Below, in pieces: positions 1 to 62,593 of a stretch of DNA of 62,593 nt (the first letter of the stretch is position 1; every line of letters starts with the position of its first letter). The position numbers were made by a program, and so were the translations under genes. Origin of the DNA: Actinomycetota bacterium (GTDB lineage: Bacteria; Actinomycetota; UBA4738; HRBIN12). The stretch lies in assembly GCA_046724395.1 (NCBI GenBank), contig JBKOWM010000002.1, positions 1-62,593 of the forward strand. Reading direction: 5' to 3'. Under the pieces are notes generated by a model. It saw nothing but the letters and a program-made list of their open reading frames with translations, was not told the origin of the DNA and made no database searches.

Positions 1-105
1 GTTCGCGGACGGCGCGCCGACGAAGGCGGATGTCTGCAACGCGACGACCGCGCCAACGATCAGCGCCGCTCGACGGGCACCAAGCCCCGTCGCGAGAAGA
101 CTCAA
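1..105 (-). CDS. 5' end of an exported protein (partial, runs off the window start)
   Basis: Minus-strand TTG at 103-105 is preceded by GAGGGGAGGGG. Hand translation gives MSLLATGLGARRAALIVGAVVALQTSAFVGAPSAN, which has a basic n-region and hydrophobic core like a Sec signal peptide. Only 35 codons are visible. Confidence 0.3.
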   Translation of the reverse strand, partial: MSLLATGLGARRAALIVGAVVALQTSAFVGAPSAN

Positions 106-235
106 CACCCCTCCCCTCGTGCGACGATGGTTGACGTCCCAACTCCGTGGGCCGTTCCCAGCGTTCGCCGAAACCCGCCAAGGGTGCACTAGTGCGGGAT
201 CTCCCGCAACTGCCAGTCGGGGGTCGGTGAGGGCC

Positions 236-1867
236 CTACGCGGGAGCGAGAGCCGCGTCGACGGTCTCGGTCCTGACCAGCGAGAGATCGACCGAATAGA
301 GGGTCGCCTGGTCCTCCCAGAAGCGCAGGACGAGGTCGAAGCGGCCGGCCTGCGCCAGTTTCTTCGCGAGGCGGGAATCGTCCCCCGCTGGCCATTCGAC
401 GAGCGTGTACGTGCCGGAGAACGCGTAGACGGTCGTTCCGTCGTCGGGGTTGGTGAGGGCCGCCAGCGCCCCCGTGCCCTCGTATCGGTACCGGCCGTTC
501 TCCGTGTCGAGGATCAGCCAGAGTGTTGCGGTCCCGTCCACGCCCTCCGCAGATCCGAAGTACCGGGCCTGAACCGAGATCGGGTTGAGGACGCCGAGGC
601 TGCCGCTCGCCGTCTGGTTGAAGAAGACGCTGTCACCCGCCGTGCCGGAAACCTTGGTCGAGCTCAGCTCCGCGAGCGACGCGGTCTTGCCCATCATGGA
701 GAACTGCATCGCCCAGTCCGGCGCCGGCGGGGGCGGCGCGGGCGACGTCGTCTCCGTCGGCGCGGGCGTCGGGCTGACGTCGGTCGCCTCCGTGGTGGTC
801 GACGTTTCGGACGTCGCATCCGTCGGCTGGACGACCGGCTCGGAGGTGGCCGGCTTCGCGTTCTTCGGTTCCTTCTCGGTCGTCCGCTTCGGCTCCCGGT
901 CGCGCGCCGGCCTTCGAGCCGGCTCGACGACCACGTTCTTCGAGTCGTGCTCCTTCGGGGCCGGCGACTCGGCGGACGGCACGACGACGACTTCGCGGTG
1001 ACGGTCACGAGTCGGCTCCCGGTCCTTGTCGATGCGGTCGCGCAGGGTCACGGCGCCGACGGAGACCGTCGTGGCCATCGCGATGGCGACCGCGGCCGCG
1101 GCGACTCGCTCGCCGGCGTTCACGACCGTCGTGGAGACGACCGGACTTGCGGCGGCACTCCCGCCGCTCGCCGCGGCCTCGCCGGCCGATCCGATCAGGC
1201 GGCGAACCGAGTCCGGAAGCCGAAGCGGCGCGAGCAGGATCGGAACGATGGCCGCCAGGCCGCGCCGGTCGCCATCCCAAACGCGGCGGAACGCGACCTT
1301 CGCCCGATGGATCAGGGCCTTCGCCTGCTTGGGCGTGATGTCGAGGGCCTCCGCGATCTCCTCGTGGGAGCGACCTTCGAACTCGCGCAGGACGAGCGCG
1401 CGGCGGTGATGTGGCGGCAACGCGTCGAGCGCGGCGTTGACGCGAGCCCGCTCGAGCTTGCGCTCGACGATGGTCTCGGGGGCGCGATCCTCGAGGTCGA
1501 CGGTTTCGTGCGCGTCGTCGATGGGGAGGTGGGCTACCGGACGCCGCTGCCGCGCGCGGACGATGTCGAGGCAGACGTTCGTGGCGATCCGGGCGACCCA
1601 CGGTTGCACCATGTAGCGACCGTTGAACCGCGGGAGACCCTGATAGACCCGAAGCATGGTCTCCTGCGTTGCCTCGTCGGCGTCCTCGGCGTTTCGCAGG
1701 ATGCCCTGACACACGCGGCGGGCGAGCCCCGAGTACCGACGATGGATCTCCTCGAACGCTCGATCCGAGTTACCGGCCTGGAAATCGAGCACGAGAAAGC
1801 GATCGTCGAGGTCCGCATACGTCCCTCGTCCGCCGCTTTCCCGAACTTCTTCCAGGCGTGTGGCCAA
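236..1867 (-). CDS. ECF-type sigma-70 factor fused to a TM segment, a Pro/Thr/Glu/Lys-rich linker and a C-terminal extracytoplasmic domain of about 170 aa
   Basis: 543-aa ORF. Region 2-like DEATQETMLRVYQGLPRFNGRYMVQPWVARIATNVCLDIVR. Region 4-like LPPHHRRALVLREFEGRSHEEIAEALDITPKQAKALIHRAKVAFRR. Then hydrophobic VAAAAVAIAMATTVSVGAVTL, a low-complexity PT-rich linker and a beta-rich tail. Confidence 0.85.
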   Translation of the reverse strand: MATRLEEVRESGGRGTYADLDDRFLVLDFQAGNSDRAFEEIHRRYSGLARRVCQGILRNAEDADEATQETMLRVYQGLPRFNGRYMVQPWVARIATNVCLDIVRARQRRPVAHLPIDDAHETVDLEDRAPETIVERKLERARVNAALDALPPHHRRALVLREFEGRSHEEIAEALDITPKQAKALIHRAKVAFRRVWDGDRRGLAAIVPILLAPLRLPDSVRRLIGSAGEAAASGGSAAASPVVSTTVVNAGERVAAAAVAIAMATTVSVGAVTLRDRIDKDREPTRDRHREVVVVPSAESPAPKEHDSKNVVVEPARRPARDREPKRTTEKEPKNAKPATSEPVVQPTDATSETSTTTEATDVSPTPAPTETTSPAPPPPAPDWAMQFSMMGKTASLAELSSTKVSGTAGDSVFFNQTASGSLGVLNPISVQARYFGSAEGVDGTATLWLILDTENGRYRYEGTGALAALTNPDDGTTVYAFSGTYTLVEWPAGDDSRLAKKLAQAGRFDLVLRFWEDQATLYSVDLSLVRTETVDAALAPA

Positions 1868-2091
1868 AGAACACCCCTACAACGCTTAACGACGAACGAG
1901 GGCCGTGGTTGCGTCGACAACCCGGGACGATCGGCTGTTTTGCCGCAGCCTTTTGCCTCCCCCCCTAAAGGCGGAGCTTATAACACAGGGACGCAACGTG
2001 GAAGTCATGGGTTCCCGCACATCATCGGCAGCCTCATGCGGCCGACTGAACCCCCGTTGCGACTTTCTAACCCCATATCGGTCCGCACCGA

Positions 2092-2120
2092 CACGACTTG
2101 GTGCCGCCACGACTTGGTGC
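2092..2120. repeat. Perfect 13-bp tandem direct repeat CACGACTTGGTGC, two copies with 16-bp spacing
   Basis: Copy 1 is 2092-2104 and copy 2 is 2108-2120, read directly from the sequence. It lies in the 335-bp gap upstream of the sigma-factor gene. Confidence 0.9.
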
Positions 2121-2202
2121 ACCAGGAGGGAGGAAGCCGAGTGAGGCGTTCCGAGGTCGTACTGAGGGTCGTTGCGACGGCCGCTGCGGGTTCGGAGGCG
2201 GG

Positions 2203-2478
2203 CTACGGGCGGAACAGCCCGAGAGCGTGCTGTCCGGCGTCCTCGGAGTCGTAGACCTGGATGATGGCGTTGGGGATGCGCCGGAGCTCGGTGGCTCGCC
2301 GGTACGTCGTCCGCACAAGCACCGCATGAGGGACTCGATCGACGACCTCGGCCTCGAGCTCCGCCTCCGTCAGGTCGACGATCTCGTCGACGATGTCGCC
2401 GATCGCGAGCACCCAGCGTTCTTGATCCGTGAGGTTCCGCATGTGTGTAGGGCAACTATCCGATAGCGGGATGATCAT
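2203..2478 (-). CDS. Small acidic hypothetical protein (start may be the internal ATG at 2442)
   Basis: 91-aa ORF. From MRNLTDQERWVLAIGDIVDEIVDLTEAELEAEVVD onward the third codon positions are strongly G/C. I recognise no family and see no clear SD at either start. Confidence 0.5.
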   Translation of the reverse strand: MIIPLSDSCPTHMRNLTDQERWVLAIGDIVDEIVDLTEAELEAEVVDRVPHAVLVRTTYRRATELRRIPNAIIQVYDSEDAGQHALGLFRP

Positions 2479-2654
2479 GCCTATCCACAGAAGGCACCAT
2501 CGTCGCCTCCCCCGTTCGCGCCGAAGGGCAGCTCAGACGAACTACGTCCGCGGCATCGGGCGCCCGCCGCTCGATCCCCACAGTGACCCATATTCGCCCC
2601 CTAGTGCCTTTAGCCGTAGATACAACGCAGTTGCCTCACGTACCTTTGAGCGCC

Positions 2655-3731
2655 ATGCGAGCTCCGAATGCCCGCGGAGCCGGCGCAACCGCACGTCCCC
2701 CCCGCACTGCGGCAGCGCTGCTCGTCGTCATCTTGCTGGCGATTACGCCGGCCGGATCGGCGCTGGGCGCCCCCCCCGACGCGCTGCACCATGCTCGGGA
2801 GGAGCTCCGCGACACCAAGGCGCTCATTCGCGCTCGCGCTGCCAAGCTCCGCCTCCTGCAGAAACGGATGAACAGGCTGGCGACACGCATCGGACACAAC
2901 GAAAACCAGATCAACCACACCGTCGAACGCATCCATCAAGTGCAAGGGGAGATCGGGCCTCTCGAGCGTCGCCTCAGGCGTCTGAGCGAGCGACTGGCGC
3001 AGCGCTCGCGACAGGCGTACATGATGGGACCGGCGACGCCCATGATGTACCTGCTCACCGCGACGTCGGCCGTCGATGCGGCCAACCGGATCGGTCTGCT
3101 CGAGGAGATGAACCGGCGCGACGTCGTCCTGGCCGACGAGGTCGCGTCCGTCCGCGACCGGCTGGATGTTCGCCGGACGCAGCTACAGCGCTTCACGTGG
3201 TATCTGGCCAGCGTGCGCGCGGAACTGCAGGACGACCAACAGGCGCTCGAGGCGCTCATGGCGAGGGCCCAGACCGTGCTCTCCAAGCTCCGGACGCACA
3301 AGGAAGTCGTGCTCCAGAAGATCTCGATGATCCGACCGTTCGCGGTCTGCCCGGTCGGCGATCCGCACGCAGTCGGCGACGATTTCGGGATCTGGGTTCA
3401 CAAGCCGAAGAAGTGGGGCGGGGACCACATCCACGAGGGCAACGACATCATGGCTCCCGAGGGCACGCCGATCTACGCGCCGTTCGACGGGGTCGCGTTC
3501 GAATCGACGAACCACATCGGCGGGACGTCCGTGAGCGTCAAGGGGGAATACGGCTACGTCTACAACGCGCACCTTTCTCGACTCGGACAGCTCGGACCGG
3601 TGCAGACGGGCGACGTGATCGGCTACGTCGGTCACACGGGCGACACGAGTGCCAGCCACGACCACTTCGAGTGGCACCCGAACAACGGCCCGGCCGTCGA
3701 CCCGAACGACTTCCTCATGCTCGTCTGCTGA
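2655..3731 (+). CDS. Secreted M23 (LytM-type) metallopeptidase with an N-terminal coiled-coil region
   Basis: Catalytic region HEGNDIMAPEGTPIYAPFDG...GHTGDTSASHDHFEWH. Signal-like MRAPNARG...LLVVILLAITPAGSALGA begins at the ATG at 2655, so the ORF-track start at 2583 is probably too long. Confidence 0.88.
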   Translation: MRAPNARGAGATARPPRTAAALLVVILLAITPAGSALGAPPDALHHAREELRDTKALIRARAAKLRLLQKRMNRLATRIGHNENQINHTVERIHQVQGEIGPLERRLRRLSERLAQRSRQAYMMGPATPMMYLLTATSAVDAANRIGLLEEMNRRDVVLADEVASVRDRLDVRRTQLQRFTWYLASVRAELQDDQQALEALMARAQTVLSKLRTHKEVVLQKISMIRPFAVCPVGDPHAVGDDFGIWVHKPKKWGGDHIHEGNDIMAPEGTPIYAPFDGVAFESTNHIGGTSVSVKGEYGYVYNAHLSRLGQLGPVQTGDVIGYVGHTGDTSASHDHFEWHPNNGPAVDPNDFLMLVC

Positions 3732-5889
3732 GCGGGCGAGCGTCCGCCAGGCGCTCGACGTCCTCCAGGTACCGCAGCAGCATCGCGGAGTGCGCCACGA
3801 GGTTGATCCCGCTCCGGCGGACGAGCCGCGACCCGATCGGCCTTGCCGTATTGACGATCTCCTCCCAGATGCCGCCGCCCTCCAGACGCGGCAGCGCGAA
3901 GAGCCGGGAGCGGCTGCCGCCGTTGAGCAACAGCAGCAGTGTGTCGCCGAAGACCGGGCGGCCGCGTTCGTTGACCTCGTCGGTCGCGCGGCCCGGAAGC
4001 AACATCCCAAGAACCCGCATCTCGGCCTCCGACCAGTCGGCATCGCGCATCTCCGCACCGTCTGGGCGCAGCCACGTGACGTCCTTCACGCCGCCGTCCT
4101 CCGAGACGCTTCGTCCCTTGAAGAAGGACCGCCGCCGAAGCACGGGGTTCTCGCGGACGATTCGCAGACAGTGGCGCGTGAACGCGAGCAGCTCCCGCTG
4201 CTCGTTGTCGAGATCCCAGTGCACCCAGCTGATTTCGTTGTCCTGTGAGTAGGCGTTGTTGTTGCCTCGCTGCGTTCGGCCTATCTCGTCGCCCGCGAGC
4301 AGCATCCGAACGCCCTGGGAGAACATCAGCGTCGCGAGCAAATTCCGTTTCATCCGCTCGCGGATCGCGGTGACGCGCGGGTTGTCTGTCGGGCCGTCGA
4401 CACCCCAGTCCCGACTGAAGTTCTCTTCGGCGCCGTCGCGGTTGTCCTCCCCGTTGGCGGCGTTGTGCTTGCCCTCGTACGAGACGAGATCGTTCAGGGT
4501 GAACCCGTCGTGGGCGGTCACGAAGTTCACGGTGGCGTACGTGTTGCGCCCCGAGGCCTCGTACAGATCGCTCGAGCCCGTCAACCGGTACGCGAGCTCG
4601 GGCAGCTGCCCACGATCCTCGCGCCAGAACCGTCGGACGTTGTCCCGGAACCTTCCGTTCCACTCGGCCCAGCCCACCGGGAAGTTCCCGACCTGATAGC
4701 CGCCCGGCCCAACGTCCCACGGCTCGGCGATCAGCTTGGCCTGTGAGAGCGTCGGATCCTGCTGCATGATGTCGAAGAAGGCCGACAGTCGGTCGACCTC
4801 ATAGAGCTCGCGCGCCAGCACGGGCGCCAGGTCGAACCGGAACCCGTCGACATGCAGGTCGGTGACCCAATATCGGAGAGAGTCCATGATCAGCTGGATC
4901 GTTCGCGGATGCAGCATGTTGAGGCTGTTGCCGGTGCCGGTGAAGTCCGTGTAGTAGCGCCCGTCTTCGGGTGCGAGCCGGTAGAACGCCGCGTTGTCCA
5001 CGCCGCGCAGGGACAGCGTCGGACCCAGGTGGTTTCCCTCGGCGGTGTGATTGTAGACCACGTCGAGGATCACCTCGATCCCGGCACGGTGCATCGCCTT
5101 GACCATCGACTTGAACTCGTGGACCTGCCGACCGGTTCCGGCGGTCGCGTAGCCGACGTGCGGCGCGAGGAACCCGATCGTGTTGTAGCCCCAATAGTTG
5201 GACAGCCCGCGCTCGACGAGACGGCGCTCGGACACGAACTGGTGGACCGGCAGCAGCTCGATCGCCGTCACGCCGAGCGAGAGCAGGTGCTCGACGATCG
5301 GATCGAACGCCAGGGCCGTGTACGTTCCGCGGACCTCGGGCGGGATGGCGGGATGCATCATCGTCAGGCCCCGCACGTGAGCCTCGTAGATGACGGTTCG
5401 GTTCCATGGCGTGTTCGGCTTGCGGTCGTCGCCCCATGTGAACGCTGGGTCGATCACGACGGACTTCGGCACGCACGGAGCGCTGTCTCGGTCGTCGAAG
5501 GACAGGTCCTCGGCCGGGTCGCCGATCCGGTAGCCGTACACCGCGTCGTCCCACTCCACCGAGCCCGTGATGGCCTTGGCGTAGGGGTCGATCAGCAGTT
5601 TGTTGGGGTTGAAGCGGTGCCCCGCGTGCGGCTCGTACGGCCCGTGAACGCGATAGCCGTACAGCTGCCCCGGCCGGACGTCGGGCAGGTACGCGTGCCA
5701 GATGAGGTCGGTGCGGGTCGTGAGCGCGATGCGGTGCGACTCGGCTCCCGCCCGGGCGGGGTCGTACAGGCACAGCTCGACGGCCGTCGCGTGCTCCGAG
5801 AACAACGAGAAGTTGACGCCCTCGCCGTCCCAGATCGCGCCCTGCGGGTACGGCTGGCCAGGCCAGATCCGAAGCTGCTGCGTTGTCAC
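3715..5889 (-). CDS. glgX: Glycogen debranching enzyme GlgX (GH13)
   Basis: 724 aa. N-terminus PYPQGAIWDGEGVNFSLFSEHA. GH13 motifs VDGFRFDLAPVL, LIAEPWDVGPGGYQVGNFP and FVTAHDGFTLNDLVSY. Confidence 0.95.
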   Translation of the reverse strand: MTTQQLRIWPGQPYPQGAIWDGEGVNFSLFSEHATAVELCLYDPARAGAESHRIALTTRTDLIWHAYLPDVRPGQLYGYRVHGPYEPHAGHRFNPNKLLIDPYAKAITGSVEWDDAVYGYRIGDPAEDLSFDDRDSAPCVPKSVVIDPAFTWGDDRKPNTPWNRTVIYEAHVRGLTMMHPAIPPEVRGTYTALAFDPIVEHLLSLGVTAIELLPVHQFVSERRLVERGLSNYWGYNTIGFLAPHVGYATAGTGRQVHEFKSMVKAMHRAGIEVILDVVYNHTAEGNHLGPTLSLRGVDNAAFYRLAPEDGRYYTDFTGTGNSLNMLHPRTIQLIMDSLRYWVTDLHVDGFRFDLAPVLARELYEVDRLSAFFDIMQQDPTLSQAKLIAEPWDVGPGGYQVGNFPVGWAEWNGRFRDNVRRFWREDRGQLPELAYRLTGSSDLYEASGRNTYATVNFVTAHDGFTLNDLVSYEGKHNAANGEDNRDGAEENFSRDWGVDGPTDNPRVTAIRERMKRNLLATLMFSQGVRMLLAGDEIGRTQRGNNNAYSQDNEISWVHWDLDNEQRELLAFTRHCLRIVRENPVLRRRSFFKGRSVSEDGGVKDVTWLRPDGAEMRDADWSEAEMRVLGMLLPGRATDEVNERGRPVFGDTLLLLLNGGSRSRLFALPRLEGGGIWEEIVNTARPIGSRLVRRSGINLVAHSAMLLRYLEDVERLADARPLSRRA

Positions 5890-5899
5890 GCGGCGGGCC

Positions 5900-7810
5900 T
5901 CATCTCGGCGCCGACTCGTCGGGCGCCAGGAACACGCAGCCGAGCGGCGGCACGCGCAGCTCGAGGCTCTGCCCCCGCCCGTGCGCGCCCGGCGCGCCGG
6001 CCTGGAGCGATCCGGCGTTCACGACACCGCTGCCGAAGTAGGCCTCGGAATCCGAGCTGAGGATCTCCCGCCACGCGCCGCCGCACGGGACGCCGAGACG
6101 GAACGCCTCGTGCGTGACGGGCGTGAAGTTCGCGATGAAGACAACGGCGTCCCGCTCGTCGACGCCTCGGCGCGCGAACGACAAGACGCTCTGGCCGCGG
6201 TTACCGGCGTCGATCCATTCGAAGCCGCGGGGGTCAACATCGAAGGCGTGCATCGCGGGGATGTCGCGGTACACGCGGTTGAGATCGCGGACCCATCGAC
6301 GCACGCCCTCGTGCTCGTCGTAGCGCAGGAGCCCCCAGTCCACCGAACCGTCGTGATCCCACTCCCACGGCTGGCCGATCTCGGCGCCCATGAACAGGAG
6401 CTTCTTGCCGCTCTGCCCGTACTGATAGCCGATCAACAGCCGCAGGTTGGCGAGCTGCTGCCACCGGTCCCCCGGCATCTTGCGAAGCAGGGAGCCCTTG
6501 CCGTGGACGACCTCGTCGTGCGAGAGCGGGAGCACGAAGTTCTCGTGCCACGCGTAGACCTGCCGGAACGTGAGCTCGTCGTGGTGGTACCGGCGATGAA
6601 CCGGATCGCGCCGCAGGTATCCCAGCGTGTCGTGCATCCAGCCCATGTCCCACTTCAGGCCGAACCCGAGCCCGCCGACGTCGGTCGGGCGCGAGACCAT
6701 CGGCCAAGCCGTCGATTCCTCGGCCAGGGTCTGGACGTCGGGGAACTCCGCGTACACCCGTGCGTTCAGGTGCCGCAGGAACCCGATCGCGTCCAGATTC
6801 TCCCGGCCGCCGTACTCGTTCGGCAGCCACTCGCCGTCCTCGCGCGAGTAGTCGAGGTACAGCATCGATGCCACCGCATCCACGCGCAGCCCGTCGACGT
6901 GGTATGCGTCCAGCCAGAACGTCGCGCTGGACGTCAGAAAGCTCTGAACCTCGCGGCGTCCGTAGTTGAAGATCAGCGTGTTCCAGTCGGGGTGATAGCC
7001 GCGGCGACGGTCGGCATGCTCGAACAGGTGCGTCCCGTCGAAGTACGCGAGGCCGTGCTCGTCGGACGGGAAGTGCGACGGGACCCAGTCGAGGATGACG
7101 CCGATCCCCGCGCGGTGCAGCGCGTCGATAAGCGCCATGAGATCCTGCGGTGTGCCGAAGCGGCTCGTCGGCGCAAAGTAGCCCGTTGTTTGGTAACCCC
7201 ACGAGCCCGCGAACGGATGCTCCATAACGGGCAGCAGTTCGACGTGCGTGAATCCCATCTCGACGACGTGCTCGGTCAGGCGCTCGGCGAGCTCGCGGTA
7301 CGTGAGCCAGCGTCCGCCGTCGGCGCGCATCCACGATCCCACGTGGAGCTCGTAGATCGACATCGGCGCCGAGAGGGCGTTGCGGCTGCGTCGGCTCGCC
7401 ATCCAGTCGGCGTCGTCCCAGTCGTACGACAGATCCCAGACGATCGAACCCGTCCGCGGCGGCGTCTCGGCATGGAAGGCGAACGGATCGGCCTTGTCGA
7501 CGCGGTATCCGCCCCACCTTGACCGGATGTGGAACTTGTATATGGTCCCCGGCAGCATGCCCGGCATGAACCGCGCCCAGATGCCGGAGCTCTCGACCGG
7601 CTCCAGGGCGTCGGCGTCCGGGTTCCAGCCGTTGAAGTCGCCGATCACGCTCACGCGCTCGGCGTTCGGCGCCCACACGGCGAGCGATGCGCCGTCCGGC
7701 GCGGCGTGCACGCCCATCTTCTGCCACAGCCGCGTGTGGGTGCCCTCGTTGAACAGGTAGACGTCGTCGGACGACAGCGCCGACGACGTTCGCGCGTTGA
7801 CAGCGCTCAA
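5900..7810 (-). CDS. glgB: 1,4-alpha-glucan branching enzyme GlgB (short N-terminus form, about 636 aa)
   Basis: Motifs GVILDWVPSHF, VDGLRVDAVASMLYLDY, LAEESTAWP and LPLSHDEVVHGK. TTG at 7808-7810 overlaps the malQ TGA (TTGA). The rest of the 1001-aa ORF upstream is Arg/Pro/Gly-rich and overlaps malQ. Confidence 0.88.
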   Translation of the reverse strand: MSAVNARTSSALSSDDVYLFNEGTHTRLWQKMGVHAAPDGASLAVWAPNAERVSVIGDFNGWNPDADALEPVESSGIWARFMPGMLPGTIYKFHIRSRWGGYRVDKADPFAFHAETPPRTGSIVWDLSYDWDDADWMASRRSRNALSAPMSIYELHVGSWMRADGGRWLTYRELAERLTEHVVEMGFTHVELLPVMEHPFAGSWGYQTTGYFAPTSRFGTPQDLMALIDALHRAGIGVILDWVPSHFPSDEHGLAYFDGTHLFEHADRRRGYHPDWNTLIFNYGRREVQSFLTSSATFWLDAYHVDGLRVDAVASMLYLDYSREDGEWLPNEYGGRENLDAIGFLRHLNARVYAEFPDVQTLAEESTAWPMVSRPTDVGGLGFGLKWDMGWMHDTLGYLRRDPVHRRYHHDELTFRQVYAWHENFVLPLSHDEVVHGKGSLLRKMPGDRWQQLANLRLLIGYQYGQSGKKLLFMGAEIGQPWEWDHDGSVDWGLLRYDEHEGVRRWVRDLNRVYRDIPAMHAFDVDPRGFEWIDAGNRGQSVLSFARRGVDERDAVVFIANFTPVTHEAFRLGVPCGGAWREILSSDSEAYFGSGVVNAGSLQAGAPGAHGRGQSLELRVPPLGCVFLAPDESAPR

Positions 7811-9816
7811 GCTGCCTCCGTTCGCCGCGCGACCGCCGCCCGCTCGCGCGCCAGCGCGTCGATGAACCGGTTCAGCTGCGTATCGGCCATGAGCTCGTCG
7901 ATGGACATCCGGGACCTGCCGCGCCAATTCGCCCGTTCCAGGCCCGTGCCCGGGACGTTCTGCGGACGCTCCTCGAGCCAGAGATCCTCGAGGGAGACGA
8001 TCGCGAGCGCGGCGTCGCTGCGTCCGAGGAACCGCAGTGCGGCCTCGAGCAGATCCACATCTGCCGGGTCCCCCGCGCCGAGGAGTCCGCGGTCCCGCAG
8101 GCCCTCGACGATCGCCTGCCGGATCCGGACGCGCTCGAGAGCGCGCCGGTCGGCTTCGAGGGCGTCGAGCAGGCCGAGCTCCGCGACCATCCGGACGTCG
8201 TCGCCGGAGCAGAACGAAGCCCACGTCGGGAGGTCGTGCGTGCCGAGGGAGGCGACGGACCCACGAGGTGGATCGCGCAGCGCCGGCTCGGCTTCGAACT
8301 GGACGACGTAGCTGGTGTGAACCCGGTGCCGGCGCATCGCCCGCCGGACGTACCCGGGAACCGTGCCAAGATCCTCGCCGACGATCGCCGCGCCAGCGCG
8401 GTGGGCCTCGATCGACAGCAGTGCATACCACTCCTGCGCGCGGTAGCTCACGTACGCCCCATGTCGCGGGTCGATGCCCCGCGGGACCCAGAAGAGCCGA
8501 TGCAGCCCCATGACGTGATCGATCCGCAGGGCGGAGGCGTACCTGAGGAGGTTCGCGACGACCGCCCGCGGGTAGGCGTAGCCGTCCTCGCGGATGCGCT
8601 CCGGATGCGGTGGTGGAAACCCCCAGTCCTGCCCGCCCGAGAAGAACTGGTCGGGCGGCGCCCCGGTCGAGGCCTCCAGGGCGAACGCGGCGCGATGCCG
8701 CCAGACGTCGTAGCTCGCCCCATTGGCGCCGAGCGGCAGATCGAGACACAGCCCGCGACCCTCGGCCGCCGCCTTCTCGACGACGCCGGCGAGCTGTCGC
8801 TGGGCGAGCCACTGCGCGAAGAGGTGGTAGCGGCCGAGGGGATCGGATTCGGGTGCGCCGCGGAGTCGTCCGTCGCGCGCGCCGGCCGGCCAGGTCCCCC
8901 ACCACGCCCGGCGTCGGTCGACCTCGGCGCGGAACCGGGCGTAATCGCGCAGCTGCGGCGTCTCAGACACGAAGCGCTCGTACGACCGTGGGCGCGCACG
9001 CCGAAAGAAGCGCTCGGCCAGCGGCTCGAGCGCCGCCCGCTTGGCAGCCGCCACCGTCCGGTAGTCCACGAGGCCGCCACCGCCCCGTGTCCGCGGAGCG
9101 CCGGCAAGCCGAGCATTGGGATCCGCGCCTCGCGCCCGGTCGACGTCGACGAAGATCTCGTTCCAGAACAGGCGGCTCGCCGGCGAGTACGGACTCGGCT
9201 CGAACGGCTCGTCGAGGAACGTCGCCAGCAGCGGTAGCGTGCTCAGCATCGATGCCCCCCCGCGGGCCGCCCAGCGGTCGAGCTCGCCGAGCTCGGTGAA
9301 CGAACCGATCCCCGCAGCGTCGGCGGTGCGGCGGAGCGCGTACAGCGGCGCGAAGACCGCCCAGGAGCCGGGAGGCATGGCCGGCGCGCGCGTCGGTGCG
9401 GAGAAGATCGTCGCCGTCGATCGCGTCGACGACGTCTCGATGCACAGCGTGTGGTACCCCGCCGGGAGCCGCTCGGGCGTGGAGACGAGGGAAGCATTGG
9501 GTCTCGACGTGTCGAGGCGGATGCAGCCCCCGTCCTCGAGCTCGACCCGCAGGCTGGCCGATGCCGGCGCGCGGATCTCGGCGTCCCGAAGTCGCCCGTC
9601 CCATGCGACCAGGACCGGCTGCACGATCCGCCGCTCGAGCTCCCGCCTCCGCTCGACGAGGGCGCCGGCGGCGTCTGGAACGTGCTCGATCGGCGCGCCG
9701 AGCGCGCGGAGGGCCGCAATGAGACTCTCCGATGGGGTCCGGACGCTCCGCCCGCCGGAGTCCGTATAGGAGGGCTGCACGCCGTACTCTCGGGCGAGGT
9801 CGGCGAGCGCCTGCAT
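7807..9816 (-). CDS. malQ: 4-alpha-glucanotransferase MalQ (GH77 amylomaltase)
   Basis: Motifs LRIDHVMGLHRLFWVP, IVGEDLGTVPGYV and LGTHDLPTW. The ATG at 9814-9816 (MQALADLAREYGVQPSY) lies 11 nt after the treS-mak stop. Confidence 0.9.
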   Translation of the reverse strand: MQALADLAREYGVQPSYTDSGGRSVRTPSESLIAALRALGAPIEHVPDAAGALVERRRELERRIVQPVLVAWDGRLRDAEIRAPASASLRVELEDGGCIRLDTSRPNASLVSTPERLPAGYHTLCIETSSTRSTATIFSAPTRAPAMPPGSWAVFAPLYALRRTADAAGIGSFTELGELDRWAARGGASMLSTLPLLATFLDEPFEPSPYSPASRLFWNEIFVDVDRARGADPNARLAGAPRTRGGGGLVDYRTVAAAKRAALEPLAERFFRRARPRSYERFVSETPQLRDYARFRAEVDRRRAWWGTWPAGARDGRLRGAPESDPLGRYHLFAQWLAQRQLAGVVEKAAAEGRGLCLDLPLGANGASYDVWRHRAAFALEASTGAPPDQFFSGGQDWGFPPPHPERIREDGYAYPRAVVANLLRYASALRIDHVMGLHRLFWVPRGIDPRHGAYVSYRAQEWYALLSIEAHRAGAAIVGEDLGTVPGYVRRAMRRHRVHTSYVVQFEAEPALRDPPRGSVASLGTHDLPTWASFCSGDDVRMVAELGLLDALEADRRALERVRIRQAIVEGLRDRGLLGAGDPADVDLLEAALRFLGRSDAALAIVSLEDLWLEERPQNVPGTGLERANWRGRSRMSIDELMADTQLNRFIDALARERAAVARRTEAA

Positions 9817-9827
9817 AGCGGGCTGGG

Positions 9828-13228
<3,401 letters not shown>

Positions 13229-13232
<4 letters not shown>

Positions 13233-15229
13233 GCCCGGGCCTCCATCGGCTCGACCCGCAGGATGTGCGCCGGCTGACGTTCGGGGCGTAGCTCGACGAA
13301 GTTGTAGGCACCGCCCCACGCGAACGCGGCGCCGCTCAGAAGGTCGCGCGCCACGAAGGGAGCGTCGTCGGCGAGGCCGAGCTCGGGCATGTCGAGGCTC
13401 GTCCATCCCGCCTGCGGGAATCCCGGATCGAGGTTCGCCACCACGAGCACGACGTTCGATCCGTCCGGCGTCCGCTTGCTGTACGCCAGTAACGAGGGGT
13501 TGTCGGTACTGTGGAAGCGCAGTTGACGGTCGTGCTGGAGGGCGGGCTCGGCGCGGCGGATCCCGTTCACGCGGGCGACGAGCTCTCGCATGGCGCCGCC
13601 GCCCCGCGGATCGCGCCAGCGGATCTCGTATTTCTCCGAGTGGAGATACTCTTCGGAACCGGGCTCGCGCGGCTCGTGCTCGAGATGCTCGAACGCCGGA
13701 CCGTAGATGCCGTAGTTCGCGCCGAGCGTTGCCGCGAGGACGAACCGCAGCCGGAAGGCTGCGGGATTCCCGCTGTGCAGCTGATCGGTAAGGATGTCCG
13801 GCGTGTTGGGCCACAGGTTCGCGCGAAAGAAGTCGACGAGCGGCGGGCTCGTCAGCTCCTCGAAGTACGCGCGCAGCTCGTCACCTCCACGCCGCCACGC
13901 GAAGTATGTGTACGACTGGTCGAACCCGAGCTTGGCCAGCCGGTACATCACTTTGGGGCGCGTGAACGCCTCCGACAGGAAGAGGACGTCGGGATGCTCC
14001 CGTTTGATCTCCGCGATGAGCCACTCCCAGAAGGCAAGCGGCTTCGTGTGCGGGTTGTCGACGCGGAACACACGTACGCCGTGATCGACCCAAAAGCGCA
14101 CCACGTCCAACAGCGCCTCCCACAGCGCCCGCCAGTCCGCCGTCTCGAAGTCCAGCGGAACGATGTCCTCGTACTTCTTCGGCGGGTTCTCCGCATAGCG
14201 GATCGAGCCGTCGGGCCGGTGTCGGAACCAGTCCGGGTGCTCCCGCACCCATGGGTGGTCGGGTGAGCACTGAAAGGCTAGGTCGAGCGCGAGCTCCATG
14301 TGGTGCTCCAGCAGCGTCTTGGTGAGCAGCTCGACGTCGTCGACCGTCCCGATGTCCGGATCGACGGCCGTGTGGCCGCCGTCCTCGTTCCCGATGGCCC
14401 AAGGAGAGCCGGGGTCGCCCGCCACGGCGTGCATGGCGTTGTTCGGACCCTTGCGCTTTGTACGCCCGATGGGGTGGATCGGCGGCAGATACAGCACGTC
14501 GAATCCGCGTTCCGCGAGCTCCGGGACGAGGTCCGCGACGTCGCGCAACGTCCCCGGCCGACCGGCCTCCGGCGAGGCCGACCGGGGGAAGAGCTCGTAC
14601 CACGCGCCCCATCGCGCGCGCTCGCGGTCGACGGCCAGCCGAAACTCCGCCGACGCCGACGCGCCACGCCGTTGATCGGGGTACCGCATCATGAGCGCTG
14701 CGAGCTCCTCCGACGTGGCGACCTCGGCATATTCCTCCAGCCTCGGCCGCCTCAGGCGCTGCGCCCACTCCCTCAGCCGATCGACGTCGGGTCCGATCGC
14801 GCGACGCGCCGCCGCCGAGACGAGTTGCGCTCCGACGCCGAGCTCGGGCCCTAGGTCCTGCTCGGCGGCGAGGCGTTTTAACAGGTCCTCGCGCCACGAC
14901 CCGAACGCGTCGATCCACGCACCGACCTGGAACCGGTATTCGCCCACCTCGACGACGCGGAACGATCCGCGCCACCGGTCGTTGCCGTCGAGGAGCGTCA
15001 TCGCCGACTCCTGCCAATCGTCGGCGCGCTCGGATCGAAAGCGGATCGCGGCGCCGATCCGGTCGTGGCCGTCCGCGAACACGTCCGCCTCGACGTCGAC
15101 GAGATCGCCGACGATGCGCTTGGCGGGAAAGCGGCCGCCGTCGACGACGGGCTGTACGCCCTCGATGACGACCCGGTTGCGACCCTCGTTCGGTACCACC
15201 TGATCTCCCCGACCGGCGCCCGCCGTCAC
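13229..15229 (-). CDS. glgE: Alpha-1,4-glucan:maltose-1-phosphate maltosyltransferase GlgE
   Basis: 666 aa. VIEGVQPVVDGGRFPAKRIVGD, VFRVDNPHTKPLAFWEWLI, FLSEAFTRPKVMYRLAKLGF. Confidence 0.95.
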
Positions 15230-15298
15230 GAAAGACGCGCCGATCCGGCGCGCTCCGGTCAGGTTACCGGAGGTCCCAGCGGCATTCGCCGCGGCGCG

Positions 15299-15409
15299 TT
15301 ACTCGGTCTGGACCGGCTGGTCTTTGTGCTCCTCGAGGTGCCGCTCCAACGCCGCCTCGTCGTCGAACGTCGAGCCGCAGACCGGGCAGGTCTTGGTGAG
15401 ATCGCCCAT
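15299..15409 (-). CDS. Unannotated 36-aa ORF encoding a single classical C2H2 zinc-finger motif
   Basis: Hand translation: MGDLTKTCPVCGSTFDDEAALERHLEEHKDQPVQTE. The spacing is C-X2-C-X3-F-X5-L-X2-H-X3-H. 34 of 36 codons end in G/C. GGTAGGA lies 7 nt upstream of the ATG. It is below the ORF-track size cutoff. Confidence 0.45.
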   Translation of the reverse strand: MGDLTKTCPVCGSTFDDEAALERHLEEHKDQPVQTE

Positions 15410-15641
15410 CGCTTCGTCCTACCCACCCGCGGCGCGTGTGATCTCATCCTCGTCCGAACGCGCGGGGACCTTGACTCCCGGCGTCGTATTGGGCTCGCCG
15501 GTCCGACGGAAGGCCCATCGGCCTGAACGCCCGTCGGGCGGAAGACGGCGGGGCGGAAGGGTCGTGTCAGGAGCGGCTCCTCTGCCGCCCGACCTCGCGA
15601 CCGTTGCCGGGCGTTCGCTGAACGGCCCGAGCGAGAACGCG

Positions 15642-15848
15642 CTACTGGCCGCCCTTTTGCACGTATGACGTCACGAACTCCTCGGCGTTCTCCTCGAGGA
15701 CGGCGTCGATCTCATCGAGCAGGTCGTCCAGGTCGTGACGGACCTCGTCGGCGTGGCGCGCGGACCGGCGCGAGCTCTGCTCGCGCGCCTCCGCGTCGTC
15801 GCGGCCGCGGTTGCGGCGCTGCTGCTGTTGCCGGATCCGTGTCGCCAT
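15642..15848 (-). CDS. pup: Prokaryotic ubiquitin-like protein Pup (68 aa, C-terminal GGQ)
   Basis: MATRIRQQQQ...HDLDDLLDEIDAVLEENAEEFVTSYVQKGGQ matches the Pup C-terminal signature. GGAGGTG SD lies just upstream of the ATG at 15846-15848. The 360-aa ORF-track entry is an artefactual extension. Confidence 0.9.
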   Translation of the reverse strand: MATRIRQQQQRRNRGRDDAEAREQSSRRSARHADEVRHDLDDLLDEIDAVLEENAEEFVTSYVQKGGQ

Positions 15849-15931
15849 CACACCTCCGATCCTCGAGGTGTCGGCGTCCGCCGGGCGCGGTTGATGGCCC
15901 GTAGGGGTGGTCTTGATGCAGTCCGGCCGGA

Positions 15932-17278
15932 TCACTCCGGGGCCGTCGACCGCCCCCCCGGTGGCCAGGCGAAACCGTCCCACGGGTCGTAGTCCACCTC
16001 GAGGGGCTCCTGCGGCGGGCGGTCGGGCTCGGGGACGTTGCGAAGGTTGAGGCGGATCCTCGTCCACGTCGTGTGACGGCCGCGCATCGCGTCGATCAGG
16101 ACGTCGGCCGGCTGGAGCCGTTCCCAGACGTCGGGATGGCGCTGGCGCCAGCGATCGAGTCCGGCCATCGCCTCGGCCTCCGTCTCGGCGCGAGCGATCT
16201 CGATGAGCGGCATCGTCGATCGACGCCTGCCCGCCGACCCTCCATATCGCGCGGTTGCCCCGGAACGCGCCGACGTGGACGGGCGTCGCTTCGAGGGCTG
16301 GACACGCGGAGGCTCGCCGGGCTGCTTCTCGTAGTGCGGCGGCCATGGCGCGTCGCCCAGCCCCGCCTCCTCGTGTTCCATCGAGAGCTCCAGCAGGCGA
16401 TCGAGCGATCCGGGCGCGTCGTCTATCCCGGCGGCGGGATCCCCGATCGTGGCAACACGCTCGGGCACGGTATCGATCGTGAACGCGGCCGGGTCGCACG
16501 CCGGGACCTCGTCCCACGCCAGCGGCGTCGAGACCCGGGCGTCGGGTGTGGGGCGGACCGAGTAGGCGGACGCCGTCGTCCGGTCTTTGGCGTTCTGGTT
16601 GTAGTCCAGGAACACGCCGTGACGCTCCTCCTTCCACCACTTGCTCGTCGCCAGGTCCGGCGCGCGCCGCTCGACCTCGCGCGCGACCGCAAGCGCGGCG
16701 CGTCGAACCTGCGTGAACGTCCACCGCGGCTCGATCCGAGAGAAGACGTGCATACCGCGCGACCCCGACGTCTTAGGCCAACCGACGAGGCCGTAGGCTC
16801 CGAGGACGTCGCGCGTGACCATCGCGACGTCACGGACCTGACTCCACTCGACCCCGCGCACCGGATCGAGGTCGACGCGGAGCTCGTCGGGATGCTCGAG
16901 ATCGTCGGCCCGGACCGGGTGCGGGTTGAGGTCGACGCATCCGAGGTTCACGATCCACGCAAGCTGCGCCGCGTTCGTCACAACGATCTCGTCCGCCGTG
17001 CGCCCGGACGGAAACGCCAGCGTTACGGTCTCGATCCACGCCGGCCGAGACGACGGTGCGCGCTTCTGGAAGAACGGCGGCTCCTCGACGCCGTTCACGT
17101 AGCGCTTCAGCGCCATCGGCCGCCCGGCGACCCCGCGAACCGCCCCGTCGCGCACGGCCAGGTAGAAGCGGACCAGATCGATCTTCGTGTAGCCGGTCTT
17201 CGGGAAGAAGACCTTGTCCGGGTTGGAGATCGAGACCTCGTGGCCGTCGATCTCGAGGGTCGCCTTTCGCGACGGCAT
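15932..17278 (-). CDS. Stand-alone LigD-type primase-polymerase (NHEJ PolDom / Prim-Pol-like) with a C-terminal extension of about 150 aa
   Basis: ISNPDKVFFP, MALKRYVNGVEEPPFFQKRAP, GCVDLNPHPVR, ELRVDLDP, WPKTSGSRGMHVF, VFLDYNQNAKDRTTASAYSVRP. No ligase or nuclease domain is present in the ORF. Confidence 0.85.
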   Translation of the reverse strand: MPSRKATLEIDGHEVSISNPDKVFFPKTGYTKIDLVRFYLAVRDGAVRGVAGRPMALKRYVNGVEEPPFFQKRAPSSRPAWIETVTLAFPSGRTADEIVVTNAAQLAWIVNLGCVDLNPHPVRADDLEHPDELRVDLDPVRGVEWSQVRDVAMVTRDVLGAYGLVGWPKTSGSRGMHVFSRIEPRWTFTQVRRAALAVAREVERRAPDLATSKWWKEERHGVFLDYNQNAKDRTTASAYSVRPTPDARVSTPLAWDEVPACDPAAFTIDTVPERVATIGDPAAGIDDAPGSLDRLLELSMEHEEAGLGDAPWPPHYEKQPGEPPRVQPSKRRPSTSARSGATARYGGSAGRRRSTMPLIEIARAETEAEAMAGLDRWRQRHPDVWERLQPADVLIDAMRGRHTTWTRIRLNLRNVPEPDRPPQEPLEVDYDPWDGFAWPPGGRSTAPE

Positions 17279-17314
17279 GCCGACAACGATATCGGCGTCC
17301 CGCCGACCGTCCCG

Positions 17315-19384
17315 TCAGCCGCCGACAGCCACGCCGAGCCGGTCCGTCACGAAGGCGAGCACGTCGCTCTCGATGCCGATCTCCTGATCGAGGGATTGAC
17401 CGATGCCGTGGCCGCCCGACTCCACCCGGAGCAGAATCGGCTCGTCCGAGGACGTGGCGACCTGCAGGCGGGCCGTCATCTTCTTCGCGTGGTATGCGTC
17501 GACGCGCGGGTCGAACTCGCCCATCGTGAGCAGGACGGCCGGATACGCAGTGCCGTCCACCACACGGTGATACGGCGAGTAGGCGTACATAGCCGCGAAC
17601 TGGTCGGCCTCCTCTACCGTCCCGAACTCGGCGACGTTGTACACGCCGTTGGGATGCAGTTCGACGCGCAGCATGTCGAGGACCGGGACCTCCGCAACGA
17701 CCGCGCGCGCGATGTCCGGGTGCTGTGTCAGCACCGCGCCCATCAACAGTCCGCCGTTGGACCCGCCGAGGATCGCGAGCCGGTCCACCGTCGTGATCCC
17801 GCTCGAGACGAGATGCTGCGCGCACGCCGCGAAGTCGTCGAAGCAGTTCTGCTTCGACAGCAGTCGTGCGGCCTGGTGCCACGCGTCGCCGTATTCGCCA
17901 CCACCCCGGATGTTCGCGACCGCGACGACGAACCCCCGTTCCAGCCAGAGGAGCCTGCTTGCGAAGAACCACGGCTTGATCGAGATGCCGTAGCCCCCGT
18001 ACCCGGTGAGCAAGGTCGGCGCGGGGCCCGAGTCGAGCGTTCCCGCGCGTGCGATGAGGCTGATCGGCACCCGCGTTCCGTCGCGCGACGTCGCGAAGAT
18101 TCGCCGGACCTCGATGCCCGAGAAGTCGAGCGGCGTCGTCGCGGCAAGGGCGGTTCGACGAGGAACGTCCTCGCCGTCGCGCGTGACCCACCACTCGCGT
18201 GGGGACACGAACGTCTCCACGGGGTACGCGACCTCGTCGTCCGCCAACCGGGAGATCGAATCGACGGCGCATACGGACGGCAGCTCCACCGAGCGAAGCG
18301 GCGTCCCCTCGAGGTCGAAGGAGCGGATCGCCGAGACGCCACCATCCATGTCGAGCGTCCAGAGCCTTTGGTCGGTGACCGCCAGTCCCTCGATCGCGAG
18401 GGCCGACTCCGGCACGACGACCGAGGCGCCCTCGGCGCTCGCGCCGGGCGACAGGGTGAGCCTGAGGATCCGTCCGTTCGGAGCGCCCTTGCGCGAAAGG
18501 AGGAAGATCTCGTCGCGCCCGAACGCCGCGTCGACGATCCGGTCGGGGATCGCTGCGAGCTGCCACCACGCTCCCGCGTCCTGCCGCCGAACGAAGAGCT
18601 CCCATTCGCCCCCGTCGCCGCGCTGTACGAGGTCCAGAACCCAGCGGCCGTCGGACGACGACGACAGGACGCTCTCCGCGATCCGGTCGTCTGCGAACAC
18701 GCCCGCCAGATCGCGACGGTCGTCGGTTCGCCCGATCTCGTGGAACCAGATTTCCTGGAAGAACCGAAGATCCTCGTCGGCTCGCTCGCCTGGCGCTGGA
18801 AAGCGCGTGTACCAGAACCCGTTCGAGTCACCGCGCCACGCGACCGAGCCGCCCATGACCGTGATCCGAGGGATGCGGACGTCGATCACCTCACCGCTCG
18901 ACGTGTCGAACAGATGCAGCGTCCCGTCCTCCGTTCCGCGCTCGGATAACGAGACGGCGACGACGCGCCCGCCGGGCGACGGGACGTACCAGTCGATCGT
19001 CGTCGCGCCGCTTTGGTCGAGCTCGTTCGGGTCGACGACGATGCGCTCGCTCCGGGCATCGTCGAGATCTGCGACCGCCACGAGGAACGACTGTTGCTTG
19101 GGCGGCTGGTGCTTCAGGGCGAAGTACGTCCCGCCCCCGAAGCGCAGGTCTGCGTACGTCGTTGACTCGGCCCCGATGATCTCCTGGGCCCGCCGGCGGA
19201 TGGCGCCGTAGGACGAAAGGCCGCTGAGATAGCTCATGGTCCGCTCGTGCTGGGCCTTCGTCCACATCTGGGTCTCCTCGGACGAGGCATCCTCGAGCCA
19301 CCGATAGTCGTCGGTTACCGCCACCCCGTGATACGTGGTCGTCACCGGTTGACGCATCGTGTCGATCCTGGTGAGGTCCGTCAT
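17315..19384 (-). CDS. Prolyl oligopeptidase family serine peptidase (S9A)
   Basis: VTDDYRWLED near the N-terminus. Nucleophile motif GGSNGGLLMGAV. ATG at 19382-19384 follows a GGAGGAG SD. The ORF-track extension would overlap the tRNA. Confidence 0.9.
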   Translation of the reverse strand: MTDLTRIDTMRQPVTTTYHGVAVTDDYRWLEDASSEETQMWTKAQHERTMSYLSGLSSYGAIRRRAQEIIGAESTTYADLRFGGGTYFALKHQPPKQQSFLVAVADLDDARSERIVVDPNELDQSGATTIDWYVPSPGGRVVAVSLSERGTEDGTLHLFDTSSGEVIDVRIPRITVMGGSVAWRGDSNGFWYTRFPAPGERADEDLRFFQEIWFHEIGRTDDRRDLAGVFADDRIAESVLSSSSDGRWVLDLVQRGDGGEWELFVRRQDAGAWWQLAAIPDRIVDAAFGRDEIFLLSRKGAPNGRILRLTLSPGASAEGASVVVPESALAIEGLAVTDQRLWTLDMDGGVSAIRSFDLEGTPLRSVELPSVCAVDSISRLADDEVAYPVETFVSPREWWVTRDGEDVPRRTALAATTPLDFSGIEVRRIFATSRDGTRVPISLIARAGTLDSGPAPTLLTGYGGYGISIKPWFFASRLLWLERGFVVAVANIRGGGEYGDAWHQAARLLSKQNCFDDFAACAQHLVSSGITTVDRLAILGGSNGGLLMGAVLTQHPDIARAVVAEVPVLDMLRVELHPNGVYNVAEFGTVEEADQFAAMYAYSPYHRVVDGTAYPAVLLTMGEFDPRVDAYHAKKMTARLQVATSSDEPILLRVESGGHGIGQSLDQEIGIESDVLAFVTDRLGVAVGG

Positions 19385-19458
19385 CGCTCCTCCTGCGAGT
19401 TTTCGGGCGCCGGTCGTGGACTGTTCCTCGAGCACGCTATCCTGCGGACGCCTTCGCG

Positions 19459-19540
19459 TGCCCGGGGTGGGATTCGAACCCACACGCCCCGAAGGGCCGA
19501 GGGGTTTAAGCCCTCTCCGTCTACATTCCGGCACCCGGGC
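19459..19540 (-). tRNA. tRNA-Leu, anticodon UAA (class II, long variable arm)
   Basis: Reverse complement folds by eye. Acceptor GCCCGGG/CCCGGGC, anticodon stem GAGGG/CCCTC with loop CTTAAAC, variable-arm hairpin GCCC-TTCG-GGGC, T-arm GTGGG-TTCGAAT-CCCAC. No encoded CCA. Confidence 0.85.
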
Positions 19541-19578
19541 CCGAACGAACTATACGAACGCCTCGCGTCGGCTGAAGC

Positions 19579-20385
19579 TCAGCCGCTCGCCGAGACCGTC
19601 ACCTTCTCCAGATAGACGTCGCTCTTCGGGTGCTGGCCCTCGAGGCCGCCCGACGGGTCGCGGATCGGCAGTCCGCCGATCTTCTTGACCACGTCGAGCC
19701 CGTTCACGACCGTCCCGAAGACGGTGTACTTCGGTGTCGAGTCGAGCTGGTGGCCGCCGTTCCCGAACACGATGAAGAACTGGCTTCCCCCGGTGTTGGC
19801 GCCGGCATTGGCCATCGCGACCGTTCCCGGACCATACGTCTCGTTGCCGGTCAGCTCGTCGGGGATGGTGTAGCCGGGTCCGCCGCTTCCGGTTCCGGTG
19901 GGATCGCCACCCTGGATCACGTCGATGCTCGTATCGATCCGGTGGATCTGCGTCCCGTCGAAGTAGTGCTTCCCGGCGAGGAACACGAAGCTGTTGACCG
20001 TCTGCGGCGCGCTGTCGGCCAGCAGGCGGATCTCGATCGTCCCACAGGACGTCGCCATGGTCGCGGTGTACGTCTTGGACGCGTCGATACTCATCGGCGG
20101 CGCCTCGTCGAACTGCGGCTTCTTCTCGTCCGCCGCGCTCGGAACCGATCCGCGGCACGCGACTTTCGGCTCCGCCGACGCCGAAGGCGAGGCCGAGCCG
20201 GACGCGGCCGGCGCCGGCTCGCTCCGGGTCACGAACGCGTAGCCGGCGATCCCGACGCCTGCGAGGCCGATGACGAGGCCGATCGCGATGATCGCCGTTC
20301 TCCGCCGCTGTTGGCGTCGTCGTTCCGCGTACCGTCGCTGCGCGACACGCGCGAGCTGCCGGTTTCGCGTTCTTCGGTTCGGCAT
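19579..20385 (-). CDS. Membrane-anchored cyclophilin-type peptidyl-prolyl isomerase
   Basis: N-terminal basic stretch plus TM IIAIGLVIGLAGVGIAGYAFV. Cyclophilin core FDGTQIHRI...IQGGDPTGTGSGGPGY...GTVAMANAGANTGGSQFFIVF. Confidence 0.9.
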   Translation of the reverse strand: MPNRRTRNRQLARVAQRRYAERRRQQRRRTAIIAIGLVIGLAGVGIAGYAFVTRSEPAPAASGSASPSASAEPKVACRGSVPSAADEKKPQFDEAPPMSIDASKTYTATMATSCGTIEIRLLADSAPQTVNSFVFLAGKHYFDGTQIHRIDTSIDVIQGGDPTGTGSGGPGYTIPDELTGNETYGPGTVAMANAGANTGGSQFFIVFGNGGHQLDSTPKYTVFGTVVNGLDVVKKIGGLPIRDPSGGLEGQHPKSDVYLEKVTVSASG

Positions 20386-20397
20386 CGGCCGGACAGG

Positions 20398-21786
20398 CTA
20401 CAGGCTCCCCAACGCCTCGAAGGCGAGCCCGTCGAGGATGTCCGTCTCCGAGACCAACGTGCGGTCGAATCCGCACTGCGCCATCGTCTCGGTCAGCACG
20501 ACCGCGCCTGCGGTGATGACGTCCTCCCGCCCCGGCGGCATGACAGGAATCGCGGCCCGTTCCGGCGTCGCCATCGATGCCAGCCGCGACAACACGCGGC
20601 GCGCGTCGTCGAGCGTCAGCCACGATCGATGCGTGGCCTCCGGATCCCATCGCTTGAGATCGAGCGCGGTGCCCTGCATCGTCGTCGCCGTTCCCGCGAC
20701 GGCGATCAACGTTCTCGCGTCGCGCGTCGGCACCAGGAGCGAGGCCTCGGAGAGGCGCGCGCGCACCTCCGATCTGATCGCGTCGAGCTCGCGCCGCGTG
20801 GGCGGGTCCGTCCGCACGAACCGCTCCGTCATCCGGACGCTGCCGATCGGCAGCGACGCTGCGGCGACGGCCGCGTCTGCCCCGAACGCGAGCTCGGTCG
20901 ACCCGCCTCCGACATCGACGACGAGGTACGGGGAAGGCAGGTCGAGCCCACGCGTCGCGCCGTCGAACGACAGACGGGCCTCGTGCTCGCCGTCGATCAC
21001 GCGCAGGCGCTCGCCCGTAAGCCGCTCGACGGACCGCTCGAGCTCGATGCGGTTCGTCGCGTCGCGGACCGCGCTCGTCGCCGATACCGAGACGCGTTCG
21101 GCGTGCAGCGCGCGCGCCCGCGCGGCATAGCGCTCGAGGACGGCCAGAGTCCGCGCAAGAGCGGCCGGATCGATCCTGCCGGTGGCGTCGACGCCCGCTC
21201 CGATGCGGGTGATGACCATGTCGCGGGCGAACTCCTCGAGCGAGCCACCCGGCGACTCCGCCGCCACTAGCAGCCGAACGGAGTTCGTGCCGAGGTCGAC
21301 GACCCCGACACGACGCGAGGGCGACTTTGGATGCACGGGGTCGACACGCCCGGCGACCCACGCACCGACCGGGTCCTTGCCGCCAGCCAGGTGGTTCGCA
21401 TAATGCGCGTGAAGGCACTTGATGCCGCGGCGCGTTCCTGCGACGCCGCCGAATGACTCCGCGCCCACGGCATCACGAGCGCGCTCGCGAGCGTACTCGT
21501 CGTGCGCACGCGCAAGGGCCGCGGCGAGCGCGGGATCACCGTCGATCCGCTCGTTCAGCGCGGCGATCGCGCCCGTTGACTCCAGCCGAGAGACGGCTCG
21601 GACGGCGTCCGGACAGGTCAGCCAGAACAAGGTCGGGAACGGCCGTCCCTCGGCGTCGAACGGGCGGTTGCGGATCACGAGCGGATGGCCGCCGACACAC
21701 CGTACGACGACGCTGAACGCCGTCGTCGGTTGGCGACCGAGCTGCGAGGCGACGAGCGCGAGGTCCGACCCGCGGGTCTCGCCCAT
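20398..21786 (-). CDS. Fusion of a DUF501 domain with a Ppx/GppA-family phosphatase
   Basis: N-terminal roughly 150 aa with PFPTLFWLTCPDAVRAVSRLE and GIKCLHAHYANHLAG (DUF501-like). Then VVDLGTNSVRLLVA, VVDVGGGSTEL and ASHKD-fold motifs of Ppx/GppA. Confidence 0.85.
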   Translation of the reverse strand: MGETRGSDLALVASQLGRQPTTAFSVVVRCVGGHPLVIRNRPFDAEGRPFPTLFWLTCPDAVRAVSRLESTGAIAALNERIDGDPALAAALARAHDEYARERARDAVGAESFGGVAGTRRGIKCLHAHYANHLAGGKDPVGAWVAGRVDPVHPKSPSRRVGVVDLGTNSVRLLVAAESPGGSLEEFARDMVITRIGAGVDATGRIDPAALARTLAVLERYAARARALHAERVSVSATSAVRDATNRIELERSVERLTGERLRVIDGEHEARLSFDGATRGLDLPSPYLVVDVGGGSTELAFGADAAVAAASLPIGSVRMTERFVRTDPPTRRELDAIRSEVRARLSEASLLVPTRDARTLIAVAGTATTMQGTALDLKRWDPEATHRSWLTLDDARRVLSRLASMATPERAAIPVMPPGREDVITAGAVVLTETMAQCGFDRTLVSETDILDGLAFEALGSL

Positions 21787-21797
21787 GCGGGCGGATG

Positions 21798-22160
21798 CTA
21801 CTTGCGCTTGTGCTCGACCGAGCGCTTGAAGTCGACCTGCCGTTCCTCGCTCTGGCGCATGAACCTTTTGAGCATCGACTCGAACCCGGGGTCCGAGCCT
21901 CGCCGGGGTCGCGGCGGCGCTGGGTCCTGCAGGGCCTTGATGGAGAGATCGATCTTGCCGTCCTCCTTGATGGCGATGACCTTCGCCTGGACGACATCGC
22001 TCTCGCGGAGGTGGTCGTGGACGTCCTTCACGTAATTGCGGTCGATCTCGGAGATGTGCACGAGCCCGACCTTACCGCCCTCGAGCGTCAGAAACGCCCC
22101 GTACGGCGTGATGCGCGACACGGTCCCGTCGACGACCGCGCCGACCTCGAGATCTGCCAG
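21798..22160 (-). CDS. S1 RNA-binding domain protein (YabR-like); probable CTG start
   Basis: ITPYGAFLTLEGGKVGLVHISEIDRNYVKDVHDHL...KVIAIKEDGKIDLSIK. The ORF-track GTG (22121) cuts off the first S1 strand. In-frame LADLEVGAVVDGTV lies upstream with no ATG/GTG/TTG. CTG at 22158-22160 sits 6 nt after AAAAGGGG. Confidence 0.75.
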   Translation of the reverse strand: MADLEVGAVVDGTVSRITPYGAFLTLEGGKVGLVHISEIDRNYVKDVHDHLRESDVVQAKVIAIKEDGKIDLSIKALQDPAPPRPRRGSDPGFESMLKRFMRQSEERQVDFKRSVEHKRK

Positions 22161-22369
22161 TTGAACCCCTTTTCTACGCGGTGGTTTCCCGTCGATGCAG
22201 CAGGCGGCAACTATCCCATCGGCTTCAGAACGCCGTCAATACGCCTCACCCGGGTGGCACGGTAGGTCGCATTCAGCGTAGGAATGGCCCATTCGGGTAG
22301 CTGAGAAGCCTCGTCCAATAGCGTATACAAGGGACGGGAAGGGTCACCGATCGGGAGCGGAGCCGGCCC

Positions 22370-23818
22370 TTGAAGCAAGATTCAGCGTCCGCGCGGGGCG
22401 TGGTGGTCGTCGACCGACGGCCCCTGGAGCGAAATCTCGTCCGATTCATCCTCCAGGAGAACGGTTTCGATGTGACCGCCGAGGCCGCCACGCCCGCCGA
22501 CGCGGTGCGAGCGGTTGAGCGCGATCGTCCGGCCGTCGTCGTGCTCCACGAGAATGCGGCGTGGGAGCGCGGCCGGCCGACGATTCCCCAGCTTCGCCAA
22601 GCCCTGCCGGGCGCGAAGGTGCTGGTCATCACGCCCGCGTTCGGCGTGGTTCGAGTCGAGCTCCTCCGCGACGCCGACGCCGTTCTCGAGGAAGGCATTG
22701 GCTTCAAGGACCTGCCGTTCGTGATCGGACGGCTTGCGGCCGGCGACGCGGCCCGCGGCGTTCCGCAGCCGCGCGGCGAGACAGGCGCAGCAGCCCCGCG
22801 CCGCTCACGAGAGCGCTGGATCAACCGGTTTCAGGGCGCCACCGCCGCGGCGGTCGTCTTCCTCGCCTTCATGATCGCCGGTGCGGCCGGGCCCCCGGGG
22901 CCCGAGCGCCTCGGCGCCACCCCCGCGGTTGCCCTTCGGCAGGCGCGCGACAGCCTCGAGGACCTGCAGGCCGCCTCGAAGGGCCCCTCCGACGAACTGA
23001 TCCGGCGGGCGATCGCGCTGGCCTCGAACCGAGCGGTGGCGGTCGAGGCGGGGGCGAACGTGTCGACGCTCGACGCGGACATCGTCGCGCTCGTCGACGA
23101 CGTGCTCCCGAGCCTCGCCCCCGGTGCGGCGGATACCCTGCTCCTGGTCTTGGCCGACGTGCCGGGGCTTCCCACGCCGACACCGACGCCGGCGCCGACC
23201 GAGGAGGAACCGAGCCCCGAGCCATCGACGAGCGCGGAGGCTTCGCCGACGCCGTCCGAGGCGGTCACACCGACGCAATCACCATCGCCCGCCGAGGAAC
23301 CGACCGAGCAGCCCTCGGCACACGGGTCACCTCCGGCCCCAAGCGAGGAACCGTCGCCGAAGCCGACGGAGCAGCCGTCGCCGTCGCCCAAGCCGACCGA
23401 AGAACCCTCGCCGTCGCCGTCCGAAGAACCGTCCCCAACCCCGACCGTGGAGCCATCGCCGAGGCAGCAGCCGTCGCCGACGCAGGAACCGTCGCCGACC
23501 GACTCGCCGTCGAGCCCGTCCCCGTCGTGGACGGAGTCGCCGTCGCCGATCGAATCCCCGTCACCGACGGCGTCACCGCCATCGACCGACACCACGTCGC
23601 CGACTCCGACCAGCTCGTCGCCGGCTCCGACCAGCTCGTCGGCGGCTCCGACTACGTCGGCGACGAGCCCCTCCACTCCCTCGCCATCCTCGACGGAGAC
23701 CCCGACCCCGGCGGACGCCGGGCCCGGCGATGGCATGGCGATCCTCGTGCTCTCTCCGGGGATCGGCGTGGTGGCGTCGGCGATCGCGCGGCGCCGGGCG
23801 CGGCGGTCGCGCCGTTAG
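22370..23818 (+). CDS. Pseudo-receiver (REC-like) domain, TM segment, helical region, Pro/Ser/Thr/Glu-rich low-complexity region, then C-terminal TM helix with an Arg cluster
   Basis: REC-like VVVVDRRPLERNLVRFIL...RPAVVVLHENAAW...KVLVITP...GFKDL, with the phospho-acceptor position apparently occupied by His. TM AAAVVFLAFMIAGAAG. About 190 aa of (E)PSP/TPT repeats. Tail GPGDGMAILVLSPGIGVVASAIARRRARRSRR. Confidence 0.7.
   Translation: MKQDSASARGVVVVDRRPLERNLVRFILQENGFDVTAEAATPADAVRAVERDRPAVVVLHENAAWERGRPTIPQLRQALPGAKVLVITPAFGVVRVELLRDADAVLEEGIGFKDLPFVIGRLAAGDAARGVPQPRGETGAAAPRRSRERWINRFQGATAAAVVFLAFMIAGAAGPPGPERLGATPAVALRQARDSLEDLQAASKGPSDELIRRAIALASNRAVAVEAGANVSTLDADIVALVDDVLPSLAPGAADTLLLVLADVPGLPTPTPTPAPTEEEPSPEPSTSAEASPTPSEAVTPTQSPSPAEEPTEQPSAHGSPPAPSEEPSPKPTEQPSPSPKPTEEPSPSPSEEPSPTPTVEPSPRQQPSPTQEPSPTDSPSSPSPSWTESPSPIESPSPTASPPSTDTTSPTPTSSSPAPTSSSAAPTTSATSPSTPSPSSTETPTPADAGPGDGMAILVLSPGIGVVASAIARRRARRSRR
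23604..23662 (+). repeat. Imperfect 21-bp tandem repeat inside the PT-rich coding region
   Basis: CTCCGACCAGCTCGTCGCCGG (23604-23624), CTCCGACCAGCTCGTCGGCGG (23625-23645), then a shortened third copy. These encode PTSSSPA / PTSSSAA / PTTSA. Confidence 0.8.
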
Positions 23819-23845
23819 TCGGCGCAGGCTAGCCTGAAGAGAGGA

Positions 23846-26334
<2,489 letters not shown>

Positions 26335-26338
<4 letters not shown>

Positions 26339-27147
26339 CGCGCCTCTCGGAAGAGCCGGCGCACCTCGTCGTCCGGCATCGCGTCGACGTCCAGGCCGCG
26401 CTCGCGCACCAAGGCGGCGAAACGCGCGTACCGTCCGGCAAACCCCGAGGTCGTTCGGCGAAGCGCCGACTCCGCGTCGACACCTCGCTTGCGGGCGACC
26501 GCCGCCGTGGCAAACAGGACGTCTCCGATCTCCTCCTCGGCCTCGGAAGCGTCCTCCGCGCGAGCGAGCTCTTCGACCTCCTCGCGCAGAGCGTCGATGG
26601 CGTTGTCGATCGATCGCCACTCGAAGCCCCAGCCGGCGGCCCGTCGCTGCACCTTCGCCGCCCGCGCAAGCGCCGGCAGCGTCGGCGGGATGTCCTCCTC
26701 GAGCTCGCCGGCCTCCGAGGCACCTTTCTCGTCGGCCTTGATGCGCTCCCAGTTCACGAGCACTTCCTCGGCGCCGGACACTTCGACATCGCCGAAGACG
26801 TGCGGGTGCCGCCGTATCAGCTTGCGAACGATGCCTTCGGCGACGTCGTCGACGTCCCACTCCCCGGCGTCGGCGGCCATCTGCGCGTGAAACACGACCT
26901 GGAGCAACACGTCTCCGAGCTCCTCCCGCAGTCGGTCGACGTCGTCGTCGTCGATGGCCGCAAGCGTCTCGTGCGTCTCCTCGAGCAGGTGGCGCGCCAG
27001 CGAGCGATGCGTCTGCTCGCGGTCCCAGGGGCATCCTTCCGGACCGCGCAGCCGCGCCATCACACGGACGAGATCGAGGACGCGCTCACCTCGCCGGCTC
27101 GATGGCACGTCCCCGGCGCGGACGTCGCGGAGCTCGTCGTCGCTCAC
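26335..27147 (-). CDS. mazG: Nucleoside triphosphate pyrophosphohydrolase MazG (tandem MazG domains)
   Basis: LRGPEGCPWDREQTHRSL, EELGDVLLQVVFHAQMA, and second domain EEIGDVLFATAAVARKRGVD. Confidence 0.9.
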
Positions 27148-27166
27148 CGTCGGCGCCGCCCGACGT

Positions 27167-28207
27167 TCAGGGCGACGACGGCGGGGAGCCCGACGCTCCC
27201 GGCGCCGATGTGGCCGATGTGGCCGATGGGGTCGTCTCCGTGCTCCGGATCGGCAGAATCTCGCCCGTTGACGCGTCGAACCGCCCGTACTTCGGATTTA
27301 CGTCGATCTCCGCCGATTCGAGCCGCTTGCCGAGCCACGTCGAGAACGCCTGACTGCCGAGCGACCCGGTCAGCTGATCCTTGACTTCGTCGAGCGGCTG
27401 GACGTCCGCGCTCACGAGCTGGATCACGTGCCAACCGAACTGCGTGTGCACCGGGGCGGAGATCTCCCCCGGCCGAAGAGCCAGCGCCGCCGCGACGAAG
27501 TCCGGGTCGAGCGACGACGCCGAGATCGTCCCGAGGTCGCCGCCGTTGTCCGCCGACGCGTCGTCGGTCGAGTACCGCTTCGCCAACCGGGCGAAGTTGT
27601 TCGGCGTCGCCTCGTCGGCGATGCGCTGCGCCAGCGACTTGGACTTCACCAGGATGTGCCTGGCGTGAATCTGCGTGAACTGCTGCTTCTGCTGTTCGTA
27701 CAACTGGCGGAGCTGCTCGTCGCTGATGTTCGCCGACCCGATCGCTTGCTGCGTCTTCGAAAACAGCAGCAGCCTGTGAGCGAGCGCCTGGAACTGCGCG
27801 CGAGTGACACCACCTTCGCGGAGCCGCCGATCCAACTGATCCGCACCGCCGAGGTTGCCCTCGAGTTGCGAGATTACGTCGTTGATGTCGGCGTCGGCGA
27901 CGGTGATGTCGTGCGCAGCCGCGTAGTGCTTGACGATGTCCTCCTGGATCAGGTTCGAGAGCGTGAACCTCGCACACGCCGCATCCGTCGACTCCCCCGC
28001 CTGGGCCTGGCCGCACGGCTGCTGCTGAAGACTTCCGAGAAAGGAGAACAGCACCATCTGGTCCTGCAACTGCGCGTCGGTGATCGTTTCGCCGTCGACG
28101 ACGGCGGCCGGCGGCCGCGCGGAGCCGCACGCGGAAAGCGCGACGGCGGCCAACGCGGCGGCGGCGAGCCGGAGAAATGGAGGAGGCGCGGTGCGAAGCG
28201 GGCACAT
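27167..28207 (-). CDS. Lipoprotein parvulin-type peptidyl-prolyl isomerase (PrsA/SurA-like)
   Basis: Lipobox AVALSAC. Parvulin core IHARHILV...DNGGDLG...TQFGWHVIQL. Ser/Thr/Pro-rich tail. Confidence 0.85.
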   Translation of the reverse strand: MCPLRTAPPPFLRLAAAALAAVALSACGSARPPAAVVDGETITDAQLQDQMVLFSFLGSLQQQPCGQAQAGESTDAACARFTLSNLIQEDIVKHYAAAHDITVADADINDVISQLEGNLGGADQLDRRLREGGVTRAQFQALAHRLLLFSKTQQAIGSANISDEQLRQLYEQQKQQFTQIHARHILVKSKSLAQRIADEATPNNFARLAKRYSTDDASADNGGDLGTISASSLDPDFVAAALALRPGEISAPVHTQFGWHVIQLVSADVQPLDEVKDQLTGSLGSQAFSTWLGKRLESAEIDVNPKYGRFDASTGEILPIRSTETTPSATSATSAPGASGSPPSSP

Positions 28208-31200
28208 CAGCCGGCGATGCTAACAGAGGGTCGCTCCGATCCCGTGGCCCGCAACATCGCCGACTCGACGCGACCGGGGAGCGCCACGCCGGCCACGCGA
28301 GCAACCGGCACGTTCAGCGTCGCGGTCGCTCGATGGTACGTGGCGCCCGGGACCCGAGCGCGGAGCGCAGTCTCGTCCTCCTCGGCGAGCGCGACCGGCC
28401 TCGCCCGGACCTCGTCGCGGTACGTGGCGACATCTGTGACCCCGACAAGCGAACACGTGATCCGAAGGGATGCGATGGCGAGCAGCGTCTCGACCTCCTG
28501 CGGTAGCTGGCCGAACCGGTCCTGCGCCTCCGCGCGGACCTCCGCCAGACGCTCGTGTTCGCCGGCCGTGGCGATGTTGCGGTACAGCTCTAGCCGCAGC
28601 GCCTCCTGCGCCACCCAGCCGACCGGCACGAACGCCTTGACAGGCAAGTCGATACGGATCTCGCGCTCCTCCGGGAGCGGTTCGCCCTTCATCTCCGCGA
28701 CCGACTCCCTCAACAACCTCGCGTACGTGTCGAAGCCGACCGCCGCGATGTGTCCGTGCTGCTCGGCGCCGAGGATGTTGCCGGCTCCGCGGATCTCCAG
28801 GTCGCGGAGCGCGATCTGGAAGCCGCTGCCGAGCGCCGTGTGTTTGCTGATCGTCGCCAGGCGATCGTGGGCCTCCTCGGTGAGGCTCTGGGCCGGCGGA
28901 AAGAAGAAGTACGCGAACGCCCGCTCGGTCGATCGCCCGACACGTCCGCGCAGCTGATACATCTGCGCCAACCCGAGGCGATCGGCGCGGTCGACGACGA
29001 GCGTATTCGCGCTCGGGACGTCGAGGCCGGACTCGATGATCGTGGTGGACACGAGCACATCGGCATCGCGGTCCCAGAACCGCATCATCCGCTGCTCGAG
29101 CGCATCCTCGTCCATCTGACCGTGCGCGACGACGATCCGCGCGTCAGGGACCTCGTCGCGCAGCCACGCCGCCTCCCGATCGACGGTCGCGACGCGGTTG
29201 TGGACCCAGAAGACCTGACCCCCGCGAAGCAGCTCGCGGCGCACGGCGCCGAGCGCGAGATCGGGCTGATATGGCCCGACGTAGGTGAGCACCGGCTGCC
29301 GATCCTCTGGCGGGGTATCGACGACGCTCATATCGCGGATCCCGGTGAGCGCCATCTCCAGCGTCCGCGGGATCGGCGTCGCCGTCATCGTGAGGACGTC
29401 GACGTACGCGCGCATCGTTTTCAGTCGCTCCTTGTGGGTGACGCCGAATCGCTGCTCCTCGTCCACGACGAGCAATCCGAGGTCTTTGAAGCGCACGTCC
29501 GTCGACAGCAGGCGATGCGTCCCGATCACGACGTCGATCTTTCCGCGCTCGAGGTCGCGAAGGACGTCGCGCTGCTCCGAGGGCGACACGAACCGCGACA
29601 GCATCCGCACGGTCACGGGGAACGCCGAGAACCGCTCCGAGAACGTGATGAAGTGCTGCTCGGCCAGGAGCGTCGTCGGGACGAGCACGGCGACCTGCTT
29701 GCCGTCCATGACGGCCTTGAAGGCGGCGCGCACCGCGATCTCGGTCTTGCCGTACCCGACGTCACCGCAGATGAGCCGGTCCATCGGTCGATCCCGCTCC
29801 ATGTCACGCTTGACCTCGTCGATCGCCGCGATCTGATCGCGCGTCTCCTCATGCGGGAAGGCGTCTTCCATCTCCGCCTGCCATGGAGCGTCCGGGCCAA
29901 ACGCGTGACCTCGGACGCTCATCCGAACGGAGTAGAGGCGCACCAGCTCGCCGGCCATGTCGCGGACGGCGCGCTTGACCCTCGTCCTCGTTTTCACCCA
30001 GTCGCTCGTGCCGAGCCGTGACAGGCGCGGCTCCTCGCCGCCGACGTAGCGCGCCACCATCCCCACCTGGTCCGTCGGCACGCTCAGGCGATCGCCGGCC
30101 GCGTACTCGAGCACCATGTAGTCGCGCTCGCTCCCCGCGACTGCCCGCCTCTGGATACCGATGAACCGCCCGACGCCGTGGACGCGATGGACCGCGAAGT
30201 CGCCCGGCGTAAGCTCGTCTGCGACGGTGTCCGTCCGCCGCCTGGTCAGGCGTGGAGCGGATCGCGTGTGCCGGCGAGAGCCGAACAGGTCCTCCTCTGT
30301 CGCGACCGCCAGTCGGCCCGGGCCGAATACGAACCCGCCCGCGAGGTCGGCCTCGACGGCGATGGCAGTGGCGGACGGGTCGGCCTCGACGAGGCGAAGA
30401 CCCGCGTCCCCGACGACCTCCCGCGCGCGCTCGAGGCTGCCATGCGCGGCTGCGGCGACGACGACGCGGTGGCGCCGCGCGTGCAGCTCGACGAGCCTGC
30501 CGGCGAGCTCCGGGGCATTGCCCTGGGCCGTCCCCCATGACGCGAAGCCGAGGTCCGTGCCCTCGGCGAACTCGCTCAGGTGCAGGCACGTGCGGCCGGC
30601 GAGCGCGTCGGCGAGGTCGACGACGACGTCCGGGCCCGGCCATGCCGACGCGTCGGCGAGGGCGCGTGCGTCGTCCACGGCTTGACGGGCGCGGTCCTCC
30701 ACCCGCCGTGCACGGACGAGGATCGTCCAGCTTCCGGGTGCCAGAAGCTCCGGAAGCGCGGGCATGTGGTCGAACAACAGCGGCGCGAGCGTCTCCGAGC
30801 CCTCGAATGCCAGACCGTCGGCGAAACGCGCGAGCCGGTCTCGGTAGTGATCGAGGGCGCGCGGCGCCAGCTGGGCGGCGCGCTCGCGCAGCGCGGGCGT
30901 CGGGACGAGTTCGCGAACCGGGTGGATCTCGACGATCGGCGCAGGATCCGCCGACCGCTGCGTCGCCGGAACGAACGATCGGAGCGACTCGATCTCGTCG
31001 CCCCAGAACTCGGCGCGGACCGGCCGGCGCTCGGTTCCCGCAAACACGTCGAGGATCCCGCCTCGGACGGCGAATTCCCCGCGATGCTCGACGACGTCGG
31101 CCCGGACGTAGCCGAGCTCGACGAGCCGATCGGCGGTCGCCTCGAGCGGTGCCCGAGTCCCGCGAACGAGCACGAGAGGCTCGTCCAGGCCCAGGTCGGG

Positions 31201-31584
31201 GACGATGCGCTGGACGACCGCAGTCGCCGGCGCCGTGAGCACGAACGCACCCGACGCGCGCCGAATCCCGCGGAGGGCCTGTGCTCTTCGCGACGCGACC
31301 TCGGCGCCCGGGCTGATGCCCTCGTACGGCAGCGCCTCCCATGCGGGGAACGCCGCGGCTCGATCGGGATCGAGGTAGGCGGCCGCCCCGCGAGCAAGAG
31401 CGTCGGCTTCGCGCGGATCGGGAGTGACGGCAAGTACCGGCGCGTCGAGCGAGCGTGCGAGCGCCGCGATCAGGAAGTCGTGTCCCGCCTCCGCATGCGC
31501 AAGGATCGGCCGGGCGCGGTCCAGCAGGAGCCGCTCGAACGGCTCCGAGGCGATCAGCTCGTCTAGCAATCGTGCGAGATCCAC
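28207..31584 (-). CDS. mfd: Transcription-repair coupling factor Mfd
   Basis: 1125 aa. Walker A ICGDVGYGKTEIAVRAAF, LVVDEEQRFGV, RGRVGRS, and CarD-like region FAVHRVHGVGRFIG. Confidence 0.97.
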   Translation of the reverse strand: MDLARLLDELIASEPFERLLLDRARPILAHAEAGHDFLIAALARSLDAPVLAVTPDPREADALARGAAAYLDPDRAAAFPAWEALPYEGISPGAEVASRRAQALRGIRRASGAFVLTAPATAVVQRIVPDLGLDEPLVLVRGTRAPLEATADRLVELGYVRADVVEHRGEFAVRGGILDVFAGTERRPVRAEFWGDEIESLRSFVPATQRSADPAPIVEIHPVRELVPTPALRERAAQLAPRALDHYRDRLARFADGLAFEGSETLAPLLFDHMPALPELLAPGSWTILVRARRVEDRARQAVDDARALADASAWPGPDVVVDLADALAGRTCLHLSEFAEGTDLGFASWGTAQGNAPELAGRLVELHARRHRVVVAAAAHGSLERAREVVGDAGLRLVEADPSATAIAVEADLAGGFVFGPGRLAVATEEDLFGSRRHTRSAPRLTRRRTDTVADELTPGDFAVHRVHGVGRFIGIQRRAVAGSERDYMVLEYAAGDRLSVPTDQVGMVARYVGGEEPRLSRLGTSDWVKTRTRVKRAVRDMAGELVRLYSVRMSVRGHAFGPDAPWQAEMEDAFPHEETRDQIAAIDEVKRDMERDRPMDRLICGDVGYGKTEIAVRAAFKAVMDGKQVAVLVPTTLLAEQHFITFSERFSAFPVTVRMLSRFVSPSEQRDVLRDLERGKIDVVIGTHRLLSTDVRFKDLGLLVVDEEQRFGVTHKERLKTMRAYVDVLTMTATPIPRTLEMALTGIRDMSVVDTPPEDRQPVLTYVGPYQPDLALGAVRRELLRGGQVFWVHNRVATVDREAAWLRDEVPDARIVVAHGQMDEDALEQRMMRFWDRDADVLVSTTIIESGLDVPSANTLVVDRADRLGLAQMYQLRGRVGRSTERAFAYFFFPPAQSLTEEAHDRLATISKHTALGSGFQIALRDLEIRGAGNILGAEQHGHIAAVGFDTYARLLRESVAEMKGEPLPEEREIRIDLPVKAFVPVGWVAQEALRLELYRNIATAGEHERLAEVRAEAQDRFGQLPQEVETLLAIASLRITCSLVGVTDVATYRDEVRARPVALAEEDETALRARVPGATYHRATATLNVPVARVAGVALPGRVESAMLRATGSERPSVSIAG

Positions 31585-31678
31585 GCGTCGCTAATCTCCG
31601 GGCAACACGACGAGGCCTCGCCGGTACCGACGGGGCCTAGCGTTCGAGTGTAGCGGGCGTCCGAGAAAGGCCGTGCAC

Positions 31679-33868
31679 TCAGACGGCGTGCAGCCGGCCG
31701 TGGGCCGACGCCGCCGCCGGGGACGATCTCGCCTCCGGCGAGGCGAGCAGCGGAGAACCGCCGCGCTCCTCGATCCATCGGGTCATCTCGGCGGCGGGCA
31801 GGGGGACCGAGACCTGAAAGCCCTGCGCGGTGTCGCACCGGATCCGGGCAAGCGCCTCCAGCGTCGCCTGGTCCTCGACGCCCTCGGCCACGACGCGGAG
31901 ACCGAGGTTGCGGCCGAGCTCGACCGTCGCCGACACGATCATTGCGTCGTTGGGATCCTCGCGCATGTGCTCGACGAACGAGCGGTCGATCTTGATCTCC
32001 TGCAGGGGAAGCCGCTTGAGGTGCGACATCGACGAGTAGCCGGTGCCGAAATCGTCGATCGACAGCCGGACGCCGATGCCGGACAGACGGCCCATCACGC
32101 CGATCGACCGTCCCGACTCCGCCATGAGGAAGCTCTCGGTCAGCTCCAGCGTGAGCCGGGACGGCGCGACGTCCCACCGTGCGAGCAGCTCGCCCACGAG
32201 GTCCGGGAGCTGCGGATCGAGCAGGCTCCGAGCGGAGAGATTGACGGCGACCTCCAGAGGCAGGCCCTGCCGCTCCCACTGATGCGATTGGCGCAGCGCT
32301 TCGTTGATGACGAAGAGCGTGAGGGGCTTCAGGAGCACGGTCCGCTCGACCATCGGGATGAACTCGTCCGGCATGACGAGTCCGCGCTCGGGGTGGTGCC
32401 AGCGAAGGAGCGCCTCGACGCCCTCGACCTTCCCATCGGAAAGGCGAACCTTCGGTTGGTAGTGCGGGGCGAACTCGCGGCTCTCGATCGCCGGCCGCAC
32501 CTGCGCGATGAGCGTGAGTCGCCCGGGGCTATTGCGATCGAGCGCCGGCGTGTACAACTCGTAGCCGCCACCGGACTCTTTCGCGGCGTACATCGCAACG
32601 TCGGCGCGACGCAGTAACGTCTCCACGTCGTCGCTGTGCGTCGGATACAGGGCGATTCCGATGCTTCCCGACACGTCGAGCTGCAACGTGTCGACGGCGA
32701 TCGGGCGCCCGAGTTCCTCGAGGATCCGTTCGGCAATCCGGATGGCCGCAGCCTCGTCATCGAGGTTCGGAAGCACGATGCCGAACTCGTCGCCTCCCAG
32801 TCGGGCCATCAGATCCTCGGCGCGAAGCGTACCGGCCAGCCGCGGCCCGATCTGCTGAAGCAGCAGGTCGCCAAAGTGATGGCCCAGCGTGTCGTTGATC
32901 TCCTTGAAATGATCGAGGTCGATCAGCAACACCGCCACCAGTGTGGAGTGGATGTTCGCGTCGACCGTCTCCCGAAGTTTCTGCTGGAACAACGCGCGGT
33001 TGGGCAGGTCCGTCAGCGCGTCGTGGAGCGCCTGGTACTCGTTCTCGCGCTGCCGTGCCGCGAGCTCCTCCGTGGCCACCTGGAGCGACTGTGTTCGTGT
33101 GAACATCTGACGCGCGAACGCGAGCGGCGCGATGAACACCGCGATCGACCAGAAGCCGATATCGACGAACGTCGTCGCGACCATGACGGCGAACAATGCG
33201 AGTCCCATGTAGCTGAGGACGAACTCGCCGAATACGCCGACGTGCATCTCGCGCAGGATCGCTAGGGTGTGCTCGCCGCTGCGGAGGTGGAAGTACCACG
33301 CGACGAGCAGGACGTTCACGGCGTAGCCGACGACCGCCGCGAGCAGCACCGCGGCGGCCAGTTGCGGGAACGGTGACCTCGGCTGGACCTCGATTCGCAT
33401 CGCGTTGAAGACCAAACTCTCGAAGATCACGGACAAGGCGAGCTGCGCCCGGTTGAACAAACTTTGCATCACCGGAATCTCGCGGCGAAGCTCGCGCCAG
33501 TCGCTCGAGCCGAGGAAGGCGACCGCCCCCGCGACGGGCGTCGGGTAGATGAGTGCAACGGAGAGCTGCAGAGGGAAGCTCAGGCTGAACGGGAACCCGA
33601 TGGACGTGTCGATCGAGAGCAGGTCGACGACGGCGATCGCCGCGATCCAGGCCACGAGAAGAAGGCCCGCTTTCTCATCCGTCAGAAACTCGCCGGGATG
33701 CAACCGCAGCTGGATGCCGAGATACAGCACAAGCGGAAAGACCGTCGCCGCCTCGTAGAGCCGCAGGCGGAGGCTTCGGCGGGGTCCTTTCGAGGCGGAT
33801 TGGTCGCGGACGTCGGTCGAGCGGCGGCGCTCGCTCCCGCGGCGCCCTTGGCGGCGACGCTGGCTCAC
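31679..33868 (-). CDS. Polytopic membrane sensor fused to GGDEF and EAL domains (c-di-GMP cyclase/phosphodiesterase)
   Basis: Multi-TM N-terminus. Intact RLGGDEFGIVL. EAL signatures GVEALLRWHHP, IDDFGTGYSSMSHL, IKIDRSFV and VAEGVED. GTG at 33866-33868 overlaps the upstream gene's TGA (GTGA). Confidence 0.9.
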   Translation of the reverse strand: MSQRRRQGRRGSERRRSTDVRDQSASKGPRRSLRLRLYEAATVFPLVLYLGIQLRLHPGEFLTDEKAGLLLVAWIAAIAVVDLLSIDTSIGFPFSLSFPLQLSVALIYPTPVAGAVAFLGSSDWRELRREIPVMQSLFNRAQLALSVIFESLVFNAMRIEVQPRSPFPQLAAAVLLAAVVGYAVNVLLVAWYFHLRSGEHTLAILREMHVGVFGEFVLSYMGLALFAVMVATTFVDIGFWSIAVFIAPLAFARQMFTRTQSLQVATEELAARQRENEYQALHDALTDLPNRALFQQKLRETVDANIHSTLVAVLLIDLDHFKEINDTLGHHFGDLLLQQIGPRLAGTLRAEDLMARLGGDEFGIVLPNLDDEAAAIRIAERILEELGRPIAVDTLQLDVSGSIGIALYPTHSDDVETLLRRADVAMYAAKESGGGYELYTPALDRNSPGRLTLIAQVRPAIESREFAPHYQPKVRLSDGKVEGVEALLRWHHPERGLVMPDEFIPMVERTVLLKPLTLFVINEALRQSHQWERQGLPLEVAVNLSARSLLDPQLPDLVGELLARWDVAPSRLTLELTESFLMAESGRSIGVMGRLSGIGVRLSIDDFGTGYSSMSHLKRLPLQEIKIDRSFVEHMREDPNDAMIVSATVELGRNLGLRVVAEGVEDQATLEALARIRCDTAQGFQVSVPLPAAEMTRWIEERGGSPLLASPEARSSPAAASAHGRLHAV

Positions 33869-34428
33869 GCGACGCCCTCTGAGAGGGTCGCGTCGGCGAC
33901 GGTTCGCCGGTGCCGGCGCATCCCGGCGACGATGAGCCAGACGACGCCCGTGTAGGCCAGGATGTCGCCCAGGCTCACGACGAGATCCAGCGGCGGAACG
34001 GGGATGACATCCGCCAGGAACATCAGCCGGTCGTCGGGCCCGGCAAGGTGGTGCTTCGCGCCGGGCCGCTCCGTCAAGATGGGGAGCGTCTCCTCTTGGT
34101 GCGAGGCGACGAGAGCCTCGGGCGTGACGGGCATTCCTTGATTCACCGCGATAACGGTGAAGTTCATCAGGATGCCGATGAGGATCAGTGCGAATCCAGG
34201 CACGCGCTCTCGAAGGTTCGCGACGGCGAATGCGAGCAAGATGCCGTACGACACGAACACCATTAGCAGCGGAAGGGCTTGTCCGGGCCATGGGATCAGC
34301 TGGATGGCGAGGCCGAGGAGCGCAGCCGGAGTCCATCGAACCCTAAGCGACGACAGTGCCGAGACGCGGCCGCCAACGAGAAAACCAAGGAGGGCGGCGA
34401 AGACAAGCGTCGCGAGGATGAGCTTCAT
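33865..34428 (-). CDS. Integral membrane protein, DUF5317-like
   Basis: MKLILATLVFAALLGFLVGGRVSALSSLRVRWTPAALLGLAIQLI... with four or five hydrophobic helices. The family call is from memory of DUF5317 N-termini. ATG at 34426-34428 chosen. Confidence 0.7.
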   Translation of the reverse strand: MKLILATLVFAALLGFLVGGRVSALSSLRVRWTPAALLGLAIQLIPWPGQALPLLMVFVSYGILLAFAVANLRERVPGFALILIGILMNFTVIAVNQGMPVTPEALVASHQEETLPILTERPGAKHHLAGPDDRLMFLADVIPVPPLDLVVSLGDILAYTGVVWLIVAGMRRHRRTVADATLSEGVA

Positions 34429-34473
34429 GGGGTGGAAACGTGGCTCGCCTCCCACGAGCCCGTCGGCGCGTCA

Positions 34474-34510
34474 GCCGACCCCGGGAACCGGTGCTGCCCG
34501 CGGGGTCGGC
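34474..34510 (-). terminator. Perfect 10-bp inverted repeat (GCCGACCCCG / CGGGGTCGGC, 17-nt loop) 18 nt downstream of the mini-ORF pair
   Basis: Arms are 34474-34483 and 34501-34510, read directly. There is no U-tract, so function as a terminator or attenuator is inferred only. Confidence 0.35.
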
Positions 34511-34528
34511 CGATGTTGACGCGCCTTG

Positions 34529-34618
34529 TTAGTCGAACACCTTCCAGCTGGCCCCGAGGGCCATGACGAGGGCGCTCAGCCAGCCGAGGGCGTACAGAGT
34601 ACGTCGCACTCGCTGCAC
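34529..34618 (-). CDS. 29-aa hydrophobic mini-protein (paralog A)
   Basis: AGGAGGAACGCC-GTG. Hand translation MQRVRRTLYALGWLSALVMALGASWKVFD. 25 of 29 codons end in G/C. Shares M-A-x-G-A-x-W-K-V with the ORF 18 nt upstream. Confidence 0.4.
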   Translation of the reverse strand: MQRVRRTLYALGWLSALVMALGASWKVFD

Positions 34619-34636
34619 GGCGTTCCTCCTTTCCCC

Positions 34637-34723
34637 TCAGACTTTCCACTTTGCGCCAGCCGCCATGAGCATCGTGGCGAGCCCGGCACCGGAGATCAGG
34701 ATGCGGACGAACTTCGCTCGCAT
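34637..34723 (-). CDS. 28-aa hydrophobic mini-protein (paralog B)
   Basis: AAGGAGGTGATGCG-ATG. Hand translation MRAKFVRILISGAGLATMLMAAGAKWKV. 24 of 28 codons end in G/C. Basic N-terminus, one helix, GAKWKV tail. Confidence 0.45.
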   Translation of the reverse strand: MRAKFVRILISGAGLATMLMAAGAKWKV

Positions 34724-34857
34724 CGCATCACCTCCTTGGCCGCAATTCTCGACGTCGGTCGCCCGGCGTACATCGGTCAACGGGGCACATGTCCGTCGAG
34801 AGAGGGCGATCATCGGCCTCCCCCGCTGCGGGCCGGGGAATAGTCCGATTGACCTAT

Positions 34858-35442
34858 CTACTCCCTCGGACCGGAGCGGTTGTATCGGTCCTGCGCGGAG
34901 GCGAGTCCGTCTCGAACGAGCGACACGAGGGCGTCGGCAGCGTCGTCGACCAACAACGCGACGTCGGGCTCGAGCCGCTTCGGGAACGGCTCGAGGACGA
35001 AGTCGATCGGATCCTGTCTGCCGGGCGGCCGCCCGATCCCCAGACGTATCCGGTAGAACGCGGGGGTGCGAAGGGCCCGGACGAGTGAGTCGAGGCCGTG
35101 GTTGCCTGCCGTCGAGCCTCCAAACTTGAGACGCAGCGAGCCGAAGGCCAGATCGAGGTCGTCATGCACCGCGATCAGATGTCCGGCGTCGATGTCCCGC
35201 TTGCGAGCCAGCGAGGCGTACACCTCCCCGGCCTCGTTGTAGAACCGATGCGACCTTCCGAGCAGCAGTCGTTCCCCGTCGACGTTCACCTCCGCGAGGT
35301 CCAACGGGACGAACCGCGCCTTCCTGAACCGGTCTCCCGTCCGACGCGCCAGCTCCTCGACCACGCGATGGCCGAGGTTGTGCCGGGTGGCTGCGTAGCG
35401 CTCTCCGGGATTCCCGAGGCCGGCAACGAGCCAGGTCGTCAC
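34858..35442 (-). CDS. pth: Peptidyl-tRNA hydrolase
   Basis: [45 protein letters not shown]-type motifs. 194 aa. Confidence 0.95.
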   Translation of the reverse strand: [194 protein letters not shown]

Positions 35443-35496
35443 CGCGGCGTGGAGCGCGCGGCGAGTCGGCGGTCGGCGGCCACCGCCACGGCGGCG

Positions 35497-36156
35497 CTAC
35501 TCCTCGGACTGATCGGCTGCGTTCTCCGCTTCCTCGGCGGTCGCGCCGGCGGCCTCCTCGACCGCAGCCTCGCCTTCGGCGGCTTCCTCCTCGACCTCGC
35601 GCGCCTGCGGCGGAACGACCGACGCGATCGTCTCCTCGGCGGGCGTGAGGACCGTGATCGCATCGGGGACGACGAGGTCGGAGACACGGAGCGTGTCGTT
35701 CACGTTCAGCGCTGCGATGTCCGCCTCGATCGCGTCGGGCAGATCCTGCGGCAGGCTCTCGACCCTCAGGTCCCACAGATGGTGCTCGAGCACGCCGCCG
35801 GCCTTGACGCCGGCGGATTCGCCGATGAGATGCACCGGAACGTCGACGGTGACCTTCTCGTCCCGGCGGACCTCGAGGAAGTCGACGTGGAGGTACTGCC
35901 CCCGAACGTGATCGCGCTGCACCTCGCGCGGCATCGCCATCGTCTTCTTGCCGTCGACGACCAGGTCGATGAGAACGTTGCCGCCGGCGGCGCCGTGCAG
36001 CAGGTGGAAGAGATCCTTGGCGTCGACCGACAGCGAGCGCGCGGCCTTACCGTGCCCATACAGCACGGCGGGAACTCGGCCGGAGGCCCGGAGCTTGCGC
36101 GCGACGCCCTTGCCCGCCCCGTCTCGTGGCTCGGCTCTCAGCTGCTGATCGGCCAT
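35497..36156 (-). CDS. rplY: 50S ribosomal protein L25 / general stress protein Ctc
   Basis: KLRASGRVPAVLYGHGK...VQRDHVRGQYLHVDFLEV, with an acidic tail. ATG at 36154-36156. The upstream ORF-track extension was rejected. Confidence 0.93.
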   Translation of the reverse strand: MADQQLRAEPRDGAGKGVARKLRASGRVPAVLYGHGKAARSLSVDAKDLFHLLHGAAGGNVLIDLVVDGKKTMAMPREVQRDHVRGQYLHVDFLEVRRDEKVTVDVPVHLIGESAGVKAGGVLEHHLWDLRVESLPQDLPDAIEADIAALNVNDTLRVSDLVVPDAITVLTPAEETIASVVPPQAREVEEEAAEGEAAVEEAAGATAEEAENAADQSEE

Positions 36157-36417
36157 GCTTCGTCCCTTTCCGTCTCGTTCGCTTGTCGCTCCATATGGTC
36201 GTGAGCCACGACAGCCGTCGAGGAACGACTCGAGCACCGATCGTACCAATGACCTGCGCGAACCGCCGTGATGGCTACCCTCTGAGCCGGGGAATGAGCC
36301 GGCAGAAACCAAGCCCGAGCCGGCGGTCCGGCGATCGCCATAACTCGAGTGCTTGTTTCGCATGCGATGTGACGGATCTCACAGAACCCCGAACGACCGT
36401 TCGGTACCGTCGGCTAC

Positions 36418-37517
36418 ATGAGCACGCTTCGGTCGATTCTGGATGAGCTTCGGGCCCGCGAGGTCGAACGCTTGTCGGACGACGAGCTTCACGAGGAGAT
36501 CGTCGAGCTCGAGCGCGCATCGCGTGTCCTCGAGGCCGAACGAGCGCGGGGCGTTTGGGAGGCCGATCGCCGGCGCTCCTACGCCCTCGACGGCCACCTC
36601 TCGATGACGGCGTGGCTGCGGCAACGGCTCGGGATCGCTGGGTCGGCCGCCGCAGAGCACGTCCGGATGGGACGCGCGCTCGGATCGATGCCCGGCGCGC
36701 GTGAGGCGTTCGCGGACGGGCAGATCTCGACTGCGGCGCTGTCGTTATTGATCGGTGCGCGCGACGCCGATCCCGAGCAGTACGTCCGCTCCGAGGAAAT
36801 GCTTGTCGATCTCTCGCGGACGCTGCCGGTTCGCGACCTGCAAAGCGCCTTGGAGCGCTGACGACTCCTCGCCGACGCCGCGTACGAAGATGCTGCCGCC
36901 GAGCGGGGCTTCCAACGGCGCGGCCTGCATGTGTCCCCGACGCTCGACGGGATGGTCCGCGTCGACGGCGAGCTCGATCCGGAAACGGGGCAGACCGTCG
37001 TGTCCGCGCTCCGGTCCCTGCAGGACGGATGGACGCGATCGAGCGACTGGATCTGGCGGCGCTCGAAGGACGCGTCGGGCGCCGCTGCGGCCTCGACGAC
37101 GCCAGACGCATCACGCCTGAGGCCGCTCGCCGCATCGCGTGCGACGCCGCCGTCAGCCGCGTGATCATCGGACCGCGCTCGGAGCCGCTCGACGTCGGGC
37201 GTCGCACACCGGTCGTGCCGCCCGCGCTTCGGCGCGCCGTCATCGTCCGCGATGGCGGCTGTCGGTTCCCCGGATGCGATCGTCCGCAGGCCTGGTGCGA
37301 CGCGCACCACGTCGTTCACTGGGCCGACGGCGGCGCGACGTCGCTTGCGAACCTCGTGCTGCTCTGCCGGCCGCACCACCGACTGGTCCACCAACGCTTC
37401 CGCGTCGAGGCGGTGGGCGAGGGATTCGTCTTCCGTCGGTTCGACGGGACGGCGCTCGATGATCGGGCGCCGCCGTGGCGCGCCGGACGCGCTGGAACGC
37501 AGAGGGACGCCGCCTGA
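36418..37517 (+). pseudogene. Degraded DUF222-HNH endonuclease gene (mycobacterial 13E12-repeat type)
   Basis: DUF222-like N-terminus ends at an in-frame TGA (36859-36861). Homology continues in the same frame (RRGLHVSPTLDGMVRVDGELDPETG). It then shifts frame near 37020-37030 into ARRIACDAAVSRV...SEPLDVGRR...CRFPGCDRPQAWCDAHHVVHW...LLCRPHH. The RTxAQRRADAL-type segment that I recall lying between these blocks in intact DUF222 proteins appears to be missing. Confidence 0.65.
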
Positions 37518-37547
37518 CGGCACGTGACGGCGGCTGACGGCGAGACG

Positions 37548-38528
37548 CTACAACTGGTTGTCGCCGCGGAAGATTTCGCTGACGCTCGTGTCTTCGAACA
37601 CAGCGCGAAGGGCCGAGGCGATCAGCGGCGCGATCGACAGCACCTTGAGCCGGCCGAAGTGCTTCTCCTCGGGAATCGGCAACGTGTTCGTTACTACGAC
37701 CTCCTGGATCGGCGACTCCTCGAGGAGCTGGACCGCCTTGCCCGACAAGATGGGGTGCGTCGCCGCCGCGAAGATGGGGCCGGCGCCCTGCTGGGCGAGC
37801 GCGATCGCGCCCTTCGCCACGGTGCCCGCCGTGTCGATCATGTCGTCGACGAGCACGCACGGGCGGCCGTCGACCTCACCGACGACGGCCATTTCCTCGA
37901 TCTTGTTCGCCTCGTATCGCGAGCGCCGCTTGTACAGGAACGCCAGGTTCGCGTGGAGATACTCGCGGAGGCGCTCGGCGGTCTTGATGCGGCCGGCGTC
38001 CGGCGCGACGACGACGAGATCGCCGTCGAACAGCCCGAGCTCGTTCGAGATGTAGTCCGACAGGATCGGGAGCGCCGTCAGGTGGTCGAATGGAAAGTCG
38101 AAGTATCCCTGGATCTGGCCGCTGTGGAGGTCGACGGACACGACGCGATCTGCACCGGCCACGGAGATCATGTCGGCCAAGAGCTTGGCCGAGATCGGCT
38201 CGCGAGCAAGACCCTTTTTGTCCTGTCGTGAGTAGCCGTAATACGGGATCACGGCGGTGATTCGCTTGGCCGACGCGCGCTTCATCGCGTCGATCATCAC
38301 GAGCTGTTCCATGATTGCCTCGTTCACGGGTTCGCCGTGCGTCTGCACGACGAACACGTCGCACCCGCGGACGCTTTCCTGGGATCGGAAGTACGTCTCG
38401 CTGGACGCGAACCGGCTCAGGACTGCCGGCGCCACCTGAATCCCGAGGTGCTCACAGATCTCTGTTGCAAGCTCCGGGTGCGTGCCACCGGAGAACAGCA
38501 GCATCTTCTTCCTCGTGACGATCTCCAC
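37548..38528 (-). CDS. prs: Ribose-phosphate pyrophosphokinase
   Basis: LLFSGGTHPELATEI, VVVAPDAGR, VLVDDMIDTAGT. GTG start immediately follows the glmU TGA. Confidence 0.97.
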   Translation of the reverse strand: MEIVTRKKMLLFSGGTHPELATEICEHLGIQVAPAVLSRFASSETYFRSQESVRGCDVFVVQTHGEPVNEAIMEQLVMIDAMKRASAKRITAVIPYYGYSRQDKKGLAREPISAKLLADMISVAGADRVVSVDLHSGQIQGYFDFPFDHLTALPILSDYISNELGLFDGDLVVVAPDAGRIKTAERLREYLHANLAFLYKRRSRYEANKIEEMAVVGEVDGRPCVLVDDMIDTAGTVAKGAIALAQQGAGPIFAAATHPILSGKAVQLLEESPIQEVVVTNTLPIPEEKHFGRLKVLSIAPLIASALRAVFEDTSVSEIFRGDNQL

Positions 38529-40046
38529 TCAGCGCGCCCCCTCGTGCGTGCCCTTCCCCCGTGAGTTCCCCGCCGAGCGCCCGCGCTTGGTGGCCGAGCG
38601 GCGCTCCGCCTTTCCCGTACCGCCCCCCGCCTTTGAACCTGCCGCGTGCTCGGCGTCCTTGCGCTCGCGGTACCCCTTCACGACGCGCTGTTCGGAGCGC
38701 TCGACCGCGAGCGCGCCGGGTGGAACGTCCTTGGTGATCACCGACCCCGCGCCGGTCGATGCTCCCCGGCCGACCCGGACCGGCGCCACGAGCATGGTAT
38801 CGGAGCCGACCTTGGCCTCGTCCTCGATGACGGTCTCGTACTTGCGATAGCCGTCGTAGTTGACGGTGACCGTCCCAGCGCCGAGGTTCGCCCGCCGCCC
38901 GACCCGTGCGTTGCCGACGTAACTCAGGTGCTTGGCCTTGGCCCCCTCGCCGATCGTCGAATCCTTCACCTCGACGAAGTTCCCCACGACGCTCCCGTCC
39001 CTCAGGACGGAATCTCGCCGAAGGTGCGCGAAGGGCCCGACCGTCACGCGGTTGCCGATGCGCGCCGCCTCGATCACCGAGAACTCGACGGTGGCCTCGG
39101 CGCCGATCCGCGAGTCGACGATTCGCGTCGAGGGGCCGATCGTCGAACCCCTTCCGATCGACGTCGAACCCTCCAGCAGCGTGCTGGGCAGGATCGTCGT
39201 ATCGCCACCGATCCGCACATCCACATCGATATACGTCGTCGAGGGGTCGACGATCGTGACGCCGTTCGCCATGTGCTCCTCGTTGACACGTCGACGCACG
39301 AGCGCCCCGAGCCGCGCAAGGTCCGCACGCGAGTTCGGGCCCATCATGCCGCCCGTGTCGACCTTGACGGCCGAGATTCGCTCGCCCTTGTCGATGAGGA
39401 TCGAGAAGACGGCGTTCAGGTAGTACTCCGCCTGCGTGTTCTCGCGACCTACGAGCGGGAGCGCCTTGTAAAGGTCGTCGCGTCGGAACGCGAACACCAG
39501 GGCCGAGACCTCGTGTCGCTCGAGAAGCTCGCGCGGCGCGTCGGTTCCCTCCACGATCTCGACGAGCCTGTTGCCGTCGCGGACGATCCGTCCGTACCCG
39601 CCCGGTTCTTCGACGTCCGCCGTGAGGATCGACGCGGCCGATCCGGTGCGACGGTGCATCCTTAGGAGTGTGCGGACGTCGGTCTGTGAGACCGGGTCGA
39701 AGTCGCCCCCGACGACGAGCACGTCGTCCATTCTGTTCACGGCGCGCTCGGCAGCGAGCACGGCATGGCCCGTGCCGAGAGGCTCGTGCTGCCGGACGAA
39801 CATCGTCTCCACCCGAAGACCCCACGAGCCGACCTCGTGTTCCACGCGGTCGCCTCCGGCGCCGAGGACGAACACGAGGCGGGCAGGCTTGGCCGCGAGT
39901 GCGTTGCGGACGGCGTGCCAGAGGAGCGGCCGCCCCGCGACGGGGTGCAGCACCTTCGGCACGCTCGACTTGAGGCGCTTGCCTTTGCCGGCCGCAAGGA
40001 CGACGGCGGCGATGGACCGGGCGCTCGACTTGGAGGACACGTACAT
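38529..40046 (-). CDS. glmU: Bifunctional GlmU (N-acetylglucosamine-1-phosphate uridyltransferase / glucosamine-1-phosphate acetyltransferase) with a basic C-terminal tail
   Basis: AVVLAAGKGKRLKSSVPKVLHP, left-handed beta-helix hexapeptide repeats. ATG at 40044-40046. The longer ORF-track start would read through tRNA-Gln. Confidence 0.95.
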   Translation of the reverse strand: MYVSSKSSARSIAAVVLAAGKGKRLKSSVPKVLHPVAGRPLLWHAVRNALAAKPARLVFVLGAGGDRVEHEVGSWGLRVETMFVRQHEPLGTGHAVLAAERAVNRMDDVLVVGGDFDPVSQTDVRTLLRMHRRTGSAASILTADVEEPGGYGRIVRDGNRLVEIVEGTDAPRELLERHEVSALVFAFRRDDLYKALPLVGRENTQAEYYLNAVFSILIDKGERISAVKVDTGGMMGPNSRADLARLGALVRRRVNEEHMANGVTIVDPSTTYIDVDVRIGGDTTILPSTLLEGSTSIGRGSTIGPSTRIVDSRIGAEATVEFSVIEAARIGNRVTVGPFAHLRRDSVLRDGSVVGNFVEVKDSTIGEGAKAKHLSYVGNARVGRRANLGAGTVTVNYDGYRKYETVIEDEAKVGSDTMLVAPVRVGRGASTGAGSVITKDVPPGALAVERSEQRVVKGYRERKDAEHAAGSKAGGGTGKAERRSATKRGRSAGNSRGKGTHEGAR

Positions 40047-40114
40047 CCTTCGGTCGGGGACTTCCTTTGTACCCGCGCAGGCAGCCGCACGGCAAGACGA
40101 CTCCGGGGCCGCCG

Positions 40115-40185
40115 TTCCGGGGGGAGGAATCGAACCTCCATACCGGGCTCCAAAGGCCCGTGTCTTGCCGTTAGACCACCCCGGA
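40115..40185 (-). tRNA. tRNA-Gln, anticodon UUG
   Basis: Reverse complement: acceptor TCCGGGG/CCCCGGA, anticodon stem CGGGC/GCCCG with loop CTTTGGA, T-arm GGAGG-TTCGATT-CCTCC. Folded by eye. Confidence 0.8.
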
Positions 40186-40249
40186 CCGACTCGATGATAA
40201 GGGCCGCGGGTCGAGCCCCTCACCGCTCGCCGGGGGTCGCGATCGGCGG

Positions 40250-41137
40250 CTACCCCGCGGGCGCGGGTCCGGACACCGCGACGGCGCGTTCGAACGCCGC
40301 CACCAGATCACGCGCGTGCGAGCCGTCACGTGCGAGCCCGGCGATCGACGAGCCGCTCCCGCTCATCACGGCGCCGAGGGCACCGGCCTCGACGAGGCGA
40401 CGCTTCATGTCCGCGAGCTCCGGATGGCGTTCGAAGACCGGGCGTTCGAGGTCGTTGAACAACAGTGGGCCGAGGCGTTCGACATCGCCGTGGCGGGCGG
40501 CCTCGAGTTGCTCGCGCGTGTCGGATCGGCTTTCGGGCGAGGTCTCGTCCCACCACCGGTAGGCGTCGGGCGAGCGAACGCCGAACGGCATCGCGACCAC
40601 GATCCACCACAGCTCGGGCACCTCCACGTCCTCGAGCCGGTCCCCTCGTCCGCTGATGAGCACCGGTCCGCGCGCGAGCATCGCCGGCACATCCGAGCCG
40701 ACGTGCGCGCCGATCTCGAGGAGCGTCGTCCGATCGAGCCCGCATTCCCACAGCTCGTTCAGCGCCGAGATCGTCGCGGCGGCATCGGCGCTCCCGCCGC
40801 CGAGGCCGGCCGCGACCGGGATCCGTTTCGCGATCCGGATCTCGGCACCGCGCGATCCGCCACACGACTCGGCGAGCGCGAGCGCGGCGACGAGGGCAAG
40901 GTTCGGCCCGACGGTCGGAATGCCGGTCGCTCCCCCACCGTTCGCCGCGTCCACGACCTCGACGTGCAGACGGGCCGCCGGCGACACCGTGACGTCGTCC
41001 GCCAGCGACAGCGGCACGACGAGGCTCTCGAGCTCGTGGTACCCGTCGTCGCGGCGCGAGATCACCCGGAGGAAGACGTTCAGCTTCGCTCGCGCGCGGC
41101 GACGTACGACGGCGGCGAACCCGACGTCGGTCGTCAC
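40250..41137 (-). CDS. ispE: 4-diphosphocytidyl-2-C-methyl-D-erythritol kinase
   Basis: AKLNVFLRV, KRIPVAAGLGGGSADAAATISALN. GTG overlaps the ksgA TGA (GTGA at 41134-41137). Confidence 0.93.
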   Translation of the reverse strand: MTTDVGFAAVVRRRARAKLNVFLRVISRRDDGYHELESLVVPLSLADDVTVSPAARLHVEVVDAANGGGATGIPTVGPNLALVAALALAESCGGSRGAEIRIAKRIPVAAGLGGGSADAAATISALNELWECGLDRTTLLEIGAHVGSDVPAMLARGPVLISGRGDRLEDVEVPELWWIVVAMPFGVRSPDAYRWWDETSPESRSDTREQLEAARHGDVERLGPLLFNDLERPVFERHPELADMKRRLVEAGALGAVMSGSGSSIAGLARDGSHARDLVAAFERAVAVSGPAPAG

Positions 41138-41976
41138 CTCGGCACCGCCACGCCGTCATGGACCAGGACGCGGGTCAGTCGTGCGAAGTCCTCGAGAGCG
41201 AGCCGCTCGGCTCGCACCGATGGATCGAGGTCCGCGTCGCGCAGAACGCGCTCGGCGTCGGCCGCACCAAGGCCTAGGCGGCGCATCGCGTTTCGCATCG
41301 TCTTTCGTCGCTCACCGAAGGACGCGTCGATGACGCCGAACAGCTCGGCCGACTCCATGCCGACGCCCGATGGCCTCGGAGTCAGCCGCAGAACCGACGA
41401 TTCGATCGCGGGGCGCGGCCAGAACACGTCGGGGGGAACACGGCGAAGGATGGAGAGCTCGGCGTGGTACGCGACTTTGACGCTCACGGCGCCGTACGCG
41501 CGCGAGCCGGGGCCGGCGGCGAGCCGCTCCGCGACCTCTTGTTGAACCATGACGACGTACGACCTCACCCCTGGCGCGTCGCCGAGCATCCGCAGCAGCA
41601 GCGGCACTGCGACGTTGTACGGAAGGTTGGCGGCCATCCTCCAAACCCGCCGTCCGAGCGTCGCGCGCCAGTCGACGCGAAGCGCGTCGGCCTGGAGGAT
41701 CGTTACGTTCGGCATGCCGTCGACGACGTCGTGAAGCGCGGCGACCACCCCGCGGTCGAACTCGATAGCCAGTACGTTCGAGCCGGCGTGTGCCAGCGCC
41801 ACGGTCAGCGAACCGAGACCGGCGCCGACCTCGACTATCGCAACGCCGGCCCCGGCACCGGCGTCATCGGCGATGGCCGAGGCGAGGTTCGGATCCGTAA
41901 GGAAATGCTGGCCGAGCGACTTCGAGGGGCGGATGCCGTGGCGTGCGACCAGTGACCGGATCTGAGTCAGCCCCAG
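41134..41976 (-). CDS. rsmA: 16S rRNA (adenine1518/1519-N6)-dimethyltransferase RsmA/KsgA; start codon non-canonical or unresolved
   Basis: The ORF-track GTG (41802) lies after the SAM motif. In-frame upstream I read LTQIRSLVARHGIRPSKSLGQHFLTDPNLASAIADDAGAGAGVAIVEVGAGLGSLT with no ATG/GTG/TTG. In-frame CTGs are at 41974-41976 and 41968-41970. Confidence 0.8.
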   Translation of the reverse strand: MGLTQIRSLVARHGIRPSKSLGQHFLTDPNLASAIADDAGAGAGVAIVEVGAGLGSLTVALAHAGSNVLAIEFDRGVVAALHDVVDGMPNVTILQADALRVDWRATLGRRVWRMAANLPYNVAVPLLLRMLGDAPGVRSYVVMVQQEVAERLAAGPGSRAYGAVSVKVAYHAELSILRRVPPDVFWPRPAIESSVLRLTPRPSGVGMESAELFGVIDASFGERRKTMRNAMRRLGLGAADAERVLRDADLDPSVRAERLALEDFARLTRVLVHDGVAVPR

Positions 41977-42004
41977 AAGCGGCGGCTCGCTCCGGCCGGA
42001 CGCG

Positions 42005-43090
42005 CTACCAGGTGAGGCGGACGTCGATGACGCCCGTGCCGAGGGAGGCGAGGGCCGAGAACGCCTCCTGGGAGAGGTCGATGACTCGCCCGCCGAAGGG
42101 TCCTCGATCGTTGATCACCACCTGGATCGATCGTGCGTTCGCCAGATTCGTGACGGTGACGACCGTACCGAACGGCAGCCACGGATGCGCCGCGGTGAAG
42201 CCGTCGCCGGGCGCGAACGAGTACCAGCTGGCCACGCCCGACTCAGAGCCTTGGGGAGGCGGACTAAGACGACCGATAAGCCTCGTCGCCGGGTCCGCCT
42301 CGTCCAGGACTACGCGGCGAACGAGCGTCTGCGAGGCGACGACACCGTCGACGACCTTGTCCCGGTACACCTCGAGGAGAGACCCAGGATCGCCATCGGA
42401 GGTAACGCGCACCTCGCCGGGTGCGAGCGAGCTGGTGTAGGTGGTCTCGGTGTCGACGGGGATCGGCGTGACGACGCGGCGCGTGCGGACATCGACCTTG
42501 ACGAACGTCACCAGTCGCCCCTCGTGAAGGGGGGTCCTGGGCGGCGGAAGCACGCGGTCGTCAGGGTCGGGATGGATCCCCATGGCCGAGAGGAGTGCGC
42601 CGACCGTGCCCGCGTTCGTGAAGACGTCGTGTTCCTTCCCCATCACGACGACCCGTGCGCGTACGGCCGGCGACGTCCCGACCCAACCCCCCGCGGAGAG
42701 CGGAGCCTCGGCCCGCGCGGTGGCCAGATTCGCCGGCCACTCGGAGGCCTCTTCCACCACCCAGACCCCCACATCCCGGTGATCGCTCGCTGCCGTCGTG
42801 GTGAGGGGCTGGGTGTCCACCACGACGGTCATGCCGTCGGACAGGGGCGTCGACGGCGGCGGCTCCACCTGGTCCTTGCCGTCGAGGGCAATCCCGGTGA
42901 CCGAGAGCAGCTCCCCGACGTTCGCGCTCATCGTTCGGACGGCCTGCGGGCTTCCATTGACGACCAGCGTGACGTTCTTCTGGATCGCGAGGTAGGTCGC
43001 TCCGGCCGATAGGACGACGCTCAGCAGCACGGCGTGACCGACCGCCTTGCGCGTACGCAATCTGCGCACACGCGTCGGGCGAACCCGCAT
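42005..43090 (-). CDS. YabE-like cell-wall protein: TM anchor, DUF348 repeats, G5-like region and C-terminal RlpA-type double-psi beta-barrel
   Basis: C-terminus GVASWYSFAPGDGFTAAHPWLPFGTVVTVTNLANARSIQVVINDRGPF (RlpA/3D-like). Upstream repeats of the type VTLVVNGSPQAVRT...VGELL and VVVMGKEHDVFTNAGTVGALL. It occupies the rpfB/yabE position before ksgA. Confidence 0.85.
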   Translation of the reverse strand: MRVRPTRVRRLRTRKAVGHAVLLSVVLSAGATYLAIQKNVTLVVNGSPQAVRTMSANVGELLSVTGIALDGKDQVEPPPSTPLSDGMTVVVDTQPLTTTAASDHRDVGVWVVEEASEWPANLATARAEAPLSAGGWVGTSPAVRARVVVMGKEHDVFTNAGTVGALLSAMGIHPDPDDRVLPPPRTPLHEGRLVTFVKVDVRTRRVVTPIPVDTETTYTSSLAPGEVRVTSDGDPGSLLEVYRDKVVDGVVASQTLVRRVVLDEADPATRLIGRLSPPPQGSESGVASWYSFAPGDGFTAAHPWLPFGTVVTVTNLANARSIQVVINDRGPFGGRVIDLSQEAFSALASLGTGVIDVRLTW

Positions 43091-43112
43091 CCTTCCTCCT
43101 GTTCGAGGAAGG
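43091..43112 (-). promoter_or_regulatory. 8-bp perfect hairpin sequestering the Shine-Dalgarno of the yabE-like gene
   Basis: mRNA reads CCUUCCUC-GAACAG-GAGGAAGG-AUG. The 3' arm is the SD and abuts the start codon. Read directly from 43091-43112. Confidence 0.4.
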
Positions 43113-43198
43113 CCTCGGGGGGAAGCGGCGGGGCCGGACCGAAGCCTTCAAGCGCACGACTCCGGACGCTATCAAACCCTCAACCCTTACTGCAAACT

Positions 43199-44026
43199 TC
43201 ATCCCCGACTCCGGCTGGTCTCGTTTTCCACCGTCGACAGGGGCGGAAAGGCGGCCCGAGCGTTGGCCGTCGTCGCCCGCCGAACGACCTCGGCCGGCTC
43301 ACCACGAACCCTCGCGAGCTCGTCGATGACGTCGAGAACGTTGGCGGGCTCGTTGTCGCGGCCGCGAAGTCGCTGAGGAGCCAGAAACGGGCTGTCGGTC
43401 TCGACGAGGATGCGATCGAGGGGGATCGCGGCCGCCGCCGCGCGGAGCTCCTCGTTCCTGGGATAGGTCAGGTTGCCGGCGAACGAGAGGTGATACCCGC
43501 GCGATGCGCATTCGCCGGCGACGTCGGCGTCCCCTGTGAAGCAGTGGAGGACGACGCGTTCGGCGGATCCCTCATCCAGTAGTTGAAGCATCCTCGGCCA
43601 GGCGTCGCGGGTGTGGACGACGAGTGGAAGGTCTGCGGCGCGTGAGAGGTCGATGTGTGCGCGCAGAACGCGCTCCTGATCCTCGGCCGGCGAGCGCATC
43701 CTGAAGTAGTCGAGGCCGCACTCCCCGACTCCGATAACCATTGGTTCGATGAGCAGGCGCTCGATCTCCGCCCGCGCGCTGTCGTCGAACGCCGAGGCGT
43801 CGTGGGGATGCATCCCAGCCGTCGCGAACACCCCCCGGTACGAGTGCGCCAGCGCGACCGCCTGCCGGCTGGTGTCTGGGTCGATCCCGGGGCACACGAA
43901 CGTCTCCACCCCGACCGCTCGGGCGGCCTCGACGGCGGGTGCAGGGTCGTCCCCAATCAGGAACAAATGGCAGTGCGTGTCGACGGCTCCGCTCTGCACC
44001 CGTTCTTCAGGGTTGTGGTCGGCCAT
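43199..44026 (-). CDS. tatD: TatD-family metal-dependent hydrolase/DNase
   Basis: VDTHCHLF, GECGLDYF, LVVHTRDA, VLHCFTG, LVETDSPFLAP. Confidence 0.9.
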   Translation of the reverse strand: MADHNPEERVQSGAVDTHCHLFLIGDDPAPAVEAARAVGVETFVCPGIDPDTSRQAVALAHSYRGVFATAGMHPHDASAFDDSARAEIERLLIEPMVIGVGECGLDYFRMRSPAEDQERVLRAHIDLSRAADLPLVVHTRDAWPRMLQLLDEGSAERVVLHCFTGDADVAGECASRGYHLSFAGNLTYPRNEELRAAAAAIPLDRILVETDSPFLAPQRLRGRDNEPANVLDVIDELARVRGEPAEVVRRATTANARAAFPPLSTVENETSRSRG

Positions 44027-44170
44027 CGCCGCGCCACGATAGCCGCTCTCTACCTCGACTCGATACGTGCCGGCGCAACCGGACGGCCGACCGCGCGATG
44101 CTCAGCGGCTGTGTTGAGCCGGAGTCGAGGCGGCGGGTCTCACGTGAAACGACGCTGGTGCCACCCTCAC

Positions 44171-45706
44171 TCAGGACTCGAGGCGAGGGAACAGCGCATC
44201 GCCCTTGCTCGTCGTCGTCCCCGGGCGAAGTCCGCCCCATTTGAGAGCTTCGGGAACTCGCTGATCCGAGAGCGGGACGTCGATGCCGAGCTGCTCCCAG
44301 AGCCGTCCAGCAGCCGAGGGCATGATCGGCGAAATGAGGATCGCCAGAACGCGGAGTGTCTCGGCGGCGGCGTAAAGGATCGAGCCGAGCTCCGCCCGCC
44401 GAGATCCGTCCTTCGCGATCTTCCACGGCTCCTTCTCGACGAGGTAGCCGTTCGCTCGGTCGACGATCTCCCAGACCGCCGCCACCGAAGGCGTCAGCTG
44501 GAGGTCCAATATCGACTCGTCGACTCGCCTGCCGACGTCGGCGACGACCGACGATAGGTCGCCGTCCACGCCGTCGGCGAAGGGGTCGGGCACGACCCCG
44601 TCGAAGTACGACCCGAGCATCGCCAGTACGCGGCTCGCGAGGTTGCCGAGCCCGTTCGCCAGGTCGGCGTTGTGGCGCTCGATGATCGCCTCAAGCGAGT
44701 AGTTGCCGTCCTGACCGAACGGTACCTCCCTTAGGAAGAAGTACCGATAGGAGTCGACGCCGAACCGATCCAGGAGCTCGAATGGGTGTACGCCTGTCCC
44801 CCTGCTCTTCGACATCTTCTCGCCGCCGACCGTCAGGAACCCGTGGACCAGGACGGTCTTGGGGACCTCGATGCCGGCCGCCATGAGGAGCGCCGGCCAG
44901 ATGACGGCATGGAACCGTGCGATGTCCTTGCCGATGACGTGCACGTCGCACGGCCAGACCCGGTCGAACATCGACCCCGGAACGCCGAAGGCGGGCGCCG
45001 TGATGTAGTTGAGCAGCGCGTCGATCCACACGTAGATGACGTGAGAGGGGTCCCAGGGGACCGGGATCCCCCACTCCGACCCCGACCGTGAGATCGACAG
45101 GTCTCGCAGCCCGCCGCGGACGAAAGCGACCACCTCGTTCCGGCGGAACGACGGTATGACGAATTCGGGGCGCTCGTCGTACAGACGAAGAAGTGGCTCC
45201 TGATACTTCGACAGCGGGAAGAAGTAGTTGTCCTCCTTCAGCCATTGGCAGGCGGTGAGGTGGATCGGACACAGGCGGCCTTCGACGAGTTCGCTTTCCT
45301 GCTTGAACTCCTCGCACGAGAAGCAGTAGGGACCCTCGTACGTGCCGAGGTACACCTGCCCTCGGTCGTACAGGAGCTGGACGAACCGCTGGACCCGCTC
45401 CGTGTGCCGCTCCTCCGACGTCCGAATGAAGTCGTCATTCGAGATCTCGAGACGCTCCCAGACGTGCCGCCACTTCGGGACCATGCGATCCGTCCACTCC
45501 TGCGGCGTGATGCCGTGCTCGGCAGCCGAGCGAGCCACGTTGTGGCTGTGCTCGTCGGCGCCTGTCAGGAAGAACACGTCCTCGCCGCGTAGCCGGTGAT
45601 ACCGAGCTATGAGATCGCAGGCGATGATCTCGTACGCGGTTCCGACGTGGGGCTCAGCGTTGACGTATGGGATGGCGGAGGTGACGTAGAAGACGTCGCG
45701 GCCCAT
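44171..45706 (-). CDS. metG: Methionine--tRNA ligase (short form, about 511 aa)
   Basis: FYVTSAIPYVNAEPHVGTAYE and KMSKSRG. ATG at 45704-45706. The 277 codons upstream in the ORF track are Arg-rich and overlap the next gene. Confidence 0.95.
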   Translation of the reverse strand: MGRDVFYVTSAIPYVNAEPHVGTAYEIIACDLIARYHRLRGEDVFFLTGADEHSHNVARSAAEHGITPQEWTDRMVPKWRHVWERLEISNDDFIRTSEERHTERVQRFVQLLYDRGQVYLGTYEGPYCFSCEEFKQESELVEGRLCPIHLTACQWLKEDNYFFPLSKYQEPLLRLYDERPEFVIPSFRRNEVVAFVRGGLRDLSISRSGSEWGIPVPWDPSHVIYVWIDALLNYITAPAFGVPGSMFDRVWPCDVHVIGKDIARFHAVIWPALLMAAGIEVPKTVLVHGFLTVGGEKMSKSRGTGVHPFELLDRFGVDSYRYFFLREVPFGQDGNYSLEAIIERHNADLANGLGNLASRVLAMLGSYFDGVVPDPFADGVDGDLSSVVADVGRRVDESILDLQLTPSVAAVWEIVDRANGYLVEKEPWKIAKDGSRRAELGSILYAAAETLRVLAILISPIMPSAAGRLWEQLGIDVPLSDQRVPEALKWGGLRPGTTTSKGDALFPRLES

Positions 45707-45753
45707 GGTCGAGGCATCGTACCGCGAGGGTTTGCGACGGCTTCGCGAACGGA

Positions 45754-46605
45754 CTACGGCGCCGGGCAGGCTCCGCGACCGCCGAGGATCTCGAGGCCGC
45801 GCCGATCGCCCGGTCCCCAGTCGGCGAGCCGCAGGTCGGGGACGCGCTCGGCGCCCGATACGTTCGGCGACCACATCAGCTCGCCACCGTCTCCGACATG
45901 GCCGAGCCCCATGACGTGACCGAGCTCGTGCATCAGCACGACGCCCTCGCTGTACCGCCCCGAGAACCCCGTCGGCAGGCGCTCGCCCGCGTCGATGACG
46001 ACGAGCCCACTCTCGTAGGTCTCGTGGTCTTCGCCATCGCCGACCCGGGGCAGCGCGAAGGCGGCCGCGCGACGGGTCTCGGCCAAGTAGTCGAAATGGG
46101 CATGCGGCGCCCAGGTGATCAGCACCGGCAGCCAGCGGGTCTCCGTTCCCCCGGTCTGAAAGACGCGTCCGATCTGCTGATCCGCTGTCCGCGTCGTCGT
46201 GCCGTCGAAAACGAAGCGGTACCCGCTGGCGTCCGCGACGCGCGCGATCGCCTCGCGAACGTCTGCGAGTGCGGCGCTCGGCGCGTCGACGACGTTCACC
46301 TCGTAATGGATTGCTTGGCACGGATCCCAGCGGAAGGGCCGCCCGTCGGGCGTCTCGCGCAGGAACCGGAAGTGGCCGTCGGCGTCCGGCGAGAGGGTCC
46401 GTGCCGCGATCCCGCCGATCGATCCGATCGCCGAGGCGATGAGCGCGGCGGCGAGAAGGATCGCGACGACAACGAGCCCCGTTCGCCGACGGCGCGGTGG
46501 CTCCCCGGTCGCGCCCCCGCCATCCGACACGGGCCACGGAAACGCTTCGTCGGGCCTCCGCGGCGTCCCGTCACGCCCGGGCGGCGGCGGAAGAGCGGTG
46601 TCCAC
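45754..46605 (-). CDS. Membrane-anchored metzincin-type zinc metalloprotease (matrixin/M10-like)
   Basis: HELGHVMGLGH (HExxHxxGxxH) followed by a possible Met-turn ELMW. TM LVVVAILLAAALIASAIG. Start is uncertain; GTG at 46603-46605 was chosen because it lies below the rsmI stop. Confidence 0.72.
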   Translation of the reverse strand: MDTALPPPPGRDGTPRRPDEAFPWPVSDGGGATGEPPRRRRTGLVVVAILLAAALIASAIGSIGGIAARTLSPDADGHFRFLRETPDGRPFRWDPCQAIHYEVNVVDAPSAALADVREAIARVADASGYRFVFDGTTTRTADQQIGRVFQTGGTETRWLPVLITWAPHAHFDYLAETRRAAAFALPRVGDGEDHETYESGLVVIDAGERLPTGFSGRYSEGVVLMHELGHVMGLGHVGDGGELMWSPNVSGAERVPDLRLADWGPGDRRGLEILGGRGACPAP

Positions 46606-46693
46606 GCCGTCGATGGTACGAGCGCCGCCGTGGCCGAGGGATCGGCCGTGCGGCGTCCCCCGGCCGGCGCGAACGGGTATCGGCGACCCTCGC

Positions 46694-47515
46694 TCAATGT
46701 CGGACGAGCGAGCGATAGACCTCGTTCGCCGAAACGCCGTGGCGACGCGAGGCCTCGGCTGCCGCCTCCCGCTTTCGCGCGCCGGCCTCGACGAGCGATC
46801 GGGCTTCGGAGATCGCAGCGGCCAGATCGGGGACGGATCGTTCGGCGGCGCCCTCGAGGACGACGACGACCTCGCCGCGCGGCCCGCCCGTCTCGAACGC
46901 ATCGAGGACTTCGGACACTCGGCCACGCAGGACCTCCTCGTGGAGCTTCGTCAGCTCGCGCGCGACGGCGACGCGACGATCGCCGAGCGCGCCGAGCACG
47001 TCGCGAAGCAGCGCGAGGACGCGTCCCGGCGCCTCGAACAGCACGACTGTCCGGAGGTCGTGGCGGAGCTCCGCGAGCCGGGCGCGACGCTCGCCGCCGC
47101 GGCGCGGAAGGAAACCCTCGAAGACGAACCGATCGGTCGGCAGTCCGGAGACGACGAGGGCCGCGATCGCTGCGCTCGGCCCAGGCACGACCGTGACCCG
47201 GATGCCGGCGTCGATGCACGCACTCACGAGGCTGAAACCGGGGTCCGAGATCCCCGGCATTCCGGCGTCGCTCACGAGCGCGACGCTCGCTCCTTCGCGA
47301 AGCCGCGCCACGAGATCCGTCGTGCGGCGCTCCTCGTTCCCCTCGAAGAAGGAAAGGAGCGGCCTCGATATGCCGAGGTGCGCTAACAACCGTCCGGTTC
47401 GCCGCGTATCCTCCGCCGCGACGACGTCGGCACGCGCCAGCGTCACCCGCGCTCGCTCCGTGACATCCGCGAGGTTGCCGATGGGCGTGCCGACGACGAA
47501 CAGCGTCCCGCTCAC
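46694..47515 (-). CDS. rsmI: 16S rRNA (cytidine1402-2'-O)-methyltransferase RsmI
   Basis: GTLFVVGTPIGNLADVT, VAAEDTRRTGRLLAHLGI, LVSDAGMPGISDPG. GTG at 47513-47515 is preferred over 47578, which would overlap the divergent gene. Confidence 0.88.
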   Translation of the reverse strand: MSGTLFVVGTPIGNLADVTERARVTLARADVVAAEDTRRTGRLLAHLGISRPLLSFFEGNEERRTTDLVARLREGASVALVSDAGMPGISDPGFSLVSACIDAGIRVTVVPGPSAAIAALVVSGLPTDRFVFEGFLPRRGGERRARLAELRHDLRTVVLFEAPGRVLALLRDVLGALGDRRVAVARELTKLHEEVLRGRVSEVLDAFETGGPRGEVVVVLEGAAERSVPDLAAAISEARSLVEAGARKREAAAEASRRHGVSANEVYRSLVRH

Positions 47516-47541
47516 GGAGGCGACGCTAGAGTGACCCGCCG

Positions 47542-47964
47542 ATGCCCACAAGCGCGGAGCGGGACTACTCCGGCACACCGCTGCCGAAGAAACTCGGCAT
47601 CCGCGAGAGGGCCCGCGTACTCGTCGTCCGCGCCCCCGGCGACTTCCGGCTCACCGGCCTACCGGACGGGGTGCAGCTGCTCCGCGCGGCGCGGTCGGAC
47701 CTGGACGTCGTCCTGCTGTTCACGACGAGCCTGGGCGATCTCGAGCGTCGTTTCCCGAGGCTCGCCGCGGCACTCGCCCCCGATGGACGCTTGTGGGTGG
47801 TCTGGCCGAAGAAGGCTGCCGGCATCCAGACGGACCTGACGTTCGACTCCGTGCAGCGGACGGGGCTCGACGCGGGGCTCGTGGACAACAAGTCGGCCTC
47901 GGTGACCGACGAGTTCCAGGGGGTACAGTTCGTGATCCGTCTTCGCGATCGCAAGGCGCGATGA
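47542..47964 (+). CDS. DUF3052-like protein
   Basis: YSGTPLPKKLGIRERARVLVVRAP...GRLWVVWPKKAAGIQTDLTFDSVQRTGLDAGLVDNKSASV resembles the actinobacterial DUF3052 family. Call is from memory. Confidence 0.75.
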   Translation: MPTSAERDYSGTPLPKKLGIRERARVLVVRAPGDFRLTGLPDGVQLLRAARSDLDVVLLFTTSLGDLERRFPRLAAALAPDGRLWVVWPKKAAGIQTDLTFDSVQRTGLDAGLVDNKSASVTDEFQGVQFVIRLRDRKAR

Positions 47965-48022
47965 TCGGAAATCATGCGAGCGCGAGACGGTCGTTCGCAC
48001 CTCGTCGCCTACCATCGGGTCG

Positions 48023-49504
48023 GTGACCGCGACCACGACAGAGCCCCAGATCGTCTCGCCTCGGCGCGAGACCCTCCTTGAGGCGTTCCGGCGCTGGCTC
48101 AACAGGCCAACCGTCGCGATCGTCGCGGTCGGGCTCATCGCCGCCGGCGTCCGCTTCGTCCATCTGTCGTACCCGCACGACCGGATCTTCGACGAGATCT
48201 ACTACTCGAAGTCCGGATGCATCTTCCTCGGCTATTCCAACCAGCGGTGCGACGTCGCGAGCGCGGACGAGAAGTTCTGGCGCCGGGAACGGGGCGATGT
48301 CGGGGACTGGGTGCACCCCCCGCTCGGGAAGTGGATCATCGCCGGCGGCGAGCTCGCGTTCGGGACGGAGTCGTTCGGGTGGCGAGTCTCGGCCGCAATA
48401 ACCGGCACCGCGACCGTCGTCCTGCTGGCGATGATCGTGCAGGTGCTGTTCGGCAGTGCGCTGTGGACGTTCGTCGGCGGCCTGCTCCTTGCGACCGAGG
48501 ACCTCAGCGTCGTCCAGTCACGGACGTCCATGCTCGACGTCTTCGTCGCGTTCTGGATCGTCATGGCGTTTCTGTTCGTCCTGCTCGATCGCCGATGGAT
48601 CGACGCTCGCACCCCGCCACCCGAGAGCGATGCGCCGCCGTCGCTGCGCGTCCCATCGCCGTTCCTTCGTCCGTGGCGGATCGCGGCCGGGATCGCGCTC
48701 GGCTGCGCGGTCGCGAGCAAGTGGTCCGGCGCGACCGCCATCCTGGGCGTCGTCGCGCTGTCGGCGCTGTGGGAGATCGAACGGCGGCACCGCGCGGGGA
48801 TCCCATGGCGCAGATCGGTCTGGAAAGCGATTCAGTGGGAGGCCTTTCCGATCGTCGTGTGGCTGCTGGTGCTCCCGGGTGCGGTCTACGTCGCCTCCTA
48901 CGTCGGCTGGTTCGTGCAGTACGGGCTCGACGTCCAGAAGTGGTGGGAGCTGCAGACCGCGATGGCTTCCTATCACGAACACCTTCAATGGATCGATCCG
49001 ACCGATCACAAGCCGATCCACCCCTACCTCTCTCATGCCTGGCAGTGGATCCTGCTCATTCGGCCGGTCCTGTACTTCGCCAGGTACGGCGAGGGGGTCC
49101 GCCGCGTCATCTATGCCAACGGCAATCCCGTGATCTTCTGGGGCAGCCTTGCGGCGATCCCATGGGTCGCGTTCTGGTGGATCCGCCGCCGTGACTGGCG
49201 CGCCGGATACATCCTCATCTCGATCGCAGCGCTGTACCTGCCCTGGTTCCTCGTCTCGCGTCCACAGTTCCTCTTCTACGCCACGACGATCGCGCCGTTC
49301 TTCGTGCTGGCGGACGTCTACCTCATCCGCGGCCTGTCCGCGATCCACATCGCGGGCTCGCGATCCAGGCCGTACCTGCCGATCGCCATCGGCTTCGTCG
49401 TCGTGGCGGTGGCGCTTTTCGCGTGGTTCTGGCCGACGCTGACTGGCGGTCCTCTCTCCGACGCCGCGTGGCGGCTGCGGGCCTGGTTCCCGTCGTGGGT
49501 ATGA
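48023..49504 (+). CDS. Dolichyl/polyprenyl-phosphate-mannose protein O-mannosyltransferase (PMT family)
   Basis: Polytopic 493 aa. Loop-1 motif RIFDEIYYSKSG. Located next to rsmI, as Pmt (Rv1002c) is in M. tuberculosis. Confidence 0.85.
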   Translation: MTATTTEPQIVSPRRETLLEAFRRWLNRPTVAIVAVGLIAAGVRFVHLSYPHDRIFDEIYYSKSGCIFLGYSNQRCDVASADEKFWRRERGDVGDWVHPPLGKWIIAGGELAFGTESFGWRVSAAITGTATVVLLAMIVQVLFGSALWTFVGGLLLATEDLSVVQSRTSMLDVFVAFWIVMAFLFVLLDRRWIDARTPPPESDAPPSLRVPSPFLRPWRIAAGIALGCAVASKWSGATAILGVVALSALWEIERRHRAGIPWRRSVWKAIQWEAFPIVVWLLVLPGAVYVASYVGWFVQYGLDVQKWWELQTAMASYHEHLQWIDPTDHKPIHPYLSHAWQWILLIRPVLYFARYGEGVRRVIYANGNPVIFWGSLAAIPWVAFWWIRRRDWRAGYILISIAALYLPWFLVSRPQFLFYATTIAPFFVLADVYLIRGLSAIHIAGSRSRPYLPIAIGFVVVAVALFAWFWPTLTGGPLSDAAWRLRAWFPSWV

Positions 49505-49575
49505 CGACGGACGCGCGATCAACTGCCACTCTCCGGCGCGGTCGGCCCGGACGCGCGCTGTAGCATCCGGCGCGG

Positions 49576-51594
49576 ATGCCCCGGCGCGAGCACCTCTTCC
49601 TTCGGATGCGCGACGGCGTGCGGCTGCACGCGACGCTCTATCGTCCCGACGCGGGCGGCCCGTGGCCCGCGCTGCTCGAGGCGCTCCCGTATCGCAAGGA
49701 CGATCTGACCGCGCGGTACCGCCACGAGTACGAGCGGTTCGCCGGGCACGGCTACGCCGTCCTGCGCGTCGACGTGCGCGGAACGGGAACCAGCGAGGGT
49801 TCGGCACTCGATGAGTACCCGCCGATCGAGCAGGAGGACCTCAACGAGGTCATCGACTGGCTCGCGTCGCGCGCGTGGTCGAACGGCAACGTGGGGATGT
49901 TCGGAACGTCGTATTCGGGGTTCAACGCGGTCCAGGTCGCGATGACACGTCCCGAAGCCCTCAAGGCGATCGTCACGATCTTTGCGACCGACGACCGCTA
50001 TACCTACGACGACGTCCATTACTTCGGCGGGGCGCTCAAGGCGCTCGACCTTTGCGACTACCCCGTCATGATGGCCGCCATGAACGCCCTCCCCCCGGTG
50101 CCGTCTCTGTTCGGCGAGGGGTGGCGGGCCGAGTGGGAGCGGCGCGTACGCGAGAACGAGCCGTGGCTGCTTCGCTGGCTCGAGGAACAGAACTACGGCG
50201 AGTACTGGAAGCACGGGTCGCTGCGCGAGGATTACGCGTCGATCCGCGCAGCGACGATGATCGTCTCCGGCTGGGCCGACGGCTACTGGAAGGACGCGCT
50301 CAACGTCCTCGCACGGCTGGAGTGTCCCAAGCGGCTGATCCAGGGGCCGTGGGCGCACGCTTCGACCGAGACGTCGCTGCCCGGGCCGAACATCGACCTC
50401 GTTCCCGAGATGGTCCGATGGTGGGACCGGTGGCTGAAGCAAGAGGACAACGGGGTGGATCGCGAACCGGCGATCGTGTTGTTCGCGCGGCGGTCGACGC
50501 GCCCGGCGCCCGATCTTGGACAGGTGCGCGGCGAGTGGCGCTTCGAACCGCGATGGCCGCTGGATCGGGGGGGCGAGATGATGCTCGAGCTCGCAAAGGC
50601 GGATCGCGCCGGCGCGGCCGGCCACGGACGTGACGAGCTCGAGGTGCGCGGCGACGTCGGGTGGACGGCGTGGATCAGCTGCGCGGGTCATCTACCGTAC
50701 GGACAGCCACTCGACCAACGACCCGACGAGGCGTTTTCGCTCGGGTACGTGTGGGAGCCGCTCGACTCGGAACTCGAGATCCTCGGCAGCCCACGGCTCG
50801 ACGTGACGGTGACATCGGACCGACCCGTCGCGTTCCTGTCGGCCAAGCTCGTCGACGTGTTCGCCGACGGCACGTCGGCGCTCGCCGGCCGGGCGTTCCT
50901 CAACCTGACCCACCGGAGCTCTCATGAACGACCCGTGCCCCTCGAGCCCGGCGCGCCCACGCGCGTTTCGGTGCCTTTCACGCTCACGTCGTGGACGTTC
51001 GAGCGCGGCCACCGAGTCCGCCTCGACGTCGCGGGAACCGACTGGCCGAACGCGTGGTCCCCGCCGGAGCCGGTGACGCTGTCGATCGACGTGAGCGACG
51101 CGACGCTCACGCTCCCGACGCTCGACGGCCCGTCCCCCATCGCCGGGCGCCCAAGGCTCGCGCCGCCGACGGGCGGGGCGCGCCAGGAAATCTACGAGCC
51201 GCGCTCGGCGGATCACCCGCCCACCGCCTCGCGCGGGCGCGAGCGGCCGGACGGCATCGACTGGAAGATCGAGCACGACGTGCTCGAGCACAGGACGACC
51301 GTCACCTCGGCGAGCTGGGGGACGTCGGCGGCCGGAGACGACATCCCGGAGACCTACGAGCGGTACGGCGGGACAGTGAGCGTCTCGACGGTCGATCCCG
51401 GGGACGCGCGTGTCGATGCGCGGTCGGTCATCCGCATCGTCTATCCGGAGGCAACGGTCGAGAGCGAGGCGCAGTACTCCGTGGTTAGCGACGCCAAGAC
51501 GTACCGGGTCGAGATCGAGATCGACGTCGGCGAGGGCGGCGAGCGCCGGTGGTCACGCCGGTGGGAGCGTTCGATCCCGCGCCGCCTCCAGTGA
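49576..51594 (+). CDS. CocE/NonD-family hydrolase (S15 X-Pro dipeptidyl-peptidase fold)
   Basis: MRDGVRLHATLYRP...YAVLRVDVRGTGTSEG...NGNVGMFGTSYSGFNAVQVA. Confidence 0.9.
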   Translation: MPRREHLFLRMRDGVRLHATLYRPDAGGPWPALLEALPYRKDDLTARYRHEYERFAGHGYAVLRVDVRGTGTSEGSALDEYPPIEQEDLNEVIDWLASRAWSNGNVGMFGTSYSGFNAVQVAMTRPEALKAIVTIFATDDRYTYDDVHYFGGALKALDLCDYPVMMAAMNALPPVPSLFGEGWRAEWERRVRENEPWLLRWLEEQNYGEYWKHGSLREDYASIRAATMIVSGWADGYWKDALNVLARLECPKRLIQGPWAHASTETSLPGPNIDLVPEMVRWWDRWLKQEDNGVDREPAIVLFARRSTRPAPDLGQVRGEWRFEPRWPLDRGGEMMLELAKADRAGAAGHGRDELEVRGDVGWTAWISCAGHLPYGQPLDQRPDEAFSLGYVWEPLDSELEILGSPRLDVTVTSDRPVAFLSAKLVDVFADGTSALAGRAFLNLTHRSSHERPVPLEPGAPTRVSVPFTLTSWTFERGHRVRLDVAGTDWPNAWSPPEPVTLSIDVSDATLTLPTLDGPSPIAGRPRLAPPTGGARQEIYEPRSADHPPTASRGRERPDGIDWKIEHDVLEHRTTVTSASWGTSAAGDDIPETYERYGGTVSVSTVDPGDARVDARSVIRIVYPEATVESEAQYSVVSDAKTYRVEIEIDVGEGGERRWSRRWERSIPRRLQ

Positions 51595-51611
51595 CATAGC
51601 GCGCATAAGCG

Positions 51612-52214
51612 TCAACGGGCGACGGCCATCCGGATCGCGAGGGAAACCCGCGTTCCGCTCTTGGGTCCGGGGATCGAGTGGAACGGCCGACCGTCGCGGA
51701 CGCCGGCGAGACCCGGCGCCCGCATCAGCGTGATGCCGCCGGCCTCGGCCGTCCAGGTAGCCGCGGCGGAGGCGTCGCGGGTCGAGTGGACCGAGAACGG
51801 CGCCGTACCGCGCACGGTCACGACGGCGACGAGCCGGCGGTACCACTTGCCATCCATGTGCGCGCTGATGCCCATCGCTCCCGGGCGATACCGAACGGCG
51901 CCGGCTTCGTTCGGCCGCCAAGTCCGGAGCCCGCGAATGGCGGCGCCGTCGCGGTGGACGACGACCTCGAGGTCGTGACGAAGCGCGGCGATGGCGGGGA
52001 ACCCGGCCATCGGCATGTCGACGTCGAACCCCTCGATCTGCATCCGCACCGCGCCATCCGGTTCGTCGAATCGTTGCCAGGGCCCGCCGTCGATCTCGCT
52101 GCCGAGTGAATCACGAAACGACGCGGCGAGCGCATCGGGCACGTACGCATACCCGCGCTCCGCTGTGCAGTGGAGCGCCTCCGTCAACGAGAGACCATCC
52201 GCGAAGACGTTCAT
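51612..52214 (-). CDS. Small hypothetical protein with a 2OG-Fe(II) oxygenase-like HxD...H...RxS pattern
   Basis: ISAHMDG, RPFHSIPG and RVSLAIR occur in the order expected for a double-stranded beta-helix dioxygenase. ATG at 52212-52214 overlaps the CPBP TGA (ATGA). This is inference from motifs only. Confidence 0.55.
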   Translation of the reverse strand: MNVFADGLSLTEALHCTAERGYAYVPDALAASFRDSLGSEIDGGPWQRFDEPDGAVRMQIEGFDVDMPMAGFPAIAALRHDLEVVVHRDGAAIRGLRTWRPNEAGAVRYRPGAMGISAHMDGKWYRRLVAVVTVRGTAPFSVHSTRDASAAATWTAEAGGITLMRAPGLAGVRDGRPFHSIPGPKSGTRVSLAIRMAVAR

Positions 52215-52960
52215 CGAAGCCCGGCCAGAGAGAACCCCGGCAGATGCCGACGGAACAAGATGTAGCCGACGCCGGCGCCGACGTCGAGAAGCGTGTGCGC
52301 GATGACGAGCGGCCAGGCGCGGCGGGTTCGCACGAAGACGAGTCCGAACAGCAGGCCCATCGCCAGGTTCCCGAGGAACCCGCCCCACCCCTGATACAGG
52401 TGGTACGAGCCGCGCAGCCCCGCCGCCAGCGCGATCGCCGCCGGGGCGGACAGGCTCAGCTGGCGGAGCCTCGTGATGAGGTACGCGGCGATGATCTCCT
52501 CGAGGACGCCGGCTCCGAGGGCATCGAGGACGAGCACCGGGACCGTCCACCAGTGGCCGAGCGGCGGCGCCGGCACGACGAACCGGTTCACGCCGAGCGC
52601 AACGGACCCCAGGTAGATCCCGAGACCGCCGAGGCCCACGACGACGAACAGCGCGAGCCCAAGAAGCGCGTCGCGCCGGGGCTGCTGGAGGTCCAGACCG
52701 ATCGCGGCGACGCCCTCACCCGAGCGCTGGAGCAGATACACGACGAGCCACGCCGGGGCGAGCCCGAACACGAAGCCCGCGATCTGCCGCGCGAGCAGGG
52801 TGCTCTGATCAGCGGCAAACACGGTGACGCCGCGGATCGGCGCCGACAGGAGGTCGATCAGCGCGAAGACGGCGCTTGCGAGCAGAGAGAGCGAGAGGAC
52901 GACGAGGATCTCCTCGACGAGCAGCCGCCGCTCCCGGACCTCGAGGCTCATCGCCGACAC
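52211..52960 (-). CDS. CPBP-family intramembrane glutamic endopeptidase (CAAX protease / Abi-like)
   Basis: Polytopic 249 aa with GVLEEIIAAYLITR, GSYHLYQG and IAHTLLDVG motifs. Confidence 0.85.
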   Translation of the reverse strand: MSAMSLEVRERRLLVEEILVVLSLSLLASAVFALIDLLSAPIRGVTVFAADQSTLLARQIAGFVFGLAPAWLVVYLLQRSGEGVAAIGLDLQQPRRDALLGLALFVVVGLGGLGIYLGSVALGVNRFVVPAPPLGHWWTVPVLVLDALGAGVLEEIIAAYLITRLRQLSLSAPAAIALAAGLRGSYHLYQGWGGFLGNLAMGLLFGLVFVRTRRAWPLVIAHTLLDVGAGVGYILFRRHLPGFSLAGLR

Positions 52961-53012
52961 GCTACCCCGGAGCCCGGATACACTGCGGCGCCTTCGAGAT
53001 CGAGGGGGGCGC

Positions 53013-54224
53013 GTGGGGCGCGAGACGGCGGACGTCGTGATCGTCGGCGGAGGGACGGTCGGCGGCTGGGCCTCGGTGTTCGCGAGAGAGCACGGCGCCG
53101 AGCGCGTCGTGGTCCTCGAGAAGGGGGTCGTCGGTCAGGGGGCCAGCAGCCGCGCCGCGGGCGTCGTTCGCGCGCAGGGCGGCACGCCGGAGACGGTCGC
53201 GCTTGGACGATGGTCGATCGACTTCTACCGGCGACAGCGGGACGCATACGGCACGGATTCCGGCTTCCGCGAGCTGGGCTACCTGATCCTCGCCGTGTCG
53301 AAGGGCGACGAACGCGCGGGGCGCGAACGCGTCGAGATGCAGCGCGCCGCCGGTCTCGAGGTGGAGTGGCTCTCCGCCGAGCAGGCCGTCGCCGTGAACC
53401 CGACGCTCGCCCCGGCCGCACACCGCGGCGGCTCGTATGCGTCCGCCGACGGTTGCATCGATCCGCCGAGGAACGTCCGGGCGTACTCGCTCGCGATGCA
53501 GCGGTGCGGGGTGGACGTCCGCGAGCGCACGCGGTTCGTGGGCGTCGCCACGCGCTCGCGAGGAACCGGATCGACGATGCTGACGGGCGTCGAGACGTCG
53601 AACGGCACGATCGCGACCGAGCGGCTCGTCCTCACCGGCGGACCCCAGCTGCGAGACGTCGGACGACCGCTCGGCCTTCGGATCCCGGCCGGCGGCGCCC
53701 GGCATCAGGTGGTCGTGTCCGAGCCACATCCCGCGTTCGACGTCGACCGGCTGCCGATGGTCTTCGACCTCGGTGCAGGCCTGTACTGGCGGCTCGAGGA
53801 GGGCGGGCTGCTCTGGGGCATGAGCAATCCGAACGAGTCGCCGGGGCGCGCGCGGGCGATCGACTGGACGTATCTGCGATCGATGCGCCGTCGCCTCGCC
53901 AGGTTCGTGCCGGTCACGAAGGACCTCGGCATCCGCAAGGCGTGGGCGGCGACGATCGACTACACCTCCGACCACCTCCCGATCCTCGGCCCGGCGCTCC
54001 GGCCCGACGACTCTACGATCGACGGCGTGACGATCGCGTCGCCGGGGGGACACGGCATGATGTGGGGTCCGGCGGTCGCCAGGATCGCCGCGGACGTGTG
54101 CCTGAACGGGAAGACGTCGGTGACCGATGTGAGCGACTTCGGCCTCGATCGGTTCGACGCAGACGGGAAGTCGCGCTTCTACGATCCGGTCGCGCTGCCG
54201 TTTCCGGTGTCGTTCGACGACTGA
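53013..54224 (+). CDS. FAD-dependent oxidoreductase (DAO / sarcosine oxidase beta-like)
   Basis: GAGGGGGG-N3-GTG at 53013, then DVVIVGGGTVGGWASVFAREHG (GxGxxG). The ORF-track start at 52824 would overlap the divergent CPBP gene. Confidence 0.85.
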   Translation: MGRETADVVIVGGGTVGGWASVFAREHGAERVVVLEKGVVGQGASSRAAGVVRAQGGTPETVALGRWSIDFYRRQRDAYGTDSGFRELGYLILAVSKGDERAGRERVEMQRAAGLEVEWLSAEQAVAVNPTLAPAAHRGGSYASADGCIDPPRNVRAYSLAMQRCGVDVRERTRFVGVATRSRGTGSTMLTGVETSNGTIATERLVLTGGPQLRDVGRPLGLRIPAGGARHQVVVSEPHPAFDVDRLPMVFDLGAGLYWRLEEGGLLWGMSNPNESPGRARAIDWTYLRSMRRRLARFVPVTKDLGIRKAWAATIDYTSDHLPILGPALRPDDSTIDGVTIASPGGHGMMWGPAVARIAADVCLNGKTSVTDVSDFGLDRFDADGKSRFYDPVALPFPVSFDD

Positions 54225-54263
54225 GAGGAGGAGCCCGTCTCCGCCACGACGACGCCGTTCGAC

Positions 54264-55064
54264 CTGTCGGGCCACACTGCGATCGTCACGGGCGCCAACC
54301 ACGGCATCGGCGCGGCGATCGCGCACGGTCTGGCCGCCTCGGGTGCGGCAGTGCTCGTCACGTACCTCCGGTTGAACCGGGAGCCCGATCCCGAGATGCC
54401 CTCAGCGTACGCCGACCGCAGAACCCGAACCGCTGACCCGCTCATCGAGTCGATCGCACGCCTCGGCGGCCGCGCTCGTGCCGTCGAGGCCGATCTCCGC
54501 GATGCGTCGTCGGCGCCGATGCTGTTCGAGGTGGCGGAGGACGCCTTTGGCCCCGTCGACATCCTCGTGAACAACGCCTCCGCATGGGCGACGGACACGT
54601 TCTCGCAACCGACCACGGATCGGCTCGGTCGTTCGCTGACACGCGTCACATCCGAAACGATCGACGAGGTGTTCTCGGTCGACGCCAAGGCCTCCGCCCT
54701 GCTGATCTCCGAGTTCGCGGCTCGGCACATCGGGCGTGGACGCACGTGGGGACGGATCATCGCGCTGACCTCGGGTGGGCCGCTGGGGTTTCCCGAGGAG
54801 GTCTCGTACGGCGCCGCGAAGGCGGCGCTCGAGAACTACACGATGTCGGCGGCGTTCGAGCTGGCGCCGCACGGCGTCACGGCGAACGCCGTCCACCCTC
54901 CCGTGACCGACACGGGATGGGTGACGCCGACGGTCCGTGAAATGGTCCGCGGCAGCGATGAGCTTCTCCACATCGCCTCGCCGGAGCAGGTCGCGGAGGT
55001 CGTCGTGTTCTTGTCCTCGGACGCGGCGCGGCTCGTAACAGCGAACGTCATCCACCTCCGATGA
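54264..55064 (+). CDS. Short-chain dehydrogenase/reductase (SDR); start unresolved (CTG 54264 or ACG 54246)
   Basis: TAIVTGANHGIGAA (54276-54317) lies upstream of the first canonical start (GTG 54351). Also NNASAW and YGAAKAAL. The reading frame is continuous with the TGA of the preceding gene. Confidence 0.8.
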   Translation: MSGHTAIVTGANHGIGAAIAHGLAASGAAVLVTYLRLNREPDPEMPSAYADRRTRTADPLIESIARLGGRARAVEADLRDASSAPMLFEVAEDAFGPVDILVNNASAWATDTFSQPTTDRLGRSLTRVTSETIDEVFSVDAKASALLISEFAARHIGRGRTWGRIIALTSGGPLGFPEEVSYGAAKAALENYTMSAAFELAPHGVTANAVHPPVTDTGWVTPTVREMVRGSDELLHIASPEQVAEVVVFLSSDAARLVTANVIHLR

Positions 55065-55082
55065 CGTTACGACCCTCACCGG

Positions 55083-55622
55083 TCACCAGACGTCGCCCAC
55101 TCGCCACTCGCAGCTGAGCCCGGCATCGACATCCAGGTCGGCGGGCGTCCGCGGCGTCCACAGGATCATGACGTTGCCGTCTTCCTCCGGCGTCCGGACC
55201 TCGCCGTTCGCGGTTCGGCAGGAAGTGGGACCGCGCCACCGATGCCATCCCAGCCTCTCGTAGAAACCGTGCGATCCGGTATCGAGCGCCCCGAGCTCGT
55301 ACGTCCGTTCGATGTGCTCGTTCGCCGCGCGCATGGCTCGCGTTGCGAGCCCTCGGGCCTGCAGCTCCGGCGACGTTGCGACAGCCTCGACATAACCGGT
55401 GTCGAGCGCATGCGCGGGCGTCCGAAGGTCGCGCCGCACGACGGACGCATGCGAGGCAATGCGTCCGTCGACTTCGACGACGAAATGAACCCCGCCGGAC
55501 ATGTTCTTCCAGTCCGCGTCGGAGAAACCGTCGTCTGCCCAGGCTGCCGCGAACAAGGCACGCATCTGCTCGAGGTCGGGAGGCGTCAGCTCGGCCGTAC
55601 CGCAGACGCGAAGGGAGATCAC
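55083..55622 (-). CDS. aac(2'): Aminoglycoside 2'-N-acetyltransferase AAC(2')-I-like GNAT
   Basis: 179 aa. Appears collinear, from my recollection of the mycobacterial AAC(2')-Ic sequence: GYVEAVATSP, LGALDTGS, WRGPTS, VRTPEEDGNVMIL, and C-terminal CEWRVGDVW (CDWRAGDVW as I recall it in Rv0262c). Confidence 0.82.
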   Translation of the reverse strand: MISLRVCGTAELTPPDLEQMRALFAAAWADDGFSDADWKNMSGGVHFVVEVDGRIASHASVVRRDLRTPAHALDTGYVEAVATSPELQARGLATRAMRAANEHIERTYELGALDTGSHGFYERLGWHRWRGPTSCRTANGEVRTPEEDGNVMILWTPRTPADLDVDAGLSCEWRVGDVW

Positions 55623-56323
55623 ACGAGCGACACGTCCACGAGGATCAGCTCGGAGGCGATGGAACCGTCGATCCTAACGACGGACTCGTCCGTGATCTGC
55701 GCCGCGTCCCCGGTCGTCATCCGGTCGCCATTCACCGACACGTCGCCATCGATGACGTAGAGATATGCGCCTCGGCCATCGGCGAGCGCGTGCTCGACGC
55801 GCACGCCGGGCGTGAGGTGCGACACGAACACGTGCGCCTCCTGATGCACGAGCACCGCGTCGCCGTCGTCGCCGCTGATCGCCCTCAGTAGCCGGTCCGT
55901 TCGATCCTCCGTCGTGAACACCTTCTGCTCGACGCCCGGCGGCAGTCCGCGCTCGTTCGGCATGATCCACAACTGGATGAAGCGCATCGGCTCGGTCTCC
56001 GATGCGTTCTGCTCCGAATGCCACGCGCCGGAGCCCAGGGTCATCCGTTGCACCGAGCCGGCGGGCAGCGGACCGGGCGAGCCGCCCACGTTGTCCTGAT
56101 GACGGAACGACCCCTCGACGACGTACGTGAGGCCCTCGATGTCGCGATGCGGATGCAGCGGCCAGATCGCTCCCGGGATGAGCCGATCGTCGTTGAACAC
56201 ACGCAGCGTCCCGAACTGCACGTACTCCGGGTCGTGGTACGTGTCGAAGGAGTAGTGCCACCGCGCCCGGAACCAGCCGCCTTCGACGTCGGAGATGTCG
56301 GCGTCTCGGCGAATCTTGATCAC
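55619..56323 (-). CDS. Pirin-family protein
   Basis: LRVFNDDRLIPGAIWPLHPHRDIEGLTYVVEG, bicupin length of 234 aa. TGA overlaps the aac(2') GTG (GTGA). Confidence 0.9.
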   Translation of the reverse strand: MIKIRRDADISDVEGGWFRARWHYSFDTYHDPEYVQFGTLRVFNDDRLIPGAIWPLHPHRDIEGLTYVVEGSFRHQDNVGGSPGPLPAGSVQRMTLGSGAWHSEQNASETEPMRFIQLWIMPNERGLPPGVEQKVFTTEDRTDRLLRAISGDDGDAVLVHQEAHVFVSHLTPGVRVEHALADGRGAYLYVIDGDVSVNGDRMTTGDAAQITDESVVRIDGSIASELILVDVSLV

Positions 56324-56324
56324 G

Positions 56325-56558
56325 TCAGAGCTGCAGGACGGGGCACGTGAGGGTGCGCGTCACGCCCTCGACGGACTGCACCGGCATGACGATCGCTTTC
56401 GCGAGCTCGTCGAGGTCCGCAGCCTCGCCGCGGGCGATCACGTCGTACGGGCCGGTGACGCCGTCGACCTGGCTGACTCCCTTGATTCCGCCGATCTCCC
56501 GGGTAACCGCGCTCGCCTTGCCGACCTCGGTCTGGATGAGGATGTATGCGCTCACCAT
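56325..56558 (-). CDS. Stand-alone Lrp/AsnC ligand-binding (RAM) domain protein
   Basis: 77 aa. MVSAYILIQTEVGKASAVTREIGGIKGVSQVDGVTGPYDVIARGEA. Confidence 0.8.
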   Translation of the reverse strand: MVSAYILIQTEVGKASAVTREIGGIKGVSQVDGVTGPYDVIARGEAADLDELAKAIVMPVQSVEGVTRTLTCPVLQL

Positions 56559-56620
56559 GTCGGTACCCCCTGGGTGGACGGTCCGGCCGGTATCGTACGC
56601 GAACGCTTGGAGCCCCTGCG

Positions 56621-56817
56621 AACGCGTTTCGTGTTGTCATCGAGGGTCTTCCCGACGACGTCTGCGTCGAGGTGCCAGCGCTCGTCGACAAGAACGGCGT
56701 GGCGCGCTCCTCGACGCCAACACCGCGGCCACGCTCACGACGTCAAGGATCGTCGAGCTGTGCGACGAGCTCATCGAGGCTCACCGCGACCTCATGCCCA
56801 AGGGCATCCGCTGGTAG
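56621..56817 (+). pseudogene. 3'-terminal relic of a GH4 glycosidase (MelA-type alpha-galactosidase)
   Basis: Two frames carry pieces resembling my recollection of the MelA C-terminus. VIEGLPDDVCVEVPALVDKNGVA resembles LITNLPQGCCVEVACLVDRNGIQ. LLDANTAATLTTSRIVELCDELIEAHRDLMPKGIRW* resembles MMDPHTAAVLGIDEIYALVDDLIAAHGDWLP. There is a frame change near 56700, an internal deletion, and no N-terminal roughly 380 aa. Confidence 0.5.
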
Positions 56818-56847
56818 CGTTCGCCGCGGCGGACATCCGCCGTCGGA

Positions 56848-58290
56848 TCACAGAACGACGGCGAGCGTGGCCGGCCCTCCCCTCGCGGGCATGAAGAACA
56901 GGAAGTTACCGCCGGTGTCGGAGCGGTCCGACGTGAAGAGCGCGAAGCGACCGTCCGGCGACCATCCGAAGGCACGATCCGCGGCCGGCTCCCCGCCCGT
57001 GAGCGGGTGCGTATGACGGCCGTCGACATCGGCAACCCAGACGTCGTCGGTGCCCAGGGCGTCCGATGAAAACAACAGCCGCCCCCCGCCGGGCGACACG
57101 TGCGGGTCCCAATCGTCGCCTCGCGAGTCGAGGATCGGGTGCGGATTCGCGCCGTGGGCGCCGACCTGCCAGATGTCGTGGTTCCCGGGTTCGTCGTCTG
57201 CCGCCGACGAATACACGATCGAAGAACCATCGGGACTCCACGAGGGTGAGAGGCTGTCGCCGTCGACGGTGATCCTGGTGAGCGCGCGCGTCGCCGCGTC
57301 GACGACGCGAACGTTCGTTCGTCGCCCGGACTCCTCGGTATAGAGGACCGTTCGACCGTCGGGCGACCACGACGGGAACGTCTCGTCGCCGAGGCCGTGC
57401 GTCAACCGGCGCAGTTTCACAGGCCGCATCGACGCGTCGAGCTCCATGACCCACACGTCGACCGTCCCGCGCCGATCGTCTCCGAACGCAATCCGTCGGC
57501 CGTCCGGGGACAGGTCGGCCCCGCTCGTCGCCGTCCCCGTGTCGGTGAGCTTGATGACGTCTGCTCCCCCGTCGCGGATCAGATACAGGTTCGCCGGTCC
57601 GTCCGGCCGCGCCGTGACGGCATAGTCACGGCGGCCCGGTAGCGGTGTCGTACGAAGCGGCCCGAACGCGGGAACCGTGGCGACCGCGACGGGCGGCACG
57701 ACGACGGCGACGACAAGCGGAAGGAATCGGAAGGAGGGTCGTCGCGACGCCGTGAACGCGGCGGCGCCGACGGCGCCGGCCAGCGTCGCGGCGGCGGTCC
57801 CGGCCGCGAGGAACTGCAGCGACGACATCTGCGGGAACCACCCGATCTCGAGCCGGACCGAGAGGATCGCGGCGATCAACCAGCCGAGACCCGCGATGAC
57901 GCCGAGCACCCCGTTCCTGGACTCGGCGATCGCGGCGCCCGACGAGTATTCCCGAACAATGCGCCATCCCGCAACGAACACGACGAACGCGATCACCGAA
58001 CCAGCGATGCCGACTCCGGGCGACGCGTAACCACGTCCCGCGAGCGTGACCAGCATGCCCGAGGACGCGTACACGAGGAACAACGCGGTCGCGACGAGCA
58101 TCAAGCCCACAGCGAGACCCAGCGGCGCCCGTCGCGCTCGTCCGCGATCCGTCCCCGACGGCGGCTGCGGCGGAGCGGGAACGGCCACGCCCACATCGGG
58201 CCGCGGCGGGACGCCGATCCACCCCCGGCACGCCGGACACCTCGCCGTTTCCACGTCGAGACGCATCGAGCATCCTGGACACGTAAGCAT
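56848..58290 (-). CDS. Zinc-ribbon, polytopic membrane region and TolB-like (PD40 repeat) beta-propeller protein
   Basis: MLTCPGCSMRLDVETARCPACRGW (CxxC...CxxC), about five hydrophobic helices, then repeats of SPDGRRIAF / SWSPDGRTVLY / SWSPDGSSIVY / VSPGGGRLLF / WSPDGRFALF. Confidence 0.8.
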   Translation of the reverse strand: MLTCPGCSMRLDVETARCPACRGWIGVPPRPDVGVAVPAPPQPPSGTDRGRARRAPLGLAVGLMLVATALFLVYASSGMLVTLAGRGYASPGVGIAGSVIAFVVFVAGWRIVREYSSGAAIAESRNGVLGVIAGLGWLIAAILSVRLEIGWFPQMSSLQFLAAGTAAATLAGAVGAAAFTASRRPSFRFLPLVVAVVVPPVAVATVPAFGPLRTTPLPGRRDYAVTARPDGPANLYLIRDGGADVIKLTDTGTATSGADLSPDGRRIAFGDDRRGTVDVWVMELDASMRPVKLRRLTHGLGDETFPSWSPDGRTVLYTEESGRRTNVRVVDAATRALTRITVDGDSLSPSWSPDGSSIVYSSAADDEPGNHDIWQVGAHGANPHPILDSRGDDWDPHVSPGGGRLLFSSDALGTDDVWVADVDGRHTHPLTGGEPAADRAFGWSPDGRFALFTSDRSDTGGNFLFFMPARGGPATLAVVL

Positions 58291-58352
58291 CGCAACCCCG
58301 AACCAGCGAACGCCTGATTTGTCGGCTTCGCCGGCAATCGGATTGAGCCCTA

Positions 58353-59591
58353 TCAGGTCTCGATGGTCGTCCCGGTGATCGTCCCTAGGGGTGGCGCGCC
58401 GGCCTCGCCCTGGCCCGCGCTCGCGCCGTCGAAGCGCTCGTCGCGCAGCGCGATCCGCGCGACGACGGCGGCCGCGAGGGTCAGCACCGACGCCGCCGAG
58501 TACAGGACGAGCGGGCCGAGCGACTCGTACACCATGCCGCCGAGTCCCGTCCCGAGGATCGGGCCGAGGCCGAATCCGGTCATCATCGCGACCGACTGGC
58601 CCGTCGAGTACAGGGACCGCGGCACCATCCGGCCGATGACGACGACGGTCGTCGTGAACAGCAGAGCGAAGCCGACGCCCTCGAACGTCGTGAGCGCGGA
58701 CACTACCCGCGGGCTCTCGACGAGTCCCCAGAGCAGGAAGCCGGTCGCGTAGACGACGCAGCCCGCGACGAAGAGACGGCGAAGACCGAATCGCCGCTGC
58801 AACCTCGAGGACGAGCGCATCGTCGGAACCTCGACGAGGCCGCCCAGCGCTGTCCCGATGCCGACCAGAAGCGGACCTCCGCCACCGCTTTCGATCTTGA
58901 GCGCGATGAAGTTCCATGCCCCGTTGAACCCGGTCCAAAGGAGCAGCAACGCGACCAAGAACACCCAGAACCTCGGCACGGCGCGGAAGAGGGTTCCGAC
59001 GGTCCCGAGCCGTCCGTGCTCGCCTCCGCCGTGGCGCGGGCGGTCGGCGGCGATGGTGCCGGCCCATACAGCGACACCTAGACTCGCGATGGCGAACGCC
59101 ACCATCGCCCACCGCACGCCAGCGGCCTGCAGGACGACGCCGAGCAGAAAGCACGCGCCCGCGTAGCTGAGGCTCTCCCACGAGCGGATGCGACCGTAGT
59201 CGTGCATACGCTCATCGCCGAGGTACGTCAGCGCGATCGCATCCATATTCGGACCAGTCGACGCCTGGAACGCCGCAAACACGAACGCCACCGCCGCGAT
59301 CGCGATCGGTTCCTGCGCATAGAAGAGACCAACCGCCGCGACCGCGGCACCCACCGATCCGATCTGGAGCGCCCGCCGTCGTCCGAGCGACGTGTCGGCG
59401 AGGTGCCCCCACATCGGGTTGGCCGCGATCCGAGCGAGGGCCATCGAGGCCAGAACGAACCCGATGTCGGTCGGCGACAGCCCACGATCGTCGAGGAACA
59501 GGGCGATGAACGGAAAGAACGACGCGATGACGACGCCGAAGAGCACGAACAGAACCCGGATCGAGACAGCAGGCCGGATTCGGACGCTCAC
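58353..59591 (-). CDS. MFS transporter
   Basis: 412 aa, about 12 hydrophobic segments. Loop motif GHLADTSLGRRRAL (MFS D-R/K-x-G-R-R/K type). GTG overlaps the upstream TGA (GTGA at 59588-59591). Confidence 0.85.
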   Translation of the reverse strand: MSVRIRPAVSIRVLFVLFGVVIASFFPFIALFLDDRGLSPTDIGFVLASMALARIAANPMWGHLADTSLGRRRALQIGSVGAAVAAVGLFYAQEPIAIAAVAFVFAAFQASTGPNMDAIALTYLGDERMHDYGRIRSWESLSYAGACFLLGVVLQAAGVRWAMVAFAIASLGVAVWAGTIAADRPRHGGGEHGRLGTVGTLFRAVPRFWVFLVALLLLWTGFNGAWNFIALKIESGGGGPLLVGIGTALGGLVEVPTMRSSSRLQRRFGLRRLFVAGCVVYATGFLLWGLVESPRVVSALTTFEGVGFALLFTTTVVVIGRMVPRSLYSTGQSVAMMTGFGLGPILGTGLGGMVYESLGPLVLYSAASVLTLAAAVVARIALRDERFDGASAGQGEAGAPPLGTITGTTIET

Positions 59592-60421
59592 CGCCCGGTC
59601 GTGTCCGGTGCTTGTATCGCGGCCGGATCCCAGACGCTCGACGGGATGTCCAAGGCGTCGCGCAGCTCCGCGAGCCGCGCCCGGCGGCCCTCGTCGTCGA
59701 CGGGCTTGGAGCTCGGGACCGCGAGAAACGGCTCCAATCGACGGCGAGCCTCCACATCGCCCGGACCGGATGTCGAGGACCGCAGCGTCGCGACCGCCTT
59801 TGCGGCATCGGGCGCGTGATAGATGCCGGTGCCTGACGTCAGCATGTCCGCACCGGCCCGGGTGTACCCCAACGCGTTGTCGGGCTTGACGCCGCCGTCG
59901 ACCTCGATCGCCGTTCGCGTCCCGAGCTCGTCGATCCGGCTACGAAGCCGGCCGATCCGCTCGAACGTGTCGGCGGCCGATGACGCTCCGCCCCAGCCGA
60001 GCGGCACGGCGACGAGGTTCACGACGTCCACGGCCTCGAGCAGCGCCGTCGGAATCGCGTCGATCGGCGTGTCGAGCCGCACCGCCAAACCCACCGCCCG
60101 CCGCTCGGCGCGGATCCGCCTCACGACGTCCGCCCGATCGGAGGTCGCCTCCAGGTGAAACATCACGAGGTCGGCGCCCGCGTCCGACATGCGCTGCACC
60201 CACGTGCTCGGCTGTTCGACCATGAGGTGGACCTCGATCGGTAGGTCGATCCACGAGCGGATGCGTGCGACGAGGAAGTCGCCGAACGTCAGGCGCGGCA
60301 CGAAGTGGCCGTCCATCACGTCGAGCGAGAAGGCATCGACGCCGGCGTCGGCGACGCGCTCGATCTCTCGTCGCAGATCGGAGAAGTCCGCGTCGAGGAT
60401 CGACGCCGCGATCACTGCCAC
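59588..60421 (-). CDS. Ribulose-phosphate 3-epimerase family protein with a C-terminal extension of about 60 aa
   Basis: ASILDADFSDL, SLDVMDGHFVP, EVHLMV and IEVDGGV motifs. The extension after about residue 215 has no motif I recognise. Confidence 0.82.
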   Translation of the reverse strand: MAVIAASILDADFSDLRREIERVADAGVDAFSLDVMDGHFVPRLTFGDFLVARIRSWIDLPIEVHLMVEQPSTWVQRMSDAGADLVMFHLEATSDRADVVRRIRAERRAVGLAVRLDTPIDAIPTALLEAVDVVNLVAVPLGWGGASSAADTFERIGRLRSRIDELGTRTAIEVDGGVKPDNALGYTRAGADMLTSGTGIYHAPDAAKAVATLRSSTSGPGDVEARRRLEPFLAVPSSKPVDDEGRRARLAELRDALDIPSSVWDPAAIQAPDTTGR

Positions 60422-60451
60422 GCGGGTGATCCTATCGACGCACTTACCCGA

Positions 60452-61207
60452 TCAAACGACGGTGACGGCGACACCGGCGTCGGCGATGCGCTTCTGCTCG
60501 TCGAGGTCGGCCTCGTCGTCCGTGACGAGCTCGTCCACGGCCTCGATCGGGCAGATCTCCACGAACGCGACACGACCGAGCTTCGATCCGTCAGCGACGA
60601 CGACCACCCGTGCCGCGGTGTCGAGCACAGCACGGTCGGTGTGCGCCTCGACCTCATGGTGCGTCGTGAGGCCGGCGGCCGCCGTGACGCCGTCCGCGCC
60701 TATGAACGCGACGTCCAGATGCAGGTCGCCGACCGCGCGGTCGGCGATCGGCCCCACGAGCTCGTACGTCTCGGAACGCGCGACCCCGCCCGTGACGACG
60801 AGCTTGATGTTGGGTCGTATCGCGAGCTCGCTCGCGATGTTGAGCGCGTTCGTGACGACCGTCAGCGGCCGGTGCGCGACGGCGCGAGCAACCTCGGTGG
60901 TCGTCGTGCCGCCGGTGAGACCGATCACCGCTCCATCGTGCACGCGCGCCGCGGCCTCCTCCCCGATACGACGTTTCTGCTCCTGGCGCCTGGCCGAGCG
61001 ATAGCGAAGCGGAAGCTCGTACGAGACCATCTGCGCGACGGCGCCGCCGTGCGTGCGCGTAAGCAGGCGCTGCTCCTCGAGCAGCTCTAGGTCGCGCCGG
61101 ACCGTCGCGGCGGACACCCCTAGGCGCTCGCCGAGCTGCGTCACGCCGACCGAGCCCACCGCCGCGAGCTCCTCCAGGATCACGCCGAGCCGCTCTGCCT
61201 GACGCAT
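60452..61207 (-). CDS. DeoR-family transcriptional regulator
   Basis: HTH VTQLGERLGVSAATVRRDLELLEEQRLLTRTHGGA plus a DeoR C-terminal sensor domain. Divergent from the SIS gene. Confidence 0.9.
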   Translation of the reverse strand: MRQAERLGVILEELAAVGSVGVTQLGERLGVSAATVRRDLELLEEQRLLTRTHGGAVAQMVSYELPLRYRSARRQEQKRRIGEEAAARVHDGAVIGLTGGTTTTEVARAVAHRPLTVVTNALNIASELAIRPNIKLVVTGGVARSETYELVGPIADRAVGDLHLDVAFIGADGVTAAAGLTTHHEVEAHTDRAVLDTAARVVVVADGSKLGRVAFVEICPIEAVDELVTDDEADLDEQKRIADAGVAVTVV

Positions 61208-61267
61208 GCGCGAAGTATAGGGATATGCGTTGCGCGGGTGATCGCTTCTGACCTATAGTCCGCCGAA

Positions 61268-62185
61268 GTGAGCGAAATCGCGCGTGAAATCGCGAGCCAG
61301 CCCGACTGCTGGCGCGAGGCAGCGCAGAGGGGGCACGCGCGTTCCGAGATCCTGCCCGTCGCGGGCACCCGCGTCGGCGTGATCGGCTGCGGGACATCGC
61401 TCTTCGGCGCGCAGGCGTACGCGGCGTTGCGCGAGTCGCTCGGCCTGGGCGAGACGGACGCGTTCCCGGCCTCGGAGATGCCGCGCGGCAGGGCGTGGTC
61501 GACGCTCGTCGCTATCTCGAGAAGCGGCACGACGACGGAGGTCGTCGACGCGATGGACGCCGTGACGGGGTGCCGGCGCGTGGCGATCGTCGGCGTGCAG
61601 GACTCCCCAGTCGCCGCTCACGCCGACGAGGTCATCGCGCTCGAGTTCGCCGACGAGCGCTCGGTGGTGCAGACGCGGTTCGCGACCAGCGCGCTCGCGC
61701 TGCTGCGCGCGCAACTCGGGCAGGATCTCGAGGGAGCGGCCGCCGATGCCGAAAGCGTCCTCGCCGAGGACCCGCCCGTGGATCCCAGGGCGCACGACCA
61801 TTTCGTCTTCCTGGGAGCCGGGTGGAGCGTAGGACTCGCGAACGAGGCGGCGCTCAAGCTCCGCGAGGCGGCGCAGGCCTGGACCGAGTCCTATCCGGCC
61901 ATGGAGTACCGACACGGTCCCATCAGCGTGGCTCGGCCTGGCACGCTGGTGTGGGCGATCGGCGACGTCGGCCGAGACGTCCTCGAGGACGCCGCCGAAA
62001 CCGGCGCCACCGTCGTCGGCGACGGACTCGACCCGATGGCAGAGCTCGTGCGCATCCAGCGGGCGGCGGTGGCGCTCGCCGAGCACCGCGGCTTGGATCC
62101 GGACCGGCCCCGTCACCTGACACGCTCGGTCGTCCTCAGCACCGCCGGGGGCGTCGCCGACGACGGGGGTTCGGGGGCTGTATGA
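61268..62185 (+). CDS. SIS-domain sugar-phosphate isomerase/deaminase (AgaS / GlmS C-terminal-like)
   Basis: GVIGCGTSLFGAQAYA, LVAISRSGTTTEVV, second SIS half FLGAGWSVGLANEAALKLRE. GTG start at 61268. Confidence 0.85.
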   Translation: MSEIAREIASQPDCWREAAQRGHARSEILPVAGTRVGVIGCGTSLFGAQAYAALRESLGLGETDAFPASEMPRGRAWSTLVAISRSGTTTEVVDAMDAVTGCRRVAIVGVQDSPVAAHADEVIALEFADERSVVQTRFATSALALLRAQLGQDLEGAAADAESVLAEDPPVDPRAHDHFVFLGAGWSVGLANEAALKLREAAQAWTESYPAMEYRHGPISVARPGTLVWAIGDVGRDVLEDAAETGATVVGDGLDPMAELVRIQRAAVALAEHRGLDPDRPRHLTRSVVLSTAGGVADDGGSGAV

Positions 62186-62255
62186 GCGAGCGCGGTTGCG
62201 CGAGCCGAGCCCTTGCGGGAGGGCGTCAACGTATGCAGAGGACGAGGGGGAAGCG

Positions 62256-62593
62256 ATGAGATCCGGACGGTACCCGCTGGCTCGATGGCTCGTGGCCACG
62301 TTCGCGATGCTGCTGCTGGCCGGCGCGTGCACGTTCGGCGAAGGCGCCTCGTCGAGCGAAGGGAACGGGGGAGGCAGCGGGGGCCCGATCGAGTTGACGA
62401 TGTGGGCGCACCGGAGCAAGTCGTTCGATCAGGCCATCCGAGACGCGGCAAGGGAGTATCACGACGCGCACCCGAACGTCACGATCACTCTCGAGACCTT
62501 CGCCTACGACGACTACATCCAGACGCTGCAGACGGCCCTTCCCGCCGGCAATGGGCCCGACATCATCCACATGTTCGGAACGTGGGCGTGCAC
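62256..62593 (+). CDS. ABC-transporter sugar-binding lipoprotein (partial, runs off the window end)
   Basis: Hand translation MRSGRYPLARWLVATFAMLLLAGACTFGEG...IELTMWAHRSKSFDQAIRDAAREYHDAHPNVTITLETFAYDDYIQTLQTALPAGNGPDIIHMFGTW. Lipobox LLAGAC. GAGGGGGAAGCG-ATG. Confidence 0.75.
   Translation, partial: MRSGRYPLARWLVATFAMLLLAGACTFGEGASSSEGNGGGSGGPIELTMWAHRSKSFDQAIRDAAREYHDAHPNVTITLETFAYDDYIQTLQTALPAGNGPDIIHMFGTWAC

What the first reader, a model, noticed from the sequence alone, without database searches (positions are those of the whole stretch)
15299..15409. Unannotated mini-gene encoding a textbook C2H2 zinc finger
The 36-codon minus-strand ORF MGDLTKTCPVCGSTFDDEAALERHLEEHKDQPVQTE fits the classical C2H2 consensus exactly (C-X2-C-X3-F-X5-L-X2-H-X3-H), including both hydrophobic core positions. 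34 of 36 codons end in G/C, matching the coding bias here, and a GGTAGGA lies 7 nt before the ATG. It is too short for the ORF track. It sits between pup and glgE on the same strand. To my knowledge a free-standing single finger of this type is not a described bacterial gene class, and the Ros/MucR prokaryotic finger has different spacing.
Basis: seen in the sequence. Interest (0 to 1): 0.7.

Follow-up and report, generated by a model that had tools for sequence, protein, structure and literature searches.

The report
Conserved 36-residue bacterial zinc-finger gene
The 36-codon reading frame is a real, conserved gene of a small group of uncultured soil Actinomycetota; it encodes a very acidic, free-standing classical C2H2 zinc finger, always sits directly in front of the alpha-glucan gene glgE, and probably works by binding another protein rather than DNA.

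Summary
Window 15299-15409 (-) encodes MGDLTKTCPVCGSTFDDEAALERHLEEHKDQPVQTE, and this motif did not arise in any of 200 simulated windows.

It is a real gene. Thirteen related loci carry the same 36-codon frame (64-89% identity, no indels). Variable columns fall 12/8/28 on codon positions 1/2/3, and dN/dS is about 0.3. The zinc ligands, the HLEEH helix end and the PVQTE tail are almost invariant. No other frame can explain the pattern.

AlphaFold gives a beta-beta-alpha fold that superposes on classical fingers at 0.4-2 A.

Its T lies exactly 12 nt before the ATG/GTG in 12 of 13 loci, and no Shine-Dalgarno is conserved. This points to a leaderless mRNA from a SigB/SigF-type stress promoter (inferred).

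The gene is always immediately upstream of glgE and often just after an orphan pup. It is absent from relatives whose GlgE is 68% identical or less.

Net charge is -5 to -8, which argues against DNA binding. I propose a zinc-stabilised protein-docking module, with the partner unproven.

It belongs to the already described class of small CPxCG-related or C2H2 prokaryotic finger proteins, and JGI already calls its homologues. It is therefore a new, uncharacterised family rather than a new class.

The parts
15299..15409 (-). 36-codon CDS (the stop codon TAA is at 15299-15301) for an acidic stand-alone C2H2 zinc finger: MGDLTKTCPVCGSTFDDEAALERHLEEHKDQPVQTE. Zinc ligands are C8, C11, H24 and H28. 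The hydrophobic core is F15 and L21. The C-terminal tail is conserved: P32-E36 invariant, Q31 replaced by A in one locus.
   Evidence: Searches give the sequence. Searches give the homologues. Searches give the codon-position pattern, dN/dS and the exclusion of the other frames. Searches give the predicted fold.
15419..15424 (-). GGGTAG, a putative -10 box of SigB/SigF (group 3 sigma) type. Its T lies at -12 relative to the A of the ATG, which implies a leaderless transcript starting at the start codon.
   Evidence: GGGTA (GTGTA in one locus) is the only conserved upstream element. It keeps an invariant 9-nt gap to the ATG/GTG in 12 of 13 loci, and no Shine-Dalgarno is conserved. The consensus and the distance to the transcription start come from PMC8346170 and PMC6448022. 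No start-site data exist, so this is an inference.
15228..15272 (-). Structured spacer between the finger gene and glgE. It holds the hairpin CTCCGGT-AACCTG-ACCGGAG (which contains CGGTAA), then the hairpin GCGCGCC-GGAT-CGGCGCG followed by TCTTTCGT. It may be the terminator or attenuator of the finger gene, or the promoter and 5' hairpin of glgE.
   Evidence: Eight related loci have GTGT(A/G)G-N13-GGGTAT plus a GC hairpin with changed but still complementary arms, followed by TTTCGTCGTGTCCG, at the same place. L017 and L018 lack this element and have only a 44-46 nt spacer. The function is unresolved.
13229..15199 (-). glgE (alpha-1,4-glucan:maltose-1-phosphate maltosyltransferase), with GTG start at 15199 preceded by GGGGAGATC. 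It is the invariant downstream neighbour of the finger gene and heads the cluster glgE, treS-mak, malQ, glgX-like.
15642..15848 (-). pup (68 aa, ending ...YVQKGGQ), the upstream neighbour. It is an orphan copy: no dop, pafA, mpa or proteasome genes are present in the window.
   Evidence: Pfam Pup is recorded on the homologous genes in L010, L017 and on the contig carrying P0009.

Best explanation
A real, clade-restricted small-protein gene. The 36-residue product folds, around one Zn(II) held by C8, C11, H24 and H28, into a single classical beta-beta-alpha C2H2 finger with a short flexible tail.

The gene is transcribed from a GGGTA-type (-10) promoter of the SigB/SigF stress-sigma kind. Its RNA starts at the A/G of the start codon, so the mRNA is leaderless. 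It is either the first cistron of the glgE alpha-glucan operon (44-46 nt spacer in L017 and L018) or a separate unit directly in front of that operon (the window and most other loci).

The peptide carries a net charge of -5 to -8. It lacks the basic contacts and linker of DNA-binding fingers. Its most constrained surface is the helix end L25-E26-E27-H28 plus the tail Q-P-V-Q-T-E. It therefore most likely acts as a zinc-dependent protein-docking module that modulates a partner. The best candidate partner is an enzyme of the adjacent GlgE/TreS-Mak pathway; the second candidate is Pup.

What is shown: the ORF, its conservation, purifying selection at the protein level, the motif, the synteny, and the upstream GGGTA geometry. 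What is inferred: zinc binding, the fold (a prediction), the leaderless start, the sigma type, the protein-binding role, and the identity of the partner.

Sub-confidences: real translated gene 0.9; Zn-bound beta-beta-alpha fold 0.8; leaderless transcript from a GGGTA promoter 0.65; acts by protein binding rather than DNA binding 0.6; partner lies in the GlgE pathway 0.3. The overall figure of 0.6 refers to the statement up to and including 'protein-docking module', not to the identity of the partner.
For: Conservation of the frame:
- 13 homologous loci all have exactly 36 codons and no indels, with ATG or GTG at the same place and TGA or TAA at the same place. The flanking spacers are unalignable and vary from 44 to 176 nt.
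- Variable columns are 12/8/28 of 35 for codon positions 1/2/3.
- NG86 dN/dS is 0.30. pN/pS is 0.06/0.32 for residues 8-15, 0.008/0.33 for residues 23-28 and 0.06/0.33 for the tail 29-36, but about 1 in segments 2-7 and 16-22. The constraint is therefore on the protein, not the nucleotides.
- Other frames are excluded. Two antisense and two sense frames carry stops in several loci. The remaining antisense frame would put the variable sites at codon position 1.

Fold:
- AlphaFold2 on the 10-sequence alignment gives pLDDT 79.7 with two short strands, a helix at 18-29 and a low-confidence tail.
- The top Foldseek PDB matches are all classical fingers (rmsd 0.4-0.6 A over 23-26 residues for 1mey and ZBTB24).
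- The family profile aligns column for column with the consensus designed finger CPECGKSF..L..H...H.

Promoter:
- The start-anchored alignment shows only GGGTA conserved, at -15 to -11.
- L017 and L018 show a full GGTTCG-N14-GGGTAG-N9-ATG.
- In Streptomyces SigB-family promoters the -10 box is GGGNAN (first three G and fifth-position A almost invariant), with 8-11 nt listed between it and the transcription start (PMC8346170).
- GGGTA is the SigF -10 motif, and 24% of transcripts are leaderless in M. smegmatis (PMC6448022).

Synteny:
- glgE is the next gene in every locus where the downstream gene could be read, even though the upstream neighbours differ: pup after ligD, ligD alone, pup after a CLIPPER-repeat protein, pup after unrelated small genes, or another gene in L006.
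- Net charge is -5 to -8 in all members.
Against: - No expression data of any kind: no transcription start site, Ribo-seq or peptide evidence.
- All carriers form one narrow clade (GlgE at least 74% identical), so conserved adjacency to glgE may partly be inherited gene order rather than functional coupling.
- No GlgE feature distinguishes carriers from non-carriers: only 7 scattered clade-specific columns and no indels.
- The -35 element is weak or absent in the window's own promoter. The -10 hexamer ends in C rather than T, so the sigma assignment is tentative. GGGTA-N10-RTG is not enriched in the window (1 found, 0.75 expected).
- The Pfam scores of the window peptide fall just below the gathering thresholds.
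- L006 lacks the start codon and GGGTA, and fuses the finger to a signal-peptide-like extension. This fits poorly with a cytoplasmic partner.
- Acidic fingers can still act on DNA together with a partner protein, as proposed for the archaeal Brz (PMC2253796).
Confidence: 0.6

Rival explanations
1. Brz-like transcription regulator. The mini-finger, alone or with a co-factor, binds DNA or RNA near the glgE promoter and controls the operon it precedes.
For: Brz of Halobacterium is a small CPxCG-type zinc-finger protein encoded directly upstream of, and in the same orientation as, the gene it regulates (PMC2253796). Helix positions -1 (D17) and 6 (R23) are nearly invariant. The spacer before glgE carries conserved motifs that could be operators. 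The closest structural matches are DNA-binding fingers.
Against: Net charge is -5 to -8, with only 2-4 basic residues. There is no basic flank of the kind a single finger such as GAGA needs for affinity (established knowledge). Helix positions 2 and 3 are variable. The conserved spacer motifs are absent from L017 and L018, although the peptide is conserved there.
Confidence: 0.15
2. Pup-associated factor. The acidic finger binds the unusually basic N-terminal half of this clade's Pup, or a pupylation enzyme. This would resemble the way eukaryotic C2H2-type UBZ fingers bind ubiquitin.
For: pup is the immediate upstream gene in the window and in L010, L011, L013, L015, L016, L017, L018 and the P0009 contig. 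The pup-finger pair stays together in front of glgE even when the genes upstream of pup differ. This pup is an orphan, away from dop, pafA, mpa and the proteasome genes. The TAX1BP1 UBZ fingers are among the Foldseek matches (31 columns, 39% identity). Pfam Zn-C2H2_12 (autophagy-receptor finger) scores 20.8 bits.
Against: Four loci (L001, L003, L005, L014) have the finger without an adjacent pup, whereas glgE is always adjacent. Pup is disordered and is not a ubiquitin fold, so the UBZ analogy is only formal (established knowledge). The UBZ matches are no better than the matches to ordinary fingers. No invariant lysine exists for pupylation: K29 is E or R in some members.
Confidence: 0.12
3. 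Leaderless upstream ORF acting in cis. It is the act of translating the short ORF, not the peptide, that tunes transcription or termination into glgE through the downstream hairpin and U-rich tract.
For: Leaderless short ORFs are often the first gene of actinobacterial operons, and some act as attenuators (abstract of bioRxiv 10.1101/834739). A hairpin plus T-rich tract lies between the ORF and glgE in most loci.
Against: Selection acts on the amino-acid sequence of a specific fold. pN/pS is 0.008/0.33 for the HLEEH segment and 0.06/0.33 for the tail, and all four ligands are invariant. A cis-acting uORF would not need any of this. The stop codon is 40 nt or more from the hairpin in most loci, too far for a terminating ribosome to mask it. 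L017 and L018 have no hairpin.
Confidence: 0.06
4. Zinc-handling peptide, acting as a small zinc buffer, sensor or chaperone rather than as a docking module.
For: It is a minimal single-site zinc peptide, very acidic, and apparently expressed from a stress-type promoter.
Against: One site per 36 residues is poor buffering capacity. Nothing in the neighbourhood concerns zinc: no zur, znuABC or ribosomal-protein paralogues. The invariant non-ligand tail and the LEE surface point to recognition of a macromolecule.
Confidence: 0.04
5. Not a gene: a chance ORF, or a conserved non-coding element that happens to be open.
For: It is very short, lies in a 70% G+C genome where long spurious ORFs abound, and has no expression data.
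Against: The motif occurred in 0 of 200 simulated windows. The length and frame are invariant across 13 loci amid indel-rich spacers. Variation is concentrated at third codon positions. dN/dS is 0.3, with near-zero pN at the ligand and helix segments while pS stays uniform at about 0.33.
Confidence: 0.02

Closest known systems
Classical eukaryotic C2H2 (Kruppel/TFIIIA-type) zinc finger, Pfam PF00096 and PF13894
   Same: It has the exact C-X2-C-X3-F-X5-L-X2-H-X3-H spacing and the CPxCG knuckle, with a predicted beta-beta-alpha fold. The family profile aligns along its whole finger with the consensus designed finger 1mey and with Aart. The same profile also retrieves thousands of polydactyl finger proteins.
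   Different: It is a single free-standing finger of 36 residues in a bacterium. It is strongly acidic and has no TGEKP linker or basic DNA and phosphate contacts. Its own invariant tail is PVQTE. The Pfam scores lie just under the gathering cut-offs.
[quoted passage not shown] Brz of Halobacterium salinarum and HVO_0758/HVO_2753 of Haloferax
   Same: It meets the published motif definition: a CPxCG pattern plus a second Cys/His pair 7-40 residues away, in a protein under 100 aa (PMC2253796). It is a one-domain protein. Like brz, it lies directly upstream of, and co-oriented with, a specific gene.
   Different: The characterised members are archaeal, mostly C4 zinc ribbons of 50-70 aa. This one is bacterial and shorter, with a C2H2 beta-beta-alpha type finger. 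There is no detectable sequence homology beyond the motif: the haloarchaeal DUF families score only 13-15 bits.
AFV1p06 and related single C2H2 fingers of crenarchaeal viruses (PMC3541406)
   Same: These are prokaryote-associated, small, single classical-fold C2H2 finger proteins.
   Different: AFV1p06 binds DNA and belongs to an archaeal and viral family for which no bacterial homologue was found (PMC3541406). The peptide here is acidic and is chromosomal in Actinomycetota. No relative was found in 2.9 million viral contigs, and matches to PHROGs are only weak.
Ros/MucR prokaryotic zinc finger
   Same: It is a bacterial protein with Cys2His2 zinc coordination.
   Different: From established knowledge, Ros has C-X2-C-X9-H-X3/4-H within a globular DNA-binding domain of about 58 residues with a different topology, in proteins of about 140 aa from Alphaproteobacteria. 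The spacing, size, charge and taxon all differ here.
YacG-type small zinc-finger protein inhibitors (E. coli gyrase inhibitor). This is a functional analogy recalled from the literature, not tested here.
   Same: It is a tiny zinc-stabilised domain with a conserved tail that docks on an enzyme. That is the mode of action proposed for this peptide.
   Different: YacG is a C4 finger of about 65 aa with no sequence relation. No partner has been identified for the peptide here.

Membership tests
Classical C2H2 zinc finger (PF00096 / PF13894) | Ligand spacing C-X2-4-C-X12-H-X3-5-H, with conserved aromatic and aliphatic core residues | tested here: met
   C8-X2-C11-X3-F15-X5-L21-X2-H24-X3-H28. The ligands and L21 are invariant, and F15 is present in 12 of 13 homologues.
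Classical C2H2 zinc finger (PF00096 / PF13894) | Score at or above Pfam's curated gathering threshold | tested here: not met
   24.4 bits against a cut-off of 27 (PF13894) and 22.5 against 25.2 (PF00096) for the window peptide. Homologues carry precomputed hits marked 'weak'. This is a near miss for a single 23-residue domain.
Classical C2H2 zinc finger (PF00096 / PF13894) | Beta-hairpin plus alpha-helix (beta-beta-alpha) fold | tested here: met
   This is a prediction only. The AF2 model has pLDDT 79.7, two short strands and a helix at 18-29. It superposes on 1mey, ZBTB24 and Zif268 fingers at rmsd 0.4-0.8 A.
Classical C2H2 zinc finger (PF00096 / PF13894) | Binds one Zn(II) tetrahedrally | not testable with these tools
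   This needs metal titration of the peptide.
DNA-binding C2H2 fingers (functional subclass) | Basic residues at the helix and flanks for base and phosphate contacts; tandem fingers or a basic extension | tested here: not met
   It is a single finger with net charge -5 to -8 and no basic flank. Helix positions 2 and 3 are variable.
CPxCG-related small zinc-finger proteins (Tarasov et al. 2008) | One CPxCG-like pattern plus a second pair of Cys/His separated by 2-3 residues, with the two patterns 7-40 residues apart, in a protein under 100 aa | tested here: met
   CPVCG at residues 8-12 and H-LEE-H at 24-28, 11 residues apart, in a 36-aa protein. The definition was read in PMC2253796. The class is defined by motif, not by homology.
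Ros/MucR | C-X2-C-X9-H-X3-4-H inside a globular domain of about 58 residues | tested here: not met
   The spacing is X12 and the whole protein is only 36 aa. No Ros/MucR family appears among the Pfam matches.
Leaderless mRNA gene | Transcription start at the start codon: a -10 box about 7-10 nt upstream, no Shine-Dalgarno, and an ATG or GTG start | tested here: inconclusive
   The geometry is met in 12 of 13 loci: GGGTA with T at -12, a 9-nt gap, ATG or GTG, and no conserved purine-rich box. No start-site data are available.
SigB/SigF-type (group 3 sigma) promoter | A G(T/N)(T/N)T -35 box, 12-17 nt of spacer, and a GGGTA(T/C/G) -10 box | tested here: inconclusive
   The -10 box GGGTA is met in 11 of 13 loci, and one further locus has GTGTA. 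A good -35 box (GGTTCG-N14) is present only in L017 and L018, and is weak or absent in the window. The consensus was read in PMC8346170 and PMC6448022. The sigma gene itself was not looked for.
LysW/amino-group carrier proteins and Pup (small acidic proteins ligated through a C-terminal Glu) | A C-terminal EDWGE motif (LysW) or GGQ/GGE motif (Pup), with an adjacent ATP-grasp (LysX) or PafA/Dop ligase | tested here: not met
   The tail is PVQTE. No ATP-grasp, pafA or dop gene is present in the 62.6-kb window. LysW appears only as a marginal match limited to the CPxCG knuckle (5k2m_E, E = 0.007).

The most novel reading that the evidence does not exclude
A bacterial, free-standing, classical-fold C2H2 finger of only 36 residues that does not bind nucleic acid. 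Instead it acts as a stress-induced (SigB/SigF-type, leaderless), zinc-dependent docking subunit. Through its invariant LEEH-x3-PVQTE surface it would switch an enzyme of the GlgE alpha-glucan pathway, or couple that pathway to Pup. It would be the first functionally defined classical zinc finger in bacteria that works by protein-protein contact, and a new regulator of the GlgE pathway.
Probability: 0.25. Interest if true: 0.7.

Novelty: new member of a known kind. Interest (0 to 1): 0.5.

Why it matters
Classical C2H2 fingers are regarded as 'practically absent in bacteria' (PMC3541406), and the characterised one-domain zinc-finger micro-proteins are mostly archaeal C4 ribbons. This is a minimal natural classical finger, with essentially nothing but the domain and a 7-residue tail, kept under strong purifying selection in a bacterial lineage. 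It is wired to a defined pathway, the GlgE alpha-glucan route, which is a drug target in mycobacteria, and to an orphan pup.

It gives a very tractable object. A 36-mer can be synthesised, metal-loaded, solved by NMR and used as bait. It also shows how such genes escape ORF tracks, and how they get nonsense names such as 'SbcCD ATPase subunit' when they are called.

Its reach is limited by its narrow distribution (about a dozen sequence clusters, all from uncultured Actinomycetota) and by the absence of any functional data.

Tried and rejected
Only one 36-aa representative appeared in the top 150, so distant small relatives could not be listed.
- Two word-indexed searches found only 10 family clusters.
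- The GTDB genome scan found one carrier MAG (L003). Its other hit (L004), and hits L007-L009 of the metagenome scan, were unrelated proteins sharing only TCPVCGSTF.
- The viral contig scan found no relative. PHROGs gave only weak matches. NCBIfam gave nothing meaningful.
- Rfam showed no RNA family in or around the ORF at either the gathering or the permissive threshold.
- The sigma-70 consensus scan found no promoter in 14900-16100. GGGTA-N10-RTG is not enriched in the window, with 1 found against 0.75 expected. A search for G[GT][GT]T-N14-17-GGGTA in the window gave only two other sites of unclear meaning.
- I looked for a GlgE signature specific to finger-carrying genomes, comparing 20 carriers with 98 non-carriers. 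It gave 7 scattered columns and no indels, which is not informative.
- I searched for paralogues of the peptide and for repeats of the 232-nt pup-finger spacer in the window and loci, and found none.
- The literature search for GlgE together with zinc finger found nothing relevant.
- A LysW-like or Pup-like C-terminal-Glu carrier or modifier was considered and rejected. The motifs do not fit and no ligase gene is nearby.
- A Shine-Dalgarno reading of GGTAGGA was rejected because AGGA is not conserved.
- Extra nucleotide-level constraint on the 3' half of the ORF was considered because synonymous codon differences are fewer than in glgE (0.17 against 0.31). It was rejected because pS is uniform, at about 0.33, along the ORF.
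Full report
**1. The observation.**
- Window 15299-15409 (-) reads ATG...TAA and translates to MGDLTKTCPVCGSTFDDEAALERHLEEHKDQPVQTE.
- An in-frame TAG lies four codons upstream, so the ATG is the first possible start.
- The ORF sits between pup (15642-15848, -; product ends ...YVQKGGQ) and glgE (13229-15199, -).
- The strict pattern C-X2-C-X3-F-X5-L-X2-H-X3-H occurs once in the six-frame translation of the window. It occurred in 0 of 200 second-order Markov simulations.
- Pfam zf-C2H2_4 and zf-C2H2 match end to end but just below their curated cut-offs: 24.4 against 27 bits, and 22.5 against 25.2 bits.

**2. Is it a gene?**
- Word-indexed searches of 5.8 billion proteins found ten clusters of homologues, 64-89% identical. 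All are 36 aa, apart from one over-extended 52-aa call.
- With the loci fetched around these proteins and around GlgE homologues, I have 13 independent related loci.
- In every one the frame has exactly 36 codons and no indel. The start is ATG or GTG at the same place and the stop is TGA or TAA. The flanking spacers cannot be aligned, and the spacer to glgE varies from 44 to 176 nt.
- Variable alignment columns fall 12/8/28 (of 35 each) on codon positions 1/2/3.
- Nei-Gojobori dN/dS averages 0.30. By segment, pN/pS is:
  - 0.06/0.32 for the knuckle and core (residues 8-15);
  - 0.008/0.33 for R23-H28;
  - 0.06/0.33 for the tail (residues 29-36);
  - about 1 for residues 2-7 and 16-22.
- Synonymous divergence is even along the ORF, so the strong conservation of the 3' half is at the protein level and not an RNA or DNA element.
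- Of the five other frames, four carry stops in several loci. The fifth, the codon-for-codon antisense frame, would put the variable sites at its first codon position.
- The exact window peptide is already recorded as a called protein on five contigs from NCBI, JGI and Logan.
- Conclusion: this is a protein-coding gene under purifying selection.

**3. What the product looks like.**
- Invariant or near-invariant residues are G2, T7, C8, P9, C11, G12, T14, F15, D17, L21, R23, H24, L25, E26, E27, H28, and the tail Q31-P-V-Q-T-E36. Q31 is replaced by A in one locus.
- AlphaFold2 on the family alignment gives a beta-hairpin plus a helix at 18-29, with pLDDT 79.7. Blocks 11-30 score 86-90, and the tail scores 62.
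- The best Foldseek PDB matches are all classical C2H2 fingers: 1mey, ZBTB24, Zif268, CTCF and GAGA, at rmsd 0.4-2 A. The C2H2-type UBZ fingers of TAX1BP1 also appear.
- The family profile aligns column for column with the consensus designed finger, CPECGKSF-x5-L-x2-H-x3-H. In the 1.84-billion-protein library it retrieves thousands of multi-finger proteins.
- Sequence and predicted fold are therefore those of the classical finger.
- What is unlike a DNA-binding finger:
  - There is only one finger.
  - Net charge is -5 to -8 in every member.
  - There are no basic flanks and no TGEKP-type linker.
  - Helix positions 2 and 3 are variable.
- The most constrained non-ligand surface is the helix end L25-E26-E27 plus the low-confidence (probably flexible) tail PVQTE.

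**4. How it is expressed (inferred).**
- When the loci are aligned on the start codon, the only conserved upstream element is GGGTA at -15 to -11 (GTGTA in one locus).
- Exactly nine unconserved bases separate the hexamer GGGTAN from the ATG or GTG. No purine-rich Shine-Dalgarno is conserved.
- The two most divergent loci show a complete GGTTCG-N14-GGGTAG-N9-ATG.
- GGGTA(T/C/G) is the -10 box of SigB/SigF-family sigma factors. In Streptomyces coelicolor SigB-homologue promoters the first three G and the fifth-position A are almost invariant, the -35 box is poorly conserved, and 8-11 nt are listed between the hexamer and the transcription start (PMC8346170).
- In Mycobacterium smegmatis GGGTA marks SigF promoters, 24% of transcripts are leaderless, and ATG or GTG at the 5' end suffices for initiation (PMC6448022).
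- The geometry here therefore points to a leaderless mRNA starting at the start codon, made from a stress-type promoter.
Its AGGA part is not conserved.
- Caveats: the window's own -35 box is poor, there are no start-site data, and GGGTA-N10-RTG is not enriched elsewhere in the window.

**5. Genomic context.**
- The window looks like a housekeeping stretch of actinobacterial type. It holds mfd, mazG, eno, divIC, ppx, prs, glmU, ispE, ksgA and an rpf-like gene.
- Close GlgE homologues come from MAGs labelled Actinomycetota bacterium.
- The finger gene heads the cluster glgE, treS-mak, malQ, glgX-like.
- glgE is the next gene in every locus where the downstream gene could be read, but the upstream neighbour varies:
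  - pup after ligD (the window and L010);
  - pup, with ligD not checked or the contig too short (L011, L013, L015, L016 and the P0009 contig);
  - ligD directly, without pup (L001, L003, L005, L014);
  - pup after a CLIPPER-repeat protein (L017);
  - pup after unrelated small genes (L018);
  - another gene altogether in L006.
- In L017 and L018 the spacer to glgE is only 44-46 nt, with a Shine-Dalgarno and nothing else. There the finger is plausibly the first cistron of the glgE operon.
- In the other loci the spacer holds GTGT(A/G)G-N13-GGGTAT (CGGTAA in the window), a GC hairpin whose arms change but stay complementary, and TTTCGTCGTGTCCG. This could be a second SigB/F-like promoter with a 5' hairpin, or the finger gene's terminator or attenuator. 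I could not resolve this.
- Relatives whose GlgE is 68% and 65% identical (L019, L020) have no such ORF in any frame within 4 kb of glgE. A relative at 74% (L018) has it.
- The family is thus confined to one narrow clade. This weakens synteny as evidence of functional linkage, although the glgE adjacency has survived several upstream rearrangements.

**6. Mechanism.**
- I commit to the following: a zinc-stabilised, acidic protein-docking module that uses the LEEH helix end and the PVQTE tail to bind a partner. The most likely partner is an enzyme of the adjacent GlgE/TreS-Mak pathway.
- This rests on charge, the conservation pattern and synteny. It is an inference, not a demonstration.
- I found no GlgE feature specific to carrier genomes, and no paper links GlgE to a zinc finger.
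- Rivals:
  - a Brz-like regulator of the downstream operon (PMC2253796);
  - a Pup-binding factor, suggested by the orphan, unusually basic Pup next door and the formal resemblance to UBZ fingers;
  - a cis-acting leaderless uORF, which protein-level selection contradicts;
  - a zinc-handling peptide;
  - a non-gene, which is refuted.

**7. Comparison with what is known.**
- The peptide meets the sequence and predicted-fold definition of a classical C2H2 finger. It narrowly misses the Pfam thresholds and fails the features of the DNA-binding subclass.
- It meets the published motif definition of 'CPxCG-related small zinc finger proteins'. These are described as 8% of small archaeal proteins and 1.5% of small bacterial proteins (PMC2253796; PMC10716476).
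- It is not Ros/MucR, because the spacing and size are wrong. It is not LysW-like or Pup-like, because the tail motif does not fit and no ligase gene is nearby.
- Classical C2H2 fingers are reported as 'practically absent in bacteria', with 489 UniProt examples in 2013. The AFV1p06 family was found to have no bacterial homologue (PMC3541406).
- JGI's pipeline already calls these 36-aa genes. It names one 'uncharacterized C2H2 Zn-finger protein' and gives others spurious names such as 'SbcCD ATPase subunit' and 'DUF899'.
- The kind is therefore known. This particular family, its bacterial host, its acidity, its tail, its leaderless GGGTA promoter and its tie to glgE and pup are new and uncharacterised.

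**8. Verdict.**
It is a classical-type finger and a real mini-gene, but the 'ribosome site' is a promoter box, and the gene class is not undescribed.
- Novelty: a new member of a known kind.
- Interest: 0.5. It is a clean, synthesisable, minimal natural zinc finger with a defined genomic partner set, but it has a narrow distribution and no functional evidence.

Noticed in passing
window 15228-15272 (-); L001, L003, L005, L006, L011, L013, L015, L016 between the finger gene and glgE: The spacer in front of glgE is conserved and structured. Eight loci have GTGT(A/G)G-N13-GGGTAT, which looks like a SigB/SigF promoter. A GC hairpin follows, whose arms differ between loci but stay complementary, and then TTTCGTCGTGTCCG. 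The window and L010 have a variant: CTCCGGTAACCTGACCGGAG plus GCGCGCC-GGAT-CGGCGCG-TCTTTCGT. It could be the glgE promoter with a 5' stabilising hairpin, an attenuator, or the finger gene's terminator. No Rfam family matches.
   Followed up: partly
window 15642-15848 (-): The pup gene is an orphan: no dop, pafA, mpa/arc or prcAB in the 62.6-kb window. The N-terminal half of the product is unusually basic or His-rich in this clade (RIRQQQQRRNRGR here; RMRQQQHHHRHRD, RLQEQRVRSREHH in relatives). The C-terminus varies between GGQ and GGE. The pup-finger-glgE triad persists in L017 and L018, where the genes upstream of pup are different.
   Followed up: partly
L006 1458-1685 (+): In one metagenomic relative the finger has no start codon of its own and no GGGTA box. 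It is instead in frame with a 39-codon extension, MRRRLLALLILALISATVAGTVANAKGRAD..., which looks like a signal peptide or membrane anchor. GC3 of the extension, counted by eye, is about 85%. It may be a fusion variant, a rearrangement or an assembly chimera.
   Followed up: no
window 15410-15641 (-): The pup-finger spacer is 232 nt in the window but only 30 nt in the closest relative, L010. The extra sequence has no repeat elsewhere in the window or the loci, and no Rfam match.
   Followed up: partly
homologues P0001, P0002, P0004, P0008, P0282, P0285: JGI's automatic names for these 36-aa proteins are spurious transfers: 'DNA repair exonuclease SbcCD ATPase subunit', probably through similarity to the Rad50 zinc hook, and 'predicted dithiol-disulfide oxidoreductase (DUF899)'. 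Only some are named 'uncharacterized C2H2 Zn-finger protein'.
   Followed up: yes
window 9828-13814 and 13229-15199 (-): The listed ORF for the treS-mak fusion gene (1328 aa from the first start) overlaps the end of glgE by several hundred bases. Relatives show glgE and treS-mak overlapping by only 4 nt and a TreS-Mak protein of about 1107-1112 aa. The true start of treS-mak in the window is therefore well downstream of the first GTG in the ORF.
   Followed up: no
window 40250-40276 (-), about 65 nt upstream of the tRNA at 40115-40185: This is one of only two other matches in the window to G[GT][GT]T-N14-17-GGGTA[TCG] (GTGTCC...GGGTAG). It lies just upstream of the tRNA gene, at the end of the ispE-like ORF. 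Its significance is unknown.
   Followed up: no

Follow-up and report, generated by a model that had tools for sequence, protein, structure and literature searches.

A second, divergent Pup gene located apart from the pupylation operon in an Actinomycetota genome

The pup2 locus and its neighbours

The stretch of DNA analysed here, referred to as the window, comprises 62,593 nucleotides of an Actinomycetota bacterium (GTDB lineage Bacteria; Actinomycetota; UBA4738; HRBIN12) and corresponds to positions 1 to 62,593 of the forward strand of contig JBKOWM010000002.1 in assembly GCA_046724395.1; this contig is designated C75 below. On the minus strand, at 15642..15848, lies a stand-alone gene of 68 codons that is termed pup2, being the second Pup gene of the genome. 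It starts with an ATG at 15848-15846, which is preceded at a distance of 4 nt by a GGAGG Shine-Dalgarno sequence (15853-15857), and it stops with a TAG at 15644-15642. The product, 68 aa in length, has the sequence MATRIRQQQQRRNRGRDDAEAREQSSRRSARHADEVRHDLDDLLDEIDAVLEENAEEFVTSYVQKGGQ and ends in DDLLDEIDAVLEENAEEFVTSYVQKGGQ, the last residues being QKGGQ with the TAG directly after them.

The first-pass annotation had recognised a clear Pup signature and a terminal glutamine in this product, and both observations stand: the protein scores 80.4 bits against the Pfam Pup profile PF05639 (E 1.9e-22, cut-off 27) and 68.2 bits against NCBIfam TIGR03687 (cut-off 41.45), and its C-terminus is GGQ. Its size and its end fit the Pup class, members of which have about 60-70 residues and terminate in Gly-Gly-Gln or Gly-Gly-Glu. 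An ungapped alignment of residues 41-68 with the Mycobacterium Pup peptide seen in solved complexes shows identity at 24 of 28 positions (the matched chains come from the Dop complexes 7oxy and 7oy3, the PafA complex 4bjr, and the Mpa complexes 3m9d, 3m91 and 7px9), and the same residues are also identical at 24 of 28 positions to the canonical Pup of the same genome. With both family profiles over their cut-offs, pup2 encodes a genuine Pup, and the window copy is intact. Its junction with the upstream gene is bridged by contigs assembled from soil-metagenome runs that belong to three studies (X1 record 3, X2 record 18 and X6 record 28), and that with the downstream mini-ORF by one contig (X2 record 17); one of the bridging runs may be the source sample of the window itself. 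A search for sequencing runs that contain the locus returned none of RNA, and the four that were compared with it consist of DNA contigs.

The immediate neighbours are as the first-pass annotation had described them, a polymerase gene with its stop codon 83 nt upstream and a zinc-finger mini-ORF downstream. The former (15932..17278, minus strand, co-directional with pup2) encodes a LigD-type primase-polymerase (PrimPol) of 448 aa, which matches PF21686 over residues 31-281 (E 4e-86) and scores 209.4 bits against TIGR02778, slightly below the cut-off of 214.7. Some 160 aa at its C-terminus (residues ~290-448) form an extension that has no Pfam match. Orthologues in the genomes G002 and G020 are 72-82% identical, aligned over nearly their full length. 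The spacer between the PrimPol stop codon and the pup2 start codon (15849..15931) holds the Shine-Dalgarno sequence and an upstream element that is considered below.

Downstream of pup2, the mini-ORF (15299..15409, minus strand) is an ORF call of 36 codons with the product MGDLTKTCPVCGSTFDDEAALERHLEEHKDQPVQTE, in which a CxxC...HxxxH arrangement resembles a C2H2 pattern. Its codon bias is strongly that of a coding sequence (GC3 0.94, GC2 0.39), and no NCBIfam match was found for it. The mini-ORF also lies directly upstream of glgE in G002 (83% identical), a genome without pup2, and in G004 (72%); it travels with glgE, not with pup2. In the window, glgE (maltosyltransferase; 13229..15229, minus strand; PF11896 and PF21702) is the first gene of a glgE / treS-mak / malQ run. 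This alpha-glucan run occupies 5900-15229 of the minus strand directly downstream and comprises glgE, a treS-mak fusion, malQ and a 636-aa ORF (5900-7810), the product of which is 35% identical to a portion of the treS-mak product over about 100 residues. Four-base overlaps of start and stop codons are present at 7807-7810, 9828-9831 and 13229-13232, and the run is collinear with its counterparts in G002 and G004.

In six-frame whole-genome profile searches for the Pup-ligase/Dop, proteasome and Mpa families, no dop, pafA, mpa or prcAB was detected on contig C75, in agreement with the first-pass annotation, which had seen no mpa/arc, dop, prcBA or pafA in the window. Hence pup2 is not adjacent to dop, prcB or pafA, its neighbours being the PrimPol gene, the mini-ORF and glgE; such adjacency is the typical context of pup, and no requirement for membership of the Pup family. 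A search with the sigma-70 consensus found no promoter-like site near pup2, and a search for intrinsic terminators in the same region returned only two terminator-like matches, both on the opposite strand within the mini-ORF.

The canonical pupylation system of the same genome

A complete pupylation system is encoded elsewhere in the assembly. Contig C136 carries an intact dop-pup-prcB-prcA-pafA locus in the textbook order, with a Pup of its own that is 65 aa long and ends in GGQ. The scores of Dop (TIGR03688, 644.6 bits), PrcB (292.4 bits), PrcA (312.6 bits) and PafA (TIGR03686, 717 bits) are all above the NCBIfam equivalog cut-offs. The contig terminates just past dop, and mpa/arc is found at the start of another contig, C166 (TIGR03689, 770.8 bits, over the cut-off). 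The first-pass annotation had taken the window gene for an orphan, a label that it would have given up were the gene one of two copies in a genome with a canonical locus; the whole-genome search for dop, pafA, mpa, prcAB and a second pup found all of these, the window gene being one of two copies, so the label does not hold. Instead, pup2 encodes an additional form of the tag that has diverged. Above cut-off, the genome contains only two genes of the Pup-ligase family and one Mpa gene, and with this single set of Dop, PafA and Mpa, any Pup in the cell must therefore share the same enzymes.

The co-existence of two Pups in one cell is deduced and not proven, because the assembly (3.11 Mb) is divided into 173 contigs, is 90% complete and has an estimated contamination of 2.49%. 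The GC content of C75 (69.1%) is close to that of C136 (69.3%). At least nine genes of C75 are collinear with contig C73 of G002, a genome of the same genus, at 67-83% amino-acid identity, and the canonical Pup of C136 groups in the tree described below with that of G001, a further member of the genus. C75 and C136 appear to be parts of one organism. The canonical Pups of the window's family mostly end in GGE, as do those of G001 and G002, and that of the present genome in GGQ; the terminal residue flips often between Q and E in both paralogues.

Divergence, distribution and genomic contexts of the Pup2 group

The relationship between the two Pup types was studied with a maximum-likelihood tree of 71 sequences, in which 31 canonical Pups of the family and its sister families (among them L015, which belongs to G037, an unpublished genome) were combined with 29 extra copies, six of these being metagenomic proteins, and with 11 Pups from other lineages. 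All but one of the extra copies (28/29) lie on one side of a branch of length 1.28 with support of 100/100, a split to be read as a bipartition and not as a proven clade, with an alignment of only 67 columns, an unknown root and a bootstrap that had not fully settled. The sole exception is the extra copy of G005, which nests among the canonical Pups as a recent duplicate. Inside the group of 28, the window protein is sister (99/90) to P0002, a metagenomic protein that is 82% identical to it and ends in GGE. On this tree, the window copy is placed in a distinct paralogue group, which is named Pup2 here.

A reading of 27 non-canonical loci locates the divergence between the two groups, in that nearly all of them combine a canonical C-terminal half with an altered N-terminal half. 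The N-terminus of Pup2 is rich in arginine and histidine and begins with the pattern M-x(0-3)-R/I-[IVL]-x-[EQ]. In the N-terminal half, canonical Pups (n = 31) have on average 4.9 lysines, 2.2 arginines, 0.03 histidines and 5.7 glycines, as against 1.4, 5.5, 2.9 and 1.5, respectively, in Pup2 (n = 23). The corresponding counts are 0, 11, 2 and 1 in the 39 residues of the window Pup2, which is of an Arg/Gln-rich rather than a His-rich type, and 4, 2, 0 and 5 in the 36 residues of the canonical Pup of the same genome.

Across all 28 aligned Pup2 sequences, L40, D41, D48, LEENAE, F58, Q64 and the GG are invariant, and the last residue is Q or E. Nei-Gojobori estimates of dN/dS are below 1 in all nine Pup2 pairs, ranging from 0.20 to 0.61; by this measure the relatives of the window copy are under purifying selection, of which the strength is moderate because two of the nine values are about 0.6. 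At the same time, pup2 is absent from G001 and G002, both of the same genus. In G002, which is 95% complete, the PrimPol gene, the mini-ORF and glgE follow one another with a spacer of about 110 nt, and no pup2 remnant was detected. Judged from such comparisons, pup2 is dispensable on evolutionary time scales. Two degenerate sequences were also observed: a decayed Pup-like ORF in G011 (L057 5983-6201, G011:C8), with an Arg/His-rich N-terminus and a LEVIDEVLEEN core and without the GG[QE] end, and a C-terminal Pup fragment in the unpublished genome G037 (L055 ~1792-1932, G037:C23), the frame of which continues beyond the GG.

The distribution of additional Pups is patchy. By Pfam search, two Pup matches are present in 8 of 41 close relatives, and at least two in 42 of the 223 genomes of the family as counted from the table; five of the 42 (G086, G087, G100, G176 and G226) are unpublished, and leaving out the 12 unpublished genomes gives 37/211. 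Broken down by genus, such genomes account for 9/12 in g37, 14/24 in g19, 3/3 in g21, 2/2 in g3, 1/3 in g8 and 1/3 in g1, the genus of the window. Three Pup matches each were recorded in G120 (L132, L151), G089, G102, G122 and G155; the third Pup of G120, again a variant of the Pup2 type (MRIQEQQKSRH...), occupies a short contig of its own. A profile of the Pup2 N-terminal half matched 30 of 294 related genomes, a lower bound since it missed the Pup2 of G004, with two of the 30 unpublished (G086 and G087). Of these matches, 29 fall in the window's family and one outside it, in G280; the latter is almost identical to the g37 type and comes from a bin with 5% contamination, and its contig is probably mis-binned. 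The Pup2 group spans at least seven genera, and a canonical Pup and a Pup2 co-occur in many genomes, including the nearly closed G127, which has both on one 2.77-Mb contig.

Wider searches place the window copy among few close relatives. In a collection of 5.8 billion proteins, relatives with a MATR[IV]RQ[QE]Q start form only six clusters (P0002-P0007), which, where named, are annotated as Pup and derive from metagenome bins of Actinomycetota or Acidimicrobiales. The loci of these proteins were sought in metagenomes with a two-sequence N-terminal alignment, which returned 598 stretches, none of them confirmed by tblastn, and with a degenerate DNA pattern, which returned no matches. Scanning genome contigs with the full protein gave at least 56 loci, for which identity was 44-63% in alignments that covered most of the protein; no close Pup2 orthologue was present among the matches listed (56 loci), higher identity being confined to the common C-terminal segment. 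A profile of 28 Pup2 sequences retrieved 3207 Pups at E <=1e-3 from 1.84 billion representatives at 50% identity, and the Arg/His-rich N-terminal type was seen in at least 20 of the best 34 of these 3207. The proteins ranked first and fifth in this search, P0121 (188 aa) and P0124 (157 aa), have an N-terminus resembling a signal peptide and, after it, Pup-like repeats, two or three in tandem (..LDEIDDVLE..FV.SYVQKGG..).

The region upstream of pup2 is also conserved. The 75-110 nt that precede the start codon can be aligned across the whole set of 23 Pup2 loci examined, whatever the neighbouring genes, and show the order ...TGGTCAC-N4-5-G.GCCAT...CGG.-N~12-.CCGAYAC-N5-10-SD-ATG. The window version reads ...GGGCCAT...CGGC...GCCGACAC..., and its distal TGGTCAC-like half is degenerate. 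When the whole genome was searched with the element using nhmmer, a single site was recovered, that at 15906-15853, with a weak E of 0.018, and no second copy or other target gene was found at E <0.1. The conserved bases change frame from locus to locus, and g19 has an in-frame stop codon six codons ahead of the ATG; the element is therefore non-coding, and an in-frame N-terminal extension of pup2, for which a frame is open for 360 aa upstream, was for the same reasons rejected as a high-GC artefact. A structured RNA leader was likewise rejected, with no Rfam match to the element at E up to 5 and no base pairs in the RNAalifold consensus fold of 22 upstream regions. The element is best regarded as a candidate promoter or operator, acting at the DNA level and moving with pup2. 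Likeness to the SOS or RecA-NDp motifs was considered and set aside on grounds of both orientation and sequence.

The genomic surroundings in which solitary Pup2 genes occur fall into at least four classes. The first (class A) comprises the window, with the order PrimPol448, pup2, mini-ORF, glgE in the genome analysed here (G000, genus g1), and G004 (g3), in which pup2, the mini-ORF and glgE follow one another without the PrimPol gene. Synteny among relatives, which the first-pass annotation had raised, is thus retained in part: the succession of pup, mini-ORF and glgE recurs in another genus, in G004, whereas G002, of the same genus as the window, has the PrimPol gene, the mini-ORF and glgE without a pup. 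In class B, found in genus g19, another PrimPol paralogue of about 290 aa and a 92-aa gene are divergent from pup2. This PrimPol is 35-37% identical to that of the window, and lies about 150-180 nt from pup2 in four genomes and about 1-3 kb away in three more; in G020 it is missing from the gene calls surrounding pup2. At four g19 loci (L133, L134, L137 and L140), the conserved 92-aa gene, which has no Pfam match, comes in every case after the stand-alone PrimPol of about 290 aa. In class C (genus g21), two of three genomes have pup2 situated 20-60 nt upstream of recO and co-directional with it, and in class D (g8 and g37) the genes for an M23 peptidase, a cupredoxin and a 400-aa protein precede pup2, with osmC convergent.

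The number of PrimPol matches per genome in the carriers is about 1-6. Judged informally, the occurrence of two PrimPol paralogues beside pup2 in two genera, and of recO in a third, exceeds chance expectation, which is suggestive. A link between Pup2 and DNA repair may accordingly be treated as a lead, suggestive at most, as there are no more than two or three independent events.

Possible roles of a second Pup

Pup is intrinsically disordered, and its pairing with PafA or Mpa is well known from textbooks. The product of pup2 resembles the canonical actinobacterial Pup in matching both family profiles, in its length class (68 aa), in its C-terminal helix region and in its GGQ end, and is found in a genome that has Dop, PafA, Mpa and a 20S proteasome. 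It differs from the canonical type, as represented by Mycobacterium Pup (PDB 3m9d, 4bjr, 7oxy, 7px9), in its stand-alone locus, its Arg/His-rich and Lys/Gly-poor N-terminus, its membership of a separate group and an upstream element of its own, of which the window keeps the proximal part. From these features, pup2 probably represents an intact gene for a second Pup, a member of the divergent Pup2 group that is encoded outside the pupylation operon, is controlled by a conserved region of its own and would act as a tag by way of the single Dop, PafA and Mpa of the genome.

In this scheme, Pup2 would be produced from its own promoter and hence be separately regulated. Its terminal glutamine would be deamidated by Dop, the side chain of the resulting glutamate ligated by PafA to lysines of target proteins, and its conserved central and C-terminal helix region bound by the coiled coil of Mpa. 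Work on Mycobacterium has identified the N-terminal half of Pup as the segment that enters the pore of Mpa. The rebuilt Arg/His-rich, Lys/Gly-poor N-terminus may change the efficiency with which the conjugate is degraded, the scarcity of lysines may limit pupylation of the Pup2 tag itself, and separate regulation would let the cell deploy Pup2 under particular conditions.

A narrower proposal is that Pup2 is a condition-specific second tag, induced under DNA damage or oxidative stress by way of an operator-like element of its own, with an Arg/His-rich, lysine-poor N-terminus that alters the fate of tagged proteins and with the adjacency of PrimPol or recO genes reflecting a tie to DNA repair; this is a tentative idea, and unlikely to be correct. 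An altered fate, if it exists, might consist of faster or slower engagement by Mpa, the absence of poly-Pup chains, or recruitment to nucleic acid or metal.

Alternatively, Pup2 might never be attached to targets, and would instead occupy the groove in which Dop or PafA binds Pup, or else the coiled coil of Mpa, as a free regulator or decoy that tunes pupylation or proteasomal flux. The conservation of the binding region alongside replacement of the N-terminal half is compatible with this, as is the possession of a separate regulatory element, and a lysine-poor protein would not itself become a substrate. A ligatable end is needless in a pure decoy, however, and yet all 28 aligned Pup2 sequences retain an exact GG[QE] at the end of the ORF, with Q and E switching as freely as in true Pups, while the copies that lack this end look decayed. 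An unattached role is thus considered improbable.

Equally doubtful is the suggestion that the window copy is redundant, a duplicate that does nothing beyond what the canonical Pup does and is on its way to being lost. It would account for the patchy spread (at least two Pup matches in 42/223 family genomes), the absence from G001 and G002 of the same genus, the degenerate copies of G011 and G037, and the recent canonical-type duplicate in G005. Against this, Pup2 is old and coherent, with at least seven genera on the 100/100 branch; dN/dS is below 1 in 9/9 pairs; both the composition of the N-terminus and the upstream element are kept across contexts; and the same N-terminal type recurs in at least 20 of the best 34 library representatives. 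An artefact of binning or assembly, in which the second pup comes from another organism of the metagenome and no single cell has two, is very improbable: the 173 contigs, the 2.49% estimated contamination and the apparently mis-binned Pup2 match of G280 leave room for it, but C75 shares the gene order of G002 for at least nine genes (67-83% amino-acid identity), the GC contents of C75 and C136 agree, independent contigs bridge the pup2 junctions, and canonical Pup and Pup2 occur together in many genomes, in G127 on a single 2.77-Mb contig.

The preferred reading, that of a second tag handled by the shared enzymes, may be compared with earlier accounts of pupylation. In the relevant passages of Barandun et al. 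(2012; PMC3511204), parts of the pupylation system are described as duplicated in some species, and some organisms as having a pair of pup genes, of which one encodes PupQ and the other PupE. The number of Pups per genome is the same here, and the pair in G004 and G009 is likewise a PupE (the canonical copy) with a PupQ (the Pup2). In the genome of the window, by contrast, the second pup is alone, without duplicated enzymes, and both copies end in Q; the two-pup accounts in those passages concern duplicated systems or do not give the location of the second gene. Passages of Iyer et al. (2008; PMC2588565) have pup invariably adjacent to a PafA-family gene, a rule that the canonical pup of C136 obeys and that Pup2 breaks at every locus examined. 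Pup paralogues are not addressed in the passages considered of Hecht et al. (2020; PMC7947786). A full-text search of open-access papers and preprints found no description of a stand-alone Pup paralogue clade. What seems to be new, and modestly interesting, is a conserved Pup paralogue that is encoded by itself, is apparently regulated separately, and combines a rebuilt N-terminal half with a putative function as a tag.

For annotation, the lesson is that no pup found outside its operon should be labelled an orphan until the whole genome has been searched. Pupylation is usually presented as a system with one tag, whereas eukaryotes have many ubiquitin-like modifiers. As both tags end in ...QKGGQ/E, they would leave the same tryptic remnant, and standard pupylome proteomics therefore could not separate the two. 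If it is indeed a conserved second tag, Pup2 would constitute a natural experiment on the role of the Pup N-terminus.
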